In this document: positions 1 through 17,540 of the stretch, one piece after another
How positions within the stretch are numbered: the first letter of the stretch is position 1
Layout of the letters: the number at the start of each line of letters is the position of its first letter
Source of the DNA: a virus
Lineage: Duplodnaviria; Heunggongvirae; Uroviricota; Caudoviricetes
Virus record (IMG/VR): IMGVR_UViG_3300042934_000306
Direction: 5' to 3' (one strand)
Length of the DNA: 17,540 bases
Position numbers and translations under genes: made by a program
The notes under the pieces: generated by a model
What the model was told of the DNA's origin: nothing
Database searches by the model: none
Seen by the model: the letters and a program-made list of their open reading frames with translations, nothing else

Positions 1-612
1 ATGCCGGTGCTTAAACCGTTTATGGACATGGTTAAAAAGTACGGTACGCCATACATCGGCGGCGCGTTCTGTACTGACAGGCTAAAACTCACCCCTTTCA
101 CGAAATATTGCGATGACCATTTTGGGCGAGGGAATTACATCACATGGCTGGGTATTCGTGCGGACGAACCCCGTAGGCTGAAACCGAAACCGGGCGTCCG
201 GTATCTTGCCGAGCTGTCAGATTTTGATAAGTCGGATGTTATCCGGTGGTGGCGAAAACAACCTTTTGATTTGCAAATCCCGGAGCACCTCGGGAACTGT
301 GTTTTTTGCATCAAAAAGTCAACGCAAAAGCTGGGGCTTGCATGTAAAGACGAACCTGGTCTGATGCGAATTTTTAATGAGCTGGTTACAGGCAAACACG
401 TCAGGGATGGTCATCGCAGAACAGGTAAAGACGTTATGTACCGTGGTCACCTGACGCTTGACGGGATTGCCAGAATGTATGCCGACAGCGACTACAGAAA
501 TTTGTATCAGGCGATGGTGCAGGCCAAGCGGTTTGATACTGGTTCGTGTTCCGAATCATGTGAAATCTGGGGTGACCAATTGGAGTTGAGATTCGAAGAG
601 GTAGTGGCATGA
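1..612 (+). CDS. PAPS reductase-like (phosphoadenosine phosphosulfate reductase family) protein, 5'-truncated by window edge
   Basis: ORF open from base 1; GIRADEP segment resembles the G-L-R-R-E-Q-S motif of CysH-type PAPS reductases, plus CxxC; stop TGA 610..612 overlaps next start (ATGA). Family call from memory. Confidence 0.55.
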   Translation: MPVLKPFMDMVKKYGTPYIGGAFCTDRLKLTPFTKYCDDHFGRGNYITWLGIRADEPRRLKPKPGVRYLAELSDFDKSDVIRWWRKQPFDLQIPEHLGNCVFCIKKSTQKLGLACKDEPGLMRIFNELVTGKHVRDGHRRTGKDVMYRGHLTLDGIARMYADSDYRNLYQAMVQAKRFDTGSCSESCEIWGDQLELRFEEVVA

Positions 613-1088
613 CAAACAAAATTGACTATCAAAAGCTTCGTGAAATTGCTGAAAAAACAAAAATTGCTGGTGAAGCGCCTGTAATGCCTTTCGATCAGCG
701 AATTAATGCGCTTAACGATTTTATGAAGCACTTTTCGCCAGATATCGCGTTGGCATTATTGGATGAAGTTAAACGCCTGGAAGACACAAATATCGATGCT
801 ATGTGCCGAATTGCAGAGGTGGAGGCGCGGGAAATAAAACCAGCCAAAGGCGAAGTTCTTGTCGTTGTCTCTGGTTTTACTGGTTGCGGGAAAAGCGCCA
901 TTGCCGGGGAAATAGAAATTGCGATGAAAGCTATTGGCGTGCCGGTTCAATGGACTAATGGCGATGCAGAAAAGCATATGACCGGCGCTGACTGGCTGAC
1001 AGCGATTGAGATGTACAAACCAACTGTGCGCATCGTGGAAGTTAATGTGCCACGCGCCGCTGGCATTCGCATCAAAGAAGGTGAGTAA
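609..1088 (+). CDS. hypothetical phage protein (159 aa), possibly Ead/Ea22-like
   Basis: ATG at 609 overlaps upstream stop; uninterrupted 159-codon ORF; no motif recognised with certainty. Confidence 0.5.
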   Translation: MTNKIDYQKLREIAEKTKIAGEAPVMPFDQRINALNDFMKHFSPDIALALLDEVKRLEDTNIDAMCRIAEVEAREIKPAKGEVLVVVSGFTGCGKSAIAGEIEIAMKAIGVPVQWTNGDAEKHMTGADWLTAIEMYKPTVRIVEVNVPRAAGIRIKEGE

Positions 1089-1264
1089 TGCGTGTGGCAT
1101 GTATCGGCTTGTTACCGTACCCGACTCGTTTTTGGGCTTCTGCGCTAATTGCAAAGCCACATGTCCTGATGGCTGACAACATCATCCCGGCACCAAAGCG
1201 CCGCCATACCGGTATTGCAGCGGCACGACGAGCAGCAAAGAGACGCAGGAGAGCAAAGCGATGA
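1088..1264 (+). CDS. small basic protein (58 aa), Arg/Lys-rich C-terminus
   Basis: ATG at 1088 overlaps upstream TAA (TAATG); translated by hand as MRVACIGLLPYPTRFW...RRAAKRRRRAKR; stop TGA overlaps next ATG at 1261. Not in the supplied track (under 60 aa). Confidence 0.25.
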   Translation: MRVACIGLLPYPTRFWASALIAKPHVLMADNIIPAPKRRHTGIAAARRAAKRRRRAKR

Positions 1265-1437
1265 AAAACCGTAAGGCAAAACGACTTTTTTTACAGCGAC
1301 CTGTGCGTGTGGTGGAGCTGGTTATTAGCAACCATAAGATAGCGGTACTCCATCCATTTGGTCAGGTGGCTTTTGCCGCAAAGCGTAAGCCTACTGCGTC
1401 ACAGAACAGGCGGAAGAAAGGGTACGCAGTAAGATGA
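1261..1437 (+). CDS. small basic protein (58 aa), MKNRKAK N-terminus
   Basis: Hand-translated MKNRKAKRLFLQRPVRVVELVISNHKIAVLHPFGQVAFAAKRKPTASQNRRKKGYAVR; ATGA overlap at both ends; paralogous ends with the 1434..1622 ORF. Confidence 0.3.
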   Translation: MKNRKAKRLFLQRPVRVVELVISNHKIAVLHPFGQVAFAAKRKPTASQNRRKKGYAVR

Positions 1438-1622
1438 AAAACCGTAAAGCAAAGATTCTGTTAGTTCGTAGAAACGCTCCTGGCGTCTGGCAGTGGGTGA
1501 GACTCAGCAACCGACGGATGGGGTTGATGAAATATTACGGGATGATGGATTGTGGTTTTTGCAAAAAGCCCAGCGCGGCGCAAAACCGCTGGAGAAACCA
1601 TTTGCGCACTAAAGGAGAGTGA
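1434..1622 (+). CDS. small basic protein (62 aa), MKNRKAK N-terminus
   Basis: Track ORF MKNRKAKILLVRR...AQNRWRNHLRTKGE; its 3' end carries AAGGAGAG, the SD for the next gene. Confidence 0.35.
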   Translation: MKNRKAKILLVRRNAPGVWQWVRLSNRRMGLMKYYGMMDCGFCKKPSAAQNRWRNHLRTKGE

Positions 1623-1623
1623 T

Positions 1624-1833
1624 ATGGCTATTGCCGCAAGTTACACCATGCATCTCTATTGTGACTGCCGCCAGTGTACGGAAGGTGTATATCCAGTGCC
1701 AGACTTCGGTGAGTATATCGGTACGTCATGGTCTGGTTGTGCAAAAGAGGCCCGTAAAGACGGGTGGCGAATAAGTAAAGACAAAACACGTGCTTTTGCG
1801 CCCGGGCATAAAGTTTTGAGGATTAACAAATGA
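1624..1833 (+). CDS. small Cys-rich protein (69 aa), possible zinc-binding
   Basis: ATG 1624 preceded by AAGGAGAG at 1611..1618; MAIAASYTMHLYCDCRQCTEG...; stop overlaps DUF551 start (ATGA). Confidence 0.5.
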   Translation: MAIAASYTMHLYCDCRQCTEGVYPVPDFGEYIGTSWSGCAKEARKDGWRISKDKTRAFAPGHKVLRINK

Positions 1834-2435
1834 CCACTATTACCAGAGAACAGGCACAGAAAATTATTGAAGCAGCCGATGAGGTTATTAGTGCGCTGGC
1901 CGGAACTAATGAGGATGTTCACCCTGGTAGCGATAACATGCTACGTCTGTGGGATGACCTGAATGACCGTCACGCGCCCCCTGAAGTTGTGCGTGAGTTG
2001 GCACGAATTGTGCTGGCATCGCTGGAAGCAGAGCCTGTAAGCCAAACTTACAACTTGCCAGAATTAATCGAAGGCATGGAAGTTTCCATTGATGTAAGCA
2101 CTTGTGATGCTGATTTAGGTAATCGCTATTTCGGCACCGTCACCGAGGCGTTAGAACTTGATACAGCCAAGAATGGTTACATCCTCCTGGTTCAGGACGC
2201 AGAGCCAAACTTCGATGTAAATGGCAACTCTCCGGTAACTCCGGATGGTTGGATAAGCTGTAGTGAGCGAATGCCCCCTCAAGATGATTGGATTTTAATT
2301 TATTCAAAGCACGGCGAGTATATGGCAGGACAGGTACAAGGGGAATACGTGGAGTTGAGCGACGGCACTTTATCGTGGTTAGGGAACGCCTTGTTCTGGA
2401 TGCCGCTACCAGAACCGCCGCAGGAGGCGAAATGA
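1830..2435 (+). CDS. DUF551-like phage protein
   Basis: C-terminal W-rich segment (DGWISCSERMPPQDDWILIY...) typical of DUF551 proteins in lambdoid early regions; assignment from memory. Confidence 0.65.
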   Translation: MTTITREQAQKIIEAADEVISALAGTNEDVHPGSDNMLRLWDDLNDRHAPPEVVRELARIVLASLEAEPVSQTYNLPELIEGMEVSIDVSTCDADLGNRYFGTVTEALELDTAKNGYILLVQDAEPNFDVNGNSPVTPDGWISCSERMPPQDDWILIYSKHGEYMAGQVQGEYVELSDGTLSWLGNALFWMPLPEPPQEAK

Positions 2436-2692
2436 TGGATGTAAAAGAGAAGGTTTTGCAGGTGATGCGTTCCCGGGCTGCCCTGCAAGATAAAGCTCTC
2501 GGCGGGGAATATCCATTCAGGATGGCAACCTGGAATCTGCGGTTGGCAATGGAGAAGGCATTTCCTGATGAAGAATGGCGTTCGGCAGATTTGCGCAAAA
2601 TTCTTATGGAGCTGGCTAAAGACGGAACAGTATCCAAAGATACCCATGCCAGCCGGATTGGTCAGGCGGTATGGAGACTGGAGGTGAGGTAA
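2432..2692 (+). CDS. hypothetical protein (about 86 aa)
   Basis: ATGATG at 2432/2435 after GGAGG at 2423..2427, overlapping the upstream TGA; the track ORF 2288..2692 start is in-frame but overlaps the upstream gene. Confidence 0.5.
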   Translation: MMDVKEKVLQVMRSRAALQDKALGGEYPFRMATWNLRLAMEKAFPDEEWRSADLRKILMELAKDGTVSKDTHASRIGQAVWRLEVR

Positions 2693-2973
2693 TGGCTAAC
2701 CTGCAACTTGCCGTTAAAGGTGAATACTTCGATGCCATGATTCGCGGGGAGAAAACGGAAGAGTATCGCCTGTGTAATGACTACTGGAATAAGCGCCTCG
2801 TTAACCGTAAGTATTACCGCCTGATTATCACAAAGGGATATCCGAAGCGCAAAGACTTCAGTCGCAGAATTGACGTCCCGTATAACGGATATGAAATAAA
2901 AACAATCACACATCCACACTTCGGTGATAAACCGGTAAAGGTGTTCGCGATAAAAGTGAAGATTAATAGCTAA
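2692..2973 (+). CDS. ASCH-domain-like protein (93 aa)
   Basis: ATG 2692 after GGAGGTGAGG, TAATG overlap with upstream stop; N-terminus MANLQLAVKGEYFDAMIRGEKTEEYR resembles the ASCH/PUA-like signature. Confidence 0.45.
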   Translation: MANLQLAVKGEYFDAMIRGEKTEEYRLCNDYWNKRLVNRKYYRLIITKGYPKRKDFSRRIDVPYNGYEIKTITHPHFGDKPVKVFAIKVKINS

Positions 2974-2996
2974 ATTTCAATTAACACGGAGTAATT

Positions 2997-3290
2997 ATGT
3001 GGCGCGGTAATAATCATGGCGGAAGTCAGATGATACTTACCGAATATACGTTCGACCACAAAACCAATAAATCACGTTCAGTATATTTGCTTCGGCACAA
3101 TAGCCGCGTAAGAAATACCGTTCTGGAGCAAAATCTGACCGTTGAAATGGATAATTTGGGAAACTTCAAGCCAACAATATCGCTTGATGATTTTCCGTGT
3201 GGTTTAAGCGAAAGAGAAGCAATGCTGAAATTAGCAGAATGGTTACAAAGATTGAGCATTGCTATTGAAGATAACTGGATTCAACCATAA
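2997..3290 (+). CDS. hypothetical protein (97 aa)
   Basis: ORF with GGAG five nt upstream of ATG 2997. Confidence 0.45.
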   Translation: MWRGNNHGGSQMILTEYTFDHKTNKSRSVYLLRHNSRVRNTVLEQNLTVEMDNLGNFKPTISLDDFPCGLSEREAMLKLAEWLQRLSIAIEDNWIQP

Positions 3291-3314
3291 TGAAAAACAG
3301 AAAGAAAGATTGCT

Positions 3315-3524
3315 ATGGCAACATTTAGTAAATTCGCAGTAATTATTATTTTATTAATTCCCCTCACTGTTACAGCAGGGGAACAGCAACATTGCACAAA
3401 AGAGAATGAACACCCTTTCATCGTTATTCAATGCGATGACGGAACGGTGACTGTGGTTAATGTAAGAAATGACCGTGTAGCTGTTTGCCGTAAAGGCGAA
3501 CCATGCAAGGAAATAAAACTATGA
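3315..3524 (+). CDS. small secreted or periplasmic protein (69 aa), signal-peptide-like N-terminus, 4 Cys
   Basis: MATFSKFAVIIILLIPLTVTAGEQQ... hydrophobic leader followed by a Cys-containing mature part; stop overlaps next start (ATGA). Confidence 0.5.
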   Translation: MATFSKFAVIIILLIPLTVTAGEQQHCTKENEHPFIVIQCDDGTVTVVNVRNDRVAVCRKGEPCKEIKL

Positions 3525-4270
3525 CAAGAATCACTAAAGAGCGTATTTCAGATATTATTTCCCGTATCGAAATGTATGGTCACGGTGCTGGATACACAGC
3601 AGATGAAGTATTGGAGCTTGCCAAAATAGCTTTAGCGCCTTGCAAGGATGGTAAAGCTATGACACTGATTGACTTGTTAGTGAAGGAATTATCTAAGGGG
3701 CGTGGATGGCCTGATGGAAAAGATTTTTGCCATCTATCCATTACGATGCCAGGTAGTAGTCGCGCTACGGTTCTTTTTGGTACGCGCCATAAAAATTACC
3801 AATCATCAAAGAATTATTCCATTGATGGCATTATTTGCGATATCAGTGACCTTGATCGCAGTGCGTTTACATCGGTTGTCACTCGTGAACAGTATGAAGC
3901 AGCTCGCATAGCGTCTCAGAAAGTTAAGTCTGAAAGTAAGGCTTACAAGTTAGATTTTGAGCAATGGCTGGAACAGCAACGCGGGAAAATCGATGTGGAC
4001 TGCGGTTGTGTGTCTGCGGAAACATTCATGCACTGGTTGCGGGTAGCTTATGAGGCTGGGAACCATCCGGATTTTCCGGATAGTTCCCAACAAGCGCCCA
4101 GGAAAAGCGTAAAAACCACTCTGGAAAGAGGCTATCTTGAGGCCGCATTAAAGATTAAGCCGGGCCATACACTAGGCGTCATTGATGCCATGTTGGTTCA
4201 TGAAATGGCGAAGGCTTTATTGCCGCTGGTGGCTGATAAACATGAGGCGGACCATGCCAACGAAAGCTGA
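3521..4270 (+). CDS. hypothetical phage protein (249 aa)
   Basis: ATG 3521 with AGGA upstream and ATGA coupling to the preceding ORF; the alternative in-frame ATG at 3503 would overlap the previous gene by 22 nt. Confidence 0.6.
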   Translation: MTRITKERISDIISRIEMYGHGAGYTADEVLELAKIALAPCKDGKAMTLIDLLVKELSKGRGWPDGKDFCHLSITMPGSSRATVLFGTRHKNYQSSKNYSIDGIICDISDLDRSAFTSVVTREQYEAARIASQKVKSESKAYKLDFEQWLEQQRGKIDVDCGCVSAETFMHWLRVAYEAGNHPDFPDSSQQAPRKSVKTTLERGYLEAALKIKPGHTLGVIDAMLVHEMAKALLPLVADKHEADHANES

Positions 4271-4538
4271 GTTACAGGCGCGCATAGAGATTCTTGAAAA
4301 AGAGAATGCGAGTCTAAAAGGAATGCTGGCGCGGGCGGAAAGGGAATTATCAGGCAAATTATTGCCAGAAGAGCTGCCACCAGCAGATATACCTGATCGA
4401 GTGTCCTGGTGGATGAAGTATTTCCGTGCACCGTGGGAGGCGTTTTGGTGCTACGACCATCGCAGATGGTGTGATGAGCTTGATAGCAGTTTCCCCTATT
4501 TTGCGGAAGGGAACTCTTGCCCTGAATGTAGGAGTTAA
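4254..4538 (+). CDS. hypothetical coiled-coil protein (94 aa)
   Basis: ATG 4254 after GAGG; the track ORF from 4182 overlaps the upstream gene; heptad-like AELQARIEILEKENASLKGMLARAEREL. Confidence 0.45.
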   Translation: MPTKAELQARIEILEKENASLKGMLARAERELSGKLLPEELPPADIPDRVSWWMKYFRAPWEAFWCYDHRRWCDELDSSFPYFAEGNSCPECRS

Positions 4539-4586
4539 TGATGACCGGCGATAACGCGTTTGCACCAAAGGTGTCTCTTTAATGTA

Positions 4587-4606
4587 TACTGTATAAATGA
4601 ACAGTA
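4587..4606 (+). promoter_or_regulatory. LexA (SOS) box TACTGTATAAATGAACAGTA overlapping a TATAAA -10-like hexamer, 20 bp upstream of humD
   Basis: Exact CTGT-N8-ACAG with the flanking TA..TA of the enterobacterial consensus, read directly from the sequence. Confidence 0.8.
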
Positions 4607-4625
4607 TTATTGAGGTGAAAACGCT

Positions 4626-5015
4626 ATGGGCTTCCCTTCTCCTGCGGCGGACTATGTTGAAAGCAGAATTTCTCTTGATCAGCAACTAATCAGGCATCCA
4701 TCAGCGACATACTTCATGCGGGCGGCAGACAGCCATCACCGTGAGGGAATATTGCAGGGTGCTTTGCTGGTGGTTGATTCTTCGCTTACTCCAGTTGATG
4801 GTTCGCTGCTTGTGTGCGCTATGGAGGGTGAATATCGCATAAAGAGATACCGAAAGTATCCGCGCCAGCACCTGGAGGATTTAAGCACCGGGAAGAAAGA
4901 GGCGTTACCAGTAGATGACGATGGTTACACGGGTAGTAATGCTGTTTTTGGTGTGATCACTCATGTCATCAATGATGCCCGAAGTGGGGAGTTTGATGAT
5001 TGTCCGGTCATTTAA
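4626..5015 (+). CDS. humD: UmuD-prime-like protein (HumD-type), lacks the cleavable N-terminal tail
   Basis: Starts MGFPSPAADYVESRISLDQQLIRHPSATYF, aligning to UmuD from Gly25 (the RecA-mediated cleavage product); GAGGTGA SD; sits immediately upstream of phd-doc as in P1. Confidence 0.8.
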   Translation: MGFPSPAADYVESRISLDQQLIRHPSATYFMRAADSHHREGILQGALLVVDSSLTPVDGSLLVCAMEGEYRIKRYRKYPRQHLEDLSTGKKEALPVDDDGYTGSNAVFGVITHVINDARSGEFDDCPVI

Positions 5016-5056
5016 GCTGCAAAGTGCTGGTGCTTTATGCCTGTGAAGTTTATGAT

Positions 5057-5078
5057 TGTGTACACATAACGAGTACAC
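5057..5078 (+). promoter_or_regulatory. putative Phd/Doc operator: TGTGTACACA palindrome plus GAGTACAC half-repeat just upstream of phd
   Basis: Perfect 10-bp palindrome 5057..5066 and a related 8-mer 5071..5078 ending 10 nt before the phd ATG; matches what I recall of the P1 phd operator. Confidence 0.45.
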
Positions 5079-5087
5079 GAGGTGTTT

Positions 5088-5309
5088 ATGCAGTCCATTA
5101 ACTTCCGTACCGCGCGCGGCAACCTTTCTGAATTGCTCAACAATGTTGAAGCCGGGGAAGAGGTTGAAATCACCCGCAGAGGCCGTGAACCAGCAGTAAT
5201 TGTCAGCAAGGCTACTTTCGAAGCCTACAAAAAGGCGGCGCTGGATGCTGAATTTGCATCCCTGTTTGACACCCTGGACTCCACCAACAAGGAACTGGTT
5301 AACCGATAA
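5088..5309 (+). CDS. phd: Phd antitoxin (prevent-host-death)
   Basis: [73 protein letters not shown] is near-identical to P1 Phd as I remember it; 73 aa; stop overlaps doc ATG. Confidence 0.9.
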
Positions 5310-5689
5310 TGAGGCATATATCACCGGAAGAACTTATTGCGCTTCATGATGCGAATATAAGCCGCTACGGCGGCCTGCCGGGAATGTCAGATCCGGGTAG
5401 GGCAGAGGCCATTATCGGGAGAGTTCAGGCCAGAGTTGCCTACGAAGAGATCACCGACCTTTTCGAAGTCTCCGCAACCTACCTGGTGGCTACTGCGAGA
5501 GGGCATATATTCAATGATGCCAATAAGCGTACCGCGCTAAACAGTGCGCTGCTATTTCTACGCCGTAACGGTATACAGGTATATGATTCTCCCGTGCTGG
5601 TGGAACTTGCGGTGGGGGCTGCAACTGGTGAAATCCCCGTATCTTCAGTAGCGGAAAAACTACGTGAACTATATGGTTCCAATATTTGA
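5309..5689 (+). CDS. doc: Doc toxin (death-on-curing, Fic-fold kinase)
   Basis: [40 protein letters not shown]... matches P1 Doc; includes the [11 protein letters not shown] Fic-like motif; 126 aa. Confidence 0.9.
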
Positions 5690-5692
5690 AAA

Positions 5693-5718
5693 GAAGCCCG
5701 CTCAACCAAGCGGGCTTC
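5693..5718 (-). terminator. intrinsic terminator: perfect 10-bp stem GAAGCCCGCT/AGCGGGCTTC, 6-nt loop, between convergent doc and the minus-strand operon
   Basis: On the minus strand the hairpin is followed directly by TTTTC; it lies 7 nt after the stop of the 5725..6819 gene. Confidence 0.55.
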
Positions 5719-5724
5719 CTACTA

Positions 5725-6819
5725 TCACTCAATGATTTTTTCTGCTGTCAGCCAGCTAATTTCTTGCCTGTCTTTCGGCGGTTTTAGCATGTGGGCGTAT
5801 TCAGCGACATTCCCCCACGGAATTGTTTTTGCCCACTCAACGATAGCATTGTGATCTGCAGTGAAGAGTGGAATGGTGTGCGATTTCAACCACTCTAATG
5901 TTGTAACGCCATGTTTTTTGGCGTGGTGCTGTGCATGATGCTTGGCTATCACTCGTAATGGCATTGTCCATTCACTGCCATCAGGCATTGAAAAACGCAT
6001 TGTTTTCGGCATATCTGATTCAAGAACAGCCTCCCTAATACCAGGGAACTCACCAAGAATCATACGACGGTAGTCATCACTATTTCGCCCGCCATACCTT
6101 TCGGCAAAATGATCAAGATATTCTTGGGTAATAAATGGTGAATCCTCAGCACTCAGCTTAATGGCTTTATAGACACCACTCGGATTATCTTCAGCTAAAG
6201 CACGCCCATGATGAGAATCATAGAAAAATCCTATTTCCTCTGGTGACGGAATTGAAGTGAGCAATATGCGTGAATCACCACTAGTCATGCTTGCCCACAC
6301 AATACTGTATGCCCGATCGCTTATATGTGCGGAATCCACAATAATGAATAACAGATGGTCGGCGTAGTGACCTGCAATGCTATCTTCATAGTTAAGGCGG
6401 TAGTTACAAAAGCACATTCCCCAAAATTCATTGAACATCAGACCGCTATCACCGACCTTAAAATACTCAATGATAAAAGGTTGTTTTTTCAGTAATGCCT
6501 CCCAACATTGCCACACATATGCAACAATTCCTTTTTTGCAAGCATTTGATTTTGGATAAACAATTACTGTCCGGGAATCAGGATACATAATCGTATAAAG
6601 GGTACTAATAACAGCAAGCACTTGCGGTCGTCCGATCCCATGCGGAGTTGTGACAGTAGCTTTTGCATTATTGGGCTGTATAGCTTCAACAATTTGTTGT
6701 TGCTGGTGGCTTAAATCAATATCAAACAATTCTTTTGCTGCCAGAACCCAATTGTCTTTATATTTCTCCACCAGCGACAGCCAGCGCGGATCTTTATAAA
6801 TATTGCTCTTAGTCGCCAT
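5725..6819 (-). CDS. terminase-large-subunit (PacB-like) paralog, ATPase motifs degenerate, nuclease domain absent (365 aa)
   Basis: Start taken at ATG 6819 (MATKSNIYKDPRW...) after AAGGAAGTGG, overlapping the upstream stop. Aligns by eye to the 502-aa PacB-like protein in this window (SHQQQQI, FYDSHH, ESPF-T, GEFP blocks); Walker A is PHGIGRP rather than GHGTGKS, Walker B is IIVDSA rather than LILDEA. Confidence 0.65.
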   Translation of the reverse strand: MATKSNIYKDPRWLSLVEKYKDNWVLAAKELFDIDLSHQQQQIVEAIQPNNAKATVTTPHGIGRPQVLAVISTLYTIMYPDSRTVIVYPKSNACKKGIVAYVWQCWEALLKKQPFIIEYFKVGDSGLMFNEFWGMCFCNYRLNYEDSIAGHYADHLLFIIVDSAHISDRAYSIVWASMTSGDSRILLTSIPSPEEIGFFYDSHHGRALAEDNPSGVYKAIKLSAEDSPFITQEYLDHFAERYGGRNSDDYRRMILGEFPGIREAVLESDMPKTMRFSMPDGSEWTMPLRVIAKHHAQHHAKKHGVTTLEWLKSHTIPLFTADHNAIVEWAKTIPWGNVAEYAHMLKPPKDRQEISWLTAEKIIE

Positions 6820-7576
6820 CTGCCACTTCCTTAACTTCTTCTTTGGCCTGCTCTGCAATCGCCGCACGGCATTTGGCCCTTGCTGTAGCGATTGCTTCAG
6901 CACGCACATCATCAGGAATCGTTGACGTGATATACATATCCAGTTCTTCGGCGCGGAACACTGTTTGGTCCAGATATTCGCGTAGCATCCAGGTAAATTC
7001 GAAATCACACGCGATAATCTCTGCGCTACCCTCTGCACCATTTGGGAAATGAATAAATGCCTGTTTAGCCAAACCGATAACACGACATGCGGTTGCCAAA
7101 ACAGCGACAACCAGGTTTACATTTTCACACGCTACGGGCTGATTAACACCGGAGATTACTCCATTTAACTGTCGGTTATATGGAAGGTAGTTTGAGATGC
7201 GTTCTACGCGCCATGTGCCAGTCAGGCTGCCATTTTTAAAGATAATTGGTGTAACGGATAGCCCAAGCTCGCGTATAAGTCGTTGCGCTATAGCAGGATC
7301 ATTAAACAGGTCTAATGCTACACATTCGAAAGACTGTGCAAGGGCAAACAGTTCTTCCAGAGAGTAGTCTTTGCCCCTGGCGGTGATGTAACGACGAACG
7401 CCGCTGTCTGCATCACTCCATATAGCTACGCCATGCTCTTCATTCAGCTCTTCATTAAAGCCGAGATACGTCATGATAGTGCGTTCAATCGTGTCAAACG
7501 GCAGTGACATGTCGGCGTTAACAGCCACCAGCAGGCCATTACGCAAGCGGTATTGAATTGTTTTGGTGCTTTCCAT
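6809..7576 (-). CDS. hypothetical protein (255 aa), translationally coupled to the terminase paralog
   Basis: GGAG upstream of ATG 7576; its stop TAA sits inside ATGGCGACTAA, the start of the next gene; acidic C-terminal tail; no recognised motif. Confidence 0.55.
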   Translation of the reverse strand: MESTKTIQYRLRNGLLVAVNADMSLPFDTIERTIMTYLGFNEELNEEHGVAIWSDADSGVRRYITARGKDYSLEELFALAQSFECVALDLFNDPAIAQRLIRELGLSVTPIIFKNGSLTGTWRVERISNYLPYNRQLNGVISGVNQPVACENVNLVVAVLATACRVIGLAKQAFIHFPNGAEGSAEIIACDFEFTWMLREYLDQTVFRAEELDMYITSTIPDDVRAEAIATARAKCRAAIAEQAKEEVKEVADGD

Positions 7577-7582
7577 GTCAAA

Positions 7583-8233
7583 TCACTCCACTACAAACCA
7601 GTCACAAGCCAGTAAATCATCAACATACGGCAACCAAACGCTGTCCATATTTTGTGCATCTTTCAATACGAAATGGTCACCATAAGGAACCTGAATGTCG
7701 TGTAAATTGACGCTCCCAGCGAGAACTAACCAGCAGAATTGCTTTTCGCCTTTCCACTCGCGTCGAGCTACATTTTTTCCTTCTTTCAGCCACATTAGCG
7801 CATCAGAAAAGTCGGCTGCTTCAAGGTCGATTTCCTCTTGCTGGGTAGTGGTACCACCAGCAGAAATAGTTACACTCCCGGTAATATTAATCATCACGCC
7901 GTTGTCATCCGTAATGATGACCGTGGTTCCATTTTCGGAGGCGTCGTTAACCAGGCCATAGCATTCCTCAAATGGTTTCTCCGGGGCATAGAACAGATAA
8001 CCGTTTTCATAAACGATCAGATACCCGCCAGTTTTTGGTCGGTGTTTTTGTAAAAACATTGCGTCAACACAAACTGTTGCCCCTTTTGGTTCAACGAGTT
8101 CAATGCAGCCCCAAAGTGGGGCATCAGTTACTCCGAAAATAACAACATTTTTGATTTTCGATGCACTAACGTTTTTGTGAGCTTTGTATTTGGGAAGGAA
8201 CTTAAAAAGCTCTTTCGTTGCCATGTAATTCAT
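7583..8233 (-). CDS. two-domain protein (216 aa): unknown N-terminal domain fused to a DUF2829/Tad2-like C-terminal domain
   Basis: AGGAAAGG SD before ATG 8233; C-terminal FSDALMWLKEGKNVARREW ... LPYVDDLLACDWFVVE fits the signature I associate with DUF2829; not verified by HMM. Confidence 0.5.
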   Translation of the reverse strand: MNYMATKELFKFLPKYKAHKNVSASKIKNVVIFGVTDAPLWGCIELVEPKGATVCVDAMFLQKHRPKTGGYLIVYENGYLFYAPEKPFEECYGLVNDASENGTTVIITDDNGVMINITGSVTISAGGTTTQQEEIDLEAADFSDALMWLKEGKNVARREWKGEKQFCWLVLAGSVNLHDIQVPYGDHFVLKDAQNMDSVWLPYVDDLLACDWFVVE

Positions 8234-8247
8234 AGCCTTTCCTCTGC

Positions 8248-8742
8248 TTAAAACTTTGCGTACTGAAGCGGTGTGCGCTTGATTTCAAAGTGGTCTTCCG
8301 ATGTGCTACCAAAGCCACCAGCACCACGTTCCGTTTCGTTGAGTTCCTCAACCTCGACTAGTGAGACTTGTTCAACACGCTCAAAAATGCCTTGCATGAC
8401 AGCCATTCCAGGCTTGAGACAAACGCCTTCCCCGCCGGGATCAGTAATCAGTTTTGCCATGATTTCACCGCGATAATCTGAGTCGATAATTCCTACGCAG
8501 TTAGCCAGGCGAGTATGTTTTTTGCAGCCCAATCCGGAGCGCGGATAGAGTTTCAGACACCAGCCGGGCGGGATCTCCATAGCCAGTCCGGTGTACACCC
8601 ACCAGCTTGAGGAAATTGCACCATTGCTATCGACGCATGGTTTTATTTCAACAGCCTCAAAATCCATCGCCGCCGATCCGGAGGTGGCATAAGCTGGAAG
8701 TTTTGCTGCCGGATGTAGGCGTTTCACTTTTACGTAAATCAT
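8248..8742 (-). CDS. dut: dUTPase (trimeric Dut family) with an insertion between motifs I and II
   Basis: All five Dut motifs readable: YATSGSAAMD, PRSGLG, GIIDSDYRGE, AVMQGIF, RGAGGFGSTS; ATGA coupling to the upstream gene. Confidence 0.85.
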   Translation of the reverse strand: MIYVKVKRLHPAAKLPAYATSGSAAMDFEAVEIKPCVDSNGAISSSWWVYTGLAMEIPPGWCLKLYPRSGLGCKKHTRLANCVGIIDSDYRGEIMAKLITDPGGEGVCLKPGMAVMQGIFERVEQVSLVEVEELNETERGAGGFGSTSEDHFEIKRTPLQYAKF

Positions 8743-9215
8743 TGTTTTTTAGCTCTCTGCGTGAAGGTGTAAACCCGACGTTTGATATGTGGAACGGTAG
8801 GAACAGGAAGACAGGAACTTTCAATAACTCCTTGCTCCTCCAGCGATCGCACCGCCCGCAAGAACTGCGACGTGTCGCCGCCAAACTGGCGGGCATAGGT
8901 GCTGCCGTTATGAAGTATTTGAGCTATTACCCGAGCTTTTGTCTGGCTGTCACGATATGCGAATAGCCGCACGGCCTCTTCTGGCGCAATCGCTAACTGA
9001 TAGCCTTTCCCGGCACGGTGTCGAATGAATCCATGCGCCAGTAGGTTTTTGAGTTCGTTACGAGTGCGAACAGTTCCGTAATCCAGGAAGTGTGGATTGA
9101 TAACGACTGGCTTAAACCATTCCGTAGGTGCTTTAGCTAATAGAGCTAACAGCTTCCCGGATAATTCTGGATAGGAAGACGGGTAACAATTCAGAGATGG
9201 GTAATAAGTTTTCAC
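8739..9215 (-). CDS. hypothetical protein (158 aa)
   Basis: GTG start at 9215 after a GGGGG SD-like run, overlapping the upstream stop (GTGA); no motif recognised. Confidence 0.5.
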   Translation of the reverse strand: MKTYYPSLNCYPSSYPELSGKLLALLAKAPTEWFKPVVINPHFLDYGTVRTRNELKNLLAHGFIRHRAGKGYQLAIAPEEAVRLFAYRDSQTKARVIAQILHNGSTYARQFGGDTSQFLRAVRSLEEQGVIESSCLPVPTVPHIKRRVYTFTQRAKKQ

Positions 9216-9556
9216 CGACGCCCCCTTGCAGGATATCGACCTGCATTAGTATCCGGTGCAATAAAGCCGGTAGTGGGGCGAGTGAAAGCGAGATTAATCT
9301 TCTCGACCATAGTGCGATAATTTTCCTGATAGTGGGCCAGGAGTTTTTCGGCGGCAATGATGGTTACTTTCCGGACGTAGCTTTCTGCTTCCGCCAGATT
9401 TCGCCAGTTTTTTTCGAGGGTAAACACAGGGACGGCCTCAAGCCCGGTCATGATGCCGAACACAACGACAGCATGACTGTTCTTAACACCAGCGGCGAAG
9501 GTTACGGTGTAACCTTCCACCTTGAAGCGTCTTGATTCCGTGATTTGACTCTGCAA
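9212..9556 (-). CDS. hypothetical protein (114 aa), first gene of the minus-strand operon, TTG start
   Basis: TTG at 9556 preceded by TAGGAGGGTG (strong SD, 5-nt spacing); 73-bp AT-rich gap after the recombinase stop. Confidence 0.5.
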   Translation of the reverse strand: MQSQITESRRFKVEGYTVTFAAGVKNSHAVVVFGIMTGLEAVPVFTLEKNWRNLAEAESYVRKVTIIAAEKLLAHYQENYRTMVEKINLAFTRPTTGFIAPDTNAGRYPARGRR

Positions 9557-9629
9557 AGCACCCTCCTAAATAGGCGAGGGTACTTTACAGCAAAGGCGTT
9601 AATCTAAAAAGATGTGTTAGAAATTTAAT

Positions 9630-10658
9630 TTATAAATCCATCAGGCGGCTATTAGCCCCCACAGACACGCCGCCACGGCGAAGATACCGCATAAGTGTTT
9701 CCGGTTTCTTCCAGGTTCCTTCCTGCATGATCTCCACCATAGACACCTGCTTTTCAGCCATATCAATAGCGGCCCCGACGCGTGCACTATGCCCGGTCCA
9801 CGTCCGGTATCTTCCTTTGTTTGGCGTAGCATCTCTTTTATTCAGCAACACCCAGGCGTCGCTGAATATTTTCTCCATTGCAGGTGCAGTAAGGGGCGTT
9901 GTCGTGAGCCTGGCCTTATTGCTACGGTGTATCGGCGGGAACAGCACTGCGTCAGGATGTTCGCGAAGCCCTGAAACATCCAGCCAGTCATTCAGCACAG
10001 CGGTAGTGCGACGGGAAAGCACCTTATCAAGCCCGGCGGCGGTCGTTATTGTCTTCGTGTGTGAAATATGTAGCGTGACAGTGTCACCTGTTTGGTCCAG
10101 ATCTCCTACACGAATACGCGATATTTCCGACATACGCATCAGCGTATTGTATGCAACAAAGAGAAAAGCCCGGTTGCGCAGGTCCACCAGCCGTTCTGAC
10201 CTGGACAGCAGGACGTCGAGCAGTTTCAGATCGTCCCACCGCAGCGGTATAGCCTGGCCTGTTCGTTCGCCTTTTTCAGTTGCCGCTTCGCGCCGGATGC
10301 GCCGCATAGCCAGAGAAACACTTTTATCATCCGAAAGTGGTGGAAGGCCACAATGCGAAAGCAGCATGTTCAGCATGGCGTAGTGCTTATCAATGGTGGT
10401 CGAAGCCAGATCAGCATCATGCAGCTGAAGAAAATACTCGCGGGCCATCTCTGGTGAGATCGGGAACCAGGCGAGCTGGCGAGCGTGACACCATCTCGCC
10501 CAAGAGTGAAACACTAACCGGAGATCGCGCAAAGTATTCGGCGCGTAAGCCCCCTGGTCATTCATGAACCGCATAAAGTTTTCTGCGGCCTCCTGGTACT
10601 CTTTGCCAATGTTGCGCAGAAAACCACCGGAACTGCCAGAGATAATTAATTCACTCAT
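9630..10658 (-). CDS. dre: Cre-family tyrosine site-specific recombinase (Dre-like)
   Basis: 342 aa; aligns to P1 Cre across its length at roughly 45-50 percent identity by eye (AYNTLMRMSEISRIRVGDL, HSARVGAA, TWTGHSARVGAAIDMA blocks); adjacent rox-like site. Confidence 0.8.
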   Translation of the reverse strand: MSELIISGSSGGFLRNIGKEYQEAAENFMRFMNDQGAYAPNTLRDLRLVFHSWARWCHARQLAWFPISPEMAREYFLQLHDADLASTTIDKHYAMLNMLLSHCGLPPLSDDKSVSLAMRRIRREAATEKGERTGQAIPLRWDDLKLLDVLLSRSERLVDLRNRAFLFVAYNTLMRMSEISRIRVGDLDQTGDTVTLHISHTKTITTAAGLDKVLSRRTTAVLNDWLDVSGLREHPDAVLFPPIHRSNKARLTTTPLTAPAMEKIFSDAWVLLNKRDATPNKGRYRTWTGHSARVGAAIDMAEKQVSMVEIMQEGTWKKPETLMRYLRRGGVSVGANSRLMDL

Positions 10659-10810
10659 GAAACTATTTGACCTCTATATACAGATGACGCTACGCGAAAA
10701 ATATAAAAATGACAGGGTAGCTATAAGTTAATTTTCAAAATACAAGCCTTTGATTCGAGGCACGTATTTTCAGTGATGTCAACACTGTTCATCTACACAT
10801 GATTATAGCC

Positions 10811-10842
10811 TAACTTTAAATAATGCCAATTATTTAAAGTTA
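10811..10842. other. rox-type recombination site: TAACTTTAAATAAT-GCCA-ATTATTTAAAGTTA (perfect 14-bp inverted repeats, 4-bp asymmetric spacer)
   Basis: Read directly; lies 153 bp upstream of the recombinase start; identical to the rox sequence as I recall it from phage D6. Confidence 0.8.
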
Positions 10843-11052
10843 TAAAATGGCGATTTTTTTTAATCCATCACGGATTGATTCTGACCAGTAACACGTTGCC
10901 TTCATGGTCTTTAATTTGCGAAGTGTGGTTTATACAGTTGGTTTTCTAAAATTGATGACAAAAAATCACAGTTCGATCCTTTACTCACTCTGTTATTCGA
11001 CATAAATTTGTCATAGTAATTTTATGTTAGAAAACTAAATCGAGTAGGAATA

Positions 11053-12090
11053 ATGAGTAAGAAGTCGATCGAGAAAGAGTACAAACGGTTCCTGCAAACC
11101 GCTGAACGGTGGAAAGAGCTGGTGGTCGCAAACTCTGTTTTCCATGATACCAGTTATGCTGGCGAGGAATTCCGCCATGTTGCATTAACGCATGACCAAA
11201 ACATATTAGAAGAAGCTGAAAAATGTCTTGCTGAATGGAAAGCCTTCGTTGACATGTGTCGCGATGCCGACGGCAAAGCGTCGAACATTGTTGAGTCTGT
11301 ATATTCTCCGATCCCATTCATCATTGAGGACACCAATCAAAGCACGCATGTTGTTGTGCAAAGCGCTACAACAACACGTACATTTACACGTGAACAATTG
11401 CTCAAAAAATACGACAAAATCATAAAGAAAAGCCTGAAAAATAGGGTTTTTTCTCAAATCGTAGGTGCTCTTGAAGAAGAACAGCGCTTCTTTGAAGCTG
11501 AGCCTGAAGGCGAGATCTACCGGGCGCGTAAAGAGGCATATACAGATGTTGTGCTGACAACAAACATCGAAGGCAGCAATGCCCTTTCTCGCTTTAGAGT
11601 TGGCGCACATGGCGCATTGGTTTTCGCAAGGCTACCGAAGACAACGATCCCCGTTGTCAATAATGTTGGTGAACGCCGGAGCATTACAATTTATTCTGGC
11701 GTCGAATCGGTACCTTGCAGCCTTCTCGGCGATTTTAACTTATATCGTGTTCGTGACCTGGAAAAACACCAGCCAAGCTACGTTGCGAAGTCGTACATCT
11801 TAAGGAACATCGATATTCGCAATGAAAGCCTTAAGCAGAAATCCGCTAAGATGCTGGAGGATGCCGATCCGGCTATTCGCCATATCATTGAGCGTAAGAT
11901 ACGTACATCACGTGAAGCAATGGCAAGGCTGGATAAAATGGATCTGGAATTGTTAGACGTAATGATGGCCTCTGGAGACGACCTGACCGGCATTAAACTG
12001 AATGAAGCTCGTAAAAAATACGGCAAAGCAATCGAAGAACGTTACGGATACACATTCCCCCAAACGCAGTACGCCGCGAAGCTCTGGTAA
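11053..12090 (+). CDS. hypothetical protein (345 aa) at the position P1 uses for its c1 immunity operon
   Basis: AGGA SD before ATG 11053; transcribed from the rox side towards pacB; no HTH or similarity to C1 that I can recognise. Confidence 0.6.
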   Translation: MSKKSIEKEYKRFLQTAERWKELVVANSVFHDTSYAGEEFRHVALTHDQNILEEAEKCLAEWKAFVDMCRDADGKASNIVESVYSPIPFIIEDTNQSTHVVVQSATTTRTFTREQLLKKYDKIIKKSLKNRVFSQIVGALEEEQRFFEAEPEGEIYRARKEAYTDVVLTTNIEGSNALSRFRVGAHGALVFARLPKTTIPVVNNVGERRSITIYSGVESVPCSLLGDFNLYRVRDLEKHQPSYVAKSYILRNIDIRNESLKQKSAKMLEDADPAIRHIIERKIRTSREAMARLDKMDLELLDVMMASGDDLTGIKLNEARKKYGKAIEERYGYTFPQTQYAAKLW

Positions 12091-12098
12091 TCACAACT

Positions 12099-12116
12099 GG
12101 CCCCGCATCGCGGGGC
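12099..12116. terminator. GC-rich hairpin GGCCCCGC..GCGGGGC followed by TTTATATAT, between convergent 345-aa gene and pacB
   Basis: 6-7 bp GC stem read from the sequence; U-rich tail on the plus strand. Confidence 0.4.
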
Positions 12117-12117
12117 T

Positions 12118-13626
12118 TTATATATCCAGATCTGGCATTTCGATATCCGCCAGAACCTGATCTCGGAAAGTTGCCATTTCGGCACCAATATCTTCATTAG
12201 CAGGCACATAGTCCACCAGCATAGTGAAGCAGTAGGTATCCCATCGGTCAGGCGATTTGATGTTTAGCTTTTGCCGCATGTGCTCTTTGCGCATCATCGC
12301 CATTTTCCCTTCCTCATTCAGTAAAAAGGGGATTTTTGACGCTTGCTCTGCCGTTTTAGGGTCACTGTCTATCCGCATACGCCCTGACTTTATGGCATCA
12401 CGCGCCATAATATTTGCGTAGGCACGCTGATTAACAAATCGCTCCCTGTCTTTGTTCGCAAACATGGGTTTTCCCCACCGAATACGTACCGGGTTCGCAC
12501 CACGACGCACCAACTGCGCACACGTATCAGAACCAAAACCATCGGCATCAACCGCGATTGTTATATTCGGGTATTTTTCCGGCGTACATTCGTTATATAT
12601 GAAGTCAGCAAAGGCCAATGGGTCCATAGTGCCAGGCATCTCCATTACCTTAAAGTTAACAACGCGCCGCTTATCCCTGTGACCAGATACCTTGCAGATG
12701 TTGAGGACCGACTTATCTCGCCCATTACCAACGTCAGCCGTTGCCACCCATCCCCAGTTTTTCTCCAACAACACCTTGCGGCGAGCTGCGCGATCGCATT
12801 CATCACGACCAAGCAAATAGCCGTTAATTTCTCGTGGGAACTGACCAAGCACCTTGACCATGTACTCAATAGAATCGCGCCCGCCATATTCCAGAAGCTT
12901 CTGCTTGATGAATTGTGGTGTGACGAACGGTGATTCTTCCGAGTTAAGAACAATTGCTGTCCAGATCCCTTTCGGGTTGTCTGGGGTTTTTGCTTGAGAA
13001 TGGTGCGAATCGTAGAAATAACCACTTGGCCTTGTTGGCTGGGATAGCATCAACATCCGGTTATCTTCTTCAGTAAGAGCACCGGTCATTACGCCGATCG
13101 CCTTATCAGATATACCAGATGCTTCATCCAGAATTAGAAGCAAATGTGCCGCATGTTCCCCCGCCAGCGCTTCTTCGTTGCCGAGTCGATAACCTTTGCA
13201 GAGAACTTCCCAAATCCCCTTACGGGAGCGCTCATAAAACATGGTGTCAGAGAGGACAAAATAGGTCTGCAACCACCCATGACGCTTAACTGCATTCGCC
13301 CAATACTGTTTAACGTATTTGAATACGCCTGTTTTTACCTGGCCTATCTTGTTAGCAACAATGATGACACGGGCATCGGGGAACAGGATCATAAAAATCA
13401 ACAGCAACATCGCGGTAAGGGACGACTTCCCCGTTCCGTGTCCGGACGTGACGGTCGTCCTACTCCCCGTTTCCTGCACTGACTGAATGATCTGCTGCTG
13501 CTGGTGGGAGGGGAACATCCCAAAAATATCGACAACAGCCTGGGTAAAGTTGTAGCGGTATTTGATTACCATATCGCGCCAGCGTGGATCGCTGGTGACG
13601 CATTTAATCTTGCGCCCGCCAGCCAT
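12118..13626 (-). CDS. pacB: terminase large subunit (PacB-like)
   Basis: 502 aa; Walker A SGHGTGKSS, Walker B LLLILDEASG, C-terminal Asp-rich nuclease-like region (ATADVGNGRD, AVDADGFG); GGAGGA SD; TAATG coupling to pacA. Confidence 0.85.
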   Translation of the reverse strand: MAGGRKIKCVTSDPRWRDMVIKYRYNFTQAVVDIFGMFPSHQQQQIIQSVQETGSRTTVTSGHGTGKSSLTAMLLLIFMILFPDARVIIVANKIGQVKTGVFKYVKQYWANAVKRHGWLQTYFVLSDTMFYERSRKGIWEVLCKGYRLGNEEALAGEHAAHLLLILDEASGISDKAIGVMTGALTEEDNRMLMLSQPTRPSGYFYDSHHSQAKTPDNPKGIWTAIVLNSEESPFVTPQFIKQKLLEYGGRDSIEYMVKVLGQFPREINGYLLGRDECDRAARRKVLLEKNWGWVATADVGNGRDKSVLNICKVSGHRDKRRVVNFKVMEMPGTMDPLAFADFIYNECTPEKYPNITIAVDADGFGSDTCAQLVRRGANPVRIRWGKPMFANKDRERFVNQRAYANIMARDAIKSGRMRIDSDPKTAEQASKIPFLLNEEGKMAMMRKEHMRQKLNIKSPDRWDTYCFTMLVDYVPANEDIGAEMATFRDQVLADIEMPDLDI

Positions 13627-14990
13627 TAATCATCCTCCGGCGGTTCTATCGCGATATCATCATCTCCGGCGTCATACCCTGCATCAGATGCATCATAATC
13701 ACCGTAAATTTCAGCCGTTGCCGAAGGGTCAATATCCAGCTCTTCGTCGTTGGCCTCGAATTCTCCAGCTTTACGCTCGCCATTGCGGTCGTAATCTCCG
13801 CACCCCAATTCTTCAACAATGGTTGCCACATCCGCCCGGCGCTCTGCCAGCCATTGCGGATGGTTAGCCTGAAGCGTTGCAAACTCCCTTGCCTCTTTGT
13901 CCAGCTGTTCATCATCAACATCATTGACGTCAGAAACAGGTGTTTCGAGAAGAGTGATAGCTTTCGCCGCGCGCGCCGCGAGGATAGCCGGGACGCTGAC
14001 CCCCTGGCGCTCGATGTATTCAGCAACACCGATATCATCCAGTTCCTCGCGCTCACGCATACGTATAGCGGCGGCGATAACTCTGGCAGCGCGTGCGTCA
14101 GCGCCAATGCGATATTCAATCTCTTTGCCACGCTGTTCGGCCTGTAGGCGTGCTAATTCGAGTTTTTCTCTGGCCTCAGCCTCTTTGAATGCTTGCTGGC
14201 GAGCGCTCTGACGAAGCTTTTCATCCCCCTGTCGCAGCTTTTGTTCGGACTGATATATAGCTGCCAACCTACTGATAAAATCATTCATGTAGTAGGCCGC
14301 GTCACTGATTAGACCGAGAAGGCGCTGCCCAGGGTGCATTCCTTCTGGCTCTTTATCGCCCAAGGCGTCTATTTCCGCCTGTAGACGTTCGGCCTCCTGA
14401 TCAACAATGCTTTGATACTGAAGTGCGCGCTCTTGCGCCATTTGAATTGCTAACCGCAGGTGTTCTTCTGCGCCGTTCTTCATCATATCGCGAGCCACAT
14501 TCGTAGTGGGCAATGTGGCACGCTGCACAGCACCGCCAGGGATCATTGCTGAAGATCCCTCAATTTTTGGGGCGCTTTTATCTTCTTCGGGGATCATTTT
14601 CGCCATTTTTTCGCGCAATGATCTCCTGACAGATTCTTTTATCTCATTGTTATTATTTGCATTATTTTCATGATCCGAAGTTTTCTTTCTCGGCATACTT
14701 CGGAAAGAACCTGCGCCCTGCGAATTGTCAATTTCTGTAAATTTTGTTTTTTCTGCACCCTCTTCCAGCTTTTTTGTTGCTCTTCCCGCCCGTTTTTTTT
14801 CAGGTGATTTGGTGCTTTTTTTTGTTGTCTTTACCTGCGACCGCACCTCATTTTTTTTCATATTGAGATGCTTTCTGGCTGTATTGAAGCTAAGGCCATG
14901 CTCCTCACAGTATTCCTTTACAGTGATCCCTTTTTCTTCACGCAACGCTATAAAGCGGGCGCGGTGCTCCTCCCAATTAACCAGACTCAT
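13626..14990 (-). CDS. pacA: terminase small subunit / pac-recognition protein (PacA-like)
   Basis: Immediately upstream of and coupled to pacB; N-terminal HTH-like segment (ITVKEYCEEHGLSFNTARKHL), long coiled-coil middle, acidic C-terminus; GATC cluster inside the 5' coding region as in P1 pac. Confidence 0.65.
   Translation of the reverse strand: MSLVNWEEHRARFIALREEKGITVKEYCEEHGLSFNTARKHLNMKKNEVRSQVKTTKKSTKSPEKKRAGRATKKLEEGAEKTKFTEIDNSQGAGSFRSMPRKKTSDHENNANNNNEIKESVRRSLREKMAKMIPEEDKSAPKIEGSSAMIPGGAVQRATLPTTNVARDMMKNGAEEHLRLAIQMAQERALQYQSIVDQEAERLQAEIDALGDKEPEGMHPGQRLLGLISDAAYYMNDFISRLAAIYQSEQKLRQGDEKLRQSARQQAFKEAEAREKLELARLQAEQRGKEIEYRIGADARAARVIAAAIRMREREELDDIGVAEYIERQGVSVPAILAARAAKAITLLETPVSDVNDVDDEQLDKEAREFATLQANHPQWLAERRADVATIVEELGCGDYDRNGERKAGEFEANDEELDIDPSATAEIYGDYDASDAGYDAGDDDIAIEPPEDD
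14541..14675. other. candidate pac site: five Dam (GATC) sites, mostly in TGATCC/GGATCA context, within 135 bp of the pacA 5' coding region
   Basis: GATC at 14541, 14555, 14592, 14620, 14672 flanking an AT-rich core; P1 pac is a cluster of TGATCA/G hexamers inside pacA. Confidence 0.4.
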
Positions 14991-15379
14991 AAAGCAACAC
15001 CACGCTTTTTAACGGCGGCATTCCACAGCTTATTCGCCATGTCCACCAGCTCTCGTTGCTCTTTTCGCGCCTGTTCGACTGATTTCCTGCTACAGTTTTT
15101 AACCAGTAAGCTACCGTATTCAGGCGTGCGCCCGCGCACCTTGAACTGATATCCGTTCAGACCATGTAGCCAGTATTTTCGTGGATACACACGATCATCC
15201 AGCTCACAGATTGCCCTGCTTGAACGAACAAAATGACGAATGATGTTAGTTACACTTACTCGTGAAACATGGAGATGAGGGTATTTTTCTTTGGCGAGAG
15301 TGGTAATTTCAGTGACTGTCAGATAGCAGTCAGCCCTGATCATGATATCCGCAATTTCTGCGCTGCTGATTTGTTCCAT
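14987..15379 (-). CDS. putative late-promoter activator (Lpa-like), HTH-containing (130 aa)
   Basis: Sits directly upstream of pacA with ATGA overlap, the position of lpa in P1; HTH-like LTVTEITTLAKEKYPHLHVSRVSVTNIIRHF. Name by synteny only. Confidence 0.4.
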   Translation of the reverse strand: MEQISSAEIADIMIRADCYLTVTEITTLAKEKYPHLHVSRVSVTNIIRHFVRSSRAICELDDRVYPRKYWLHGLNGYQFKVRGRTPEYGSLLVKNCSRKSVEQARKEQRELVDMANKLWNAAVKKRGVAL

Positions 15380-15487
15380 TAATCCCCCGGGCAGGAAATG
15401 ACCGAGGGGATGATAATGAGAATGTTAAAACTGTATAGACTGGTAAAAAGATGATTATATTAGAAAATTAATATTAAACACCTAACG

Positions 15488-15880
15488 CTACCAGCGAGAC
15501 AAACGAACAACATGTTTCACTTTTGCGATCCACTTTCCGCGATAACTATTGATTACGGCCTGTGCCAGCTTCAAATTGGCTTCAAAATCAGCCTTACTAC
15601 CATCAGACTCCACCAGCATTCCTCCATCTATTTCTGGTAAACATAGATAATCCTGCTCAACCTGCAGCGGCATTGATGGCTCTCTGAATGGCGTTACTTG
15701 CTCTGCTTTCCAGCGAAATCTAACCCTCATCCCCCTGGTGGTCATTACTAGATAGCCTGTTATAGTGCTTTTATGGCCCACATCAGTACGCGTGGCATTG
15801 CATGACACGATCTTACAGTTAGCGATAGACCACTCCATATTGGTGGCCTGTTGAGTGCTTAATTTGGTAGTCCCGTACAT
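15488..15880 (-). CDS. hypothetical protein (130 aa)
   Basis: GGGAGG SD 7 nt before ATG 15880; ATGA overlap with the upstream gene. Confidence 0.5.
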   Translation of the reverse strand: MYGTTKLSTQQATNMEWSIANCKIVSCNATRTDVGHKSTITGYLVMTTRGMRVRFRWKAEQVTPFREPSMPLQVEQDYLCLPEIDGGMLVESDGSKADFEANLKLAQAVINSYRGKWIAKVKHVVRLSRW

Positions 15881-16455
15881 CAGAAAGCCTCCCAGTCAGT
15901 CGCGATTATATCCACACCAGTTGCAAACCAGTCTGTCTGCGCCTGTAAATCACCATTCATCATTACCAGGCGAGGCATCACCATCACATCGCACCCTTCC
16001 ACAATATCGAATGCCTCTTCCGGCAAGAATTCGAAGAGCTTTTCTTTGCTGCCAATGCTGCCACGGAACATCGATATATAGCTCCCTTTAGGCCATGATG
16101 TCCGCCGGGCATCAAGCCCTTTCATCATCCAGTAAAAAGCCGAGGAAAAAGGGATATTCTTTTTGCCAATGATTACATTATTCGCTTCTGTGTACTTCAG
16201 GAACTTAACTAACCTTACCATTGACTCGGATAACGCAACGTATGGCTCATGATTGATTGCTGACACGCTTACACCGTGCAATCCAACGCTTACCACTGTC
16301 ATATCGCCGCTCTGTGCGGTTTCGATATTGACGCCTTTGCGAACTAATGAGGCGTAAAGTTCCTCTCGCTTTTGGGTCCAGCGTTCCCGCTTCCCTATGA
16401 AGTCACTCAAAATGAGATCTTCTTCTGCATATGCGTTATCGTTCGCCATTAACAT
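15880..16455 (-). CDS. hypothetical protein (191 aa) with DUF2829/Tad2-like C-terminal signature
   Basis: GGAGA SD 5 nt before ATG 16455; C-terminal AFYWMMKGLDARRTSWPKG ... DWFATGVDIIATDWEAF parallels the C-terminus of the 216-aa protein at 7583..8233. Confidence 0.5.
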   Translation of the reverse strand: MLMANDNAYAEEDLILSDFIGKRERWTQKREELYASLVRKGVNIETAQSGDMTVVSVGLHGVSVSAINHEPYVALSESMVRLVKFLKYTEANNVIIGKKNIPFSSAFYWMMKGLDARRTSWPKGSYISMFRGSIGSKEKLFEFLPEEAFDIVEGCDVMVMPRLVMMNGDLQAQTDWFATGVDIIATDWEAF

Positions 16456-16909
16456 AACGTCTCCTTTTTACACGCGCGACCATCTCTCGGTTAAACCGAT
16501 AGAGATGTCGAAACTTCGTATTAATTAAGGGTTACAGCCTGAGCGGCTATATGATGAATTGAAAGGAGTTGTGGCGGTGGTGCCTCCACCTGCCAGGTCA
16601 GCCACGCCCGGCGACGACACTTATCAGAACCTCAATGAATGAAAATGGCTTCGTCACGAGCGCATAGCCGCAATTACCACAACGGAAACGGCGCTCGCGT
16701 TAATTAAACGCCTTTTCCTGTTGTGCGCCGTACTCTTCCGGCTGTCACACCGAATCGCCAGGATGGTGAGTCCTCGGTCCGACGATATGAACGGGGCTTG
16801 CACATTCCGGCTACCTGGTTTGTTGCCTGAGCTAGGGGAAAAGGTAACCCCTTTAACGTCACCAGACCGCTAACGACGCATGTGCCAGACGCCGTGTTAC
16901 AACCAAATA

Positions 16910-16985
16910 TGGTGGCCCCTACCGGACTTGAACCGGTGACCGTGCGATTATGAGTCGCCAGCTCTAACCACTGAGCTAAAGGGCC
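16910..16985 (-). tRNA. tRNA with CAU anticodon, closest to enterobacterial tRNA-Ile2 (lysidine-dependent); would also score as tRNA-Met
   Basis: Minus-strand sequence GGCCCTTTAGCTCAGTGGTTAGAGCTGGCGACTCATAATCGCACGGTCACCGGTTCAAGTCCGGTAGGGGCCACCA folds by hand into a canonical cloverleaf with encoded CCA. Confidence 0.85.
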
Positions 16986-16994
16986 AGATTACTG

Positions 16995-17123
16995 TTAATT
17001 CCGCTTACGCTTTTTGCCAGAACCGCGTAAGGCTTTTGCCGCTTGCTCGACCCCATATGCAACCACCAGCAAAAATAAAAATGTCCAACCAGGGTTCTTA
17101 TCGGCAAACGCCCAAAAATTCAT
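16995..17123 (-). CDS. small membrane protein (42 aa): one TM segment plus Lys/Arg-rich tail
   Basis: Hand-translated MNFWAFADKNPGWTFLFLLVVAYGVEQAAKALRGSGKKRKRN; AGGTGG SD 9 nt upstream; its ATG overlaps the stop of the upstream ORF (ATGA); ends 10 nt before the tRNA. Below the track length cutoff. Confidence 0.35.
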   Translation of the reverse strand: MNFWAFADKNPGWTFLFLLVVAYGVEQAAKALRGSGKKRKRN

Positions 17124-17356
17124 CACTTACAGCCACCTTGCATTTCCTTGGATAATTCATTGATTTTAGTGCTCAATAAGCAATCAAAATAAAGATAAAA
17201 CACAAAAGTAACGATAGTGCTTAAAGTGTCTGAAATTGCGTATTTCAGCTCAGGAAGCATGACAAAGCAGACAAATAGCGGAAGAAATAACTGCACTATG
17301 CACAGGCTCTTCTTCCACAACCATCTATATCTGAAGTCTGACAACAAAAACTCCAT
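17123..17356 (-). CDS. possible small hydrophobic protein (about 77 aa from ATG 17356)
   Basis: Track ORF 17123..17446 begins at a GTG with no SD; the internal ATG at 17356 also lacks a clear SD; AT-rich, two hydrophobic stretches. Kept only because the downstream small ORF is coupled to its stop. Confidence 0.2.
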   Translation of the reverse strand: MEFLLSDFRYRWLWKKSLCIVQLFLPLFVCFVMLPELKYAISDTLSTIVTFVFYLYFDCLLSTKINELSKEMQGGCK

Positions 17357-17540
17357 TGCTTGAAACTTTATTAGATTGCGGTGCCTGGTGCCTCCATGTG
17401 ACGTTAACCAGTTAACAATTAACGCCGGGATGTTTGACTTAACCACTAAGGAGGATTGTTTTAACTGTTCCGCGTGCGCTTAGCCGCATTCACCGCAATG
17501 GTAAGAGCACTTGGCTGGCTGGGCGGCGATGACGCCTGTA

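Follow-up and report, generated by a model that had tools for sequence, protein, structure and literature searches.

The small proteins of the exo-xis regions of lambda and Stx phages are expressed early and polycistronically, and their roles, whether regulatory or accessory, are non-essential (PMC8614690). [quoted passage not shown] The module was analysed in a window of 17 540 nucleotides, the whole stretch of a caudoviricete virus record (IMGVR_UViG_3300042934_000306). ORF1-3 belong to the same Stx neighbourhood, downstream of ea22, as the exo-xis proteins Orf60a, Orf61, Orf63, Orf73, Ea8.5 and Ea22, but have no sequence relationship to them and are far more basic, without a confident fold.

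The closest described relatives are genes already catalogued in phages. PHROG 1380 (933W L0068, VT2-Sa p08, phiV10 p50 and p51) matches both ORF2 and ORF3 at full length, and PHROG 13831 (phiV10 p49 and the novel EDL933 gene X015, which is the 933W allele) matches ORF1 at full length. In these phage loci the neighbours are those of the window, with Ead/Ea22 upstream and PHROG 926 and DUF551 genes downstream, and the existing annotation of phiV10 already remarks on the resemblance of p50 to p51. The homology search in lambdoid early regions proposed in the preliminary description placed the family in both exo-xis/ea and nin-like accessory regions. The operon that holds ORF1-3 is an accessory one, carried by a P1/D6-like phage-plasmid, and lambdoid phages, Stx phages among them, share the module in their exo-xis/ea and nin-like regions; relative to the lambdoid prophage loci, the window differs in carrying a two-copy E-A arrangement in a phage-plasmid, and otherwise in nothing essential. 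Matches to positions 1000-1700 of the window are present in 1080 of 5426 complete E. coli genomes and 201 phage records, Stx phages included. A contig scan of genomes added no more than a Citrobacter braakii locus and one 228-nt contig that bears an Acinetobacter label and is probably contamination. Literature searches with the peptide motif, PHROG numbers, accessions and 933W locus tags gave no matches, nor did the Sakai small-gene supplement. ORF1-3 are best described as a widespread, catalogued and uncharacterized accessory module from Stx and lambdoid phages.

All three ORFs lie on the plus strand: ORF1 at 1088-1264 (58 aa, pI 12.0, net charge +14; WP_001261533.1), ORF2 at 1261-1437 (58 aa, pI 12.0, net charge +15) and ORF3 at 1434-1622 (62 aa, pI 11.5, net charge +14; WP_085948948.1). 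The ORF list and the sequence confirm the originally described chain of 58, 58 and 62 aa, with starts at 1088, 1261 and 1434 (173 + 173 nt) and a step of one frame back per ORF. The TAA stop of the upstream gene, which encodes a 159-aa Ead/Ea22-like protein (609-1088, plus strand; Pfam PF13935, 29 bits against a cutoff of 27; WP_000182372.1 in pE2863-2), shares one base with the ORF1 start (TAATG), and ATGA overlaps join ORF1 to ORF2 (1261-1264) and ORF2 to ORF3 (1434-1437). Downstream follow, as is usual for the module, the gene of a 69-aa Cys-rich protein of PHROG 926 (1624-1833, plus strand) and, with a further ATGA overlap, that of a DUF551 protein (1830-2435). Since 4-nt and 1-nt start/stop overlaps are typical of the entire operon (including those at 609 and 1830), this style of overlap is not peculiar to the chain. 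Equally, the 173-nt spacing from ORF1 to ORF2 is a coincidence that merely reflects the 58 codons of ORF1, the same length as ORF2; ORF1 orthologues in other loci span 51-61 aa. These are three real, separate genes for tiny, highly positively charged proteins, in an arrangement that is ordinary for mosaic phage regions.

The chain had been read as a tandem family of three, which holds for ORF2 and ORF3 as a paralogous pair and fails for ORF1. The shared MKNRKAK start and QNR-basic end reflect a similarity beyond chance (BLASTP E=1e-9; 37% identity, 19/52 identical), and both proteins belong to PHROG 1380, ORF3 covering profile positions 1-62 of 62 (E=5e-40) and ORF2 positions 1-60 (E=6.5e-23). 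In each, KP[ST]A[AS]QNR precedes a basic tail, and the three family motifs are present, namely an N-terminal M[KN]NRKA[KR], a central [ILV]SN[RH][RK] and, close to the C-terminus, K.[ST]A[AS]QNR; the invariant columns are M1, K2, N3, R4, K5, A6, L9, S25, N26, Q50, N51 and R52. ORF2 is a divergent 'upstream-position' member with the centre ISNHK and the tail QNRRKKGYAVR, and ORF3 a typical 'terminal-position' member of allele type A with the tail QNRWRNHLRTKGE. Searched with the profile, 1.84 billion representative proteins yielded just 47 clusters, all of enterobacterial-type small proteins except three repetitive false positives of 264-832 aa (P0080, P0085 and P0089), and no distant annotated relative lending a function was found among them. 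ORF1 was considered as a highly divergent third copy and rejected, as hhalign gave a probability of 0.4% over one aligned column and the PHROGs differ; the chain is one gene plus a pair.

ORF1 matches PHROG 13831 over positions 1-58 of 58 (E=8.6e-42). Its N-terminal half is variable and probably disordered, and its C-terminal Arg-rich helix (TGIAAARRAAKRRRRAKR) is invariant, the tail TGIAAARRAAK+RRR being retained in 25 homologues. The AF2 model places a helix at residues 40-57 (pLDDT ~80), with the remainder low, and PredictProtein assigns X015 55% helix, 69% disorder and no TM segments. A role for ORF1 as a small membrane protein was rejected on this last result and on its hydrophobic stretches, which are short and interrupted by Pro, Arg or Lys. 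A PHROG 1380 gene follows ORF1 directly, with an ATGA overlap, in 77 of 78 informative loci, although these are mostly close relatives from two overlapping locus sets and the counts are therefore not independent. Frameshifted ORF1 copies are frequent in databases (e.g. P0159 on 95 contigs), which argues that the gene is dispensable.

The products (pI about 12, net charge +14 or +15) are predicted to be largely helical or disordered. Searches of Pfam, NCBIfam and PADLOC with all three ORFs and all members of the family alignments yielded only sporadic, sub-threshold compositional matches (zf-C2H2_jaz, Myb, Adeno_PV), and PDB sequence searches with both family profiles were empty or gave one match at E=2.2. 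A C2H2 zinc finger (PF12171, zf-C2H2_jaz) in ORF3 was rejected, the match scoring 12.5 bits, well below the 22.6 required (E=0.17), and appearing in one of 20 members; C40 and C43 of ORF3 are replaced in ORF2 and other alleles. AF2 models of ORF3 (20-sequence alignment) and ORF1 (25 sequences) are helical at low confidence (pLDDT 66 and 64, pTM 0.23 and 0.27, respectively), and Foldseek comparison of both with PDB and BFVD found no matches, so that a fold is not assignable. Across the whole window, Rfam detected only a distant tRNA, and no RNA families in the region. Arginine-rich-motif (ARM) peptides, among them lambda N, P22 N and HK022 Nun, are short, mostly disordered chains that work through an Arg-rich alpha-helix. 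For the ORF1 tail AARRAAKRRRRAKR, AF2 likewise predicts a helix, which is a resemblance only; the helix is N-terminal in ARM peptides but C-terminal in ORF1, which does not occupy the N position next to pL. Assessed as lambda N-type ARM proteins, ORF1-3 gave no Pfam match for any member and no N-family homology.

Composition and the predicted Arg-rich helix of ORF1 make nucleic acid binding by the products a tentative suggestion of rather low probability. The proteins would be non-essential early accessory factors with affinity for a polyanion, RNA or DNA being the likeliest, and the conserved termini may provide the binding, with specificity tuned by the variable centre. A possible, though rather unlikely, alternative is that they are real proteins acting through protein-protein contacts in anti-defence, host takeover or lysis-lysogeny modulation. 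Consistent with this, exo-xis genes in such accessory regions affect lysogeny (PMC8614690), Abc2/anti-RecBCD lies upstream in locus L088, a Tad2 anti-Thoeris gene is found within the same window, and genes engaged in an arms race typically show presence/absence polymorphism and shuffled alleles. However, PADLOC-DB yields no defence or anti-defence family at E<=1, either with ORF1-3 or with the neighbouring genes, and the extreme positive charge of ORF1-3 is more typical of polyanion binders.

Judged by substitution patterns, each ORF is under purifying selection in its own frame. In-frame dN/dS is 0.31 for ORF1 (1.0-1.3 in its shifted frames), 0.34 for ORF2 and 0.36 for ORF3, against about 1.0-1.4 in most shifted frames, with the exception of the ORF2 +1 frame (0.57), and third-position changes are in excess. 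The expectation that the protein centre evolves much faster than the ends was borne out (dN/dS 0.45-0.57 in the centre against 0.10-0.29 at the termini). 'Diversifying' in the sense of positive selection was not demonstrated; values of ~1.1-1.5 arise only in close pairs with 8-9 versus 2 substitutions; the central variation looks like relaxed constraint combined with recombination of discrete alleles. PHROG 1380 genes occur singly or in the combinatorial pairs E-A (as in the window), E-B, E-C, E-D, C-D and A-D. A comparison of 88 upstream with 172 terminal copies showed that the last ~10 codons are set by position, because they double as the initiation region for the gene that follows. Taken together, the alleles depict a family whose ends are conserved, whose centres can be swapped and whose 3' tail depends on the gene that follows. 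Both the shuffling of alleles and the duplication or loss of ORF2 may result from homologous recombination at two conserved segments, MKNRKAK at the 5' end and KPSAAQNR at the 3' end.

The conserved 'termini' might instead be DNA- or RNA-level elements (recombination linkers or initiation regions), with protein similarity as a by-product. Alleles A-D of ORF3 are near-identical in DNA across ~30 nt at the start and ~55 nt at the end, while their centres diverge with indels; the last ~10 codons change as a unit according to which gene follows and carry that gene's Shine-Dalgarno (SD) sequence; and short conserved boundary sequences are a recognized model for phage mosaicism (PMC3233612). The boundary 'linkers' of mosaic phages are likewise associated with near-identical allele ends, clean one-gene indels and combinatorial pairs (PMC3233612), but in the window the conserved segments are intra-coding and also under protein-level selection. 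The N-terminal 10 codons have pS 0.29, pN 0.04 and dN/dS 0.10, and the C-terminal block dN/dS 0.13-0.29. The motifs also survive synonymous and two-base codon changes, with the Arg of QNR encoded by CGC, AGG or AGA, and are retained in different DNA in the Citrobacter homologue, and divergent representatives keep SAAQNRWKNH followed by unrelated residues. Conservation of the motifs at the protein level therefore confines a real DNA-level role to the extreme 3' tail and leaves the motifs unexplained by it, which renders this account of the termini improbable.

ORF2 forms a presence/absence unit of exactly 173 nt; roughly half of the related loci carry it, and the ORFs are intact with or without it. 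Two copies of a 21-nt direct repeat on the plus strand, one spanning the ORF2 start (1260-1280; GATGAAAAACCGTAAGGCAAA) and the other the ORF3 start (1433-1453), are 20/21 identical (95%) at a spacing of 173 and constitute the sole surviving DNA-level similarity between the two genes; recombination between them would remove or add precisely the ORF2 unit. It is improbable that ORF2 is a decaying or spurious duplicate that leaves only ORF1 and ORF3 functional. This could be suspected from its absence from so many loci, from the lack of any PGAP annotation at 1265-1433 in the RefSeq record of pE2863-2, and from the gene's centre, where the frame signal is at its weakest (on few sequences, dN/dS is 0.57 in frame versus 0.32 in the +1 frame; close pairs give 1.3-1.5, on tiny counts). 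Nevertheless, ORF2 has an overall dN/dS well below one (as above) and a central value of 0.27-0.37 in distant pairs, possesses the best SD of the three ORFs, and is invariably the upstream gene, with a tail of its own. Its orthologues are 81-100% identical and all 58-59 aa, and the gene stays intact at this length in all full-length variants, down to the ~50% identical orthologue at the same position in locus L091; in L091 and L092 the same three-gene chain recurs with 173/173 spacing, a near-identical ORF1 and divergent genes at the ORF2 and ORF3 positions. It is also annotated elsewhere (phiV10 p50; P0044). ORF2 is a real gene that RefSeq missed in the matching plasmid.

Translation signals are distributed across the chain, each ORF having its own ATG. 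An SD-like AGAAGG (1076-1081, plus strand) lies 6 nt before the ORF1 ATG, and a stronger AGGAGA (1247-1252, plus strand), within the 3' end of ORF1, lies 8 nt before that of ORF2; the junction with this AGGAGA also precedes ORF3 in loci without ORF2. The SD of ORF3 is poor and distant (AGAAAG, 13 nt before the ATG), and that of the PHROG 926 gene (AGGAGA, 1613-1618, plus strand) sits within the last ORF3 codons. No promoter or terminator consensus was found on the plus strand between 300 and 4100. ORF1-3 are probably three independent, translationally coupled cistrons in a long promoter-less stretch of the accessory operon. ORF3 may be translated mainly by termination-reinitiation at its ATGA overlap, and the amounts of all three products may be linked because the overlaps would make ribosomes terminate and then restart. 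A programmed -1 ribosomal frameshift was rejected, since no slippery heptamer precedes the stops (1240-1264 and 1415-1437 were read) and the homologues are stand-alone proteins.

That ORF1-3 are instead one longer gene broken by two frameshifts, as might be read from the step of one frame back at every ORF, a few fusion or frameshift database proteins (P0001, P0163 and P0171) and the longer profiles PHROG 12350 and PHROG 9263 that match ORF3 as a part, is highly improbable given the separate ATGs, two of them with strong SDs, the dN/dS of around 0.3 in each frame separately, the mostly stand-alone full-length family matches of 55-112 aa among the 1.84 billion representatives, the occurrence of the unrelated ORF1 and ORF2/3 families apart from one another, and the clean presence or absence of ORF2 among intact ORFs. 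The 933W ORF1 orthologue X015 is moreover translated alone in EDL933, with ribosome footprints at RPKM 35, coverage 0.84 and RCV 0.32 (PMC4765031); together with own-frame purifying selection, these footprints refute the pseudogene reading and uphold the earlier view of separate small genes.

It is likely, with good though incomplete confidence, that the core of this account is correct: three coupled coding genes of accessory status, of which ORF2 and ORF3 are paralogues, ORF1 is unrelated and ORF2 is optional. What is new here is the reality of ORF2, the nearly obligate coupling of ORF1 with a PHROG 1380 gene and the build of conserved ends with swappable centres. By itself the module reveals no new mechanism, but it is a defined target for functional screens. 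It is carried by clinically important Stx phages and offers a compact set of small proteins in which to study coupled translation together with mosaic recombination. A bolder and improbable proposal is that the module supplies stoichiometrically co-translated, Arg-rich and largely disordered peptides that target host or phage RNA, the ribosome or RNA polymerase, in which the termini bind and recombining central cassettes (alleles A-E, single or in ordered pairs) set specificity. If true, Stx phages and P1-like phage-plasmids would carry a new class of small modular proteins that serve as regulators or in counter-defence.

Three consecutive small basic genes occupy positions 1088-1622 on the plus strand of the window: ORF1 (1088-1264, 58 aa), ORF2 (1261-1437, 58 aa) and ORF3 (1434-1622, 62 aa). 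This layout, as given in the preliminary description, is reproduced by both the sequence and a mechanical ORF list; the step from ATG to ATG is 173 nt in both cases, placing each ORF one frame back from its predecessor. The ORF1/ORF2 and ORF2/ORF3 junctions are ATGA overlaps, and the TAA stop of the upstream gene (609-1088) overlaps the ORF1 ATG by a single base. Since 4-nt and 1-nt overlaps also occur at 609 and 1830, this arrangement characterises the operon as a whole and is not specific to the chain. All three genes had been proposed to form one tandem family, which holds for ORF2 and ORF3 only. These share an MKNRKAK N-terminus and a KP[ST]A[AS]QNR motif that leads into a basic tail (19/52 identities, BLASTP E=1e-9), and both match phrog_1380 (E=6.5e-23 and E=5e-40, respectively). 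In contrast, ORF1 matches phrog_13831 over its full length (E=8.6e-42), and profile-profile comparison of its alignment with that of ORF2/3 detects no homology (probability 0.4%). The chain therefore comprises a single PHROG 13831 gene and, behind it, two paralogous PHROG 1380 genes. ORF1 orthologues vary from 51 to 61 aa, and hence the 173-nt step from ORF1 to ORF2 reflects equal length only. At the DNA level, the likeness of ORF2 and ORF3 is reduced to a 21-nt direct repeat across their starts (1260-1280 and 1433-1453, 20/21).

The chain genes belong to catalogued families, both listed in PHROGs as of unknown function. Pfam, NCBIfam and PADLOC scans of the proteins yield no significant match. 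When 1.84 billion representative proteins were searched by profile, only 47 clusters matched; three are repetitive false positives, and the others comprise small proteins of the same kind, for the most part 40-112 aa long and including some fragments. PHROG 1380 motifs recur across clusters at the N-terminus (M[KN]NRKA[KR]), in the middle ([ILV]SN[RH][RK]) and near the C-terminus (K.[ST]A[AS]QNR(W)KNH). Annotated homologues are all termed 'hypothetical protein', the nearest named examples being 933W L0068, VT2-Sa p08, phiV10 p49-p51 and EDL933 X015. MKNRKAK-type proteins do occur in lambdoid early regions, where a homology search had been suggested: in 933W the segment is flanked by ea22-like L0069 and xis within the early-left operon, with L0068 the ORF3 counterpart. 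In phiV10, p49 corresponds to ORF1 and is followed by p50 and p51, whose mutual resemblance was already remarked by the depositor in the record annotation.

All three genes show the signature of coding sequence. By the Nei-Gojobori method, applied to every family member drawn from 97 related loci, dN/dS in the annotated frame is 0.31 for the ORF1 family, 0.34 for ORF2-type and 0.36 for ORF3-type genes, against 1.01 and 1.34, 0.57 and 1.42, and 1.11 and 1.10 in the respective shifted frames; third-position changes are over-represented in all three sets. Codons within the motifs vary synonymously: ORF3-type genes use CGC for the QNR arginine, whereas ORF2-type genes use AGG and one divergent ORF2-type gene uses AGA. 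A Citrobacter homologue keeps the motifs with different underlying DNA. The PHROG 1380 motifs are therefore selected as protein. ORF2 retains a length of 58-59 aa in every full-length variant, down to ~50% identity. In published ribosome footprint data for E. coli O157:H7 EDL933, the 933W prophage contains a 'novel gene', X015, which the authors classed as 'real' (transcript RPKM 109, footprint RPKM 35, coverage 0.84, ribosomal coverage value 0.32; PMC4765031); X015 encodes MRVACIGLLPYPTRFWASALIAKNIIPTPKRRHTGIAAARRAAKRCRRAKR and represents the ORF1 allele of 933W, providing for this gene alone of the three the translation signal sought. Together, the in-frame dN/dS, intact ORF2 length, protein-level motifs and X015 footprints refute the idea that the region is a single frameshifted pseudogene. 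Programmed frameshifting is also unlikely, as no slippery heptamer precedes the stop of ORF1 or ORF2.

Translation would be most simply accounted for by termination-reinitiation coupling at the ATGA overlaps, through which ORF1 and the PHROG 1380 protein(s) would be produced in linked amounts, possibly acting together. From ~300 to 4100 the plus strand carries no predicted sigma-70-like promoter or intrinsic terminator. ORF1 has the Shine-Dalgarno sequence AGAAGG 6 nt before its ATG, ORF2 has AGGAGA at 8 nt, within the ORF1 tail, and ORF3 is preceded only by AGAAAG at 13 nt; AGGAGA for the following gene lies within the ORF3 tail.

Positions 1000-1700 are 100% identical to E. coli plasmid pE2863-2, which matches the whole window at 98% coverage and 99.3% identity. 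Base-for-base identity ends at 2275, with differences from 2276 inside the DUF551 gene (201 aa in the window, 208 aa in the plasmid), indicating that the window derives from a close relative and not from the pE2863-2 record itself. Gene content (humD-like S24 peptidase, phd/doc, dut, tyrosine recombinase, pacA/pacB, Tad2 and one tRNA) and matches to phage D6 and P1-like phages identify the window as a P1/D6-like phage-plasmid. Mosaic DNA makes up the 700 nt around the chain, and this segment is present in 201 phage records (mainly Stx, phiV10-like, RCS47 and P1-like phages) and in 1080/5426 complete E. coli genomes. Elsewhere in the window, a minus-strand ORF (15883-16455) is 100% identical to a pE2863-2 protein annotated as Thoeris anti-defence Tad2 family. 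The minus-strand tRNA (16910-16985, CAT anticodon) is called tRNA-Met by ARAGORN (Rfam 64.7 bits); the related plasmid record annotates tRNA-Ile near this position, probably the same tRNA, lysidine modification making CAT an Ile anticodon.

RefSeq annotation of pE2863-2 includes ORF1 (WP_001261533.1) and ORF3 (WP_085948948.1), leaving the ORF2 body (1265-1433) unannotated by PGAP despite its conservation, purifying selection and the best Shine-Dalgarno sequence of the three; this gap probably affects many records. The 30 nt preceding the first MKNRKAK ATG are the same ORF1 tail whether an ORF2-type or ORF3-type gene follows, and ORF2 is thus an exact 173-nt insertion/deletion bounded by the 21-nt repeat. 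A 228-nt contig labelled Acinetobacter idrijaensis (JQCU01000388.1; locus L085) carries ORF2 and the ORF3 start with the same sequence as E. coli, most likely through contamination of that assembly.

Two overlapping sets of loci, one retrieved by the PHROG 1380 profile and one by ORF1, consist mostly of close relatives, and their counts describe patterns, not independent events. In the profile-retrieved set, PHROG 1380 genes occur as one copy in 44 loci, two tandem copies in 41 and three in one, the last a segmental duplication and not a three-gene array. Among ORF1-recovered loci, a PHROG 1380 gene follows at an ATGA overlap in 77/78 informative cases (35 ORF2-type and 42 ORF3-type, one of the latter beginning MMKNRKAK). 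The converse fails, with PHROG 1380 genes also standing alone or following an Ead/Ea22-like or DUF7446 gene, in both early-left and nin-like contexts. Their centres fall into discrete alleles, A-D plus the ORF2-type E, observed in the pairs E-A, E-B, E-C, E-D, C-D and A-D, with at most two genes per array and E always upstream. The C-terminal tail is set by position, independent of central allele: 88/88 upstream copies, including those with ORF3-like centres, end ...RR(K/E)KGYAVR, and 167/172 terminal copies end QNRW(K/R)NH..., the other five carrying either point changes in that tail or the Citrobacter version. In the window (1400-1437, 1590-1622) and at related loci L003 and L143, the last ~10 residues of PHROG 1380 proteins read ...RRKKGYAVR if a family gene is next and ...W(K/R)NHLRTKGE if not. 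The tail-coding DNA also constitutes the initiation region of the next gene.

The family had further been described as diversifying, and the centre indeed evolves several-fold faster than the ends (dN/dS 0.45-0.57, compared with 0.10-0.11 for the first 8-10 codons and 0.13-0.29 for the C-terminal block). However, positive selection is not demonstrated: centre dN/dS is 0.25-0.49 in distant pairs and exceeds 1 solely in close pairs with 8-9 non-synonymous and 2 synonymous changes, variation compatible with relaxed constraint and allele shuffling. ORF3 alleles share almost identical DNA over the first ~30 nt and last ~55 nt with divergent centres, A and B differing there via compensating indels. 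Such a pattern would be expected under the 'boundary sequence' model of homologous recombination at conserved gene ends (PMC3233612), with the difference that the PHROG 1380 ends are additionally protein motifs. Hybrid proteins (P0033, P0001; locus L095, 2691-2918) either fuse the N-terminal 32 residues of ORF3 to a DUF4014 protein or place an Ead/Ea22 N-terminus ahead of complete ORF3, and mark recombination junctions within or at the edge of the ORF3-type gene. In the rare ORF3 variants P0038 and P0042, the central ~25 residues are read in an alternative frame (...GETQQPTDGV..., mapping to window 1493-1612), returning in frame before KPSAAQNR; the centre appears to tolerate frame changes. 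Frameshifted ORF1 versions lacking the Arg-rich tail (P0156, P0159, P0163, P0171; one on 95 contigs) suggest that ORF1 is often inactivated in resident prophages.

The products are strongly basic (pI 12.0, 12.0 and 11.5, net charge +14, +15 and +14 for ORF1, ORF2 and ORF3). AlphaFold2 yields helical, low-confidence models (pLDDT 66 for ORF3, 64 for ORF1), the only reasonably confident element being an Arg-rich C-terminal helix of ORF1 (residues 40-57); published PredictProtein values for X015 (55% helix, 69% disordered, no TM segment) agree with the ORF1 model. Foldseek finds no match to the models in PDB or BFVD, nor do profiles of the chain families match any PDB sequence. The proteins resemble lambda N-type ARM peptides in composition only; both homology and the position of the helix speak against placing them in that group. 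Most plausibly, these would be non-essential early accessory proteins binding a polyanion, most likely RNA or DNA. Nucleic-acid binding, as originally proposed, is a tentative assignment, less likely than not, and a role directed at proteins (anti-defence, host takeover or lysis-lysogeny modulation) is about as likely, other exo-xis proteins being known to modulate lysis-lysogeny (PMC8614690).

Neighbouring genes offer further observations. The Ead/Ea22-like protein (609-1088) contains a Walker-A-like GFTGCGKS and has weak, sub-threshold APS kinase/adenylyl-sulfate kinase matches (Pfam E=0.018, NCBIfam E=0.001); its gene directly follows a PAPS-reductase-family gene (1-612), and the two may form a functional pairing. 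The PHROG 926 gene (1624-1833, 69 aa), which adjoins the module nearly always, encodes a CDC-x2-C...C cysteine pattern (MHLYCDCRQCTEG...SGC) and possibly a small zinc-binding protein.

The chain described initially is real, with ORF2 and ORF3 paralogous and ORF1 unrelated, and is of an ordinary kind: small, translationally coupled, recombining accessory genes of a mosaic phage region. Three details are modestly interesting, namely the conserved yet unannotated ORF2, the near-obligate pairing of ORF1 with a PHROG 1380 gene and the C-terminal tail dictated by position.

Follow-up and report, generated by a model that had tools for sequence, protein, structure and literature searches.

A LexA box, humD and phd-doc in a D6-like phage-plasmid: a P1-type arrangement and its possible coupling to DNA damage

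When a gene preceded by a LexA box lies directly in front of an addiction module, the question is raised of whether DNA damage can reach the toxin-antitoxin pair by transcription from the gene before it. We addressed this question for a stretch of tailed-phage DNA of 17,540 nucleotides (IMG/VR record IMGVR_UViG_3300042934_000306; hereafter the window), in which a LexA box, humD, phd and doc follow each other between positions 4587 and 5689. The original prediction, made from the letters of the window, held that humD runs straight into phd-doc and that SOS-driven read-through would tie expression of the addiction module to DNA damage.

Over its full length the window is 99.9% identical to the Salmonella plasmid pFSIS11814474-2 (CP123702.1), and its packaging, repressor and recombinase region (pac/c1/recombinase) is 98-99% identical to that of phage D6. 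Given the near-identity to CP123702.1 and the identity to D6 in the pac/c1/recombinase region, the window is, as judged from these matches, a D6-like phage-plasmid of the P1 family. Around humD-phd-doc it resembles P1 itself only at window positions 4552-5646, where the DNA identity is 96-97%. The P1 GenBank record (AF234172.1, 87.4-88.6 kb region) annotates the LexA site, humD, Pphd, phd and doc, arranged as they are here. PMC9603915, which surveys phage-plasmids of the P1 type, lists the humD-phd-doc cluster by name and describes humD as an SOS gene under LexA regulation. The arrangement is the already known P1-type LexA-humD and phd-doc region, and as it stands it holds no new biology. The one part of it that is not established is the coupling to SOS proposed for the addiction module; this coupling is structurally permitted and is not conserved outside the P1 lineage.

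The LexA box and humD

The LexA (SOS) box TACTGTATAAATGAACAGTA is a palindrome at positions 4587-4606, for which strand does not apply. It is the sole CTGT-N8-ACAG site in the 17.5-kb window, where about 0.17 such sites are expected by chance. The sequence is identical to the annotated P1 site, which AF234172.1 labels "LexA binding site in the regulatory region of lxr and humD", and the records of P7 and phiKO2 carry equivalent LexA-site annotations. Against the palindromic consensus TACTG(TA)5CAGTA the box agrees at 17 of 20 positions, a match found in none of 200 shuffles. The box had been described as perfect; this is true of both arms (TACTGT and ACAGTA) but not of the centre, in which all three mismatches are located. 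It had also been placed just upstream of humD, and 19 nt do lie between the box and the humD ATG at 4626. The loose pattern CTG-N10-CAG occurs seven times in the window. A second LexA-like site at 1392-1411 (TACTGCGTCACAGAACAGGC), which has CTGC for CTGT and a GC-rich centre, is probably a chance occurrence.

The box is found with humD in a wide range of settings. We compared 80 IMG/VR loci that encode HumD at 95-100% identity. A TACTG-N10-CAG box stands 18-19 nt ahead of the humD start codon in 77 of them, and the other 3 have TGCTGT at that place. Taking these IMG/VR loci together with reference phages and plasmids, we aligned 87 box-anchored loci representing 32 distinct upstream sequences, in which TACTGT and ACAG never change, and the flanks and the eight positions of the centre do. 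The DNA upstream of humD is of at least five unrelated kinds, including the lxr type (P1), the hot type (RCS47, D6), the window's own and others, and the box is kept in all of them; it is also present 15-30 nt upstream of distant humD homologs in N15, phiKO2, HK639, pK91 and SSU5-like elements. Of 46 full-length chromosomal homologs in species-representative genomes it precedes 26, or 28 if two variants reading CTGT-N8-TCAG are included; 17 of those that have no box directly adjoin an upstream ORF that is conserved. Since the half-sites are constrained across 32 sequences and the box is kept before distant homologs, the invariant arms and variable centre are the pattern expected of a working operator. 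On this distribution the LexA box belongs with humD and travels with it. That the palindrome instead arose by chance or is a vestige, and regulates nothing, is highly improbable in view of the shuffles, the arms that stay invariant over 32 upstream sequences while centre and flanks vary, the boxes before distant homologs in unrelated phages, and the LexA sites annotated in P1, P7 and phiKO2.

The gene behind the box, humD (4626-5015, plus strand), encodes a UmuD'-like protein of 129 aa. HumD matches the Pfam Peptidase_S24 domain (PF00717) with E = 5.7e-9 and 36.1 bits against a cut-off of 23.3, as well as PHROG 811 ("UmuD-like"), in which the match starts at profile position 21, and it matches the UmuD' structure 1UMU with E = 2.4e-23. 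Members of the HumD family do not all keep the catalytic Ser/Lys pair. In our alignments, Gly2 of HumD pairs with Gly25 of full-length UmuD and, in the crystallised UmuD', with residue 1, which places the N-terminus of HumD at the UmuD cleavage position; HumD is therefore encoded in an already-processed form, in agreement with the original prediction of a tail-less UmuD'. Work by McLenigan et al. in 1999 reportedly described HumD as UmuD'-sized, without a umuC partner, able to complement UmuD' and poorly expressed. The HumD of the window is identical to that of P1 at 128 of 129 residues, and AF234172.1 states of P1 humD that it "functionally complements E. coli UmuD'". The locus thus resembles E. 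coli umuDC in having a LexA box before a UmuD-family gene, with a HumD core that aligns with UmuD'. It differs from umuDC in that humD has no umuC partner, starts at the post-cleavage N-terminus and carries a conserved extra C-terminal tail, SGEFDDCPV.

A candidate promoter for humD can be read from the sequence around the box, with a -35 element TTGCAC at 4560-4565 and a -10 element TATACT at 4585-4590, both on the plus strand, the latter overlapping the left arm of the box and reading TGTACT in P1. TTGCAC, TTGCAT or TTCACA is found at the same -35 place in the P1, pK91 and RCS47/D6 lineages, and the RCS47/D6 form TTCACA-18-TATACT scores 10/12 in the promoter scan. The window and P1 share the -35 TTGCAC with a 19-nt spacer, which suggests that their humD promoter is weak. 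Our promoter scan of the window reported no humD promoter in the box region, because a spacer of 19 nt is outside the scan criteria. The promoter PhumD predicted in AF234172.1 lies inside the divergent gene lxr, about 480 bp further upstream, and this region of P1 is absent from the window; in place of lxr the window has a co-directional ORF upstream of the box (4254-4538, PHROG 3797). With lxr absent and the upstream ORF co-directional, the box can serve only humD here. Alternatively, humD could be transcribed from the long row of co-directional genes upstream, as only a weak 5-bp hairpin (4562-4574) lies between that row and humD.

The phd-doc cassette and its leader

The gap between humD and phd (5016-5087) is exactly 72 bp long and aligns without gaps to that of P1. 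Using this alignment, we transferred from the P1 annotation the sigma-70 promoter Pphd (5028-5056, plus strand), with its -35 at 5028-5033 and its -10 TATGAT at 5051-5056, for which P1 has TATAAT. The Phd/Doc operator (5057-5078, strand not applicable) follows just after the -10 and consists of a perfect palindrome, TGTGTACACA (5057-5066), and an imperfect site, GAGTACAC (5071-5078), 13 bp apart. The whole stretch 5057-5078 is identical to P1. The Phd-operator-like palindrome expected in the gap is therefore present and is joined by a second adjacent site. The inverted-repeat finder missed the 10-bp palindrome, which was confirmed by a pattern search. A single octamer alone is not statistically unusual; it is the identity to the P1 operator and the presence of a second site next to it that give this one its meaning. 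AF234172.1 does not annotate the two operator sites, which are known from the literature, according to which P1 Phd dimers bind two adjacent palindromic sites cooperatively and phd-doc is autoregulated by Phd dimers that Doc bridges on these two sites (PMC4803016, PMC13034048).

The two genes of the cassette are arranged with the antitoxin first. phd (5088-5309, plus strand) encodes an antitoxin of 73 aa with a PhdYeFM_antitox domain (PF02604, E = 2.8e-13), and doc (5309-5689, plus strand) encodes a toxin of 126 aa with the Fic fold (Pfam Fic/DOC, PF02661); both domains score above their curated cut-offs. The genes overlap by 1 nt, with the phd stop codon at 5307-5309 and the doc ATG at 5309-5311. 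Phd is identical to P1 Phd (PDB 3HRY) at 72 of 73 residues. Doc matches P1 Doc (PDB 3K33) with E = 6e-71 and about 89% of residues identical; it has an intact Fic-type motif, HIFNDANKR (pattern HxFx(D/N)(A/G)NKR), and in its C-terminal third it differs from the P1 allele. The names originally given to humD, phd and doc are upheld by the Pfam domains and by alignment to UmuD', P1 Phd and P1 Doc, and they match the P1 GenBank annotation.

The locus is thus like P1 in its LexA box, the 19-nt distance from box to humD, the 72-bp gap with Pphd and both operator sites, and the overlap of phd with doc. Besides the missing lxr and the variant allele in the last third of doc, it differs from P1 downstream of doc, where P1 has pdcA and pdcB and the window has a converging gene and a hairpin shared with it. 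From 5012 onward, the same 72-bp leader, promoter, operators, phd and doc are also found as stand-alone cassettes on IncF and other plasmids which, unlike the window, have neither humD nor a LexA box upstream. On the IncF plasmid NZ_CP029580.1, for example, the cassette adjoins the type I R-M gene hsdM. Judged by where it occurs, the 72-bp leader is a part of phd-doc and moves with it.

Linkage of the modules and the humD-phd junction

We matched humD with its box to 575 plasmids (560 full-length) and phd-doc with its leader to 1241 plasmids (1233 full-length), and found a contiguous humD-phd junction in 454 plasmids. humD is joined directly to phd across the same gap of 72 bp in 454 of the 560 full-length humD plasmid copies (81%), leaving about 19% without this junction, and in 72 of the 80 IMG/VR loci; the junction is kept in pK91 even though humD there has diverged to 78% DNA identity. 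Seen from the side of the cassette, humD adjoins phd-doc in only about 37% of phd-doc plasmids (454/1233), and about 63% have no adjacent humD. In plasmid copies with phd only, the match begins at window position 5012, at the humD stop codon, and in copies with humD only it ends at about 5014. For the P1 DNA that begins 5 nt ahead of the humD stop codon, AF234172.1 notes 98% identity to a conjugative-plasmid sequence.

Phage D6 and D6-like plasmid prophages (MF356679.1; NZ_CP149812.1) have the same backbone as the window, with the same LexA box, humD and downstream converging gene. D6 carries a 423-bp ORF (orf109) between humD and phd that the window does not have, and NZ_CP149812.1, which is D6-like and of the same replicon type as CP123702.1, has no phd-doc and a terminator directly after humD. 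Of 80 humD homologs in species-representative genomes, not one lies within 1.2 kb of phd or doc. The humD-phd-doc linkage is therefore not conserved wherever either partner occurs. Because of the distinct match boundaries, the separate occurrences, the D6 insertion and the 0/80 linked homologs, humD with its box and phd-doc with its leader are two independently mobile modules, and their adjacency is a feature of the P1 lineage.

The original prediction also noted no obvious terminator between humD and phd, and this stood up to closer inspection: the terminator pattern scan found none in the gap, and the gap RNA folds no better than shuffles (z = +0.16 and +0.86). Phage D6 has no terminator between humD and phd either. 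Where phd-doc is absent, a strong hairpin with a T-run directly follows the humD stop, as observed in NZ_CP149812.1, PhiR41_1, N15 and phiKO2; the hairpin of NZ_CP149812.1 was missed by the terminator scan and confirmed by folding (-24.7 kcal/mol, z = -5.2). In the window, folding and the terminator scan identify a GC-rich hairpin at 5693-5718, on both strands, that is common to the converging genes doc and 5725-6819(-). On the minus strand it is a canonical terminator detected by the scan (-23.3 kcal/mol), and on the plus strand it is a hairpin without a T-run (-19.1 kcal/mol, z = -6.7). An Rfam search of the window gave no match above any gathering score, and the sub-threshold Leu and Trp leader matches at 5688-5760(-) merely reflect this terminator hairpin.

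The hairpin after doc in the window and the converging gene beyond it are homologous to those after humD in NZ_CP149812.1. Since the homologous hairpin follows humD in the cassette-free NZ_CP149812.1 and doc in the window, the phd-doc cassette lies within the transcription unit of humD, ahead of the terminator of that unit. As the gap is free of terminators and the homologous hairpin lies after doc, humD transcripts plausibly run into phd-doc. The layout of the DNA thus supports the structural premise of read-through, and the absence of a terminator makes read-through itself plausible.

Possible reach of SOS control into phd-doc

We consider it very likely that the locus consists of two known, self-sufficient P1-family modules placed head to tail, with phd-doc mainly under its own promoter and a small LexA-dependent component probable. 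In the undamaged cell, a LexA dimer on 4587-4606 would keep humD off, because the candidate -10 of a weak promoter (TATACT) runs into the box. Upon DNA damage, RecA-stimulated self-cleavage of LexA would allow humD to be transcribed, and HumD, being made in the UmuD' form, would need no RecA-mediated processing before partnering with the SOS-induced UmuC of the host. phd-doc would run from its own sigma-70 promoter in the gap, autoregulated by Phd/Doc complexes. Transcripts of humD would probably continue into phd-doc, adding a small LexA-dependent component, and the autoregulated Pphd would remain the main control of the cassette. In this scheme the LexA regulation of humD, the function of HumD and Phd/Doc autoregulation are taken from the literature; the promoter hexamers and the read-through we infer.

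That some read-through from humD into phd-doc occurs is close to an even bet, leaning towards yes; that it has a physiological role is doubtful. Its effect is probably small, because the humD promoter looks weak, the operator lies in the path of the polymerase, and antitoxin and toxin would be raised together. Read-through could also be stopped by Phd/Doc bound at the operator, or by Rho.

Insulation of the two modules is possible, if rather unlikely. In that case humD transcripts would get no further than the phd operator, if that far, owing to a Phd/Doc roadblock, Rho or RNA processing, leaving phd-doc independent of LexA. Protein roadblocks are usually leaky; moreover, a gap of only 72 nt after a translated gene gives Rho little room, and the gap has no structured element (z = +0.86). 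What speaks for a block is that the operator sites at 5057-5078 are directly in the path of a polymerase coming from humD and normally carry a repressor complex that binds cooperatively (PMC4803016), and that the humD promoter looks weak.

At the other extreme, humD-phd-doc could be a functional SOS-inducible operon in which LexA cleavage meaningfully raises Phd/Doc and so tunes addiction to DNA damage; examples of the purpose of such an operon are to offset faster turnover of Phd or to prime growth arrest. The terminator-free gap, the displacement of the humD terminator to a place after doc, the frequency of the junction (454/560 full-length humD plasmid copies and 72/80 IMG/VR loci) and its persistence in pK91 despite 78% humD DNA identity are all consistent with an operon. 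However, shared ancestry alone can explain the high frequency of the junction, phd-doc stands alone with the same leader in about 63% of its plasmid occurrences, the 423-bp ORF of D6 separates humD from phd, and none of the 80 humD homologs outside the P1 lineage adjoins phd-doc. The cassette also brings a promoter and an operator of its own, and with a spacer of 19 nt the candidate promoter of humD is weak. Furthermore, co-transcription would lift antitoxin and toxin in the same ratio, so that no net release of toxin is expected. SOS control of phd-doc is not reported in the literature open to searching, in which we likewise found no test of it or of humD-phd-doc coupling; Ronayne et al. 2016 measured humD and phd mRNA by qPCR after thermal lytic induction, not SOS induction. 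We therefore judge an SOS-inducible operon to be quite improbable. Our confidence in these alternatives overlaps with that in two head-to-tail modules as far as module identity is concerned, and the readings differ only at the junction, so the respective degrees of confidence are not to be summed.

Several chromosomal toxin-antitoxin loci of E. coli are regulated by LexA, including dinJ-yafQ, yafNO, tisB/istR and symE, and in these the LexA box acts on the TA promoter itself. If read-through occurs, the window would resemble them in having a TA pair with an SOS-dependent component of transcription. Unlike in these loci, the box in the window would act only indirectly, through the gene upstream, and would add to a promoter that is autonomous and autoregulated.

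Altogether, the region is a correct re-identification of a textbook P1-like phage-plasmid region. It seems unlikely that DNA damage transiently bypasses Phd/Doc autoregulation and raises both proteins, making the P1-type addiction module SOS-responsive; if it did, loss of Phd could, for example, be buffered during stress, or the outcome could be changed when damaged cells lose the plasmid. Should read-through prove substantial, it would be a case of a mobile toxin-antitoxin cassette that gains stress control simply by its site of insertion, and it would bear on the stability of plasmids under DNA-damaging antibiotics.

The humD promoter region

The candidate −10 element of humD overlaps the left end of the LexA box; the window (4585-4590) and nearly all relatives carry TATACTGT there, whereas the P1 reference (locus L001, 2534-2539) carries TGTACTGT. 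As judged from the sequence, this variant is predicted to make the candidate −10 weaker in P1 itself, which might be linked to the poor HumD expression reported in that phage. The candidate humD −35 overlaps a small hairpin (4562-4574, +) that reads GCACCAAAGGTGT and then CTCTTTAATG; it is kept in P1 and has better pairing (GGTGC) in the SSU5-like PhiR41_1. This hairpin could serve as a weak insulator against transcription arriving from the upstream gene row.

Genes and repeats around humD

The ORF directly 5′ of the LexA box (4254-4538, +) has a counterpart in the near-identical plasmid CP123702.1 that is labelled "antitoxin PHD". A Pfam search of this ORF returned no Phd/YefM match, and it matches PHROG 3797, a family without known function; the label looks like an annotation error. 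On the other side, a converging gene of 364 aa (5725-6819, −) matches PHROG 5902, of unknown function, and has weak similarity to part of the terminase large subunits (PHROG 2, E = 3e-9). In P1 this place is held by pdcA/pdcB.

Further upstream, the ORF start ATGAAAAACCGTAA(G/A)GCAAA occurs twice as a direct repeat in an intergenic stretch (1262-1282 and 1435-1455), the copies being ~173 bp apart. Between them lies a LexA-like sequence, TACTGCGTCACAGAACAGGC (1392-1411), whose centre is GC-rich; as a second LexA site it is probably a chance match. Additionally, CP123702.1 contains 318 bp within a DUF551-domain gene that are missing from the window at about 2226, the remainder of both being collinear.

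Chromosomal homologs in another operon context

Among the tail-less chromosomal humD homologs, we observed a group (in Citrobacter, Enterobacter, Atlantibacter, Dryocola, and others) without a LexA box directly upstream, comprising genome contigs L095, L097, L099, L102, L116, L118-L122, L124, L125, L131, and L134-L137. Every homolog in this group sits a few nucleotides from a conserved upstream ORF, mostly one with a ...NPNGG end. These homologs are the same gene in a different operon context.

Conserved and variable positions in HumD

HumD proteins share a conserved C-terminal tail, INDARSGEFDDCPV (aa 115-129; window 4968-5012), also found in compared loci L005, L006, and L008-L011. In the family alignment, G121, E122, F123, D124, D125, and P127 are invariant from P1 through N15, phiKO2, and HK639. 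UmuD′, in contrast, has no equivalent of this tail, and the alignment of HumD to crystallised E. coli UmuD′ (1UMU) stops at aa 118. At the position matching catalytic Ser60 of UmuD, HumD has Ser in the window (4626-5015), P1, and pK91, whereas the homologs of N15 (L009), phiKO2 (L010), and HK639 (L011) have Thr; the Lys97 equivalent is Met in the HK639 homolog. Across the family, the self-cleavage Ser/Lys pair appears to be under no selection, consistent with a protein that never requires processing.

Follow-up and report, generated by a model that had tools for sequence, protein, structure and literature searches.

The window, a stretch of 17,540 nt of DNA from a tailed virus, carries on its minus strand two overlapping genes: an isaA homologue encoding 255 aa (6809..7576) and, downstream of it, a gene for a protein related to the large terminase subunit, here called the pseudo-terminase (5725..6819). 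Both open reading frames were present as previously noted, and both are called by RefSeq PGAP in a 99.9% identical plasmid (accessions WP_000201931.1 and WP_000446290.1 for the pair). The pseudo-terminase, for which the preliminary description gave 365 aa, is translated from the ATG at 6819 and has 364 aa; it matches phrog_5902 (E 2e-165, phrog profile search). Its N-domain (aa 1-260; 6040..6819, minus strand) has a degenerate TerL ATPase fold and behaves as a hypervariable allelic cassette, with a G+C content of 41.4% against 47.3% for the window, and is followed by a C-terminal tail domain (aa 261-364 plus stop; 5725..6039, minus strand). The proposed translational coupling of the two genes was borne out by the sequence of the junction (6809..6832, minus strand), where they overlap by 11 nt, ATGGCGACTAA. 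The isaA stop codon TAA (6811-6809) lies inside the pseudo-terminase gene, whose Shine-Dalgarno sequence AAGGAAG (6832-6826) is placed 6 nt before the ATG (6819-6817). In other subfamilies the overlap is 8 and 14 nt, so that the start/stop overlap is kept in three subfamilies and at two genomic positions.

The pair closes a predicted accessory operon that includes a Dre-like recombinase gene, dut, a Tad2-like gene, isaA and the pseudo-terminase gene. The region 10802..10842 (minus strand), upstream of the recombinase gene, likely starts this operon of seven genes. It contains a putative rox-like palindrome (10842..10811) and an overlapping strong sigma-70-like promoter, TTGGCA-16-TATAAT (10829..10802), with 11 of 12 matches in the promoter scan. 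The presumed timing of operon expression was drawn from gene order and this consensus promoter scan; no P1 C1 operators with up to 3 mismatches were found in the window. Immediately upstream of isaA, and in the same operon, a protein of 216 aa (7583..8233, minus strand) is assigned by its C-terminal match to PF11195 (E 9.6e-17; 61.7 bits, cutoff 25; positions 2-73 of the 73 in the profile) to the Tad2-like/DUF2829 domain members. The doc and pseudo-terminase genes are convergent, and the 35 nt separating them hold a G+C-rich hairpin, GAAGCCCGC-8 nt-GCGGGCTTC (5693..5718), within which the terminator scan gave a match on the minus strand (5711..5696), and which is probably a bidirectional terminator.

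An intact pacAB pair is also encoded in the window. PacB (502 aa; 12118..13626, minus strand) is annotated as terminase, retains the Walker A motif GHGTGKS and the Walker B motif LILDEA, gives a weak Terminase_6N match and is 61% identical to its P1 counterpart in the ATPase domain; judged by sequence, it is the functional large terminase and represents the lineage from which the paralogue came. PacA (454 aa; 13626..14990, minus strand), annotated as 'DNA pacase A subunit', is a small-terminase-type pacase subunit with N-terminal HTH matches. Unlike pacB, the pseudo-terminase gene lies away from pacA and outside the late operon, with a gap of 5.3 kb to pacAB.

The kinship between the pseudo-terminase and PacB, first proposed from shared conserved blocks, was confirmed by BLASTP, with 38% identity to the PacB of the window over aa 8-260 (E 4e-58). 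Identities to PacB of P1, P7, D6 and SJ46 were 33-38% (E 1e-46 to 1e-51, tblastn), and altogether homology to P1/D6-type PacB extends across the entire ATPase domain, at 33-39% identity and with E values as low as 4e-58. The AF2 model of the pseudo-terminase had a pLDDT of 82.9, and each of its best 32 PDB matches in Foldseek was a TerL ATPase structure (E 7e-8 to 9e-6), an Avs3-bound terminase among them. Besides the fold, both proteins share the N-terminal helices, the Q motif, SxP[ST], GYFYDSHH, GGRxSxxY and GxFP, and the structural motifs FYDSHH, NPxG, GGRxSxxY and GxFP are retained across pseudo-terminase alleles. Conservation with PacB is highest in the N-terminal helices and in the C-terminal part of the ATPase domain, which are plausibly regions of protein contact.

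The ATP site, in contrast with that of PacB, is degenerate. Walker A is replaced, as previously described, by PHGIGRP. For Walker B the degeneration was upheld, but the pairing of IIVDSA with LILDEA was shifted by one residue: aligned without gaps, LLLILDE of PacB pairs with LLFIIVD, the Asp being replaced by Val and the catalytic Glu by Asp. Other alleles carry GIGQK, GIGHK, GIGET and GIGRA where PacB has GTGKS and the window GIGRP, and an in-register Walker A Lys was found in none of the six alleles examined. The corresponding Walker B segments are IIVTE, IIVAE, IIVMD, FIVIN and FIVVN, compared with LILDE in PacB and FIIVD in the window; the Asp is gone in all six and the Glu retained in only two. 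That both the Walker A Lys and the Walker B Asp are lost in all of these alleles makes the case for a degenerate ATP site stronger. Alignment, fold and motifs thus agree with the earlier view of a PacB-type paralogue that has neither the nuclease domain nor the key residues of the ATP site and stands alongside intact pacAB. The pseudo-terminase is a pseudoenzyme derived from a duplicated PacB ATPase domain and fused to a small conserved phage domain.

This second domain, unrelated to PacB, takes the place of the nuclease domain, as had been noted, and is indeed His-rich (8 of its 104 residues, including the cluster KHHAQHHAKKH), but it is not an orphan sequence, since it belongs to a widespread small phage domain family. 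A decayed nuclease domain was ruled out, as hhalign gave a relationship probability of 0.4% with the C-terminal half of PacB. The tail, modelled by AF2 as a beta-hairpin plus helices, had 1281 homologues at E<=0.01, mostly of 96-110 aa, and corresponds to the C-terminal part of phrog_17928 (positions 399-486). The last ~100 residues of the pseudo-terminase align over the full length with standalone proteins of ~100 aa and share their near-invariant residues MPDGS-W-P, IA, PLF, W-A and W; the differences are the fusion to a terminase-derived domain and the His-rich helix, which is usually R/Y-rich in the standalone family. No relative of this family was found in PDB or Pfam, the lone match, 3ic3, having an E value of 1.5 and being treated as noise. 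Standalone copies lay in the early regions of all four prophages checked, between the genes for DnaB helicase and NinB in three Enterobacter loci and after YqaJ-RecT-UvrD in one Acinetobacter prophage. A DnaB-type helicase gene also precedes a standalone copy in Cronobacter phage JK004, and Xanthomonas phages have the domain at the end of a DUF1351-like coiled-coil protein of 471 aa within a recombinase-exonuclease-SSB module. A natural variant of the pseudo-terminase without any tail exists.

The partner, previously taken to be a protein of unknown identity, is a homologue of P1 IsaA (48% identity over 88% of the query) and matches phrog_2326 at positions 1-258 of 264 (E 9.7e-134). It comprises two alpha/beta domains and a long C-terminal helix with an acidic end, although the acidic tail formerly attributed to it is only modest (9 D/E and 6 K/R in the last 35 residues). 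IsaA relatives are few, with only 40 in a profile search of 1.84 billion proteins, and none of the 10 checked among them carried a Pfam domain associated with IsaA. In P1, isaA is non-essential (PMC10695390).

The pair is not peculiar to the window but recurs as an accessory module in phage-plasmids of the P1/D6 type. Among PLSDB phage-plasmids the pseudo-terminase was detected in 164 and IsaA in 472, all annotated as hypothetical; IsaA is thus frequently present without the pseudo-terminase, which about two thirds of the relatives with IsaA lack, P1, D6 and SJ46 among them. In P1-type genomes isaA and the pseudo-terminase gene are found directly 3' of ssb, between ssb and hxr, and the latter appears as a clean gene-sized indel directly after the isaA stop, exactly where reference P1 has IS1 plus isaB. 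P1 is without the pseudo-terminase only because IS1 and the unrelated isaB occupy its place; P1 isaB was ruled out as a remnant of it, no similarity being found. The segment 'isaA-IS1-isaB' is a known variable region (RD-2) of P1-like phage-plasmids (PMC6906374; PMC9603915). The D6-type window differs from P1 in having the pair elsewhere, where it closes the recombinase-dut operon and faces doc in convergent orientation.

A new observation was the swapping of N-domain alleles in otherwise near-identical plasmids. The N-domains of two plasmids showed only 51-53% amino acid identity to that of the window, whereas PacB, the C1-like repressor, dut and doc were 98-100% identical (PacB and C1 100%), PacA 99% and IsaA 96%. 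The flanking DNA of the swapped N-domain was mostly >90% identical, with dS of ~0.1 compared with ~1.4-1.5 in the N-domain itself, and the tail was 97% identical between plasmids with N-domains ~52% identical. Three alleles were found with the same PacA/PacB; PacB, unlike its paralogue, is 100% conserved in plasmids in which the accessory alleles are hypervariable. The neighbouring Tad2-like protein of 216 aa also varied, showing 61-79% amino acid identity between plasmids with dut and doc 98-100% identical. Full-length open reading frames are kept across pseudo-terminase alleles whose N-domains are 43-54% identical. Pairwise dN/dS was 0.08-0.48 for the N-domain, with a sub-block of ~0.95, and 0.06-0.16 for the tail; these values below 1 argue against a decaying pseudogene.

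Pfam, NCBIfam and PADLOC scans gave nothing usable for the pseudo-terminase or IsaA, and no PADLOC-DB v2 family was matched at E<=0.1 by either protein or by the DUF2829 neighbour. The libraries and literature searched assign no function to the pair, and in the literature on inactive terminase paralogues and terminase decoys no description of the pseudo-terminase family was found.

Several features suggest that the pseudo-terminase acts by binding alone, in conflict between phage and host or between phages. Conflict rather than housekeeping is favoured by N-domain alleles 51-53% identical amid near-identical flanks, PacB, PacA and C1, by the dN/dS of the N-domain sub-block, by the equally hypervariable Tad2-like gene adjacent to the pair and by the low G+C content of the N-domain. 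As a tentative reading, which we hold to be possible, the pseudo-terminase is a non-catalytic terminase mimic that acts by binding, with host sensors of the terminase ATPase as a guessed target. PacB homology, the TerL ATPase fold, the lost Walker residues, the missing nuclease domain, the accessory distribution and the position outside the pac/late operon speak for such a mimic. It would be unable to package DNA and would instead bind stoichiometrically; specificity would reside in the rapidly exchanged N-domain, and the tail, probably with IsaA, would form the constant module. Its target and the direction in which it acts are both speculative. Host immune proteins recognising the terminase ATPase domain, for example Avs1-3 or Upx-type sensors, could be occupied by the mimic or diverted by it from PacB, and with nucleotide binding lost it would activate them only poorly. 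That the pseudo-terminase, with IsaA, disarms or diverts Avs1-3 and Upx, its N-domain alleles recording an arms race, is in our estimation doubtful.

EcAvs2 and Upx are strongly activated by the TerL ATPase domain alone, and terminase-bound ATP forms part of the EcAvs2 interface; Ksap1, Ksap2 and T4 vs.8 are non-terminase phage proteins resembling the TerL ATPase that bind or trigger Avs2, and their authors consider a role in anti-defence possible for Ksap1/2 and vs.8 (10.64898/2026.04.30.721860; PMC11564622). This activation, these precedents and the Avs3-bound terminase among the fold matches count in favour of a sensor target. The pseudo-terminase has the same terminase-ATPase-like structure with a separate intact PacB in the window; like vs.8, Ksap1 and Ksap2 it is a lineage-restricted extra protein that resembles the terminase ATPase domain and lacks a nuclease domain, and like vs.8 it is homologous in sequence to the terminase of its own phage. 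However, vs.8 reportedly keeps Walker A and B, which the pseudo-terminase has lost, Ksap1 has only 74 aa, and none of the three has been described with a fused second domain, an IsaA-like partner or swapped alleles. Sequence similarity of the pseudo-terminase to these three proteins was not seen, no Dhillonvirus or T4 records being among the 42 listed of 59 tblastn matches.

Against a sensor mimic it counts that Ksap1/2 and vs.8 are known as triggers of Avs2, not inhibitors, and that a mimic bound to the sensor could itself activate it. The model leaves the roles of IsaA and of the tail unexplained, IsaA often occurs without the pseudo-terminase, and PADLOC and Pfam are empty for both proteins. 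Moreover, Avs sensors detect terminases by shape even when these are very divergent, which makes alleles 50% apart hard to explain for a decoy. The hypervariability could equally come from escape from recognition, from competition between phages or from relaxed constraint around a dead active site.

A rival reading is superinfection exclusion, in which the dead ATPase domain would join or titrate the packaging machinery of incoming related phages (small terminase, large terminase ring or portal) as a dominant-negative subunit, different alleles targeting different competitors. The plausible contact regions are those best conserved with PacB, the gene resides on a plasmid-prophage whose sigma-70-like operon promoter may be active in the plasmid state, and allelic diversity and accessory distribution resemble those of exclusion genes. 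We nevertheless judge this unlikely: with three alleles beside the same PacA/PacB, each would have to spare the very similar machinery of the resident, no defence library was matched, and in P1-type genomes the pair follows ssb (C1-repressed promoters), a position that fits early lytic expression better than expression in the lysogen. That position directly after ssb, the replication and recombination genes beside standalone tail-domain genes in the loci inspected and the Xanthomonas copy in a recombinase-exonuclease-SSB module would suit a factor in early DNA transactions (replication, recombination or DNA protection), with a terminase-derived DNA- or protein-binding scaffold and a tail supplying the activity of its standalone relatives. 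Early regions of temperate phages are, however, crowded with unrelated accessory genes, so that neighbourhood is weakly informative, the cassette behaviour of the N-domain is left unexplained and the variant without a tail does not fit; a role of this kind seems rather unlikely.

A regulator of the phage's own packaging, which would bind PacA/PacB and so set the timing or extent of pac cleavage or headful packaging, would accord with the clear PacB ancestry, the retained PacB-like surfaces and the presence of pacAB in the same genome. Yet about two thirds of the IsaA-bearing relatives, P1, D6 and SJ46 included, package normally without it, the gene is outside the late/pac operon and isaA is non-essential in P1 (PMC10695390). 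The allele also varies independently of PacA/PacB, and such a regulator is very unlikely. The decoy or dominant-negative role suggested earlier is possible, but a version tuned to the resident terminase is weakened because plasmids with identical PacA/PacB carry N-domain alleles only ~50% identical. Finally, the loss of catalytic residues, the dispensability in many relatives and the lack of a known function might be expected of a functionless relic of a pacB duplication hitch-hiking beside isaA. This is largely refuted by the selection data, and the full-length reading frames across divergent alleles, the isaA overlap conserved in three subfamilies at two positions and the occurrence in 164 plasmids make it extremely improbable.

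The terminase is one of the main proteins through which bacterial immune sensors detect phages. The binding mimic favoured here, if it acts on such sensors, would provide the first example of an anti-defence protein derived from the immune system's own target protein; as a decoy or an exclusion factor, the pseudo-terminase would represent a new principle in phage-host or phage-phage conflict and would explain one known variable region of P1-like elements. Compared with Ksap1/2 and vs.8 it is a cleaner case, with a clear PacB origin and loss of the ATP-site residues in every allele, and it also offers a second domain, a fixed partner gene and natural allele swaps. The family occurs in common, genetically tractable phage-plasmids of E. 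coli and Salmonella, and the natural allele swaps constitute ready-made isogenic material for the study of terminase mimics.

The minus-strand gene 6819..5725 of the window encodes the pseudo-terminase, for which the most fitting description, given with high confidence, is a pseudoenzyme that derives from PacB, carries a fused small phage domain and is coupled to IsaA. Reading of the ORFs, together with the PGAP calls of both genes in a 99.9% identical plasmid, confirmed the two ORFs of the preliminary description with small corrections: the larger protein exists, but it has 364 aa, counted from ATG, and not 365. The overlap between the isaA homologue (7576..6809, minus strand, 255 aa) and the pseudo-terminase gene is 11 nt, and AAGGAAG, a good Shine–Dalgarno sequence, is located 6 nt 5' of the second ATG, in agreement with the proposed coupling.

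Residues 8–260 of the pseudo-terminase were 38% identical to PacB of the window (E 4e-58), which bears out the conserved blocks previously noticed, and identity to PacB of P1, P7, D6 and SJ46 was 33–38%. N-terminal helices, Q motif, SxP[ST] motif and the FYDSHH, NPxG, GGRxSxxY and GxFP blocks are common to PacB and the pseudo-terminase. Structure prediction, which had been suggested as a check, yielded a TerL ATPase fold: the AlphaFold2 model showed a mean pLDDT of 82.9 and a pTM of 0.77, and all of its 32 best PDB fold matches were large-terminase ATPase structures, including Sf6 gp2, P74-26, T4 gp17, D6E, HK97 and the Avs3-bound PhiV-1 terminase. The Walker A motif GTGKS of PacB is GIGRP in the pseudo-terminase, the lysine being lost as claimed. 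The Walker B site is likewise degenerate, but the earlier alignment was shifted by one position; in the ungapped alignment LLLILDE of PacB corresponds to LLFIIVD, with the Mg-binding Asp changed to Val and the catalytic Glu to Asp. The nuclease half is missing, and the last ~100 residues were not related to the C-terminal half of PacB (hhalign probability 0.4%), as expected if an unrelated tail has replaced the nuclease domain. The Lys of Walker A and the Asp of Walker B were missing from all six alleles examined, and the Glu was retained in two; degeneracy is a family trait. Three defining features of a terminase were tested and proved absent, which rules out a working terminase.

The 255-aa partner, previously regarded as an unknown protein, is in fact an IsaA homologue of the family phrog_2326, 96.9% identical to D6 orf113 and 48% to P1 IsaA. 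This family is very small: 1.84 billion proteins contained 40 cluster representatives. The IsaA model was of moderate quality (pLDDT 73), and fold searches with it retrieved weak, uninformative matches only. Lytic growth of P1 does not need isaA (PMC10695390), and P1-like phage-plasmids are known to vary in the 'isaA-IS1-isaB' region (PMC6906374, PMC9603915).

The window belongs to a phage-plasmid of the D6 type (P1 family). Over positions 5000–8800 (3.8 kb) it shares 100% identity with CP123702.1, a Salmonella plasmid, and 99.9% with pE2863-2 of E. coli. The gene order matches that of phage D6: phd-doc first; on the opposite strand a Dre-like recombinase, two small ORFs, dut, a DUF2829 protein and the isaA homologue; and, farther along, a C1-like repressor, pacB and pacA. 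Seven minus-strand genes, from the recombinase through the pseudo-terminase, are closely packed. The sole strong sigma-70-like site (TTGGCA-16-TATAAT, 10829..10802, minus strand) overlaps a 14-4-14 palindrome at 10811–10842 (TAACTTTAAATAATTGGCATTATTTAAAGTTA, read on the minus strand), which we take to match rox, the site of recombinase Dre of D6; both are located upstream of the gene of the window's own 342-aa recombinase (10658..9630). A G+C-rich hairpin separates the stops of the convergent doc and pseudo-terminase genes. No association of the latter with a late promoter or the pac operon was seen. In P1, isaA follows ssb and its C1-controlled promoters. The expression pattern of the seven-gene unit is predicted from sequence signals.

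The tail domain has been borrowed. When a profile was built from the final ~95 residues, it retrieved 1281 proteins (E<=0.01), almost all of them standalone, of about 96–110 aa and without any Pfam domain, which match the C-terminal part of phrog_17928; the tail itself matched neither solved structures nor Pfam families. At all four prophage loci inspected the tail-domain gene is placed in the early region, between a DnaB-type helicase and NinB in three Enterobacter loci and after YqaJ, RecT and a UvrD helicase in one of Acinetobacter. The P1-like Cronobacter phage JK004 (L007:4001-4297) carries a standalone 98-aa version two genes 3' of a DnaB-type helicase, and in Xanthomonas CP2-like phages (Tenjo, L008:1888-3303) the domain forms the C-terminal end of a coiled-coil, DUF1351-like protein of 471 aa within a recombinase-exonuclease-SSB module. 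A rare natural form of the pseudo-terminase without the tail was found in an 85-kb Logan contig (SRR26379202; L022:3001-3801); it has 266 aa, consists of an N-domain 76% identical to that of the window and lies in the same operon, where a gap of 10 nt, not an overlap, separates it from the preceding IsaA gene (249 aa). Therefore, the fusion is not obligatory.

The pseudo-terminase corresponds to phrog_5902, without annotated function, and in databases both genes are labelled as hypothetical proteins, with the occasional mislabel 'terminase large subunit'. A tblastn search, which bears on the survey of P1-like genomes proposed in the preliminary description, revealed a recurrent accessory gene, present in 164 PLSDB plasmids (158 typed as non-mobilizable) in three identity bands (>=95%, 60–80% and ~52%); IsaA was detected in 472. 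Inspected carriers were phage-plasmids of about 85–100 kb from Escherichia, Salmonella, Klebsiella and Shigella. Of 5426 complete E. coli genomes, 92 carried the window-type allele, on a plasmid every time. In 8/8 inspected loci the gene lies directly 3' of isaA, with a start/stop overlap of 8, 11 or 14 nt, or a 10-nt gap in one variant. Two genomic positions are known, the end of the recombinase-dut operon (D6-type) and between ssb and hxr (P1-type). The P1-type backbone shows a clean gene-sized presence/absence polymorphism beginning at the isaA stop: the gene is present in MH422554 and absent from SJ46 and Ro157c2YLVW, and reference P1 has IS1 and the unrelated isaB in its place. Phage D6 possesses isaA and lacks the pseudo-terminase.

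Mosaicism, the most telling new result, emerged when the window was compared with the D6-type plasmids CP057059.1 and NZ_CP115379.1. Protein identity was 100% for PacB and the C1-like repressor, 99% for PacA, 98–100% for dut and doc and 96% for IsaA, whereas the pseudo-ATPase domains of the two plasmids were only 51–53% identical to that of the window and 76% to each other; in its behaviour the dead ATPase domain thus resembles an interchangeable allele, varying independently of the resident terminase. Its dS was about 1.4–1.5, versus about 0.1 in isaA and the tail. Sliding nucleotide identity delimited the divergent block to 6872..~6105, spanning the last ~20 isaA codons, which encode the acidic end, and about 240 codons at the start of the pseudo-terminase gene, with a GC content of 41.4% vs 47.3% for the window. 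Within it, codons 81–120 showed a dN/dS of ~0.95 between the two closer alleles. Its flanks (isaA, tail, dut) exceed 90% identity, except for a second divergent block, the neighbouring DUF2829 gene. N-domain alleles are 43–54% identical to each other; PacB of D6-type and P1 are 61% identical.

The acidic C-terminal end of IsaA (6819–6872, minus strand) varies together with the N-domain allele because the divergent block takes in the last isaA codons; this co-change may reflect contact between them or mere linkage. Much longer acidic tails are found in other alleles (e.g. ...EEPSDEAVADVEAEVAEDADADA). Directly 5' of isaA, a 216-aa protein (7583–8233, minus strand) with a full-length Tad2-like C-terminal domain (DUF2829, PF11195) is only 61–79% identical between plasmids with dut and doc 98–100% identical. 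It is a candidate sponge of the anti-Thoeris type carried by a phage-plasmid.

On balance, the pseudo-terminase probably acts by binding only, in genetic conflict and not in the packaging of its own phage, because of its accessory distribution, its variable-region position, the allele swapping independent of PacA/PacB and the hypervariable Tad2-like neighbour. Its use as an exclusion factor poisoning the packaging machinery of other phages is rather unlikely. The genomic neighbourhoods of the tail family suggest an early replication or recombination accessory, to which we give a still smaller chance. Regulation of the phage's own pacase is improbable, since the gene is dispensable and does not co-vary with PacA/PacB. 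That it is a relic is hardly credible and is contradicted by selection: pairwise dN/dS was 0.08–0.48 for the N-domain and 0.06–0.16 for the tail, so selection is purifying and the gene is maintained.

For the conflict role, a tentative target is the set of host sensors that recognise the ATPase domain of terminase. This domain alone activates EcAvs2 and Upx, EcAvs2 contacts the terminase-bound ATP, and the terminase-ATPase-like extra proteins Ksap1, Ksap2 and T4 vs.8 engage Avs2, with a suggested anti-defence role (10.64898/2026.04.30.721860; PMC11564622). In that case, the lost nucleotide binding and the fast replacement of alleles would reflect inhibition of terminase sensors, or escape from them. 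Terminase-ATPase-like proteins that are not terminases are a kind only just recognised, and the literature search found no paper describing the present family. In contrast to Ksap1, Ksap2 and T4 vs.8, degenerate motifs, domain fusion, a fixed partner and cassette-like alleles are its own.

With respect to other genes of the window, PacA (13626–14990, minus strand) has 454 aa, compared with 397 aa for P1 pacA as deduced from annotation coordinates, and in one near-identical plasmid a version of only 326 aa is annotated. Positions 1–5000 (plus strand), by identity to 1984–6271 of L009, the 99.9% identical plasmid, contain small accessory genes in a row upstream of humD/phd/doc, including phosphoadenosine phosphosulfate reductase family and ASCH-domain proteins according to the annotation of that plasmid, in which a DUF968 protein is encoded just past the 5' end of the window.

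Follow-up and report, generated by a model that had tools for sequence, protein, structure and literature searches.

The six minus-strand genes that lie downstream of dre (9556..5725) in the window, the 17,540-nucleotide stretch of viral DNA analysed here, are best read, with a little better than even confidence, as the accessory operon of the post-dre region in a D6-type phage-plasmid: a polycistronic, probably C1-guarded, early unit that carries a predicted Tad2 sponge and a dead terminase. Given its combination of a dUTPase, a Tad2-type sponge and a dead packaging ATPase, the operon has the look of a cassette for early host takeover and counter-defence and not of one for building virions. 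A counter-defence or inter-phage competition cassette had been proposed in an earlier, sequence-only reading. Family membership bears out counter-defence for the Tad2-like gene, but the dUTPase is canonical, and orf114, orf158 and IsaA offer no functional clue; counter-defence is therefore supported for the Tad2-like gene only, and for the remainder we infer it.

Organisation of the operon

The window is 100% identical to the Salmonella Mbandaka D6-like phage-plasmid CP123702.1. Its six genes (Table 1) are separated, in gene order, by junctions of -4, -4, +14, +6 and -11 nt, and the tightly coupled arrangement described in the sequence-only reading is thus real; the last ORF, which had been counted as 365 aa, has 364. 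The terminator that had been placed at the end of the operon was also recovered, as a strong hairpin of -22 kcal/mol (z = -4.67 on folding); on the plus strand the same hairpin reaches -19.1 kcal/mol and has no U-tract, and the convergent doc gene ends 2 nt from it. This layout is common to every D6-like plasmid examined, with five of the six genes present in D6.

Table 1. Coordinates of the operon and its flanking features.
Feature	Position	Strand	Description
dre	9630..10658	-	Cre-like tyrosine recombinase; upstream neighbour of orf114
Putative D6-type C1 operator	9613..9628	-	TTAAATTTCTAACACA; recurrent 16-mer; directly 3' of dre stop
15-bp hairpin	9551..9590	-	orf114 Shine-Dalgarno and TTG paired with upstream non-coding arm
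orf114	9556..9212	-	TTG start, AGGAGGG 5 nt upstream
orf158	9215..8739	-	GTG start overlaps orf114 stop codon by 4 nt
dut	8742..8248	-	Trimeric-type dUTPase
Tad2-like gene, 216 aa	8233..7583	-	OB-fold N-domain, beta-rich linker and C-terminal Tad2/DUF2829
isaA homolog, 255 aa	7576..6809	-	P1 IsaA homology
PacB-like gene, 364 aa	6819..5725	-	ATG at 6819; TerL ATPase fold with degenerate Walker A and B
Intrinsic terminator	5691..5720	-	Arms GAAGCCCGC/GCGGGCTTC, then UUUU

Judged by homology, the operon is a mosaic of two modules. Module A (orf114, orf158 and dut) belongs exclusively to the D6 lineage. Module B, made up of the three distal genes (Tad2-like, isaA and PacB-like), has homologs in P1-like phages, which in SJ46 and P1 variants follow ssb and adjoin the Dar anti-restriction genes (hxr-ddrB-ddrA-darA); a C1 operator, Ossb, is annotated in front of the ssb operon in the P1 record. 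The first two genes correspond to D6 orf117/orf2 (orf114; phrog_1968, E 5e-47) and D6 orf116/orf3 (orf158; phrog_6669, E 3e-98), and among 50,697 phage records they found matches in D6 only. Searches of Pfam, NCBIfam, PADLOC and PDB returned no match for orf114, nor did orf158 match any profile beyond phrog_6669 in the databases searched; the PADLOC search of the operon proteins as a whole was equally negative. Across dut, isaA and the PacB-like gene, dN/dS took values of 0.05-0.18; the last of these is under purifying selection. For orf114 and orf158, which differ by very few substitutions, dN/dS was ~0.2-1.0.

The dUTPase and the IsaA homolog

By its motifs and family assignment the dUTPase is canonical. 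It matches Pfam PF00692 (E 1.7e-14) and the NCBIfam equivalog NF001862 (121.6 bits against a cut-off of 103), PDB dUTPases match it down to E 2e-25 (alignments include 8y1q and 3mbq), and its five catalytic motifs are all intact, with PRSG, IDSDYRGE and RGAGGFGST conserved. It had been described as insertion-bearing. Yet residues 10-147 align with residues 15-149 of E. coli Dut with a net insertion of only ~3 residues, followed by a 16-residue C-terminal tail beyond the alignment. A moonlighting enzyme of the staphylococcal type was considered and rejected, the core insertion of tens of residues not being found in the same alignment. A canonical dUTPase suits plain DNA metabolism as well as it suits counter-defence.

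The IsaA homolog shares 48% identity with P1 IsaA over 88% of the protein (E 6e-66), and 52 columns of the family alignment are invariant. The family occurs only on contigs of roughly 87-110 kb from Enterobacteriaceae, and no match was found among Pfam or PDB profiles; the dN/dS of the gene itself is 0.11-0.16. In P1, ssb, isaA and isaB score as non-essential and lytic growth without isaA is possible (PMC10695390). Together with the absence of the PacB-like gene from D6, this agrees with the view, already put forward from the sequence, that the operon is accessory and not morphogenetic.

A Tad2 domain fused to an OB-fold

The 216-aa protein is a bona fide Tad2-family member, on the grounds of sequence, fold and three of four ligand-contact residues, and the Tad2-like fusion that had been suspected is confirmed. 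The PF11195 (DUF2829/Tad2) profile, whose cut-off is 25 bits, scores 61.7 over residues 141-215; Tad2 chains in the PDB are matched at E 7e-9, and the C-terminal domain has the Tad2 fold. W25, W73 and D79 have been named as ligand-contact residues of SPO1 Tad2 (10.1101/2023.05.01.538930); their equivalents W160, W200 and D206 are invariant among 44 homologs. A further SPO1 contact, N26, corresponds to Lys161 in the present allele and to Asn in most other alleles. The N-domain is a Dec-like OB-fold, and the beta-rich linker is similar to the stalk, a trimeric one, of Dec from phage L. This fusion of OB-domain and linker may fit poorly with the tetramer formed by known Tad2 sponges. According to a 2025 preprint, 93% of D6-like elements have Tad2/AcrIIA7 matches, as do 56% of those that are P1-like.

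A catalytically dead PacB paralog

The 364-aa protein is, to judge from its motifs, a catalytically dead paralog of the PacB ATPase domain, in line with the dead terminase of the sequence-only reading. It has the fold of a TerL ATPase domain and 33-38% identity to PacB. Walker A is degenerate (GIGRPQ in place of GTGKSS), with loss of the lysine, as is Walker B (IVDSA in place of ILDEA), with loss of the catalytic glutamate, and none of the five paralog clusters has either motif intact. Homology to PacB stops at residue 259, the nuclease domain is absent, and the C-terminal ~105 aa form an unrelated, conserved and widespread small domain. Some records annotate this protein as 'terminase large subunit'. 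The paralogs make up one old clade, equidistant (33-38%) from D6-type and P1-type PacB. Their gene always lies directly 3' of isaA, with an overlap of 8-14 nt, and occurs in 34 records against 111 with orf114-orf158, which is about one third of such D6-like plasmids; like D6, the P1 reference genome does not have it. The element's pacA and pacB form their own operon, 5 kb away and unlinked to the PacB-like gene.

Sequence variation among the near-identical D6-like plasmids is concentrated in two places. The Tad2-like gene is a hypervariable locus, its protein being 58-79% identical where the neighbouring genes are 93-100% identical. Compared with plasmid L016, only positions 7600-7999 (the Tad2 domain) and 6100-6899 (the pseudo-ATPase domain) fall to 48-86%, the remainder of the operon being 93-100% identical. 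Exchange of divergent alleles is thus confined to the Tad2-like gene and the pseudo-ATPase domain, as is expected for conflict genes.

Food for reflection is what a PacB-like protein could do in this setting. We put forward tentatively, as a possibility that we would not rate highly, that it is a conflict protein of a new kind, a dead mimic of the terminase ATPase that serves as a decoy or inhibitor for Avs-type NLRs, host sensors of large terminases, or as a poison subunit of rival P1-family motors, always paired with IsaA and forming with the OB-Tad2 protein a two-pronged, allele-shuffling counter-defence island.

Control of the operon

The recombinase upstream is 93-100% identical to D6-like Dre, and identical over 341 residues to that of D6 itself. 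A rox site lies at 10811-10842, and a promoter scan found TTGGCA-16-TATAAT at 10829..10802, upstream of dre. The gap between dre and orf114 measures 73 nt and gave no terminator when scanned, and expression of the operon in the lysogen would therefore be possible. The same gap holds, 56 nt upstream of the orf114 start, a copy of a 16-bp motif, TTARWTTTCTAAYAYA, which has 9 exact copies in the 92.6-kb plasmid and 15 copies with up to two mismatches, against 0.85 in shuffles. Most copies are intergenic and several stand where P1 carries C1 operators. Besides the gap copy, there are copies in front of c1, lpa, ref, rdgC and the repL region. The gap copy is kept in D6 and in four of five other plasmids. 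The window has no match to the P1 operator consensus as such; the 16-mer is similar to the P1 operator core ATT..TCTAA. We take the motif to be the probable C1 operator of D6-type elements. The candidate operator is overlapped by a weak sigma-70-like promoter, TTAAAT-16-TAGATT (hexamers 3/6 and 4/6), which was identified by visual inspection and is not among the promoters that the scan returned. The strong Shine-Dalgarno sequence and TTG start that had been noted at 9556 are real, but they sit within a 15-bp hairpin of -25.6 kcal/mol (z = -5.07), which none of 200 shuffles equalled in stability. Its stem does not vary across D6-like loci, where substitutions are confined to the loop.

These features suggest the following sequence of events. 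Transcription might start at the weak gap promoter, read through from dre, or both, and would run as a single polycistronic message, with partial translational coupling, to the strong terminator. A C1-type repressor bound at the gap operator would keep the six genes low in the plasmid prophage while dre stays active; infection or induction would soon be followed by their expression. The hairpin over the first ribosome-binding site would add a further brake, on the translation of orf114 and of any gene coupled to it. Dut would then remove dUTP from the nucleotide pool during phage replication, and the Tad2 domain would sequester a nucleotide immune signal of the Thoeris, CBASS or Pycsar type. 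The PacB-like protein, which probably can neither hydrolyse ATP nor cut DNA, would have to act by binding, presumably through its terminase-shaped domain, which diversifies between plasmids.

Alternative explanations

The operon could simply support replication, with Dut and its neighbours aiding phage DNA metabolism and the Tad2-like gene being a passenger. This is, in our opinion, an unlikely explanation: the dUTPase is intact, module B is co-operonic with ssb in P1 and SJ46, and five of the six proteins match no defence or anti-defence model, but helpers of this kind are not expected to swap 50-60% divergent alleles between otherwise identical plasmids. Moreover, the tryptophans and the aspartate that contact the ligand are retained in the Tad2 domain, P1 can do without ssb and isaA, and a terminase-fold pseudo-enzyme would have no obvious role in replication. 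Alternatively, competition between phages may be at stake, in which the inactive PacB copy, perhaps together with IsaA, would enter or titrate the PacA/PacB machinery of related co-resident or superinfecting P1-family phages and stall packaging. We regard this as rather improbable. Poisoning such motors would also endanger packaging of the element itself, control by a repressor would silence the operon in the resident prophage, just when exclusion would be most useful, and the equidistance of a single old paralog clade gives no sign of target matching. These objections have to be set against a protein that has kept the PacB fold and many non-catalytic residues while losing the catalytic ones, whose gene is under purifying selection, is tied to isaA and is carried by about a third of the plasmids in question, and whose terminase-like domain is exchanged between alleles.

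It is also conceivable that in the prophage the operon is transcribed along with dre, and that its role is to maintain the plasmid or to benefit the host. Indeed, dre lies on the same strand without a terminator in between and has a strong promoter upstream, and the Tad2-like gene of another E. coli prophage is highly expressed in lysogeny (PMC12922286). We nevertheless give this little credence, considering that the conserved operator motif stands exactly between dre and orf114, that the hairpin hides the first ribosome-binding site and that no similarity to a maintenance function is seen in any of the six proteins. Finally, the PacB-like protein could be an accessory of packaging or morphogenesis, namely a regulatory subunit of the element's own pacase, as its paralogy to PacB and its annotation in some records might suggest. 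Absence from the P1 reference genome and from D6, a viable phage, loss of the ATPase motifs and nuclease domain, and separation from pacA/pacB make this very hard to believe. The early, probably repressor-controlled accessory operon is the reading that we prefer.

Phage-plasmids of the P1/D6 type occur commonly in E. coli, Shigella and Salmonella, clinical lineages included, and it is the accessory genes that determine the range of hosts open to them for entry and persistence. The Tad2-like gene and the pseudo-terminase, where variation is concentrated, are two testable candidates for host-range determinants, and a likely operator sequence for D6-type immunity has been gained. If the pseudo-terminase were a decoy or motor poison, it would represent a new phage use of a dead core virion-assembly enzyme.

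Comparison with known systems

The closest relative is phage D6, whose post-dre genes (AY753669 orf2/orf3/dut; NC_050154 orf117-orf113) share position, order and strand with those described here, and whose dre, orf114, orf158, dut and isaA products are 96-100% identical to the present ones. The terminator hairpin is also the same, with pdcA across it in D6. D6 differs in having five genes, the PacB-like gene being absent, and in its DUF2829 protein of 146 aa, which has no OB domain.

The tail of the P1-family ssb operon (ssb, J46_0048, isaA, PacB-like) contains homologs of the distal three genes; their order is unchanged, isaA and the PacB-like gene overlap in the same way, and in P1 a C1 operator stands in front. 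It occupies another genomic place with another promoter, identity is 48-52%, dut, orf114 and orf158 are absent, and the reference P1 operon has IS1 and an unrelated isaB at that spot.

The post-cre region of P1 (c8, ref, mat) resembles the present locus in having, just 3' of a Cre-family recombinase, accessory genes that are under repressor control in P1, where ref is C1-controlled, and probably so here, but there is no homology. Conservation of the six genes across the P1 family with known functions, for instance as homologs of cra, ref or mat, had been named as what would contradict the sequence-only reading. None of the six is such a homolog; orf114 and orf158 match D6 only and the other four have different identities, so that this objection falls away. 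For three of the six, P1-family homologs exist; these belong to the ssb operon, away from the post-cre region. Ref and Mat homologs lie outside the operon, at 36.4 and 39.2 kb of the same plasmid.

At the protein level, PacB, the large terminase subunit of P1 and D6, and the PacB-like protein have the ATPase-domain fold, FYDSHH and the C-motif region in common, but PacB has the Walker residues and nuclease that its paralog has lost, and the paralog has a new C-terminal domain. Known Tad2/DUF2829 sponges (SPO1 Tad2, ModTad2 and HgmTad2, which is AcrIIA7) share domain family, fold and the equivalents of W25, W73 and D79 with the 216-aa protein. They are stand-alone proteins of ~90 aa that form homotetramers with pockets between protomers, whereas here the Tad2 domain is the C-terminal part of a larger protein with an N-terminal OB-fold and linker.

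Operon organization and gene content

All six ORFs that the sequence-only reading had assigned to a minus-strand operon were recovered, in the order orf114, orf158, dut, the 216-aa gene, isaA and the PacB-like gene. The last of these encodes 364 aa and not 365 aa as first stated, with an ATG at 6819, the start also given by the plasmid annotations and by the PHROG profile. The junctions measure -4, -4, +14, +6 and -11 nt in operon order, and 73 nt separate orf114 from dre, the Cre-like recombinase gene upstream. The operon ends in a G+C-rich hairpin of 9-13 bp followed by UUUU (-22 kcal/mol, z = -4.7), which also closes the convergent doc. Judging by substitution patterns, these are real coding genes: in comparisons with diverged D6-like loci, dN/dS lies at 0.05-0.13 (PacB-like gene), 0.11-0.16 (isaA) and 0.06-0.18 (dut). 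The values for orf114 and orf158 span about 0.2 to 1.0 but are based on fewer than 10 substitutions in most cases.

The window is part of a D6-type phage-plasmid, with positions 5300-10800 being 100% identical to the Salmonella Mbandaka plasmid pFSIS11814474-2 (CP123702.1) and 96% identical to phage D6 across 72% of their length. The first 5300 nt carry a long series of small plus-strand genes that converge on the operon, followed by phd-doc. An Rfam search of 5200-11200 returned no family.

Features of the operon and its surroundings (window positions)
Feature	Position	Strand	Remarks
Small genes	1-5300	plus	PAPS-reductase-like, DUF551, Eaa, ASCH, second Phd-like antitoxin, HumD-like S24 peptidase; names from plasmid annotation
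phd-doc		plus	converges on operon
PacB-like C-terminal domain	5728-6057		~105 aa; matches C-terminus of phrog_17928
Hairpin	9551-9590	minus	perfect 15-bp stem; -25.6 kcal/mol, z = -5.1
Putative C1 operator, dre-orf114 gap	9613-9628	minus	copy of TTARWTTTCTAAYAYA, straight after dre stop codon; contains TTTCTAAC
Weak promoter TTAAAT-16-TAGATT			overlaps 9613-9628 site; read by eye, under scan threshold
dre, rox, c1, pacB, pacA, lpa			on operon's other side from phd-doc
Near-consensus sigma-70 promoter TTGGCA-16-TATAAT	10829..10802		overlaps rox, directed at dre
rox site	10811-10842		agrees with the published D6 rox sequence
Further copies of TTARWTTTCTAAYAYA	11023-11038, 15456-15471	minus	

The orf114 and orf158 products are the counterparts of D6 orf117/orf2 and orf116/orf3, and D6 was their sole match among 50,697 phage records; both belong to PHROG families of unknown function, and searches of Pfam, NCBIfam, PADLOC and PDB gave weak matches alone, far under curated cut-offs. 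PADLOC yielded no meaningful match for any of the six proteins, nor did PDB sequence searches with orf114, orf158 and the PacB-like protein. The 255-aa protein is a homolog of P1 IsaA (48% identity), from a family restricted to Enterobacteriaceae contigs of roughly 87-110 kb; family comparison and a profile search offered no functional clue, and the profile found nothing meaningful in PDB. The dUTPase had been described as insertion-bearing, a view that we abandon: in an alignment of residues 10-147 with positions 15-149 of E. coli Dut, the supposed insertion comes to only about three residues, besides a 16-residue C-terminal tail. Its score exceeds the NCBIfam equivalog cut-off, alignment to solved enzymes shows no damage to motifs II, III and V, and there is no large extra motif like that of the staphylococcal dUTPases that moonlight. 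It is a canonical trimeric dUTPase, and no exotic explanation is needed.

Mosaic origin and allelic variation

Comparison with related elements identifies the operon as a mosaic. D6 possesses five of the six genes: the PacB-like gene is missing, and the DUF2829 protein, at 146 aa, has no OB domain. In D6 the terminator hairpin stands between pdcA and isaA, with pdcA placed between doc and the hairpin (region 3295-3492 of the D6 locus), whereas in the window (5690-5724) pdcA is absent and the PacB-like gene lies across the hairpin instead. In PLSDB, orf114-orf158 occur in 111 plasmids (coverage of at least 80%) and a PacB-like gene of the window's type in 34. P1-like phages carry homologs of the three distal genes at a different locus: in SJ46 the order is ssb, OB-Tad2 fusion, isaA, and in P1 variants without IS1 it is ssb, isaA, PacB-like gene. 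Both of these gene sets adjoin the anti-restriction genes hxr-ddrB-ddrA-darA. In reference P1, IS1 interrupts the ssb operon, which carries the annotated C1 operator Ossb. The sequence-only reading had set against itself the case of the same six genes being conserved with known functions, for example as cra, ref or mat homologs, across P1-family genomes; none of the six is such a homolog, and since the Ref and Mat homologs sit elsewhere on the window's plasmid, that objection falls away.

Variation among alleles is concentrated in two domains. Across six D6-like loci, Dre and the products of orf114, orf158, dut, isaA and the PacB-like gene are 93-100% identical, and the Tad2-like protein is 58-79% identical, its two domains varying independently. 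A further plasmid, L016, matches the operon at 93-100% (100-nt windows) outside two blocks, namely the Tad2 domain (7600-7999, 53-86%) and the pseudo-ATPase domain of the PacB-like protein together with the isaA tail (6100-6899, 48-72%), with the PacB-like C-terminal domain at 89-99%. Such two-domain allele replacement is as expected for parts that face a variable partner. Co-divergence of IsaA with the PacB-like protein was considered and dropped: L016 isaA stays at 95-100% nucleotide identity (100-nt windows) until its last ~50 nt, against about 60% in the pseudo-ATPase domain.

Putative control of the operon

The P1 C1 operator consensus ATTGCTCTAATAAATTT has no match in the window at up to 3 mismatches, and we therefore searched for a D6-specific motif. 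The 16-mer TTARWTTTCTAAYAYA occurs on the 92.6-kb plasmid CP123702.1 in 9 exact copies, 11 with up to one mismatch and 15 with up to two, compared to 0.1 and 0.85 in shuffled sequences for the latter two thresholds. Copies precede c1, lpa, ref, rdgC and the repL region, all positions at which P1 has C1 operators, and the motif has an ATT...TCTAA core in common with P1 Ossb. The D6 record has no operator annotated. We take TTARWTTTCTAAYAYA as the probable D6-type C1 operator; the copy preceding orf114 is kept in D6 and in four of the five other plasmids. A promoter scan found a sole strong promoter nearby, the one overlapping rox upstream of dre.

A second layer of control may lie in the hairpin at the start of orf114, which pairs the Shine-Dalgarno and TTG start with a non-coding arm. 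Its stem is invariant across D6-like loci, with substitutions in the loop alone. Given that orf158 and dut each overlap the preceding gene by 4 nt, the hairpin could hold down expression of all three leading genes. Some annotations replace orf114 with a 102-aa ORF that starts further downstream.

The Tad2-like protein

The description of the 216-aa protein as a Tad2-like fusion holds: a structure model (pLDDT 77) divides it into three parts, an OB-fold N-domain, a low-confidence beta-rich linker (residues 98-135) and a C-terminal Tad2/DUF2829 domain. Of the six products, this one and the PacB-like protein were modelled. SPO1 Tad2 contacts its ligand through residues including W25, W73 and D79 (10.1101/2023.05.01.538930); their equivalents are invariant across 44 homologs, and the position of N26 is Lys in the window's allele. 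The Tad2 family now covers signals of Thoeris types I, II and IV, CBASS and Pycsar (PMC12393519). That the domain would sequester a nucleotide immune signal is the operon's only mechanistically grounded prediction. A 2025 preprint lists Tad2/AcrIIA7 matches in 93% of the D6-like elements and in 56% of the P1-like ones, so this part of the operon is not new.

The domain also occurs in other arrangements. An E. coli protein (P0072, 241 aa, on contigs up to 88.6 kb) is a natural in-frame Dut-Tad2 fusion of Dut residues 1-144, a linker and the Tad2 domain; Dut motif V and the OB domain are deleted, and it looks like the product of a deletion between adjacent dut and Tad2-like genes. The OB-Tad2 core recurs in P0033, P0074 and relatives, one with an N-terminal phage tail-fibre repeat (PF03406) and others with a C-terminal crAss001_48 domain (PF21825); the linker IDLEAADFSDALMWLKEGK is near-invariant in all these architectures.

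A pseudo-terminase in an accessory operon

The least expected part of the operon is the pseudo-terminase. At 364 aa, it is a paralog of the PacB that the element itself encodes, with 38% identity confined to the ATPase domain, and the earlier description of a dead terminase is upheld: Walker A GKS reads GRP and Walker B DE reads DS. These positions are degenerate in all five PacB-like paralog clusters, while FYDSHH and the C-motif region are retained. The nuclease domain of PacB is replaced by a ~105-aa domain that exists as a stand-alone ~100-aa protein in many phages (197 cluster representatives, E < 1e-3) and in one case (P0264) is fused to DUF1351. Pfam assigned no family to the stand-alone homologs, and PHROGs gave function-unknown families alone; cluster names were uninformative. 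The protein is thus predicted to be incapable of ATP hydrolysis or DNA cutting, and the operon holds one truly uncharacterised protein family.

The gene is nonetheless conserved by selection, its terminase-like domain is exchanged between alleles, and it follows isaA immediately, with an 8-14-nt overlap, in every context seen. The paralogs form a single clade (mutual identity 47-65%) equidistant from D6-type and P1-type PacB (33-38%). The duplication is therefore old, and the equal distance led us to reject the idea that each allele tracks its own PacB. P1 isaB was likewise rejected as a remnant of the gene, as tblastn in reference P1 matches pacB alone. The pseudo-terminase may poison the packaging motors of rivals, tune the element's own packaging or distract host immunity that senses terminases.

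The earlier interpretation, a counter-defence or inter-phage competition cassette, stands in part. The operon is an accessory unit: in P1, the genes ssb, isaA and isaB were scored non-essential (PMC10695390), and D6 dispenses with the PacB-like gene. We regard the whole as an operon with accessory or anti-defence roles in a P1-family phage-plasmid, putatively under repressor control and somewhat richer than the known ones.

What the first reader, a model, noticed from the sequence alone, without database searches (positions are those of the whole stretch)
7583..8233. Fusion protein with a DUF2829/Tad2-like C-terminal domain, inside the operon with dUTPase
Residues about 140-216 carry the pattern A-L-x-W-L-K-E-G-K-x-V-x-R-R-E-W ... 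D-L-L-A-x-D-W that I associate with DUF2829, the family of the anti-Thoeris sponge Tad2. Here it is fused to a 140-aa N-terminal domain of unknown function, which may be a sponge with altered ligand range or an effector-tethered sensor.
Basis: partly seen in the sequence, partly recalled or inferred. Interest (0 to 1): 0.6.

Follow-up and report, generated by a model that had tools for sequence, protein, structure and literature searches.

The report
Dec-like OB domain fused to Tad2
A gene of a D6-like phage-plasmid of E. coli joins a domain related to a capsid decoration protein to a Tad2-type "sponge" domain that phages use to soak up bacterial alarm molecules. The same front domain sits ahead of several unrelated sponge families, so it may be an overlooked part of phage counter-immunity.

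Summary
The ORF lies on the minus strand (8233 to 7583, 216 aa). Residues 141-215 match Pfam PF11195 (Tad2-like; E 9.6e-17) and are predicted to fold like solved Tad2 structures. The gene follows dut in a tightly packed seven-gene minus-strand cluster that starts with cre. The window is a D6-like phage-plasmid.

The "unknown" N-terminal 140 residues have two parts. The first is an OB-fold domain homologous to the phage L decoration protein Dec and to the N-domain of the recently described RyR Tad sponge. The second is a Thr/Gly-rich stretch resembling the start of the Dec spike. The OB domain belongs to a large family of small phage proteins. That family is fused N-terminally to Tad2, Sequestin, Acb4, Acb2/Tad1 and RyR Tad sponges.

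The Tad2 module here is a divergent allele. The W-N-G asparagine is lysine (K161), the alpha2 loop is deleted, and one nucleotide found only in this window gives S203Y in the pocket.

Best reading: a modular cytoplasmic immune-signal sponge with an altered or uncertain ligand. The OB domain's role is unknown. RefSeq already annotates the Tad2 domain; the OB-domain links are the new part.

The parts
7583..8233 (-). Whole ORF, 216 aa: OB domain, spike-like linker and Tad2-like domain
   Evidence: Annotated 'DUF2829 domain-containing protein' (WP_001108662.1, differs by S203Y) in NZ_AP018804.1
7943..8206 (-). N-terminal OB-fold domain (about residues 10-97). Conserved residues are H19, K20, A24, I27, H64, P66, G69, G70, Y71, Y75, G78, Y79, P84, F88, E89, Y92
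7838..7936 (-). Thr/Gly/Ser-rich beta-type linker (residues 100-132, ENGTTVIITDDNGVMINITGSVTISAGGTTTQQ), with a rough 8-residue period
   Evidence: Low pLDDT in the monomer model. The BLASTP alignment to Dec runs on to Dec residue 118, pairing INITGSVTISA with ITLTGAVTGSA. Two exchangeable alleles exist, TTVIITDD and VSLSIEGH
7814..7837 (-). Invariant junction EEIDLEAA (residues 133-140) leading into Tad2 helix alpha1. It is the apparent recombination joint between modules
   Evidence: Invariant or nearly invariant columns across 45 homologs with different N-terminal parts
7589..7813 (-). Tad2-like (DUF2829) domain, residues 141-215, short 'EWKGEK' allele
7751..7753 (-). Codon for K161, at the position of the W-N-G asparagine (SPO1 N26, HgmTad2 N22)
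   Evidence: Alignments. Every other homolog classified with a Tad2 motif has W-N-G/A, apart from one outlier (P0095) with W-P. The roles of N26 and N22 come from bioRxiv 10.1101/2023.05.01.538930 and 10.1101/2023.11.15.567273
7625..7627 (-). Codon for Y203. Window base 7626 is T where the nearest public plasmid has G (Ser). This is the position of SPO1 S76 and HgmTad2 S90
8248..8742 (-). dUTPase gene immediately upstream in the same cluster
   Evidence: PF00692 E 1.7e-14, phrog_135
6809..7576 (-). isaA-like gene, 6 nt downstream. It is the conserved neighbour of this gene in D6-like and P1-like elements
   Evidence: phrog_2326. D6 orf113 is noted 'similar to P1 isaA'. SJ46 has the order ssb, J46_0048, isaA
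5725..6819 (-). Last gene of the cluster: a degenerate paralog of the PacB (large terminase) ATPase domain
   Evidence: 38% id over 258 aa to the window's PacB. Walker A and Walker B motifs are altered
8739..9556 (-). Two overlapping genes of unknown function upstream of dut (8739-9215 and 9212-9556)
   Evidence: phrog_6669 and phrog_1968. They correspond to D6 orf116 and orf117
9630..10658 (-). cre-like tyrosine recombinase, first gene of the cluster
10802..10829 (-). Promoter-like site TTGGCA-16-TATAAT (11 of 12) upstream of cre
   Evidence: This is a consensus match only, and the scan found fewer sites than in shuffled sequence
5696..5711 (-). Terminator-like hairpin just after the last gene
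   Evidence: consensus match only

Best explanation
The gene encodes a modular, cytoplasmic anti-defence protein of a D6-like phage-plasmid. Its C-terminal module is a true member of the Tad2/DUF2829 family. By analogy with solved Tad2 proteins, it should assemble through helix alpha1 into an oligomer whose inter-subunit pockets hold a nucleotide-derived immune signal. That would stop a host signalling defence (Thoeris-type TIR systems are the most likely target; CBASS or Pycsar are possible) from switching on its effector. This allele keeps the two pocket tryptophans and the aspartate (W160, W200, D206). It replaces the diphosphate-contacting asparagine by lysine (K161), lacks the alpha2 insertion, and in this window carries S203Y. 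Its ligand is therefore probably not the canonical 3'cADPR, or binding may be weakened. The N-terminal OB domain is a 'head' module that phages repeatedly place in front of unrelated sponge domains. In the one relative studied experimentally (RyR Tad gp68) it forms a domain-swapped dimer and is dispensable for Thoeris inhibition. Its most likely role here is therefore oligomerisation or stabilisation, perhaps compensating for the lost alpha2 dimer interface. What is shown: domain identities, predicted folds, homologies, the fusion pattern, allele mosaicism and gene order. What is inferred: oligomeric state, ligand binding, target system, co-transcription with cre and dut, and the role of the OB domain.
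For: Tad2 membership rests on (PF11195 E 9.6e-17; PDB Tad2 hits; predicted fold, TM 0.7-0.88). Pocket mapping comes, using residue roles from the papers read. The Tad2 family inhibits Thoeris I, II and IV, CBASS and Pycsar through two kinds of pocket. The OB domain is the N-terminal partner of sponges. Of the 145 best family representatives, 16 carry Tad2, 18 Sequestin (PF21825), 5 Acb4 (PF13876) and 1 the Acb2/Tad1 hairpin. PF21825 and PF13876 are experimentally verified sponges, and Sequestin was itself found through its fusions to known sponges. RyR Tad gp68 carries the same N-domain, and its properties are described. At one early locus, two sister Klebsiella phages carry OB+Tad2 (SopranoGao) or OB+Sequestin (LASTA). 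The three modules occur in all allele combinations in P1- and D6-like elements, as expected for arms-race genes. Natural variants that delete the OB core (D6 orf114) or replace it with Dut (P0064) keep the Tad2 module intact. The gene sits in an accessory cluster (cre, dut, isaA-like), not among structural genes.
Against: No binding or phage assay exists for this protein or its close relatives. K161 replaces a residue whose double mutation with the neighbouring Trp (W21A/N22A) greatly reduces gcADPR binding in HgmTad2. S203Y puts a bulky residue at a nearly invariant pocket position and was found in no public copy. Helix alpha2, part of the Tad2 dimer interface, is missing, so the canonical tetramer may not form. 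The Dec-like spike region suggests trimers, which do not fit a Tad2 tetramer. Only monomer models could be made. The promoter and terminator calls are consensus matches only.
Confidence: 0.55

Rival explanations
1. Two-sponge fusion. The OB domain is itself a ligand-binding anti-defence module, a new sponge family or an inhibitor of another immune step. The protein would then neutralise two signals or systems at once, as Acb4-Tad2 and Acb4-Sequestin fusions do.
For: The same 'fused to known sponges' logic led to Sequestin. Most family members are about 85-120 aa stand-alone proteins, 109 of the 145 best, which matches the size and organisation typical of sponges. Polar and aromatic residues are nearly invariant across the family (H19, K20, Y71, Y75, Y79, Y92; H64 in the wider set). 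The capsid protein Dec lacks the H-K pair. Tandem OB-OB proteins exist.
Confidence: 0.25
2. Virion protein. This would be a Dec-like capsid (or fibre) decoration protein whose OB domain binds the capsid, whose beta-rich stretch forms a trimeric spike, and whose distal knob has a Tad2-like fold.
For: Homology to Dec covers the OB fold and runs into the spike region. In Ralstonia phage GP4 a stand-alone OB gene lies between the portal and major head genes. Some records name relatives 'capsid decoration protein' or 'head-tail adaptor'. P0025 carries an N-terminal tail-fibre repeat.
Against: The gene lies in the cre-dut accessory cluster, not in a structural module. In Lastavirus phages it is the second gene of an early operon beside the regulators. 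The GP4 capsid cryo-EM structure contains only gp2 and gp1. D6 deletes exactly the would-be capsid-binding OB core. The family's partners are cytoplasmic sponges, and the homologous domain of RyR Tad is part of a soluble dimer. A signal sponge on the outside of a capsid would have no access to its ligand.
Confidence: 0.1
3. Decaying or re-purposed copy. This allele, and especially this window's S203Y copy, no longer binds immune signals. It is either on its way to loss or has a different, non-sponge role.
For: K161, the alpha2 deletion and S203Y all affect ligand or interface positions. The locus is prone to damage: an in-frame deletion in D6, a Dut fusion, and an IS1 insertion in RCS47.
Against: The short allele is intact, common and nearly invariant in protein sequence across many plasmids; cluster P0001 alone holds 105 sequences. 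It always keeps W160, W200 and D206. A lysine can still contact phosphates. Tad2 relatives with changed pockets bind other signals rather than nothing.
Confidence: 0.15
4. A different activity once attached to DUF2829 proteins: anti-CRISPR (AcrIIA7) or a 'MW1434 family type I toxin', as one plasmid record names the gene.
For: Weak PDB hits to AcrIIA7 entries. One PLSDB record uses the toxin name.
Against: AcrIIA7 is HgmTad2, and its anti-Cas9 activity could not be reproduced. No NCBIfam model, including any toxin model, matches the protein.
Confidence: 0.03

Closest known systems
Tad2 of Bacillus phage SPO1 (gp34.65; PDB 8SME/8SMF) and MoTad2 (PDB 9EIB/8V3E)
   Same: Same Pfam family and predicted fold (alpha1 plus an antiparallel sheet). 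The pocket residues W25, W73 and D79 are conserved as W160, W200 and D206. Identity to MoTad2 is 35-37%.
   Different: Those proteins are ~90-aa stand-alone tetramers. Here the domain is the C-terminal third of a 216-aa protein. N26 is replaced by K161 and S76 by Y203, and the beta2-beta3 insertion with helix alpha2 is deleted.
HgmTad2 / AcrIIA7 (PDB 8KBI-8KBM) and SptTad2
   Same: Same family. They show that the variable beta2-beta3 insertion sets a second ligand specificity.
   Different: They have a long insertion (residues 32-72) that forms a cyclic-dinucleotide pocket. This allele has the shortest insertion of the set compared, so that pocket is unlikely here.
Phage L capsid decoration protein Dec (PDB 6E3C)
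   Different: Dec is a 134-aa virion protein encoded next to the terminase genes. It lacks the family's conserved H-K pair and has no Tad2 domain. Capsid binding is untested here and the context argues against it.
RyR Tad (gp68 of Pectobacterium phage vB_PatP_CB1; bioRxiv 10.64898/2026.06.04.730250)
   Same: Same architecture: this OB-type N-domain in front of a sponge domain (hhalign 96.1%, E 3e-9).
   Different: Its sponge domain is an all-helical RyR Repeat12-like fold, not Tad2. Its N-domain is a shortened version and lacks the spike-like linker.
Sponge-sponge fusions (Acb4-Tad2 of phage Pm86, Tad2-Sequestin, Acb4-Sequestin gp59 of Ab09)
   Same: One polypeptide combines Tad2 with a second small phage domain. 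Relatives of this protein include OB-Tad2-Sequestin triple fusions (P0107, P0191).
   Different: In those fusions both partners are verified sponges. The partner here has no demonstrated ligand.
Phage D6 orf114 (YP_009914791.1) and SJ46 J46_0048
   Same: Orthologous locus next to an isaA-like gene. J46_0048 is full length at 58% identity.
   Different: D6 orf114 is an in-frame deletion lacking the OB core and carries the canonical GWNGEN Tad2 allele.

Membership tests
Tad2 / DUF2829 (PF11195) | Match to the family profile above the curated threshold | tested here: met
   61.7 bits against a cut-off of 25, E 9.6e-17, profile positions 2-73 of 73
Tad2 / DUF2829 (PF11195) | [quoted passage not shown] | tested here: met
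   The AF2 model against the PDB finds 9eib, 8v3e and 8sme/f/g at E 2e-6 to 4e-5, TM(target) 0.7-0.88. This is a predicted structure, not a solved one
Tad2 / DUF2829 (PF11195) | Pocket tryptophans and aspartate (SPO1 W25, W73, D79) | tested here: met
   W160, W200 and D206 align with them
Tad2 / DUF2829 (PF11195) | W-N-G asparagine that contacts the ligand diphosphate (SPO1 N26, HgmTad2 N22) | tested here: not met
   Lysine (K161) in this allele only. The other homologs with a classified motif have W-N-G/A, except one outlier with W-P
Tad2 / DUF2829 (PF11195) | Serine of the W-x-P-S motif (SPO1 S76, HgmTad2 S90) | tested here: not met
   Tyr203, caused by window base 7626 T. All 18 other short-allele proteins and the nearest plasmid have Ser
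Tad2 / DUF2829 (PF11195) | Homotetramer with pockets between protomers | not testable with these tools
   Only monomer prediction is available. Helix alpha2, part of the dimer interface, is deleted
Tad2 / DUF2829 (PF11195) | Sequesters an immune signal and relieves Thoeris, CBASS or Pycsar | not testable with these tools
   Needs binding and phage-challenge experiments
Phage L Dec-type decoration protein | Dec-type OB fold | tested here: met
Phage L Dec-type decoration protein | C-terminal three-stranded spike that trimerises | tested here: inconclusive
   Sequence similarity continues to Dec residue 118, but the region has pLDDT below 55 in the monomer model
Phage L Dec-type decoration protein | Virion component encoded with head or packaging genes | tested here: not met
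   The gene lies in the cre-dut-isaA accessory cluster. Capsid binding itself is not testable here
Sponge-associated OB 'head' domain (RyR Tad gp68 N-domain family; no Pfam entry) | Homology to the gp68 N-domain and to the stand-alone LPxYKCHKVVxAxKI...GGYxVxYEDGYxSYSPAxAFExGY proteins | tested here: met
   hhalign 96.1%, E 3e-9. The profile finds 2,814 cluster representatives at E<=1e-10. The conserved residues are retained
Sponge-associated OB 'head' domain (RyR Tad gp68 N-domain family; no Pfam entry) | Placed N-terminal to a sponge domain | tested here: met
   Architectures found are N-T, N-S, N-T-S and N-Acb4, and never the reverse order
Sponge-associated OB 'head' domain (RyR Tad gp68 N-domain family; no Pfam entry) | Domain-swapped dimer | not testable with these tools
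   Reported for gp68 in the paper read
Lockin sponge family | Curved beta-rich protomer forming hexamers; reported absent from INPHARED phage genomes | tested here: not met
MW1434-type type I toxin (name used in one plasmid record) | Match to the NCBIfam model | tested here: not met
   No NCBIfam hit at E<=0.01

The most novel reading that the evidence does not exclude
The OB 'head' domain would define a very large, unnamed family of phage counter-defence modules (thousands of sequence clusters, mostly ~90-aa stand-alone proteins). It would be evolutionarily related to the capsid decoration protein Dec and have its own molecular target. That target could be a second immune signal, or host systems that detect sponges. 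Proteins like this one would then be two-function immune evasion factors, and Dec would be a capsid-bound offshoot of an anti-defence fold, or the reverse.
Probability: 0.25. Interest if true: 0.75.

Novelty: new variant of a known kind. Interest (0 to 1): 0.5.

Why it matters
Tad2 sponges are an established way for phages to silence Thoeris, CBASS and Pycsar signalling. A Tad2-like domain in P1- and D6-like phage-plasmids of E. coli and Salmonella is already in public annotation. Three things are added here.

1. This allele changes the pocket and the dimer interface. It is therefore a natural test case for how Tad2 specificity evolves.

2. The partner domain is an OB fold shared with a capsid decoration protein. 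It precedes at least five unrelated sponge families. This points to an uncharacterised, very common phage module, and fusion to known sponges is the same kind of evidence that led to Sequestin.

3. The gene appears to be transcribed with cre. A phage-plasmid might then express a sponge while resident, which would affect how its host's signalling defences respond to other phages.

All three points can be tested directly with existing assays.

Tried and rejected
- **Empty library searches.** NCBIfam found nothing for the target or five neighbouring genes. Pfam found nothing for the N-terminal part.
- **Weak Pfam hit.** The PF01132 EF-P match (E 0.059, below its cut-off) was ignored.
- **isaA-like and second Tad2-like proteins.** PDB sequence searches found nothing.
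- **Is the OB domain Lockin?** Rejected, see the membership rows.
- **Giant proteins at the top of the OB-profile search (2,000-4,500 aa).** The one checked (P0097) is a cadherin/Big_9 repeat protein that shares only a GG..DGSYSYTPA..F.G hairpin motif. These hits are treated as false positives, so the count of 5,077 at E<=1e-3 is an overestimate.
- **The single OB + Acb2/Tad1-hairpin fusion.** It was counted, but scanning 20 candidates did not identify it.
- **Source of the S203Y variant.** The T-variant 33-mer has no match in GTDB representative genomes or IMG/VR. The G-variant has 3 IMG/VR matches and none in the GTDB representatives.
- **Literature.** Supplementary tables of the Tad2 diversity paper are not held, so I could not check whether a close relative was tested. 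The D6 genome paper is not in the library. The D6-like prophage population paper does not mention this gene.
- **Not attempted.** dN/dS on the short allele, because there are too few substitutions.
- **Not possible.** Multimer structure prediction and pocket analysis. Model coordinates are not exposed.

Full report
**What the window is.** The 2.8 kb around the finding matches E. coli and Salmonella plasmids of about 92 kb (NZ_AP018804.1, NZ_CP067430.1, CP123702.1) with a single mismatch. It is about 97% identical to Escherichia phage D6. Of 235 matching PLSDB plasmids, 224 are typed non-mobilizable. The window also holds cre, phd/doc, a umuD-like gene and pacA/pacB. It is therefore a D6-like phage-plasmid. 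The gene or a relative occurs in 209 of 5,426 complete E. coli genomes, and 208 of the 215 matching places are on plasmids.

**Checking the observation.**
- The ORF is on the minus strand (8233 to 7583, 216 aa).
- The quoted motifs are at residues 145-160 and 206-212.
- Pfam PF11195 (Tad2-like) matches residues 141-215 at E 9.6e-17, covering almost the whole profile.
- A sequence search of the PDB finds MoTad2, Tad2 and SPO1 gp34.65 (E 6.6e-9 to 6e-5).
- An AlphaFold2 model built on 45 homologs is confident for both globular parts. Its C-terminal part superposes on Tad2 crystal structures (Foldseek E about 1e-6, target TM 0.7-0.88).

RefSeq already names the protein 'DUF2829 domain-containing protein', and UniRef names a relative 'Thoeris anti-defense Tad2 family protein'. 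The Tad2 domain as such is not new.

**Gene context.** Seven minus-strand genes follow one another with overlaps or gaps of at most 73 nt:

| Gene | Coordinates |
|---|---|
| cre | 9630-10658 |
| unknown function | 9212-9556 |
| unknown function | 8739-9215 |
| dut | 8248-8742 |
| the target | 7583-8233 |
| isaA-like | 6809-7576 |
| PacB paralog | 5725-6819 |

A near-consensus sigma-70-like site lies upstream of cre, and a hairpin plus T-run lies after the last gene. These are pattern matches only, so the single-operon reading is an inference. The pairing with an isaA-like gene is conserved in phage D6 and in the P1-like phage SJ46, where the order is ssb, gene, isaA, next to the dar region. 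In RCS47 the gene is split by IS1.

Residues 100-132 are Thr/Gly/Ser-rich with a rough eight-residue period, and they are poorly predicted in the monomer. In Dec the corresponding region forms the trimeric spike (abstracts). Whether it does so here is open.

**The OB domain belongs to a large family tied to sponges.** An exhaustive profile search found 2,814 cluster representatives at E<=1e-10. The figure of 5,077 at E<=1e-3 includes false positives from cadherin-like repeat proteins. The consensus is LPxYKCHKVVxAxKI...KHxPxxGGYxVxYEDGYxSYSPAxAFExGY.

The 145 best non-giant members break down as follows:
- 109 are stand-alone proteins, and 5 are tandem duplications.
- By my local models, 13 are OB-Tad2, 15 are OB-Sequestin and 3 are OB-Tad2-Sequestin.
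- Pfam counts 16 with Tad2, 18 with PF21825, 5 with PF13876 and 1 with the Acb2/Tad1 hairpin.

PF21825 is the Sequestin sponge and PF13876 is the Acb4 sponge. Sequestin was itself discovered because it is fused to known sponges (Tal et al., PMC12265669).

A 2026 preprint describes RyR Tad (gp68 of Pectobacterium phage CB1). [quoted passage not shown] I fetched gp68 and found that this N-domain belongs to the same family (hhalign 96.1%, E 3e-9). According to that paper, the N-domain alone has no activity against type I Thoeris and forms a domain-swapped dimer.

In two sister Klebsiella Lastavirus phages, the same early locus encodes OB+Tad2 (SopranoGao gp55) or OB+Sequestin (LASTA). In isolated phages a single-sequence tblastn finds the domain in 42 records. 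In Ralstonia phage GP4 it lies between the portal and head genes, but the GP4 capsid structure contains only gp2 and gp1.

**The Tad2 module is an unusual allele.** Among P1- and D6-like homologs there are three Tad2 alleles:
- short: 82 aa from the junction, 'EWKGEK';
- medium: 91 aa, 'GWNGEN';
- long: 99 aa, 'GWNGEN'.

There are also two linker alleles and several OB alleles, found in all combinations. They are joined at an invariant EEIDLEAADFSDALMWLK segment. The window carries the short allele.

Aligned with SPO1 Tad2 and MoTad2, it keeps W160, W200 and D206 (SPO1 W25, W73, D79). The asparagine of W-N-G is K161. The stretch holding helix alpha2 is deleted. The published structures give these elements clear roles. 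N26/N22 contacts the ligand phosphates, and W21A/N22A greatly reduces gcADPR binding. Helix alpha2 is part of the dimer interface. The beta2-beta3 insertion builds the cyclic-dinucleotide pocket of HgmTad2. Tad2 relatives are known to have diversified to His-ADPR, N7-cADPR, cUMP/cCMP and cyclic dinucleotides. A changed specificity is therefore a reasonable reading, and a weakened pocket is the alternative.

The short allele occurs only together with the OB domain. All OB-less variants carry alpha2-containing alleles. This fits the idea that the OB part supplies an oligomerisation interface, but the sample is small.

**A change seen only in this window.** The window differs from the nearest plasmid by one base within the gene (7626, T instead of G), which gives S203Y. 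This serine is nearly invariant in the family. It corresponds to SPO1 S76 and HgmTad2 S90, both pocket residues. All 18 other short-allele proteins have Ser. The T-variant 33-mer was found in neither GTDB representative genomes nor IMG/VR, while the G-variant was found in three IMG/VR contigs. I cannot tell whether this is a real mutation or an error.

**Natural variants.** D6 orf114 is an in-frame deletion of the OB core (MNNMATKELFKFLPKYKAHK|KNGTTVIITDD...). P0064, found on four contigs, is an in-frame Dut-Tad2 fusion joined at GAGG|ITTQQ. Both keep the Tad2 module. This argues that the Tad2 module is the selected core and that the OB domain is dispensable in some backgrounds.

**Conclusion.** The best-supported explanation is a modular cytoplasmic immune-signal sponge whose ligand is uncertain, with an OB 'head' of unknown role that is probably oligomerising (confidence about 0.55). 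The rivals are:
- a two-sponge fusion (0.25; compatible with the main reading);
- a Dec-like virion protein (0.1);
- a decayed or re-purposed copy (0.15);
- older DUF2829 labels, anti-CRISPR or toxin (0.03).

The protein is a new variant of a known kind. The more interesting lead is the OB domain family itself.

**Numbering note.** Residue numbers here are for the 216-aa protein. Positions printed for alignment A1 are one lower because its first row lacks Met1.

Noticed in passing
window 5725-6819 (-): Last gene of the cluster. It is a 364-aa paralog of the ATPase domain of the window's own PacB large terminase (38% id over 258 aa). Walker A is degenerate (SGHGTGKSS becomes TPHGIGRPQ), Walker B is altered (LLILDEAS becomes LFIIVDSAH), and there is no nuclease domain. 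It is absent at this position in phage D6. It could be a decoy for terminase-sensing defences, but this was not tested.
   Followed up: partly
window 15880-16455 (-): A second Tad2-like protein in the same window: 191 aa, PF11195 E 1.1e-9 over residues 103-190, phrog_7362. It has an unrelated N-terminal 100 residues and SWPKG in place of GWNG.
   Followed up: partly
window 7626: The single base that differs from the nearest public plasmid within this gene (T vs G). It gives S203Y at a nearly invariant pocket position, and the variant was found in no searched collection.
   Followed up: yes
L001 6748-7188 (phage D6 orf114): The type phage D6 carries an in-frame deletion that removes the OB core but keeps the first 20 residues, the linker and a canonical Tad2 allele.
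   Followed up: yes
protein P0064 (E. coli, 241 aa, 4 contigs): An in-frame deletion fuses dUTPase directly to the linker end and the Tad2 domain (junction GAGG|ITTQQ). This creates a Dut-Tad2 protein.
   Followed up: partly
protein P0025 (E. coli, 306 aa): A relative with an N-terminal phage tail-fibre repeat (PF03406) replacing the first ~20 residues of the protein. It could be a real fusion or an assembly or annotation artefact; which one is not known.
   Followed up: no
L013 2995-3870 (Klebsiella phage LASTA) and L002 3986-4582 (SopranoGao): Sister phages carry OB+Sequestin and OB+Tad2 respectively at the same early locus. LASTA also has about 130 unassigned residues between the two domains.
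   Followed up: partly
FO818745.1 / NC_042128.1 (phage RCS47) around 15495-15950: The P1-like homolog is interrupted by IS1 next to isaA. The 'IS1-associated' gene names of P1-type phages may therefore mark the remains of this locus.
   Followed up: no
BFVD hit A0A384WK77 (Vibrio phage vB_VpaS_KF6, 394 aa): A protein annotated as a MazG pyrophosphatase gives a structural match to the OB domain model (E 1.5e-4). This may be another nucleotide-related fusion partner.
   Followed up: no
window 6809-7576 (-): The isaA-like gene is the conserved downstream neighbour in D6-like and P1-like elements. It has no Pfam, NCBIfam or PDB sequence match, and its function is unknown.
   Followed up: partly

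Follow-up and report, generated by a model that had tools for sequence, protein, structure and literature searches.

The stretch of DNA analysed here (17,540 nucleotides, hereafter the window) carries, between the Dre recombination site rox and the convergent gene pacB, a single open reading frame of 345 codons, as had been observed in an earlier note made from the letters of this DNA. The same note described the gene as unrecognised. In fact, the two records of Escherichia phage D6 (AY753669 and MF356679) annotate an identical protein (AAV84948.1 and ASR76322.1, 100% identity), labelling it 'c1, phage repressor protein; similar to the C1 repressor of phage P1' and 'prophage repressor', and the reading frame is therefore the known, already annotated c1 gene of D6-like plasmid prophages and not a new gene. 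Its ATG is preceded, 3 nt upstream, by AGGA, and the first residue is the same in all homologues.

The whole window finds its best match, at 99.9% identity, in a 92.6-kb Salmonella plasmid (CP123702.1), and 25 plasmid records, in which the gene is named 'phage repressor protein', cover at least 80% of it. Between positions 10600 and 12200 the DNA is 98.8–99% identical to that of phage D6 (AY753669, MF356679), and the neighbours dre, rox, c1, pacB, pacA and lpa are the same in both. Judged by sequence, then, the window is a phage-D6-like plasmid prophage, with no substantive difference from D6 other than that it represents such a prophage and not the type phage. The order recombinase gene, recombination site, c1 and convergent pacB-pacA-lpa is common to the window, to P1 and to two relatives, which we call L006 and L007. 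Thus, c1 occupies the immC position, between the recombinase site and the convergent pacB, exactly as the c1 gene of P1 does, and rox marks the left limit of its regulatory region, being context that lies outside the repressor itself. The coordinates of the features are collected in Table 1.

Table 1. Features of the c1 region in the window and parts of the c1 product.
Feature	Position	Strand	Remarks
Operator-like site TGTTAGAAATTTAA	9615..9628	+	just past the dre 3' end; upstream of a leftward operon
rox site, 32 bp, Dre recombination site	10811..10842		sequence; annotated in AY753669
c1-distal operator-like site TTTTAGAAAACCAA	10938..10951	-	inverted relative to the proximal site, 87 bp away
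c1-proximal operator-like site TGTTAGAAAACTAA	11025..11038	+	core perfect; 15-28 bp ahead of the ATG; presumably serves c1 autoregulation
c1 gene, 345 aa plus stop	11053..12090	+	ATG start
GC-rich hairpin between convergent c1 and pacB	12099..12117	+	likely a bidirectional intrinsic terminator
pacB	12118-13626	-	convergent with c1
lpa (late promoter activator)	14987..15379	-	Pfam BPP1_LPA, E 5e-57; 31% identical to P1 Lpa; presumably repressed by C1
Operator-like site upstream of lpa TATTAGAAAATTAA	15458..15471	+	equivalent at L006 14475
c1 product, C1 core	residues 1-~245		
c1 product, C-terminal extension	residues ~233-345		subfamily-specific, helical

The window is also a mosaic: positions 617-5646 (humD, phd/doc and others) are 95-97% identical to P1-type phages (P1, RCS47), and the immC-pac part is D6-specific, encoding proteins merely 21-56% identical to their P1 counterparts.

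The annotation of c1 in D6 needed checking, because tblastn of the product against 50,697 phage records (E ≤ 1e-3) matched D6 alone, because a Pfam scan gave no match (in a copy of Pfam that does not include the model PF27008), and because the product belongs to PHROG 1678, labelled 'unknown function'. In a BLASTP comparison with P1 C1 (NC_005856), a single colinear alignment was obtained at 21% identity, joining residues 7-237 to residues 8-242, and a tblastn search with P1 C1 across 109 kb (the D6 genome plus the window) returned this reading frame as its sole match (E 4e-6). Alignments of the two subfamilies, D6-type (n = 9; 43-90% identity) and P1-type (n = 11), were matched by hhalign with 97% probability and an E value of 1e-10 over 230 columns (D6 7-241 against P1 8-246), and the joint alignment contains 15 invariant residues: Y10, F13, D32, G37, R41, P86, P88, I90, L140, R157, R159, V183, G187, Y214 and C222. 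The NCBIfam equivalog model NF041318 (phage_rep_C1) aligned with residues 7-240 over model positions 8-245 (E 8.9e-6) at 25.4 bits, far under the equivalog cutoff of 500 bits, whereas P1 C1 itself scores 607.5 bits; in sequence terms the product is a distant relative of P1 C1 and not an NF041318 equivalog, and for this reason we infer functional equivalence and do not treat it as established. Clusters of both subfamilies carry the precomputed label PF27008 (Phage_P7_repressor_C1), and homology across the C1 core places the product in this family. Finally, the joint profile, run with HMMER in a full scan over 1.84 billion representatives, recovered 134 clusters, which form a continuum from short proteins of ~250-285 aa (P1-like) to long ones of ~345-360 aa (D6-like). 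A third word-indexed search for homologues with the same profile added no further sequences.

The earlier note had left the choice between a highly divergent C1 and a replacement of the immunity function. The colinear alignment, the profile match, NF041318 and PF27008 all indicate the former: the c1 product is a highly divergent C1, a distant orthologue of P1/P7 C1, which has in common with it a homologous core of ~240 aa, yet is just 21% identical to it. Since the neighbouring proteins are far less diverged from P1 (PacB 56% identity, Dre 41% to Cre, Lpa 31%), C1 is the fastest-evolving gene of the conserved immC-pac block.

The partners that C1 has in the P1 immunity operon are absent here, as the earlier note had supposed. 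Between rox and the c1 ATG the only plus-strand reading frames have 24 and 33 aa, with no coi, imcA or imcB among them, and when P1 Coi, ImcA, ImcB and Lxc were used as tblastn queries on the complete D6 genome and on the window, nothing was found (E > 0.5). The lxc gene has likewise gone undetected in a D6-like prophage (PMC6799933). Because Coi and Lxc are not detectable, the circuit differs from that of P1, where Coi is accompanied by imcA/imcB and Lxc is present. At the position of lxc in P1, directly after ulx and downstream of darB, D6 has orf13 (MF356679 11549-11809, 86 aa); we considered and rejected it as a diverged Lxc, BLASTP finding no similarity to the 82-aa Lxc, and it may be either a non-homologous occupant of that position or a corepressor diverged beyond recognition.

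Where P1 C1, 62 aa shorter, ends in a short basic tail, the D6-type proteins have a conserved helical extension of ~100 aa at the C terminus (roughly residues 242-345), with residues such as M296, D297, S307-G308-D309, A319 and R320 invariant. In an AF2 model of the full-length protein (pLDDT 84.9) this extension forms two long helices (233-269 and 276-307) followed by three short ones within 316-342. It is probably a protein-protein interaction module, and could serve in self-association, in looping between the paired sites, or in the docking of an antirepressor. The idea that it might be a fused Lxc-like corepressor was rejected, since BLASTP showed no similarity, and the short matches that might have been standalone copies of the module (clusters P0094, P0146 and P0157) have the look of frameshift products or fragments and not of proteins in their own right. 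A recurrent variant of the D6-type protein is represented by cluster P0004 (403 aa, 107 member sequences) and by the fragment P0094: its frame shifts after about residue 320 and continues into pacB antisense, with loss of the last conserved helices, so that it is either a frameshift allele or a repeatedly seen assembly artefact.

The flanking DNA had been described as devoid of C1-operator-like repeats of 17 bp. This is correct for repeats of the P1 type, in that the P1 C1 operator consensus ATTGCTCTAATAAATTT (PMC8546580) has 0 matches in the window at up to 3 mismatches, but operator-like repeats of another kind do exist. Each 14-mer of the dre-c1 intergenic region was scored by how often it recurs approximately in D6, and the most conspicuous was TGTTAGAAAACTAA, which has 16 sites in that genome at up to 2 mismatches. 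The motif is asymmetric, with the core TGTTAGAAAAyTAA (the core stretch at the c1-upstream and lpa-upstream sites is TTAGAAAA); having been taken as the most repeated 14-mer upstream of c1 it is subject to some selection bias, but its excess is much greater than ~380 trials explain, and the c1 upstream region holds no other repeated motif with a comparable excess. The pattern TGTTAGAAAAYTAA is found at 4 places in the window where 0.33 would be expected, a number reached in 0 of 200 shuffles, and two of these sites form the inverted pair upstream of c1. The combination against which the earlier note had staked its claim, homology to P1 C1 with cognate operators nearby, is thus essentially what we find, with the difference that the putative operators belong to another sequence class.

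For the whole D6 genome a first-order Markov model predicts 0.63 sites where 16 are present, and 14 of the 16 fall in non-coding DNA, which makes up 10.2% of the genome (binomial 1.3e-12) and for which 0.15 sites are expected. They lie upstream of c1 (two sites), lpa, ref, mat/simB, hrdC, pdcB, pmgS and one icd/antirepressor operon, at the ref 3' end ahead of the second icd/antirepressor operon, and in the divergent region between gene 23 and orf52; a PWM scan of D6 revealed an extra site upstream of repL. P1 C1, for its part, is reported to bind 22 dispersed asymmetric 17-bp operators and to control RepL and Lpa (PMC8546580), and C1 operators are annotated in the P1 record at c1 (Oc1a-e), lpa (Olpa), ref (Oref) and mat (Omat). 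Since the D6 motif is placed at genes that P1 C1 controls, it occupies the C1 regulon. Both phages therefore present, in silico for D6, dispersed asymmetric sites at early and lytic promoters, those at c1, lpa, ref, mat and repL among them, but the sequences differ (ATTGCTCTAATAAATTT in P1, TGTTAGAAAAyTAA in D6), and the P1 loci immC-lpa, ref-mat and lxc contain no D6-type site. Upstream of hrdC (D6 MF356679 64111-64150) two operator-like sites overlap in inverted orientation, ATTTGTGTTAGAAAATACATATTAATTATCTAACACAAAT, like the 'bivalent' C1 operators of P1.

Among the individual sites, the one upstream of lpa corresponds in position to P1 Olpa, ATTGCTCTAATGTATTG, which has the same orientation and overlaps the -35 element of Plpa; the only sequence that the two have in common is a TCTAA(T) core. 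On the lpa sense strand the D6-type site reads TTAATTTTCTAATA and is followed by TAAT, making a TATAAT hexamer. The site beyond dre adjoins a leftward operon of orf117-like, orf116-like and dut genes and has equivalents beside the recombinase gene at L006 8420 and L007 8460. In these two relatives, whose C1 proteins are 51% (L006) and 44% (L007) identical to that of the window, the core TGTTAGAAAA recurs upstream of c1 as an inverted pair (L006 9880-/9968+, 88 bp; L007 9874-/9974+, 100 bp); it also stands beside the recombinase gene in both, and upstream of lpa clearly in L006. The intergenic DNA around the sites hardly aligns between the window and L006 or L007, and a core that is kept in place while its surroundings are barely alignable constitutes a phylogenetic footprint. 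A consensus scan of the plus strand gave no convincing sigma-70 promoter for c1, and none that clearly overlaps the c1-proximal site, while for lpa the scan yielded a weak alternative only; consequently, the overlap of promoters and operators is putative.

Taken together, these data make it very probable that the reading frame is the c1 gene for the master lytic repressor of a D6-like prophage, orthologous to P1/P7 C1 and endowed with an operator class of its own. By analogy with P1, D6-type C1 would bind asymmetric operators of ~17-18 bp, probably as one molecule per site, and these operators would be scattered at the promoters of lpa, ref, mat, repL, the two icd/antirepressor operons and c1; binding would shut off late-gene activation and lytic replication, and c1 would be autoregulated. 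Because the operators of P1, ATTGCTCTAATAAATTT, are different, one would expect heteroimmunity between the phage and P1. The core, residues ~1-245, would bind DNA without a helix-turn-helix (HTH), using a predicted fold that may resemble that of Tus, a monomeric binder of an asymmetric site.

One may also read the protein as a C1 homologue and a repressor and deny that TGTTAGAAAAyTAA is its operator, the motif serving instead as an element of promoters or as a binding site for some other regulator. The link between motif and protein is drawn from sequence, some of the sites have morphogenetic genes as neighbours (pmgS, and the divergent gene 23/orf52 region), and the site upstream of lpa adjoins TATAAT, which means that the motif could in part belong to a promoter. 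We nevertheless consider this improbable: the motif stands in both orientations relative to the downstream genes, and is therefore not a promoter element; it differs from the -22 box of the P1 late promoter at LPpac, ATGTGACTT; its sites are found at the exact set of P1 C1 genes, namely c1, lpa, ref, mat and repL; its length and asymmetry fit the P1 operator class; and no comparable repeat is available upstream of c1 to take its place. A further reading is that this C1 homologue is no longer the primary immunity repressor and could be an accessory regulator, immunity coming mainly from the two immI-like icd/antirepressor regions or from another factor. The presence of those two regions in D6, together with the lack of a detectable Lxc or Coi, does speak of a rewired circuit (PMC6799933), and the C-terminal extension could carry a new function, but c1 shows strong conservation, many residues being invariant among homologues that are 44-90% identical, its place in immC is kept as well, and the paired sites at the c1 promoter region and the site at lpa are what a master repressor would be expected to have, all of which leads us to regard an accessory role as very unlikely. 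Least credible of all, to the point that we give it practically no weight, is the idea that the immunity function has been replaced by a different protein, unrelated to C1, in the immC slot. It could appeal to the tblastn search of phage records that matched D6 alone, to the silence of the local Pfam copy, to the 62 additional residues and to the missing coi, imcA and imcB; it is refuted by the hhalign and NF041318 matches, and it would have to account for colinear similarity over the entire C1 core by four independent methods, for a PF27008 label common to both subfamilies and for a single profile under which long and short forms are continuous.

How a C1 repressor would contact DNA is the one respect in which this otherwise ordinary gene may be unusual, because of a possible Tus-like fold. 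No HTH family was found in Pfam or NCBIfam scans of the product at E ≤ 1, in agreement with the earlier note, which had seen no HTH; the protein thus lacks the recognisable domain of the lambda CI, Cro or XRE type repressors, and P1 C1 has no HTH either. A very confident AF2 model of the core (residues 1-245, from a 65-sequence alignment; pLDDT 94.3, pTM 0.84) predicts an alpha/beta protein that contains long beta hairpins but no HTH. Tus recognises its asymmetric Ter site as a monomer, by means of interdomain beta-strands, and P1 C1 is likewise a monomer reading an asymmetric operator. In a scan of 24,736 Pfam models (E ≤ 10), 2 of the 65 family members matched PF05472 (Ter, the Tus family), with a best E value of 0.012; the c1 product itself had no match to this model and does not reach its gathering score. 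When E. coli Tus was compared by phmmer with 162 family proteins, per-sequence E values of 1.8e-5 and 8.7e-5 were obtained, the alignment pairing Tus 178-249 with C1 ~105-174, around the invariant R157 and R159, and an hhalign comparison between the family profile and Tus as a single sequence hit the same region without significance (4% probability). These weak sequence echoes in one and the same region are accompanied by 8% identity between Tus (PDB 4xr0) and the c1 product and by different functions, Tus arresting replication forks whereas C1 represses transcription. A Foldseek search of the BFVD viral models was uninformative, returning nothing at E ≤ 0.001, not even a model of P1 C1, and a search of PDB sequences with the family profiles gave no meaningful match.

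That the C1 family shares a Tus-like fold is in our estimation plausible but unproven, with the scales close to balance, and it would account for the lack of a visible HTH. We hold somewhat more tentatively, and slightly on the doubtful side, the wider proposal that the whole family, P1 C1 included, is a remote structural relative of Tus, that a single molecule reads the asymmetric ~17-bp site by a Tus-like cleft and not by an HTH, and that the C-terminal module gained by the D6-type proteins assumes protein-protein functions that in P1 fall to Lxc and Coi. Our search of the literature found no paper linking C1 and Tus, and the connection may already be recorded in Pfam clan notes or in D6 papers outside that search.

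The immC slot of D6-like prophages is, then, neither empty nor hijacked, but holds a very diverged C1 allele with a putative operator class of its own. It is on such a combination that heteroimmunity is expected to rest among P1-like phage-plasmids, which are common carriers of resistance genes in Enterobacterales. With a candidate operator consensus and coordinates at hand for D6-type phages, their regulon and immunity specificity become directly testable, and C1 and its operator from D6 could provide a pair orthogonal to P1 C1. The hypothesis of a Tus-like fold, in turn, bears on how P1 C1, long studied and HTH-less, reads asymmetric operators as a monomer. A long-form C1 subfamily with a C-terminal module is now defined, and it occurs in genomes that have no detectable Coi or Lxc.

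Some other features of this region deserve mention. Lying partly inside rox and partly next to it, a near-consensus sigma-70 promoter-like site (10802-10829, minus strand; TTGGCA, 16 nt, TATAAT; 11/12 consensus matches) has its -35 element in the rox spacer and is directed at dre, an arrangement reminiscent of P1, where cre promoters are found around lox. The immC-pac block is flanked by two reading frames, 7583-8233 (minus strand; 216 aa, E 1e-16) and 15880-16455 (minus strand; 191 aa, E 1e-9), with a Tad2-like C-terminal domain (PF11195, Thoeris anti-defence 2-like), which are possible anti-Thoeris genes; in L007 such a domain is fused to a dUTPase. Finally, rox-like inverted repeats are located upstream of c1 in both relatives: the one in L006 (~9752-9783), TAACTTTAAATAATGCCAATTATTTAAAGTTA, is rox exactly, and the one in L007 (~9723-9754), TAACTTTAGATAACTCCCATTATCTAAAGTTA, is a variant that stands beside a diverged Dre-like recombinase, the two possibly making up a new heterospecific recombinase/site pair.

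Follow-up and report, generated by a model that had tools for sequence, protein, structure and literature searches.

The 17,540-bp stretch of DNA analysed here (the window) matches over its whole length a 92.6-kb plasmid of Salmonella enterica, itself a D6-like plasmid prophage, at 99.9% identity, and between 12000 and 15500 it has 99.3% identity to Escherichia phage D6 (AY753669, MF356679); judged by these comparisons, its source is a D6-like plasmid prophage. The window has the P1-like gene order lpa-pacA-pacB-c1-rox-dre, and the genes of this region are labelled pacB, pacA, lpa and c1 in the D6 GenBank records. A cluster of GATC sites lies within pacA, with rox about 3.7 kb away on the pacB/c1 side. 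The coordinates of these genes and of all features discussed below are collected in Table 1.

A preliminary description of this DNA, made from the sequence alone, had named the cluster-bearing gene pacA, and the assignment is borne out both by a PHROG profile match (phrog_1711 'terminase', E-value 1e-183) and by the annotation of this gene in phage D6; no Pfam family was matched by PacA. D6-type PacA aligns with P1 PacA at 21% identity (E-value 5e-10, pairwise alignment). A tblastn search with D6-type PacA against 50,697 phage records did not retrieve P1 at E-values of 1e-5 or below, and the homology to P1 PacA is accordingly based on the pairwise alignment, PHROG membership and synteny, not on tblastn. 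Elsewhere in the D6 genome, outside the window, is a gene for a D12-class N6-adenine methylase (PF02086, E-value 2e-56), and the D6 replication genes repL and repA also lie elsewhere than the cluster.

Table 1. Genes, GATC elements and related features of the window.
Feature	Position	Strand	pacA nt	GATC, window (pacA nt)	Hexamer, + strand	Sequence or remarks
rox	10811-10842	+				Dre recombinase target; exact 32-bp match, D6 annotation
c1	11053-12090
pacB	12118-13626	-				Large terminase / pacase B subunit, 502 aa; large-terminase PHROGs and D6 annotation
pacA	13626-14990	-	1-1365			Small-terminase-like pacase subunit, 454 aa, 1365-nt ORF; contains the GATC cluster
Element 5	14539-14546	-	445-452	14541 (447)	GGATCA, 14540-14545	ATGATCCC on coding strand; exact consensus octamer
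Element 4	14552-14559	+	432-439	14554 (434)	AGATCC, 14553-14558	AAGATCCC (coding strand GGGATCTT)
Element 3	14590-14597	-	394-401	14592 (396)	GGATCA, 14591-14596	ATGATCCC on coding strand
Element 2	14618-14625	+	366-373	14620 (368)	TGATCT, 14619-14624	ATGATCTC (coding strand GAGATCAT)
AT-rich spacer	14626-14669					44 bp, 25% GC, between elements 1 and 2; putative cleavage region
Weak IHF-like candidate	14640-14652	-				TAACAATGAGATA; two mismatches to WATCAANNNNTTR
Element 1	14670-14677	+	314-321	14672 (316)	TGATCC, 14671-14676	ATGATCCG (coding strand CGGATCAT)
Possible sixth, distal element	14923-14930	+	61-68			GTGATCCC (coding strand GGGATCAC)
lpa	14987-15379	-				4-nt overlap with pacA start

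Number and arrangement of the GATC sites

Five GATC sites fall within 135 bp of pacA (nt 316-450), and only two others occur in the remaining 1230 bp of the gene. The preliminary description had reported five sites at 14541-14675, in the 5′ third of pacA, and had made the claim depend on a GATC density above the gene background; the positions were recovered exactly, and both the location and the local excess hold. Over the whole window there are 51 GATC sites where dinucleotide shuffles lead to an expectation of 64, a slight depletion and no general enrichment, and four or more sites per 135 bp are found nowhere else in the window, nor anywhere else in the full 91,159-bp D6 genome.

How surprising such a cluster is depends on the length considered. 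A scan statistic for five or more GATC sites anywhere in the window gives P values of 0.023 under a uniform null and 0.046 under a first-order Markov null, and across the D6 genome a five-site cluster is expected in 30% of random placements (P = 0.30). These values, 0.30 genome-wide and only 0.02-0.05 window-wide, are what favours a reading of the cluster as functionless chance clustering. The GATC count alone is weak evidence and is unconvincing genome-wide; the significance of the cluster comes from its positional conservation, considered in the next section, and not from the count.

One oriented octamer, ATGATCCC/GGGATCAT, is repeated at all five sites, with the consensus (A)TGATCC(C) and the variants TGATCT and AGATCC. 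Read from element 1 to element 5 on the pacA coding strand, the orientation of ATGATCCC is -, -, +, -, +. Elements 2 and 3 are paired as an inverted repeat, their octamers 20 bp apart, and elements 4 and 5 likewise, with 5 bp between theirs; of the elements with like orientation, 1 and 2 are spaced by 52 bp and 3 and 5, a direct repeat, by 51 bp, or about five helical turns in each case. The layout is thus a single element plus a group of four (1 + 4) over 139 bp, with a GATC-to-GATC gap of 52 bp. It had been proposed that all of the sites are embedded in TGATCC/GGATCA hexamers and flank an AT-rich core. Three of the five have these hexamers exactly and the other two are one-base variants; the core is present, as the 44-bp spacer, but the elements are distributed asymmetrically about it. 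The spacer holds an ATAACA core that is conserved in part. The octamer is perfect in four of the five copies of a sister lineage, L005.

A single further match to the octamer with no more than one mismatch is present in the 1365-nt pacA gene, at nt 61-68, which in gene order places it 253 bp upstream of element 1, and this could be a sixth pac element. Its GGG ATC codons do not vary among the 26 unique D6-clade genes compared, in which ACT, ACC or ACG follows, and the same Gly-Ile pair is encoded in other clades by GGC ATT, GGT ATC or GGG ATA. The evidence for this distal element is weak because the motif that it encodes (G-I-T) is conserved in the protein.

Conservation of the elements in the D6 clade

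Sequences of pacA were gathered from plasmids, IMG/VR, GTDB genomes and metagenomes, and codons were compared among 26 unique D6-clade genes. GATC is present at nt 63, 316, 368, 396, 434 and 447 in D6-clade lineages with 92-100%, 73-74% and 66-68% PacA identity, and the only departures from the five cluster positions among the D6-clade genes examined are two isolated natural variants, each of which lacks one site through a GATC-to-GACC change. This constancy occurs in the fastest-evolving part of pacA, a linker-coding segment (nt 130-520) with about 64% nucleotide identity, as compared to 71-81% downstream. Across lineages of 68-74% identity, 55 of 388 linker tetramers (14%) are invariant, as are all five of the GATCs (hypergeometric P ~5e-5). 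The longest invariant runs in the linker are GATC-containing blocks, the longest of all being AAATGATCCC, which includes element 3. Together with the recurrence of GATC enrichment in most of the PacA clades examined (see below), these conservation data effectively refute the reading of the cluster as chance clustering, which, so far as sequence comparison can tell, has next to no probability left.

The codons that overlap the elements show where the constraint lies. Elements 2 and 4 each overlap a codon that is either AGA (Arg) or GGA (Gly), and GATC is kept in both cases, the codon that follows being TCA at element 2 and TCT or TCA at element 4. Element 1 is preceded by TCG, GCG or GAG (Ser, Ala or Glu), with a constant final G; the GAT codon that follows is invariant, and after it comes CAT or CAC. 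At element 5 the codons ATG ATC are invariant in all 26 unique genes and the neighbouring codons vary, and at element 3 the Ile codon is ATC in 25 of the 26, with ACC in the remaining one. Third positions of Pro, His, Ser and Thr codons just outside GATC are free to vary, and of those degenerate pacA codons whose amino acid is invariant only 29% are also invariant as codons. Because amino acids and flanking codons change while GATC stays fixed, these patterns point to a constraint on the five GATCs that acts at the level of DNA.

The obvious alternative is that selection acts on the protein and that the GATCs are a by-product of conserved PacA linker peptides: D-H, G/R-S-L/F (twice) and M-I-P (twice). 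The five elements do fall on short islands of peptide sequence found repeatedly in the linker, the possible sixth element sits in a protein-invariant motif, and conserved islands that contain no GATC are found nearby, F-T-x-x-D and F-R-x-M-P at the protein level and TTTACAnAAnnTGACAA and ATGCCG at the nucleotide level, such that islands of conservation are not exclusive to the GATC elements. Against this, the nucleotides are fixed despite the exchange of Arg and Gly at two elements, and the final G persists whether Ser, Ala or Glu is encoded before element 1; synonymous positions are frozen inside GATC and variable just outside it; and, as described below, the arrays persist across clades in which both the frames and the peptides are completely different. 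We therefore consider selection on the peptides alone to be a distinctly improbable account of the cluster.

Two further repeats in this part of the gene were considered and dropped. An inverted repeat at 14490-14501/14512-14523, just past element 5, is not kept in other lineages, and the repeat of CTTTTATCT, which occurs twice, is likewise not conserved from lineage to lineage.

GATC arrays across PacA clades

GATC is enriched in nt 130-480 of pacA in 14 of 16 clade representatives at P<0.05, the exceptions being L012 and L063. Array-bearing relatives are found on Enterobacter, Pantoea, Serratia, Citrobacter and Leclercia plasmids and among IMG/VR contigs. The reading frames and encoded peptides of the GATC elements differ among these clades, which leaves the DNA motif as the constant feature. 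Most clades are bipartite in the manner of P1, with a left array, a GATC-free spacer of 80-199 bp and a right array; the left arrays are often strictly 12-bp periodic and reach seven copies in one Pantoea clade. The repeat in most clades is tGATCa, and the GGGATCAT/ATGATCCC form occurs in the D6 clade, in an Enterobacter outgroup at 55% identity (L009/L053) and in the L057 clade at 34%. The D6 cluster shares its gene segment and its GATC core with those of other P1/D6-related clades, most of which, unlike D6, keep two arms.

In a codon alignment, the right array of the Enterobacter lineage is the counterpart of D6 elements 2-5. Element 5 is also kept in that 55%-identity lineage; element 1, which is missing from it, is a D6-clade feature alone. 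In place of the left array of the nearest outgroups, D6 has a Lys-rich, A-tract-rich stretch. Since elements 2-5 match the Enterobacter right array, element 1 is D6-specific and the left array has been replaced, the D6 layout thus appears to be a derived, compact version in which the left array was lost and element 1 was gained.

Clusters of GATC in AT-rich DNA are also a feature of Dam-controlled origins, of which oriC and P1 oriR are examples, and this is the argument for regarding the cluster as some other Dam/SeqA-responsive element, origin-like or involved in transcription control, that lies in pacA by chance. The D6 repL and repA genes are not at this location, however, and across many otherwise mosaic phage-plasmid clades the array tracks pacA and not the replication genes. 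A promoter scan of 14200-15100 found nothing promoter-like, and on the same ground an internal-promoter reading was dropped. We regard an unrelated Dam/SeqA-responsive element as highly improbable.

Comparison with P1 pac and a model for packaging in D6

The P1 pac site is 161 bp long and contains seven TGATCA/G repeats; pacase binds it in the hemimethylated state, and full methylation promotes its cleavage (PMC10028697). Synonymous recoding of the P1 hexamers reduces phage titre about 9-fold (PMC10028697), which indicates that the hexamer elements act as DNA, and the harm to packaging that it causes is a further point against explaining the D6 elements through their peptides. In the P1 RefSeq record, the hexamers occupy nt 195-229 and 325-348 of pacA, an IHF site and staggered cleavage points lie in nt 256-285 with cleavage at about nt 276-285, and the experimentally annotated pac features overall fall within nt 195-376. 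In a P1-type pac site, PacA and PacB cut within the site, next to bound IHF, and the termini scatter over roughly one turn of the helix.

The likenesses between the two sites are extensive. Both lie in the 5′ third of pacA in a module of lpa, pacA, pacB, c1 and a recombination site, and both are arrays of short GATC repeats spanning about 140-160 bp; P1, like D6, encodes a Dam-family methylase; and about 4.0 kb separates lox from P1 pac, as compared to 3.7 kb between rox and the D6 cluster, on the same relative side. The suggestion that the cluster mirrors P1 pac in location is thereby upheld (nt 316-450 against nt 195-376), as is the further claim that the hexamer and its spacing differ from those of P1. 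The P1 repeat is TGATCA/G and that of D6 is the asymmetric, oriented ATGATCCC/GGGATCAT, with TGATCA/G absent from the D6 cluster and TGATCC/GGATCA absent from P1 pac. P1 repeats, in a site of 161/162 bp, are arranged 4 + 3 around a central cleavage region of about 90 bp, whereas the D6 elements are arranged 1 + 4 (two inverted pairs and a single element) around the AT-rich gap. P1 also has an intergenic late promoter, LPpac, between lpa and pacA; in D6 these two genes overlap and no such promoter is present between them. The D6 spacer shares a TGTCAG hexamer with the cleavage region of P1; other lineages of the D6 clade have not conserved it, and we consider it a coincidence.

An IHF site is annotated in P1 pac, but the D6 cluster has no good match to the IHF consensus: scanning nt 100-520 of the window's pacA for WATCAANNNNTTR with up to one mismatch gave no match, and in the same scan of D6-clade representatives a match was found only in L008, at a different position (nt 325). 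The spacer does contain TAACAATGAGATA, which resembles the annotated P1 IHF site AAACAAAGAGTTA, although the other lineages of the D6 clade do not keep it as a match to the consensus; we treat this candidate IHF site as a lead only.

The location of a packaging site in its reader's gene is not peculiar to P1. The pac site lies in or adjoins the gene of the recognising protein in the headful phages P22 (gene 3) and SPP1 (pacL-pacC-pacR), and in SPP1 the binding repeats flank the cleavage region. We know of no GATC or Dam logic in the P22 and SPP1 sites, and of no sequence-level relation between their small terminases and PacA.

Judged by this comparison, its conservation and its gene context, the cluster is very probably the pac site of a P1-like phage-plasmid of the D6 type, the signal at which packaging begins, and a rearranged relative of the methylation-controlled P1 pac. 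From homology we infer cleavage at this location, its control by methylation and the 'distinct packaging specificity' that the preliminary description had proposed; PacA binding, the position of the cut, the direction of packaging and a dependence on Dam and IHF are likewise predictions by analogy. As judged from its sequence, the site is what would be expected of a P1 pac homologue whose repeat unit differs and whose architecture is derived, and not a new principle.

In the model that we favour and hold to be probable, PacA together with PacB would bind the five octamers in the variable, linker-coding part of pacA, and the DNA would be cut nearby. The best guess for the cut is the AT-rich gap of 44 bp that separates element 1 from the other four, because the P1 cut lies in a GATC-free interval. 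The pacB-side end would then be packaged by a headful mechanism, through pacB and c1 towards rox, which would place rox in the terminal redundancy of the first headfuls, as is the case for lox in P1. Cutting would be gated by the methylation state of the GATCs, set by host Dam, the phage D12-class adenine methylase, or both. More speculatively, the pacase may be made early, since pacA appears to be translationally coupled to lpa and has no intergenic late promoter, and with an early pacase a post-replicative methylation gate would be useful.

A variant of this model accepts the elements as PacA recognition sites forming pac but regards GATC as only an inherited core, with no regulatory role for methylation in D6. 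The strong rearrangement of the D6 layout relative to P1 is compatible with such a variant, and the overlap of pacA with lpa in place of a late promoter suggests that regulation may differ from that in P1. On the other hand, GATC is strictly kept in most of the PacA clades examined while the flanks drift, as expected for a methylatable core; D6 has its own Dam-family methylase; and P1 pac is described as methylation-controlled (PMC10028697). We consider a pac site free of methylation control to be unlikely, though less so than any of the readings in which the cluster is not pac.

A more elaborate version of the pac reading, which we put forward tentatively as somewhat short of an even chance, is that the site is compact and re-engineered: an ancestral two-armed array would have lost its left arm and gained a single element, and the D6 pacase would recognise the oriented ATGATCCC in a constant 1 + 4 arrangement, perhaps with a loop to the sixth element 253 bp away, and would be functionally orthogonal to the P1 pacase. 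The PacA family would in that case be a series of co-evolving terminase and pac specificities, because the site lies inside the gene of its own reader.

P1 pac is the textbook methylation-gated packaging signal and has been used to build P1 phagemids for DNA delivery. The present analysis provides a testable prediction of where packaging starts in D6-like phage-plasmids, which are widespread in E. coli and Salmonella, and D6 pac, if the prediction is correct, is a candidate signal orthogonal to that of P1 for phagemid delivery systems. The PacA clades also constitute a comparative series for the co-evolution of a small terminase with a site that lies within its own gene. The two D6 GenBank records (AY753669, MF356679) annotate rox and carry no pac annotation, and a full-text literature search found no description of a D6 pac site; as the original D6 papers were beyond the reach of that search and may already describe one, the site is presented as new only within that limit.

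Contig ends were also considered as a proxy for physical DNA ends, as one IMG genome has two contigs that end within the AT-rich gap. Several metagenome contigs of the Pantoea type, however, break at scattered positions in and near the arrays, and contig breaks at the arrays are better explained as assembly artefacts at repeats.

Octamer-like elements and arrays within pacA

A sixth octamer-like element is present within pacA, and might serve as a distal arm of the candidate pac site, which is the five-element GATC cluster in the same gene (positions in the table below). In all of the D6-clade genes—the pacA lineages close to that of phage D6—the GGG ATC at this position is a fixed pair of Gly-Ile codons, and in other clades the same two residues are written with different codons. 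Two natural D6-like variants, L028 and L051, each have one GATC changed to GACC, at pacA nt 368 and nt 396 respectively, and both changes are nonsynonymous; these suggest either that loss of a single element is tolerated or that the prophages are decaying.

A different arrangement is seen in pacA loci L013, L017, L018 and related loci of Pantoea and Enterobacter, where 6–7 copies of the hexamer TGATCA recur with an exact 12-bp period at pacA nt 154–237. Because this period imposes a tetrapeptide repeat, x-D-H/Q-x, on the PacA linker, the DNA signal is, as read from these sequences, visibly moulding the protein.

Contig breaks near the GATC arrays

In IMG isolate genome 2537562191, one contig (L056) stops and another (L045) starts within the AT-rich gap adjoining element 1, with 10 nt in common, ATGAAAATAA, corresponding to pacA nt 320–329 (window 14662–14671 equivalent). 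This break probably arose as an artefact of assembly. Breaks at scattered positions inside or adjoining the local GATC array are also seen in Pantoea-type metagenome contigs (L126, L132–L134 and L142).

Genomic setting of pacA

P1 has an intergenic region of ~85 bp before pacA, with the late promoter LPpac, whereas lpa and pacA of the D6-like window overlap by 4 nt (ATGA); given this overlap, pacA looks to be translationally coupled to lpa in D6-like phages. Part of the window is closely related to P1-like phages (P1 isolates and RCS47) and the pac-c1-dre portion is D6-specific, so that the P1-like and D6-like phage-plasmid groups are, on sequence comparison, mosaic here. A survey (PMC7969092) described a second P1-like phage-plasmid subgroup as encoding pacB homologues only. 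Should this second subgroup correspond to the D6-like phage-plasmids, D6-type PacA, which is 21% identical to P1 PacA and matches no Pfam family, may be too diverged for such screens.

Positions of features in the window
Feature	Window	pacA nt	Details
Sixth octamer-like element	14923–14930	61–68	GGGATCAC (coding strand); 253 bp from element 1
lpa/pacA overlap	14987–14990
P1-like segment	617–5646		95–97% identity; includes humD, doc and adjoining genes
D6-type PacA	13626–14990
rox (Dre target)	10811–10842		exact 32-bp match; between dre and c1; GATC cluster 3.7 kb away

Follow-up and report, generated by a model that had tools for sequence, protein, structure and literature searches.

The closest described systems are the ban-region tRNA/tci operons of phages P1 and P7. 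In P1, the genes that follow the C1-controlled ban promoter are tRNA-Asn, tRNA-Thr, tciA, tciB, tciC, trnI, and ban, in that order, and trnI is annotated as "tRNA-ile2 (CAT), 89 pct identical to ileX"; statements on P1 gene order and annotation rest here on the GenBank record. In a genome-wide CRISPRi screen in P1, tciA, tciB, tciC, and trnI were all non-essential (PMC10695390). A published survey of P1-like plasmids lists tciABC among eight hypervariable regions (PMC9603915).

The window analyzed here (the whole stretch of 17,540 nucleotides) matched phages D6, P7, and P1 in sequence at this locus. Over its entire length, it was 99.9% identical to CP123702, a 92.6-kb Salmonella Mbandaka plasmid, and it shared 95–99% identity with many plasmids from E. 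coli that belong to the D6-like plasmid-prophage type. Judged by these matches, the window represents a D6/P1-like plasmid prophage of the E. coli/Salmonella type. A preliminary description made from the nucleotide sequence had reported a 42-aa ORF immediately upstream of a tRNA(CAU). Both were located by ARAGORN, Rfam, and the ORF list, and both are on the minus strand; the preliminary description gave no strand and did not recognize them as the known tciC-trnI pair of P1. We consider it likely that the locus is the tciC-trnI end of a D6/P1-type tRNA/cargo operon, with an AUA-reading phage tRNA-Ile2 and a dispensable TciC-family membrane peptide.

The small ORF and the TciC family

The ORF occupies positions 16995–17123 on the minus strand (42 aa from the ATG, stop codon included in the coordinates) and its product is MNFWAFADKNPGWTFLFLLVVAYGVEQAAKALRGSGKKRKRN. 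An in-frame GTG at 17124–17126 gives a 43-aa version, the form found in GenBank records, and on the 99.9% identical plasmid the ORF is recorded as hypothetical protein WGN55833.1. A Shine-Dalgarno-like AAGGTGG, read from the sequence at 17133–17139 (minus strand) within the 3′ end of the upstream ORF, precedes the ATG by 9 nt and the GTG by 6 nt, in agreement with the good Shine-Dalgarno sequence first reported. Similar motifs are found at the equivalent site in D6 (AGGAA) and P1 (TAAGGA). The start codon overlaps the stop codon of the preceding gene, as TGATG in the window and P1 and as ATGA in D6. Such an overlap points to translation by coupling, and the ORF would be coupled to whichever cargo gene precedes it. 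Between the stop codon and the first base of the tRNA, a spacer was read from the sequence at 16986–16994 (minus strand); the adjacency of the two genes was described correctly from the outset, but the distance is 9 nt rather than the 10 nt originally given. D6 and two relatives (L010 and L011) have a spacer of 9 nt as well; that of P1 and P7 measures 3 nt.

The ORF is homologous to P1 TciC (35 aa, MGFWDFADKHPIVLVVIAGIVVGGIAGVIEALRKQ) and P7 Upf69.6, and all of these adjoin the same tRNA on its upstream side. The D6 homologue is an unannotated 36/37-aa ORF (MDFWTYIDKNPGWSLLFLLVIVYGVEQVAKNLRRRK), again directly upstream of the same tRNA. P1 TciC was linked to the window ORF only through its PHROG profile and the alignment. 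The profile, phrog_23152, matched residues 2–34 over positions 1–33 of 35 (E = 0.003, 18.2 bits), a match that is weak alone; in the alignment, D6-type sequences bridge the window type and the P1 type, with M1, F3, W4, D8, K9, and G24 invariant throughout. A tblastn search of a phage collection with the peptide recovered D6 alone, P1-type TciC having diverged beyond the reach of BLAST. When 5.8 billion proteins were searched with a profile, only 19 clusters of 29–45 aa were obtained, all of the P1, D6, or window subtype. By homology, then, the ORF is classed as a diverged member of the annotated, uncharacterized TciC family. Peptides of the window and D6 types are elsewhere unannotated or entered merely as "hypothetical protein."

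The conserved motif, MxFWxFxDKxP, is followed by one helix and a basic tail. AlphaFold2, run with the family alignment, modeled helices at residues 3–9 and 11–34 and a disordered basic tail (mean pLDDT 81.5, ~90 over residues 1–30). The hydrophobic core covers ~14 residues, and the maximum of the Kyte-Doolittle 19-residue average is 1.44, under the usual cut-off of 1.6, versus 2.73 for P1 TciC. The earlier proposal of a single transmembrane segment with a basic tail is matched by the modeled helix and tail, but not by the hydropathy score. In the cell, the peptide would present a short N-terminal helix carrying the FWxFxDK motif, one hydrophobic helix, and a basic tail on the cytoplasmic side. 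The best reading of the ORF product is a putative accessory single-pass inner-membrane peptide that is dispensable.

An ORF of this size could instead be a non-functional open frame carried beside a conserved tRNA. Its length alone is not beyond chance, with 30 ORFs of at least 20 aa overlapping the same 1.5 kb; it stands above chance because it is conserved at the same position in P1, P7, D6, and other plasmids. The non-functional reading draws on the loss, frameshifting, or truncation of the ORF in many relatives, on a high non-synonymous fraction (11 of the 23 codons that differ between the window and D6 versions), and on a D6 reference record in which the ORF is not annotated. The family variants include one with a frameshift that extends its reading frame into the tRNA, a truncated one, and one in which 8 aa are duplicated. 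Given the non-synonymous changes and the frameshifted, truncated, and deleted versions, selection on the peptide looks weak. Against a non-functional frame, the three lineages are only 39–68% identical, yet in all of them the frame is open and the N-terminal motif invariant. DNA similarity to P1 ends exactly at the ORF stop codon by BLAST; the frame, the Shine-Dalgarno-like motif, and the start overlap are nonetheless retained in all three lineages, even where the upstream gene is unrelated, and the ORF is intact in four different upstream contexts. Variable sites also lean toward the third codon position (12, 5, and 19 at positions 1, 2, and 3, respectively, among four distinct DNA versions). 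Collectively, the conservation, the overlap, the position-3 bias, and the structural model argue for a real translated peptide, and we regard a non-functional frame as unlikely.

The preliminary description had also raised the possibility of a small membrane toxin or holin-like peptide. Such a protein, whether a toxin resembling those of type I systems or a lysis peptide, would suit the small size, single hydrophobic helix, and strongly basic tail, which resemble those of small membrane toxins and some holins, and the ORF lies within what appears in P1 to be an early, repressor-controlled operon. Other observations spoke against it. No holin, toxin, or defense family matched in Pfam, PHROG, NCBIfam, or PADLOC, and no significant match came from scans of the 43-aa ORF, the adjacent orf77, and P1 TciC with Pfam, NCBIfam, and PADLOC. 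(The sole family-scan match was between P1 TciC and the EssA model, with E = 0.032, below the cut-off.) An annotated holin and lysis protein are located at 81208–81980 of the near-identical plasmid, ~24 kb on the circular map from the ORF at 12418–12549. No antisense-RNA promoter-like site was seen on the opposite strand in a crude consensus scan of 16300–17540, and the ORF is coupled in an operon and not self-contained. Knock-down of tciC in P1 left plaquing unaffected, and many relatives have lost the gene cleanly. A toxin or holin function is thus quite improbable, and the suggestion was not upheld.

The variable cargo slot and its expression

In the window, the gene preceding the TciC-family ORF is orf77 (17123–17356, minus strand, from the ORF list), an orphan of 77 aa. 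This ORF has two hydrophobic segments, and its TGA stop forms the TGATG noted above together with the TciC-like ATG. It has no clear Shine-Dalgarno sequence, so its translation is uncertain. No family match was obtained for it with Pfam, PHROG, NCBIfam, or PADLOC; in the 5.8 billion proteins it was found in three clusters, all at least 94% identical and offering no functional lead, and its full-length region and arrangement are present in 14 PLSDB plasmids. BLAST break points define a 241-bp segment (17126–17366, no strand assigned) that stands in place of the tciA-tciB of D6, P7, and P1, with a G+C content of 37% versus 47% for the window. Beyond it, an upstream leader (17367–17540, minus strand) is shared with D6 (98%) and P7 (94%), where by BLAST it precedes tciA. 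An STnc100-like match in the leader (17377–17497) is sub-threshold, at 30.6 bits against an Rfam gathering score of 47.

The commonest arrangement among relatives is tciA-tciB-tciC. The window lacks both tciA and tciB, and the ORF does not occupy third place in such a cluster. This difference is one of context and not of homology, because other relatives also carry tciC without tciAB. In L010, orf77 is cut down to a 7-codon stub and tciC is intact; in L011, an SPFH-domain gene precedes a window-type tciC that is intact; and L012, a P1-type plasmid with ban downstream, has an SPFH gene and a 27-nt remnant of tciC. In many relatives, tciC has been cleanly lost while the tRNA stays. Across the sequences compared, the tRNA therefore appears as the fixed element of the slot and tciC as dispensable. 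The sole local novelty is the orphan membrane ORF, orf77, that replaces tciA-tciB. A slot in which TerB-like, SPFH, and orphan membrane genes replace one another may merit a search for defense or exclusion functions.

A scan of both strands from 16300 to 17540 (~1.2 kb) for sigma-70 promoters found none, although a consensus scan of this kind is crude. One weak promoter-like site lies far upstream, and a strong terminator-like hairpin precedes the tRNA cluster. Across the 23.9 kb of this locus in the near-identical plasmid, no site matched the P1 C1-operator consensus (ATTGCTCTAATAAATTT) with up to three mismatches. By analogy with the P1 gene order, we infer that a similar polycistronic RNA may be made here too. 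The TciC ORF and the tRNA would then be carried on one RNA, the ORF mRNA forming the 5′ leader of the tRNA precursor, and cleavage by RNase P would leave the TciC mRNA with a 3′ UTR of just 3–9 nt. After RNase P cleavage and 3′ processing, the host TilS would convert C34 of the tRNA to lysidine; IleRS would charge the lysidine-bearing tRNA, which would then read AUA. The reliance on a host enzyme had been predicted at the outset and fits the gene content of the element: the 99.9% identical plasmid carries an annotated glnS but no annotated tilS, and the tRNA would accordingly depend on the TilS of the host.

The proximity of the two genes permits a more elaborate scheme, in which TciC peptides are small inner-membrane effectors (they might, for example, exclude superinfecting phages or interfere with cell division or the envelope), their expression is physically tied to tRNA maturation, and orf77 acts here as the partner in place of TciA/TciB. 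In such a scheme, because the stop codon lies 3–9 nt from the first base of the tRNA, a terminating ribosome would compete with tRNA folding and RNase P, and the cleaved TciC mRNA would be left almost without a 3′ UTR. We hold this scheme to be distinctly doubtful.

The tRNA gene and the codons of the element

ARAGORN identified a single tRNA in the window, at 16910–16985 on the minus strand, with anticodon CAT and an encoded CCA. The Rfam tRNA model (gathering score 29) matched over its full length, model positions 1–71, at 64.7 bits. Neither ARAGORN nor Rfam (E up to 5) found a second, degenerate tRNA downstream. The gene is identical at 76/76 positions to trnI of P1 and to the P7 tRNA, and the D6 copy differs from it at two positions; this tRNA is not annotated at all in the D6 reference record. 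The element carries five tRNAs: Ile2(CAU), Arg(UCU), Thr(UGU), Ser(UGA), and Tyr(GUA).

Codon usage was counted over the 23,213 codons of the genes annotated on the near-identical plasmid and compared with 41 annotated E. coli chromosomal genes; the host baselines are samples of 49–61 kb and not the whole genome. AUA occurs at 11.8 per 1000 codons in the element (19.6% of Ile codons) versus 2.5 in the host (4.2%), an odds ratio of 4.8 (p = 5e-26). An annotation-free recount with ORFs of at least 150 aa gave 12.2 versus 3.3 per 1000, so that AUA is ~3.6–4.8 times as frequent in the element as in the host samples; the published genome-wide value for host AUA is ~4 per 1000, which would bring the ratio down to roughly 3. 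In the recount, AUA ranked highest of all 61 codons in enrichment, with AGG, ACA, and UCA next in order. Four of the five tRNAs match these four codons: Ile2, Arg-UCU (AGG), Thr-UGU, and Ser-UGA.

The tuning to AUA that had been suggested for late genes was borne out for the element as a whole (11.8 versus 2.5–3.3 per 1000). A preference specific to late genes was rejected, the late/structural genes and the remainder being alike (11.5 versus 12.0 per 1000, p = 0.72). Since the tRNAs cover the most enriched codons, the set most likely helps to decode rare codons ending in A throughout the element, and not in late genes alone. In the P1 CRISPRi screen, trnI was non-essential for plaque formation (PMC10695390), and with both trnI and tciC non-essential, any benefit would be conditional or small. 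The element is a tidy case of a temperate phage-plasmid whose tRNA set fits its four most host-atypical codons.

A different role for the tRNA-Ile2 would be that of a spare, kept mainly to sustain translation when host tRNAs are depleted or cleaved during infection, for example by anticodon nucleases of the host or by phage-induced turnover of host RNA, with the codon match secondary. Many unrelated phages, Stx phages among them, carry genes of this type; the tRNA remains constant while the other cargo of the slot changes; and it differs from the host copy at eight positions, all of which would suit a spare. The anticodon loop, however, is identical to that of the host and would offer no escape from a loop-specific nuclease, and a one-to-one fit of tRNAs to the four codons with the highest enrichment would be expected under codon supplementation. 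We know of no nuclease that targets tRNA-Ile2, and a role mainly as a spare seems improbable beside supplementation of decoding.

The assignment to tRNA-Ile2, which the preliminary description had made as the closest match, was corroborated by several lines of comparison. The tRNA is identical to the E. coli chromosomal tRNA-Ile(CAU) at 68/76 positions (8 differences) and to the elongator tRNA-Met genes metT/metU at 55/77 (22 of the 77 aligned positions differ). A match to it was present in 5426/5426 complete E. coli genomes, and the chromosomal matches examined were annotated tRNA-Ile. Identical plasmid copies bear the RefSeq label tRNA-Ile, and the RefSeq annotation pipeline uses tRNAscan-SE. 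Version 2.0 of that program has dedicated models that tell the three CAU tRNA classes apart, and the RefSeq label comes near to the check with isotype-specific models that had been proposed beforehand. In E. coli, TilS recognizes C4-G69 and C5-G68, positions held in tRNA-Met by U4-A69 and A5-U68 (PMC2500205, PMC11947777). The acceptor stem of the window tRNA (GGCCCUU/AGGGGCC) contains both of the TilS-positive pairs. TmcA, which acetylates tRNA-Met to form ac4C, requires C27-G43, C30-G40, and G44 (PMC2500205); none of the three is present in the window tRNA, which has G27.A43, G30-C40, and C44. U16 is missing, as in tRNA-Ile2.

The eight substitutions relative to the host tRNA fall at position 26, in G27.U43 (now G27.A43), at position 44, in two T-stem pairs, and in U6-A67 (now U6.G67). 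Both T-stem changes are compensatory (49-65 from G-C to A-U and 51-63 from U-A to C-G), which maintains the cloverleaf and indicates a fold under selection. The activity of E. coli TilS can drop with changes in the anticodon stem (PMC11947777), and given the G27.A43 mismatch in place of the host G27.U43, efficient lysidinylation is not guaranteed. Taken together, the comparisons support a tRNA of the Ile2 type, not an elongator tRNA-Met; the window tRNA is predicted to carry lysidine at position 34 and to be charged with isoleucine.

That the gene is instead an elongator tRNA-Met adding AUG-decoding capacity is extremely improbable: the ARAGORN label tRNA-Met and the listing as "methionine" or tRNA-Met in the papers on pYU39_89 and a P7-like mcr-1 plasmid rest on the CAU anticodon alone, and the 68/76 versus 55/77 identities, the TilS-positive pairs, the absence of all three TmcA-positive elements, and the RefSeq label all stand against them. 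The G1-C72 pair excludes an initiator tRNA.

Comparison with known systems

The relevance of the locus is mostly one of annotation hygiene, in that the tRNA is mislabeled as Met and TciC peptides go unannotated. Papers on plasmids and phages, like ARAGORN, repeatedly list this same tRNA as tRNA-Met. The feature is real but ordinary and already described, and nothing points to a new kind of system.

Among the known counterparts of the peptide, P1 TciC (AAQ14046), P7 Upf69.6, and phrog_23152 share with it the MxFWxFADKxP motif, a hydrophobic helix, and a basic C terminus, as well as the position directly before trnI and a start codon that overlaps the stop of the gene before it. The window peptide differs from P1 TciC in its sequence (~39% identity), in a longer and more basic tail (GSGKKRKRN), and in a shorter hydrophobic core that contains E/Q residues. 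In P1, tciC is preceded by tciA (TerB-like) and tciB (DUF3927), whereas the window has the orphan orf77 there. On the other side of the pair, P1 and P7 have ban (a dnaB homologue) next after trnI; in the window, the genes 3′ of the tRNA in the direction of transcription are orf6, orf5, lpa, pacA, and pacB, as in D6.

The trnI genes of P1 and P7 share with the window tRNA the same 76 nt, the same place just after tciC, and the same encoded CCA. The E. coli ileX/ileY tRNA-Ile2, a TilS substrate, is likewise 76 nt long with the shorter D-loop; it has in common with the window tRNA the CAU anticodon, an identical anticodon loop, C4-G69, C5-G68, and the anticodon-stem pairs 28-42 to 31-39. Matches to the window tRNA were found in 1170 phage records. 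Stx-converting lambdoid phages and large virulent phages carry CAU tRNAs ~80–86% identical to it (85.5% for the copies in Stx-converting phages, whose genes of this type include ileZ of 933W), often alongside Arg(UCU) tRNAs for rare codons and often mislabeled as tRNA-Met; the phage families and genomic contexts of these carriers differ from those of the window. By its sequence, the tRNA is identified as the known P1 trnI, within a widespread class of phage-borne tRNA-Ile2 genes, and the locus as a whole is the already catalogued pair of a tciC-family gene and an AUA-reading isoleucine tRNA found in plasmid prophages of the P1/D6 type.

Genes and gene variants in the slot upstream of tRNA(CAU)

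In P1, P7, and D6, tciC is preceded by tciA and tciB; in the window, the tciA-tciB position is taken by an orphan 77-aa ORF (orf77; 17123-17356, minus strand) with two hydrophobic segments. The ORF lies within an insert (17126-17366) of lower G+C content (37%). No clear Shine-Dalgarno sequence was found for orf77 and searches for family matches returned none. Only three orf77 protein clusters were recovered, all near-identical, and the complete orf77 arrangement is present in 14 PLSDB plasmids. In the near-identical plasmid CP123702, orf77 is left unannotated.

Many P1-type plasmids carry a gene for an SPFH-domain protein in the slot upstream of the tRNA (NZ_CP027575, 1501-1640; NZ_AP022217, 1501-1760). 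In some plasmids this gene is accompanied by an intact window-type tciC, for which PGAP gives no annotation, and in other SPFH-carrying plasmids tciC is deleted to a 27-nt 3′ remnant. The TciC family also includes a frameshifted variant (P0010) whose alternative C-terminus runs into the tRNA gene, a variant with an 8-residue duplication within the hydrophobic helix (P0013), and a truncated form (P0017). These three variants point to relaxed constraint on the TciC peptide.

Leader, downstream spacer, and Tad2-like protein

The leader located downstream of tRNA-Ser and upstream of the cargo genes is conserved (98% with D6 and 94% with P7) and contains a match to the STnc100 small RNA family (17377-17497, minus strand), whose score of 30.6 bits (E = 1.6e-4) falls below the Rfam gathering threshold of 47. 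On the other side of tRNA(CAU), a 454-nt spacer (16456-16909, minus strand) separates the tRNA from the next gene. The 186 nt directly downstream of the tRNA (16724-16909) share ~91% identity with P1 and P7, despite the different genes that follow (ban in P1 and orf6 in the window). The complete spacer contains a long hairpin and folds better than shuffled versions of itself (z = -2.8); neither an Rfam family nor a second tRNA was detected in it.

The gene after the spacer encodes a 191-aa homologue of D6 orf6 (15880-16455, minus strand), with a C-terminal domain resembling Thoeris anti-defence 2 (Tad2-like, PF11195; E = 1.1e-9, which passes the Pfam cut-off). Another protein (7583-8233) is annotated as DUF2829, probably the older name of PF11195. 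These domain assignments suggest that the element may carry anti-defence cargo.

The tRNA set and its upstream region in comparison with D6 and P1

Both tRNA(CAU) and the tciC-like ORF are present in the sequence of phage D6 (NC_050154; 3310-3385 and 3395-3508, respectively), and both are unannotated in that record. In the D6 tRNA copy, a T-stem pair is disrupted by a C-to-A change, and the D6 Ser, Thr, and Asn tRNAs are recorded on the strand opposite to that assigned by ARAGORN.

Besides tRNA-Ile2, the element holds four more tRNAs, Ser(UGA), Thr(UGU), Tyr(GUA), and Arg(UCU), all on the same strand and just past the right end of the window (CP123702, 20925-21714). Together with Ile2, this set matches the four codons that show the greatest enrichment over the host (ATA, AGG, ACA, and TCA). 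D6 and P1 differ in having an Asn tRNA where the window-type element has Tyr and Arg. Upstream of the cluster, CP123702 has a strong hairpin resembling a terminator (GCCCATCTTCGGGTGGGC, then a T run; 22181-22198) and one sigma-70-like site (22886-22914), both on the minus strand. This region may represent a small RNA gene; in P1, the "dicF-like region" occupies roughly the same place.
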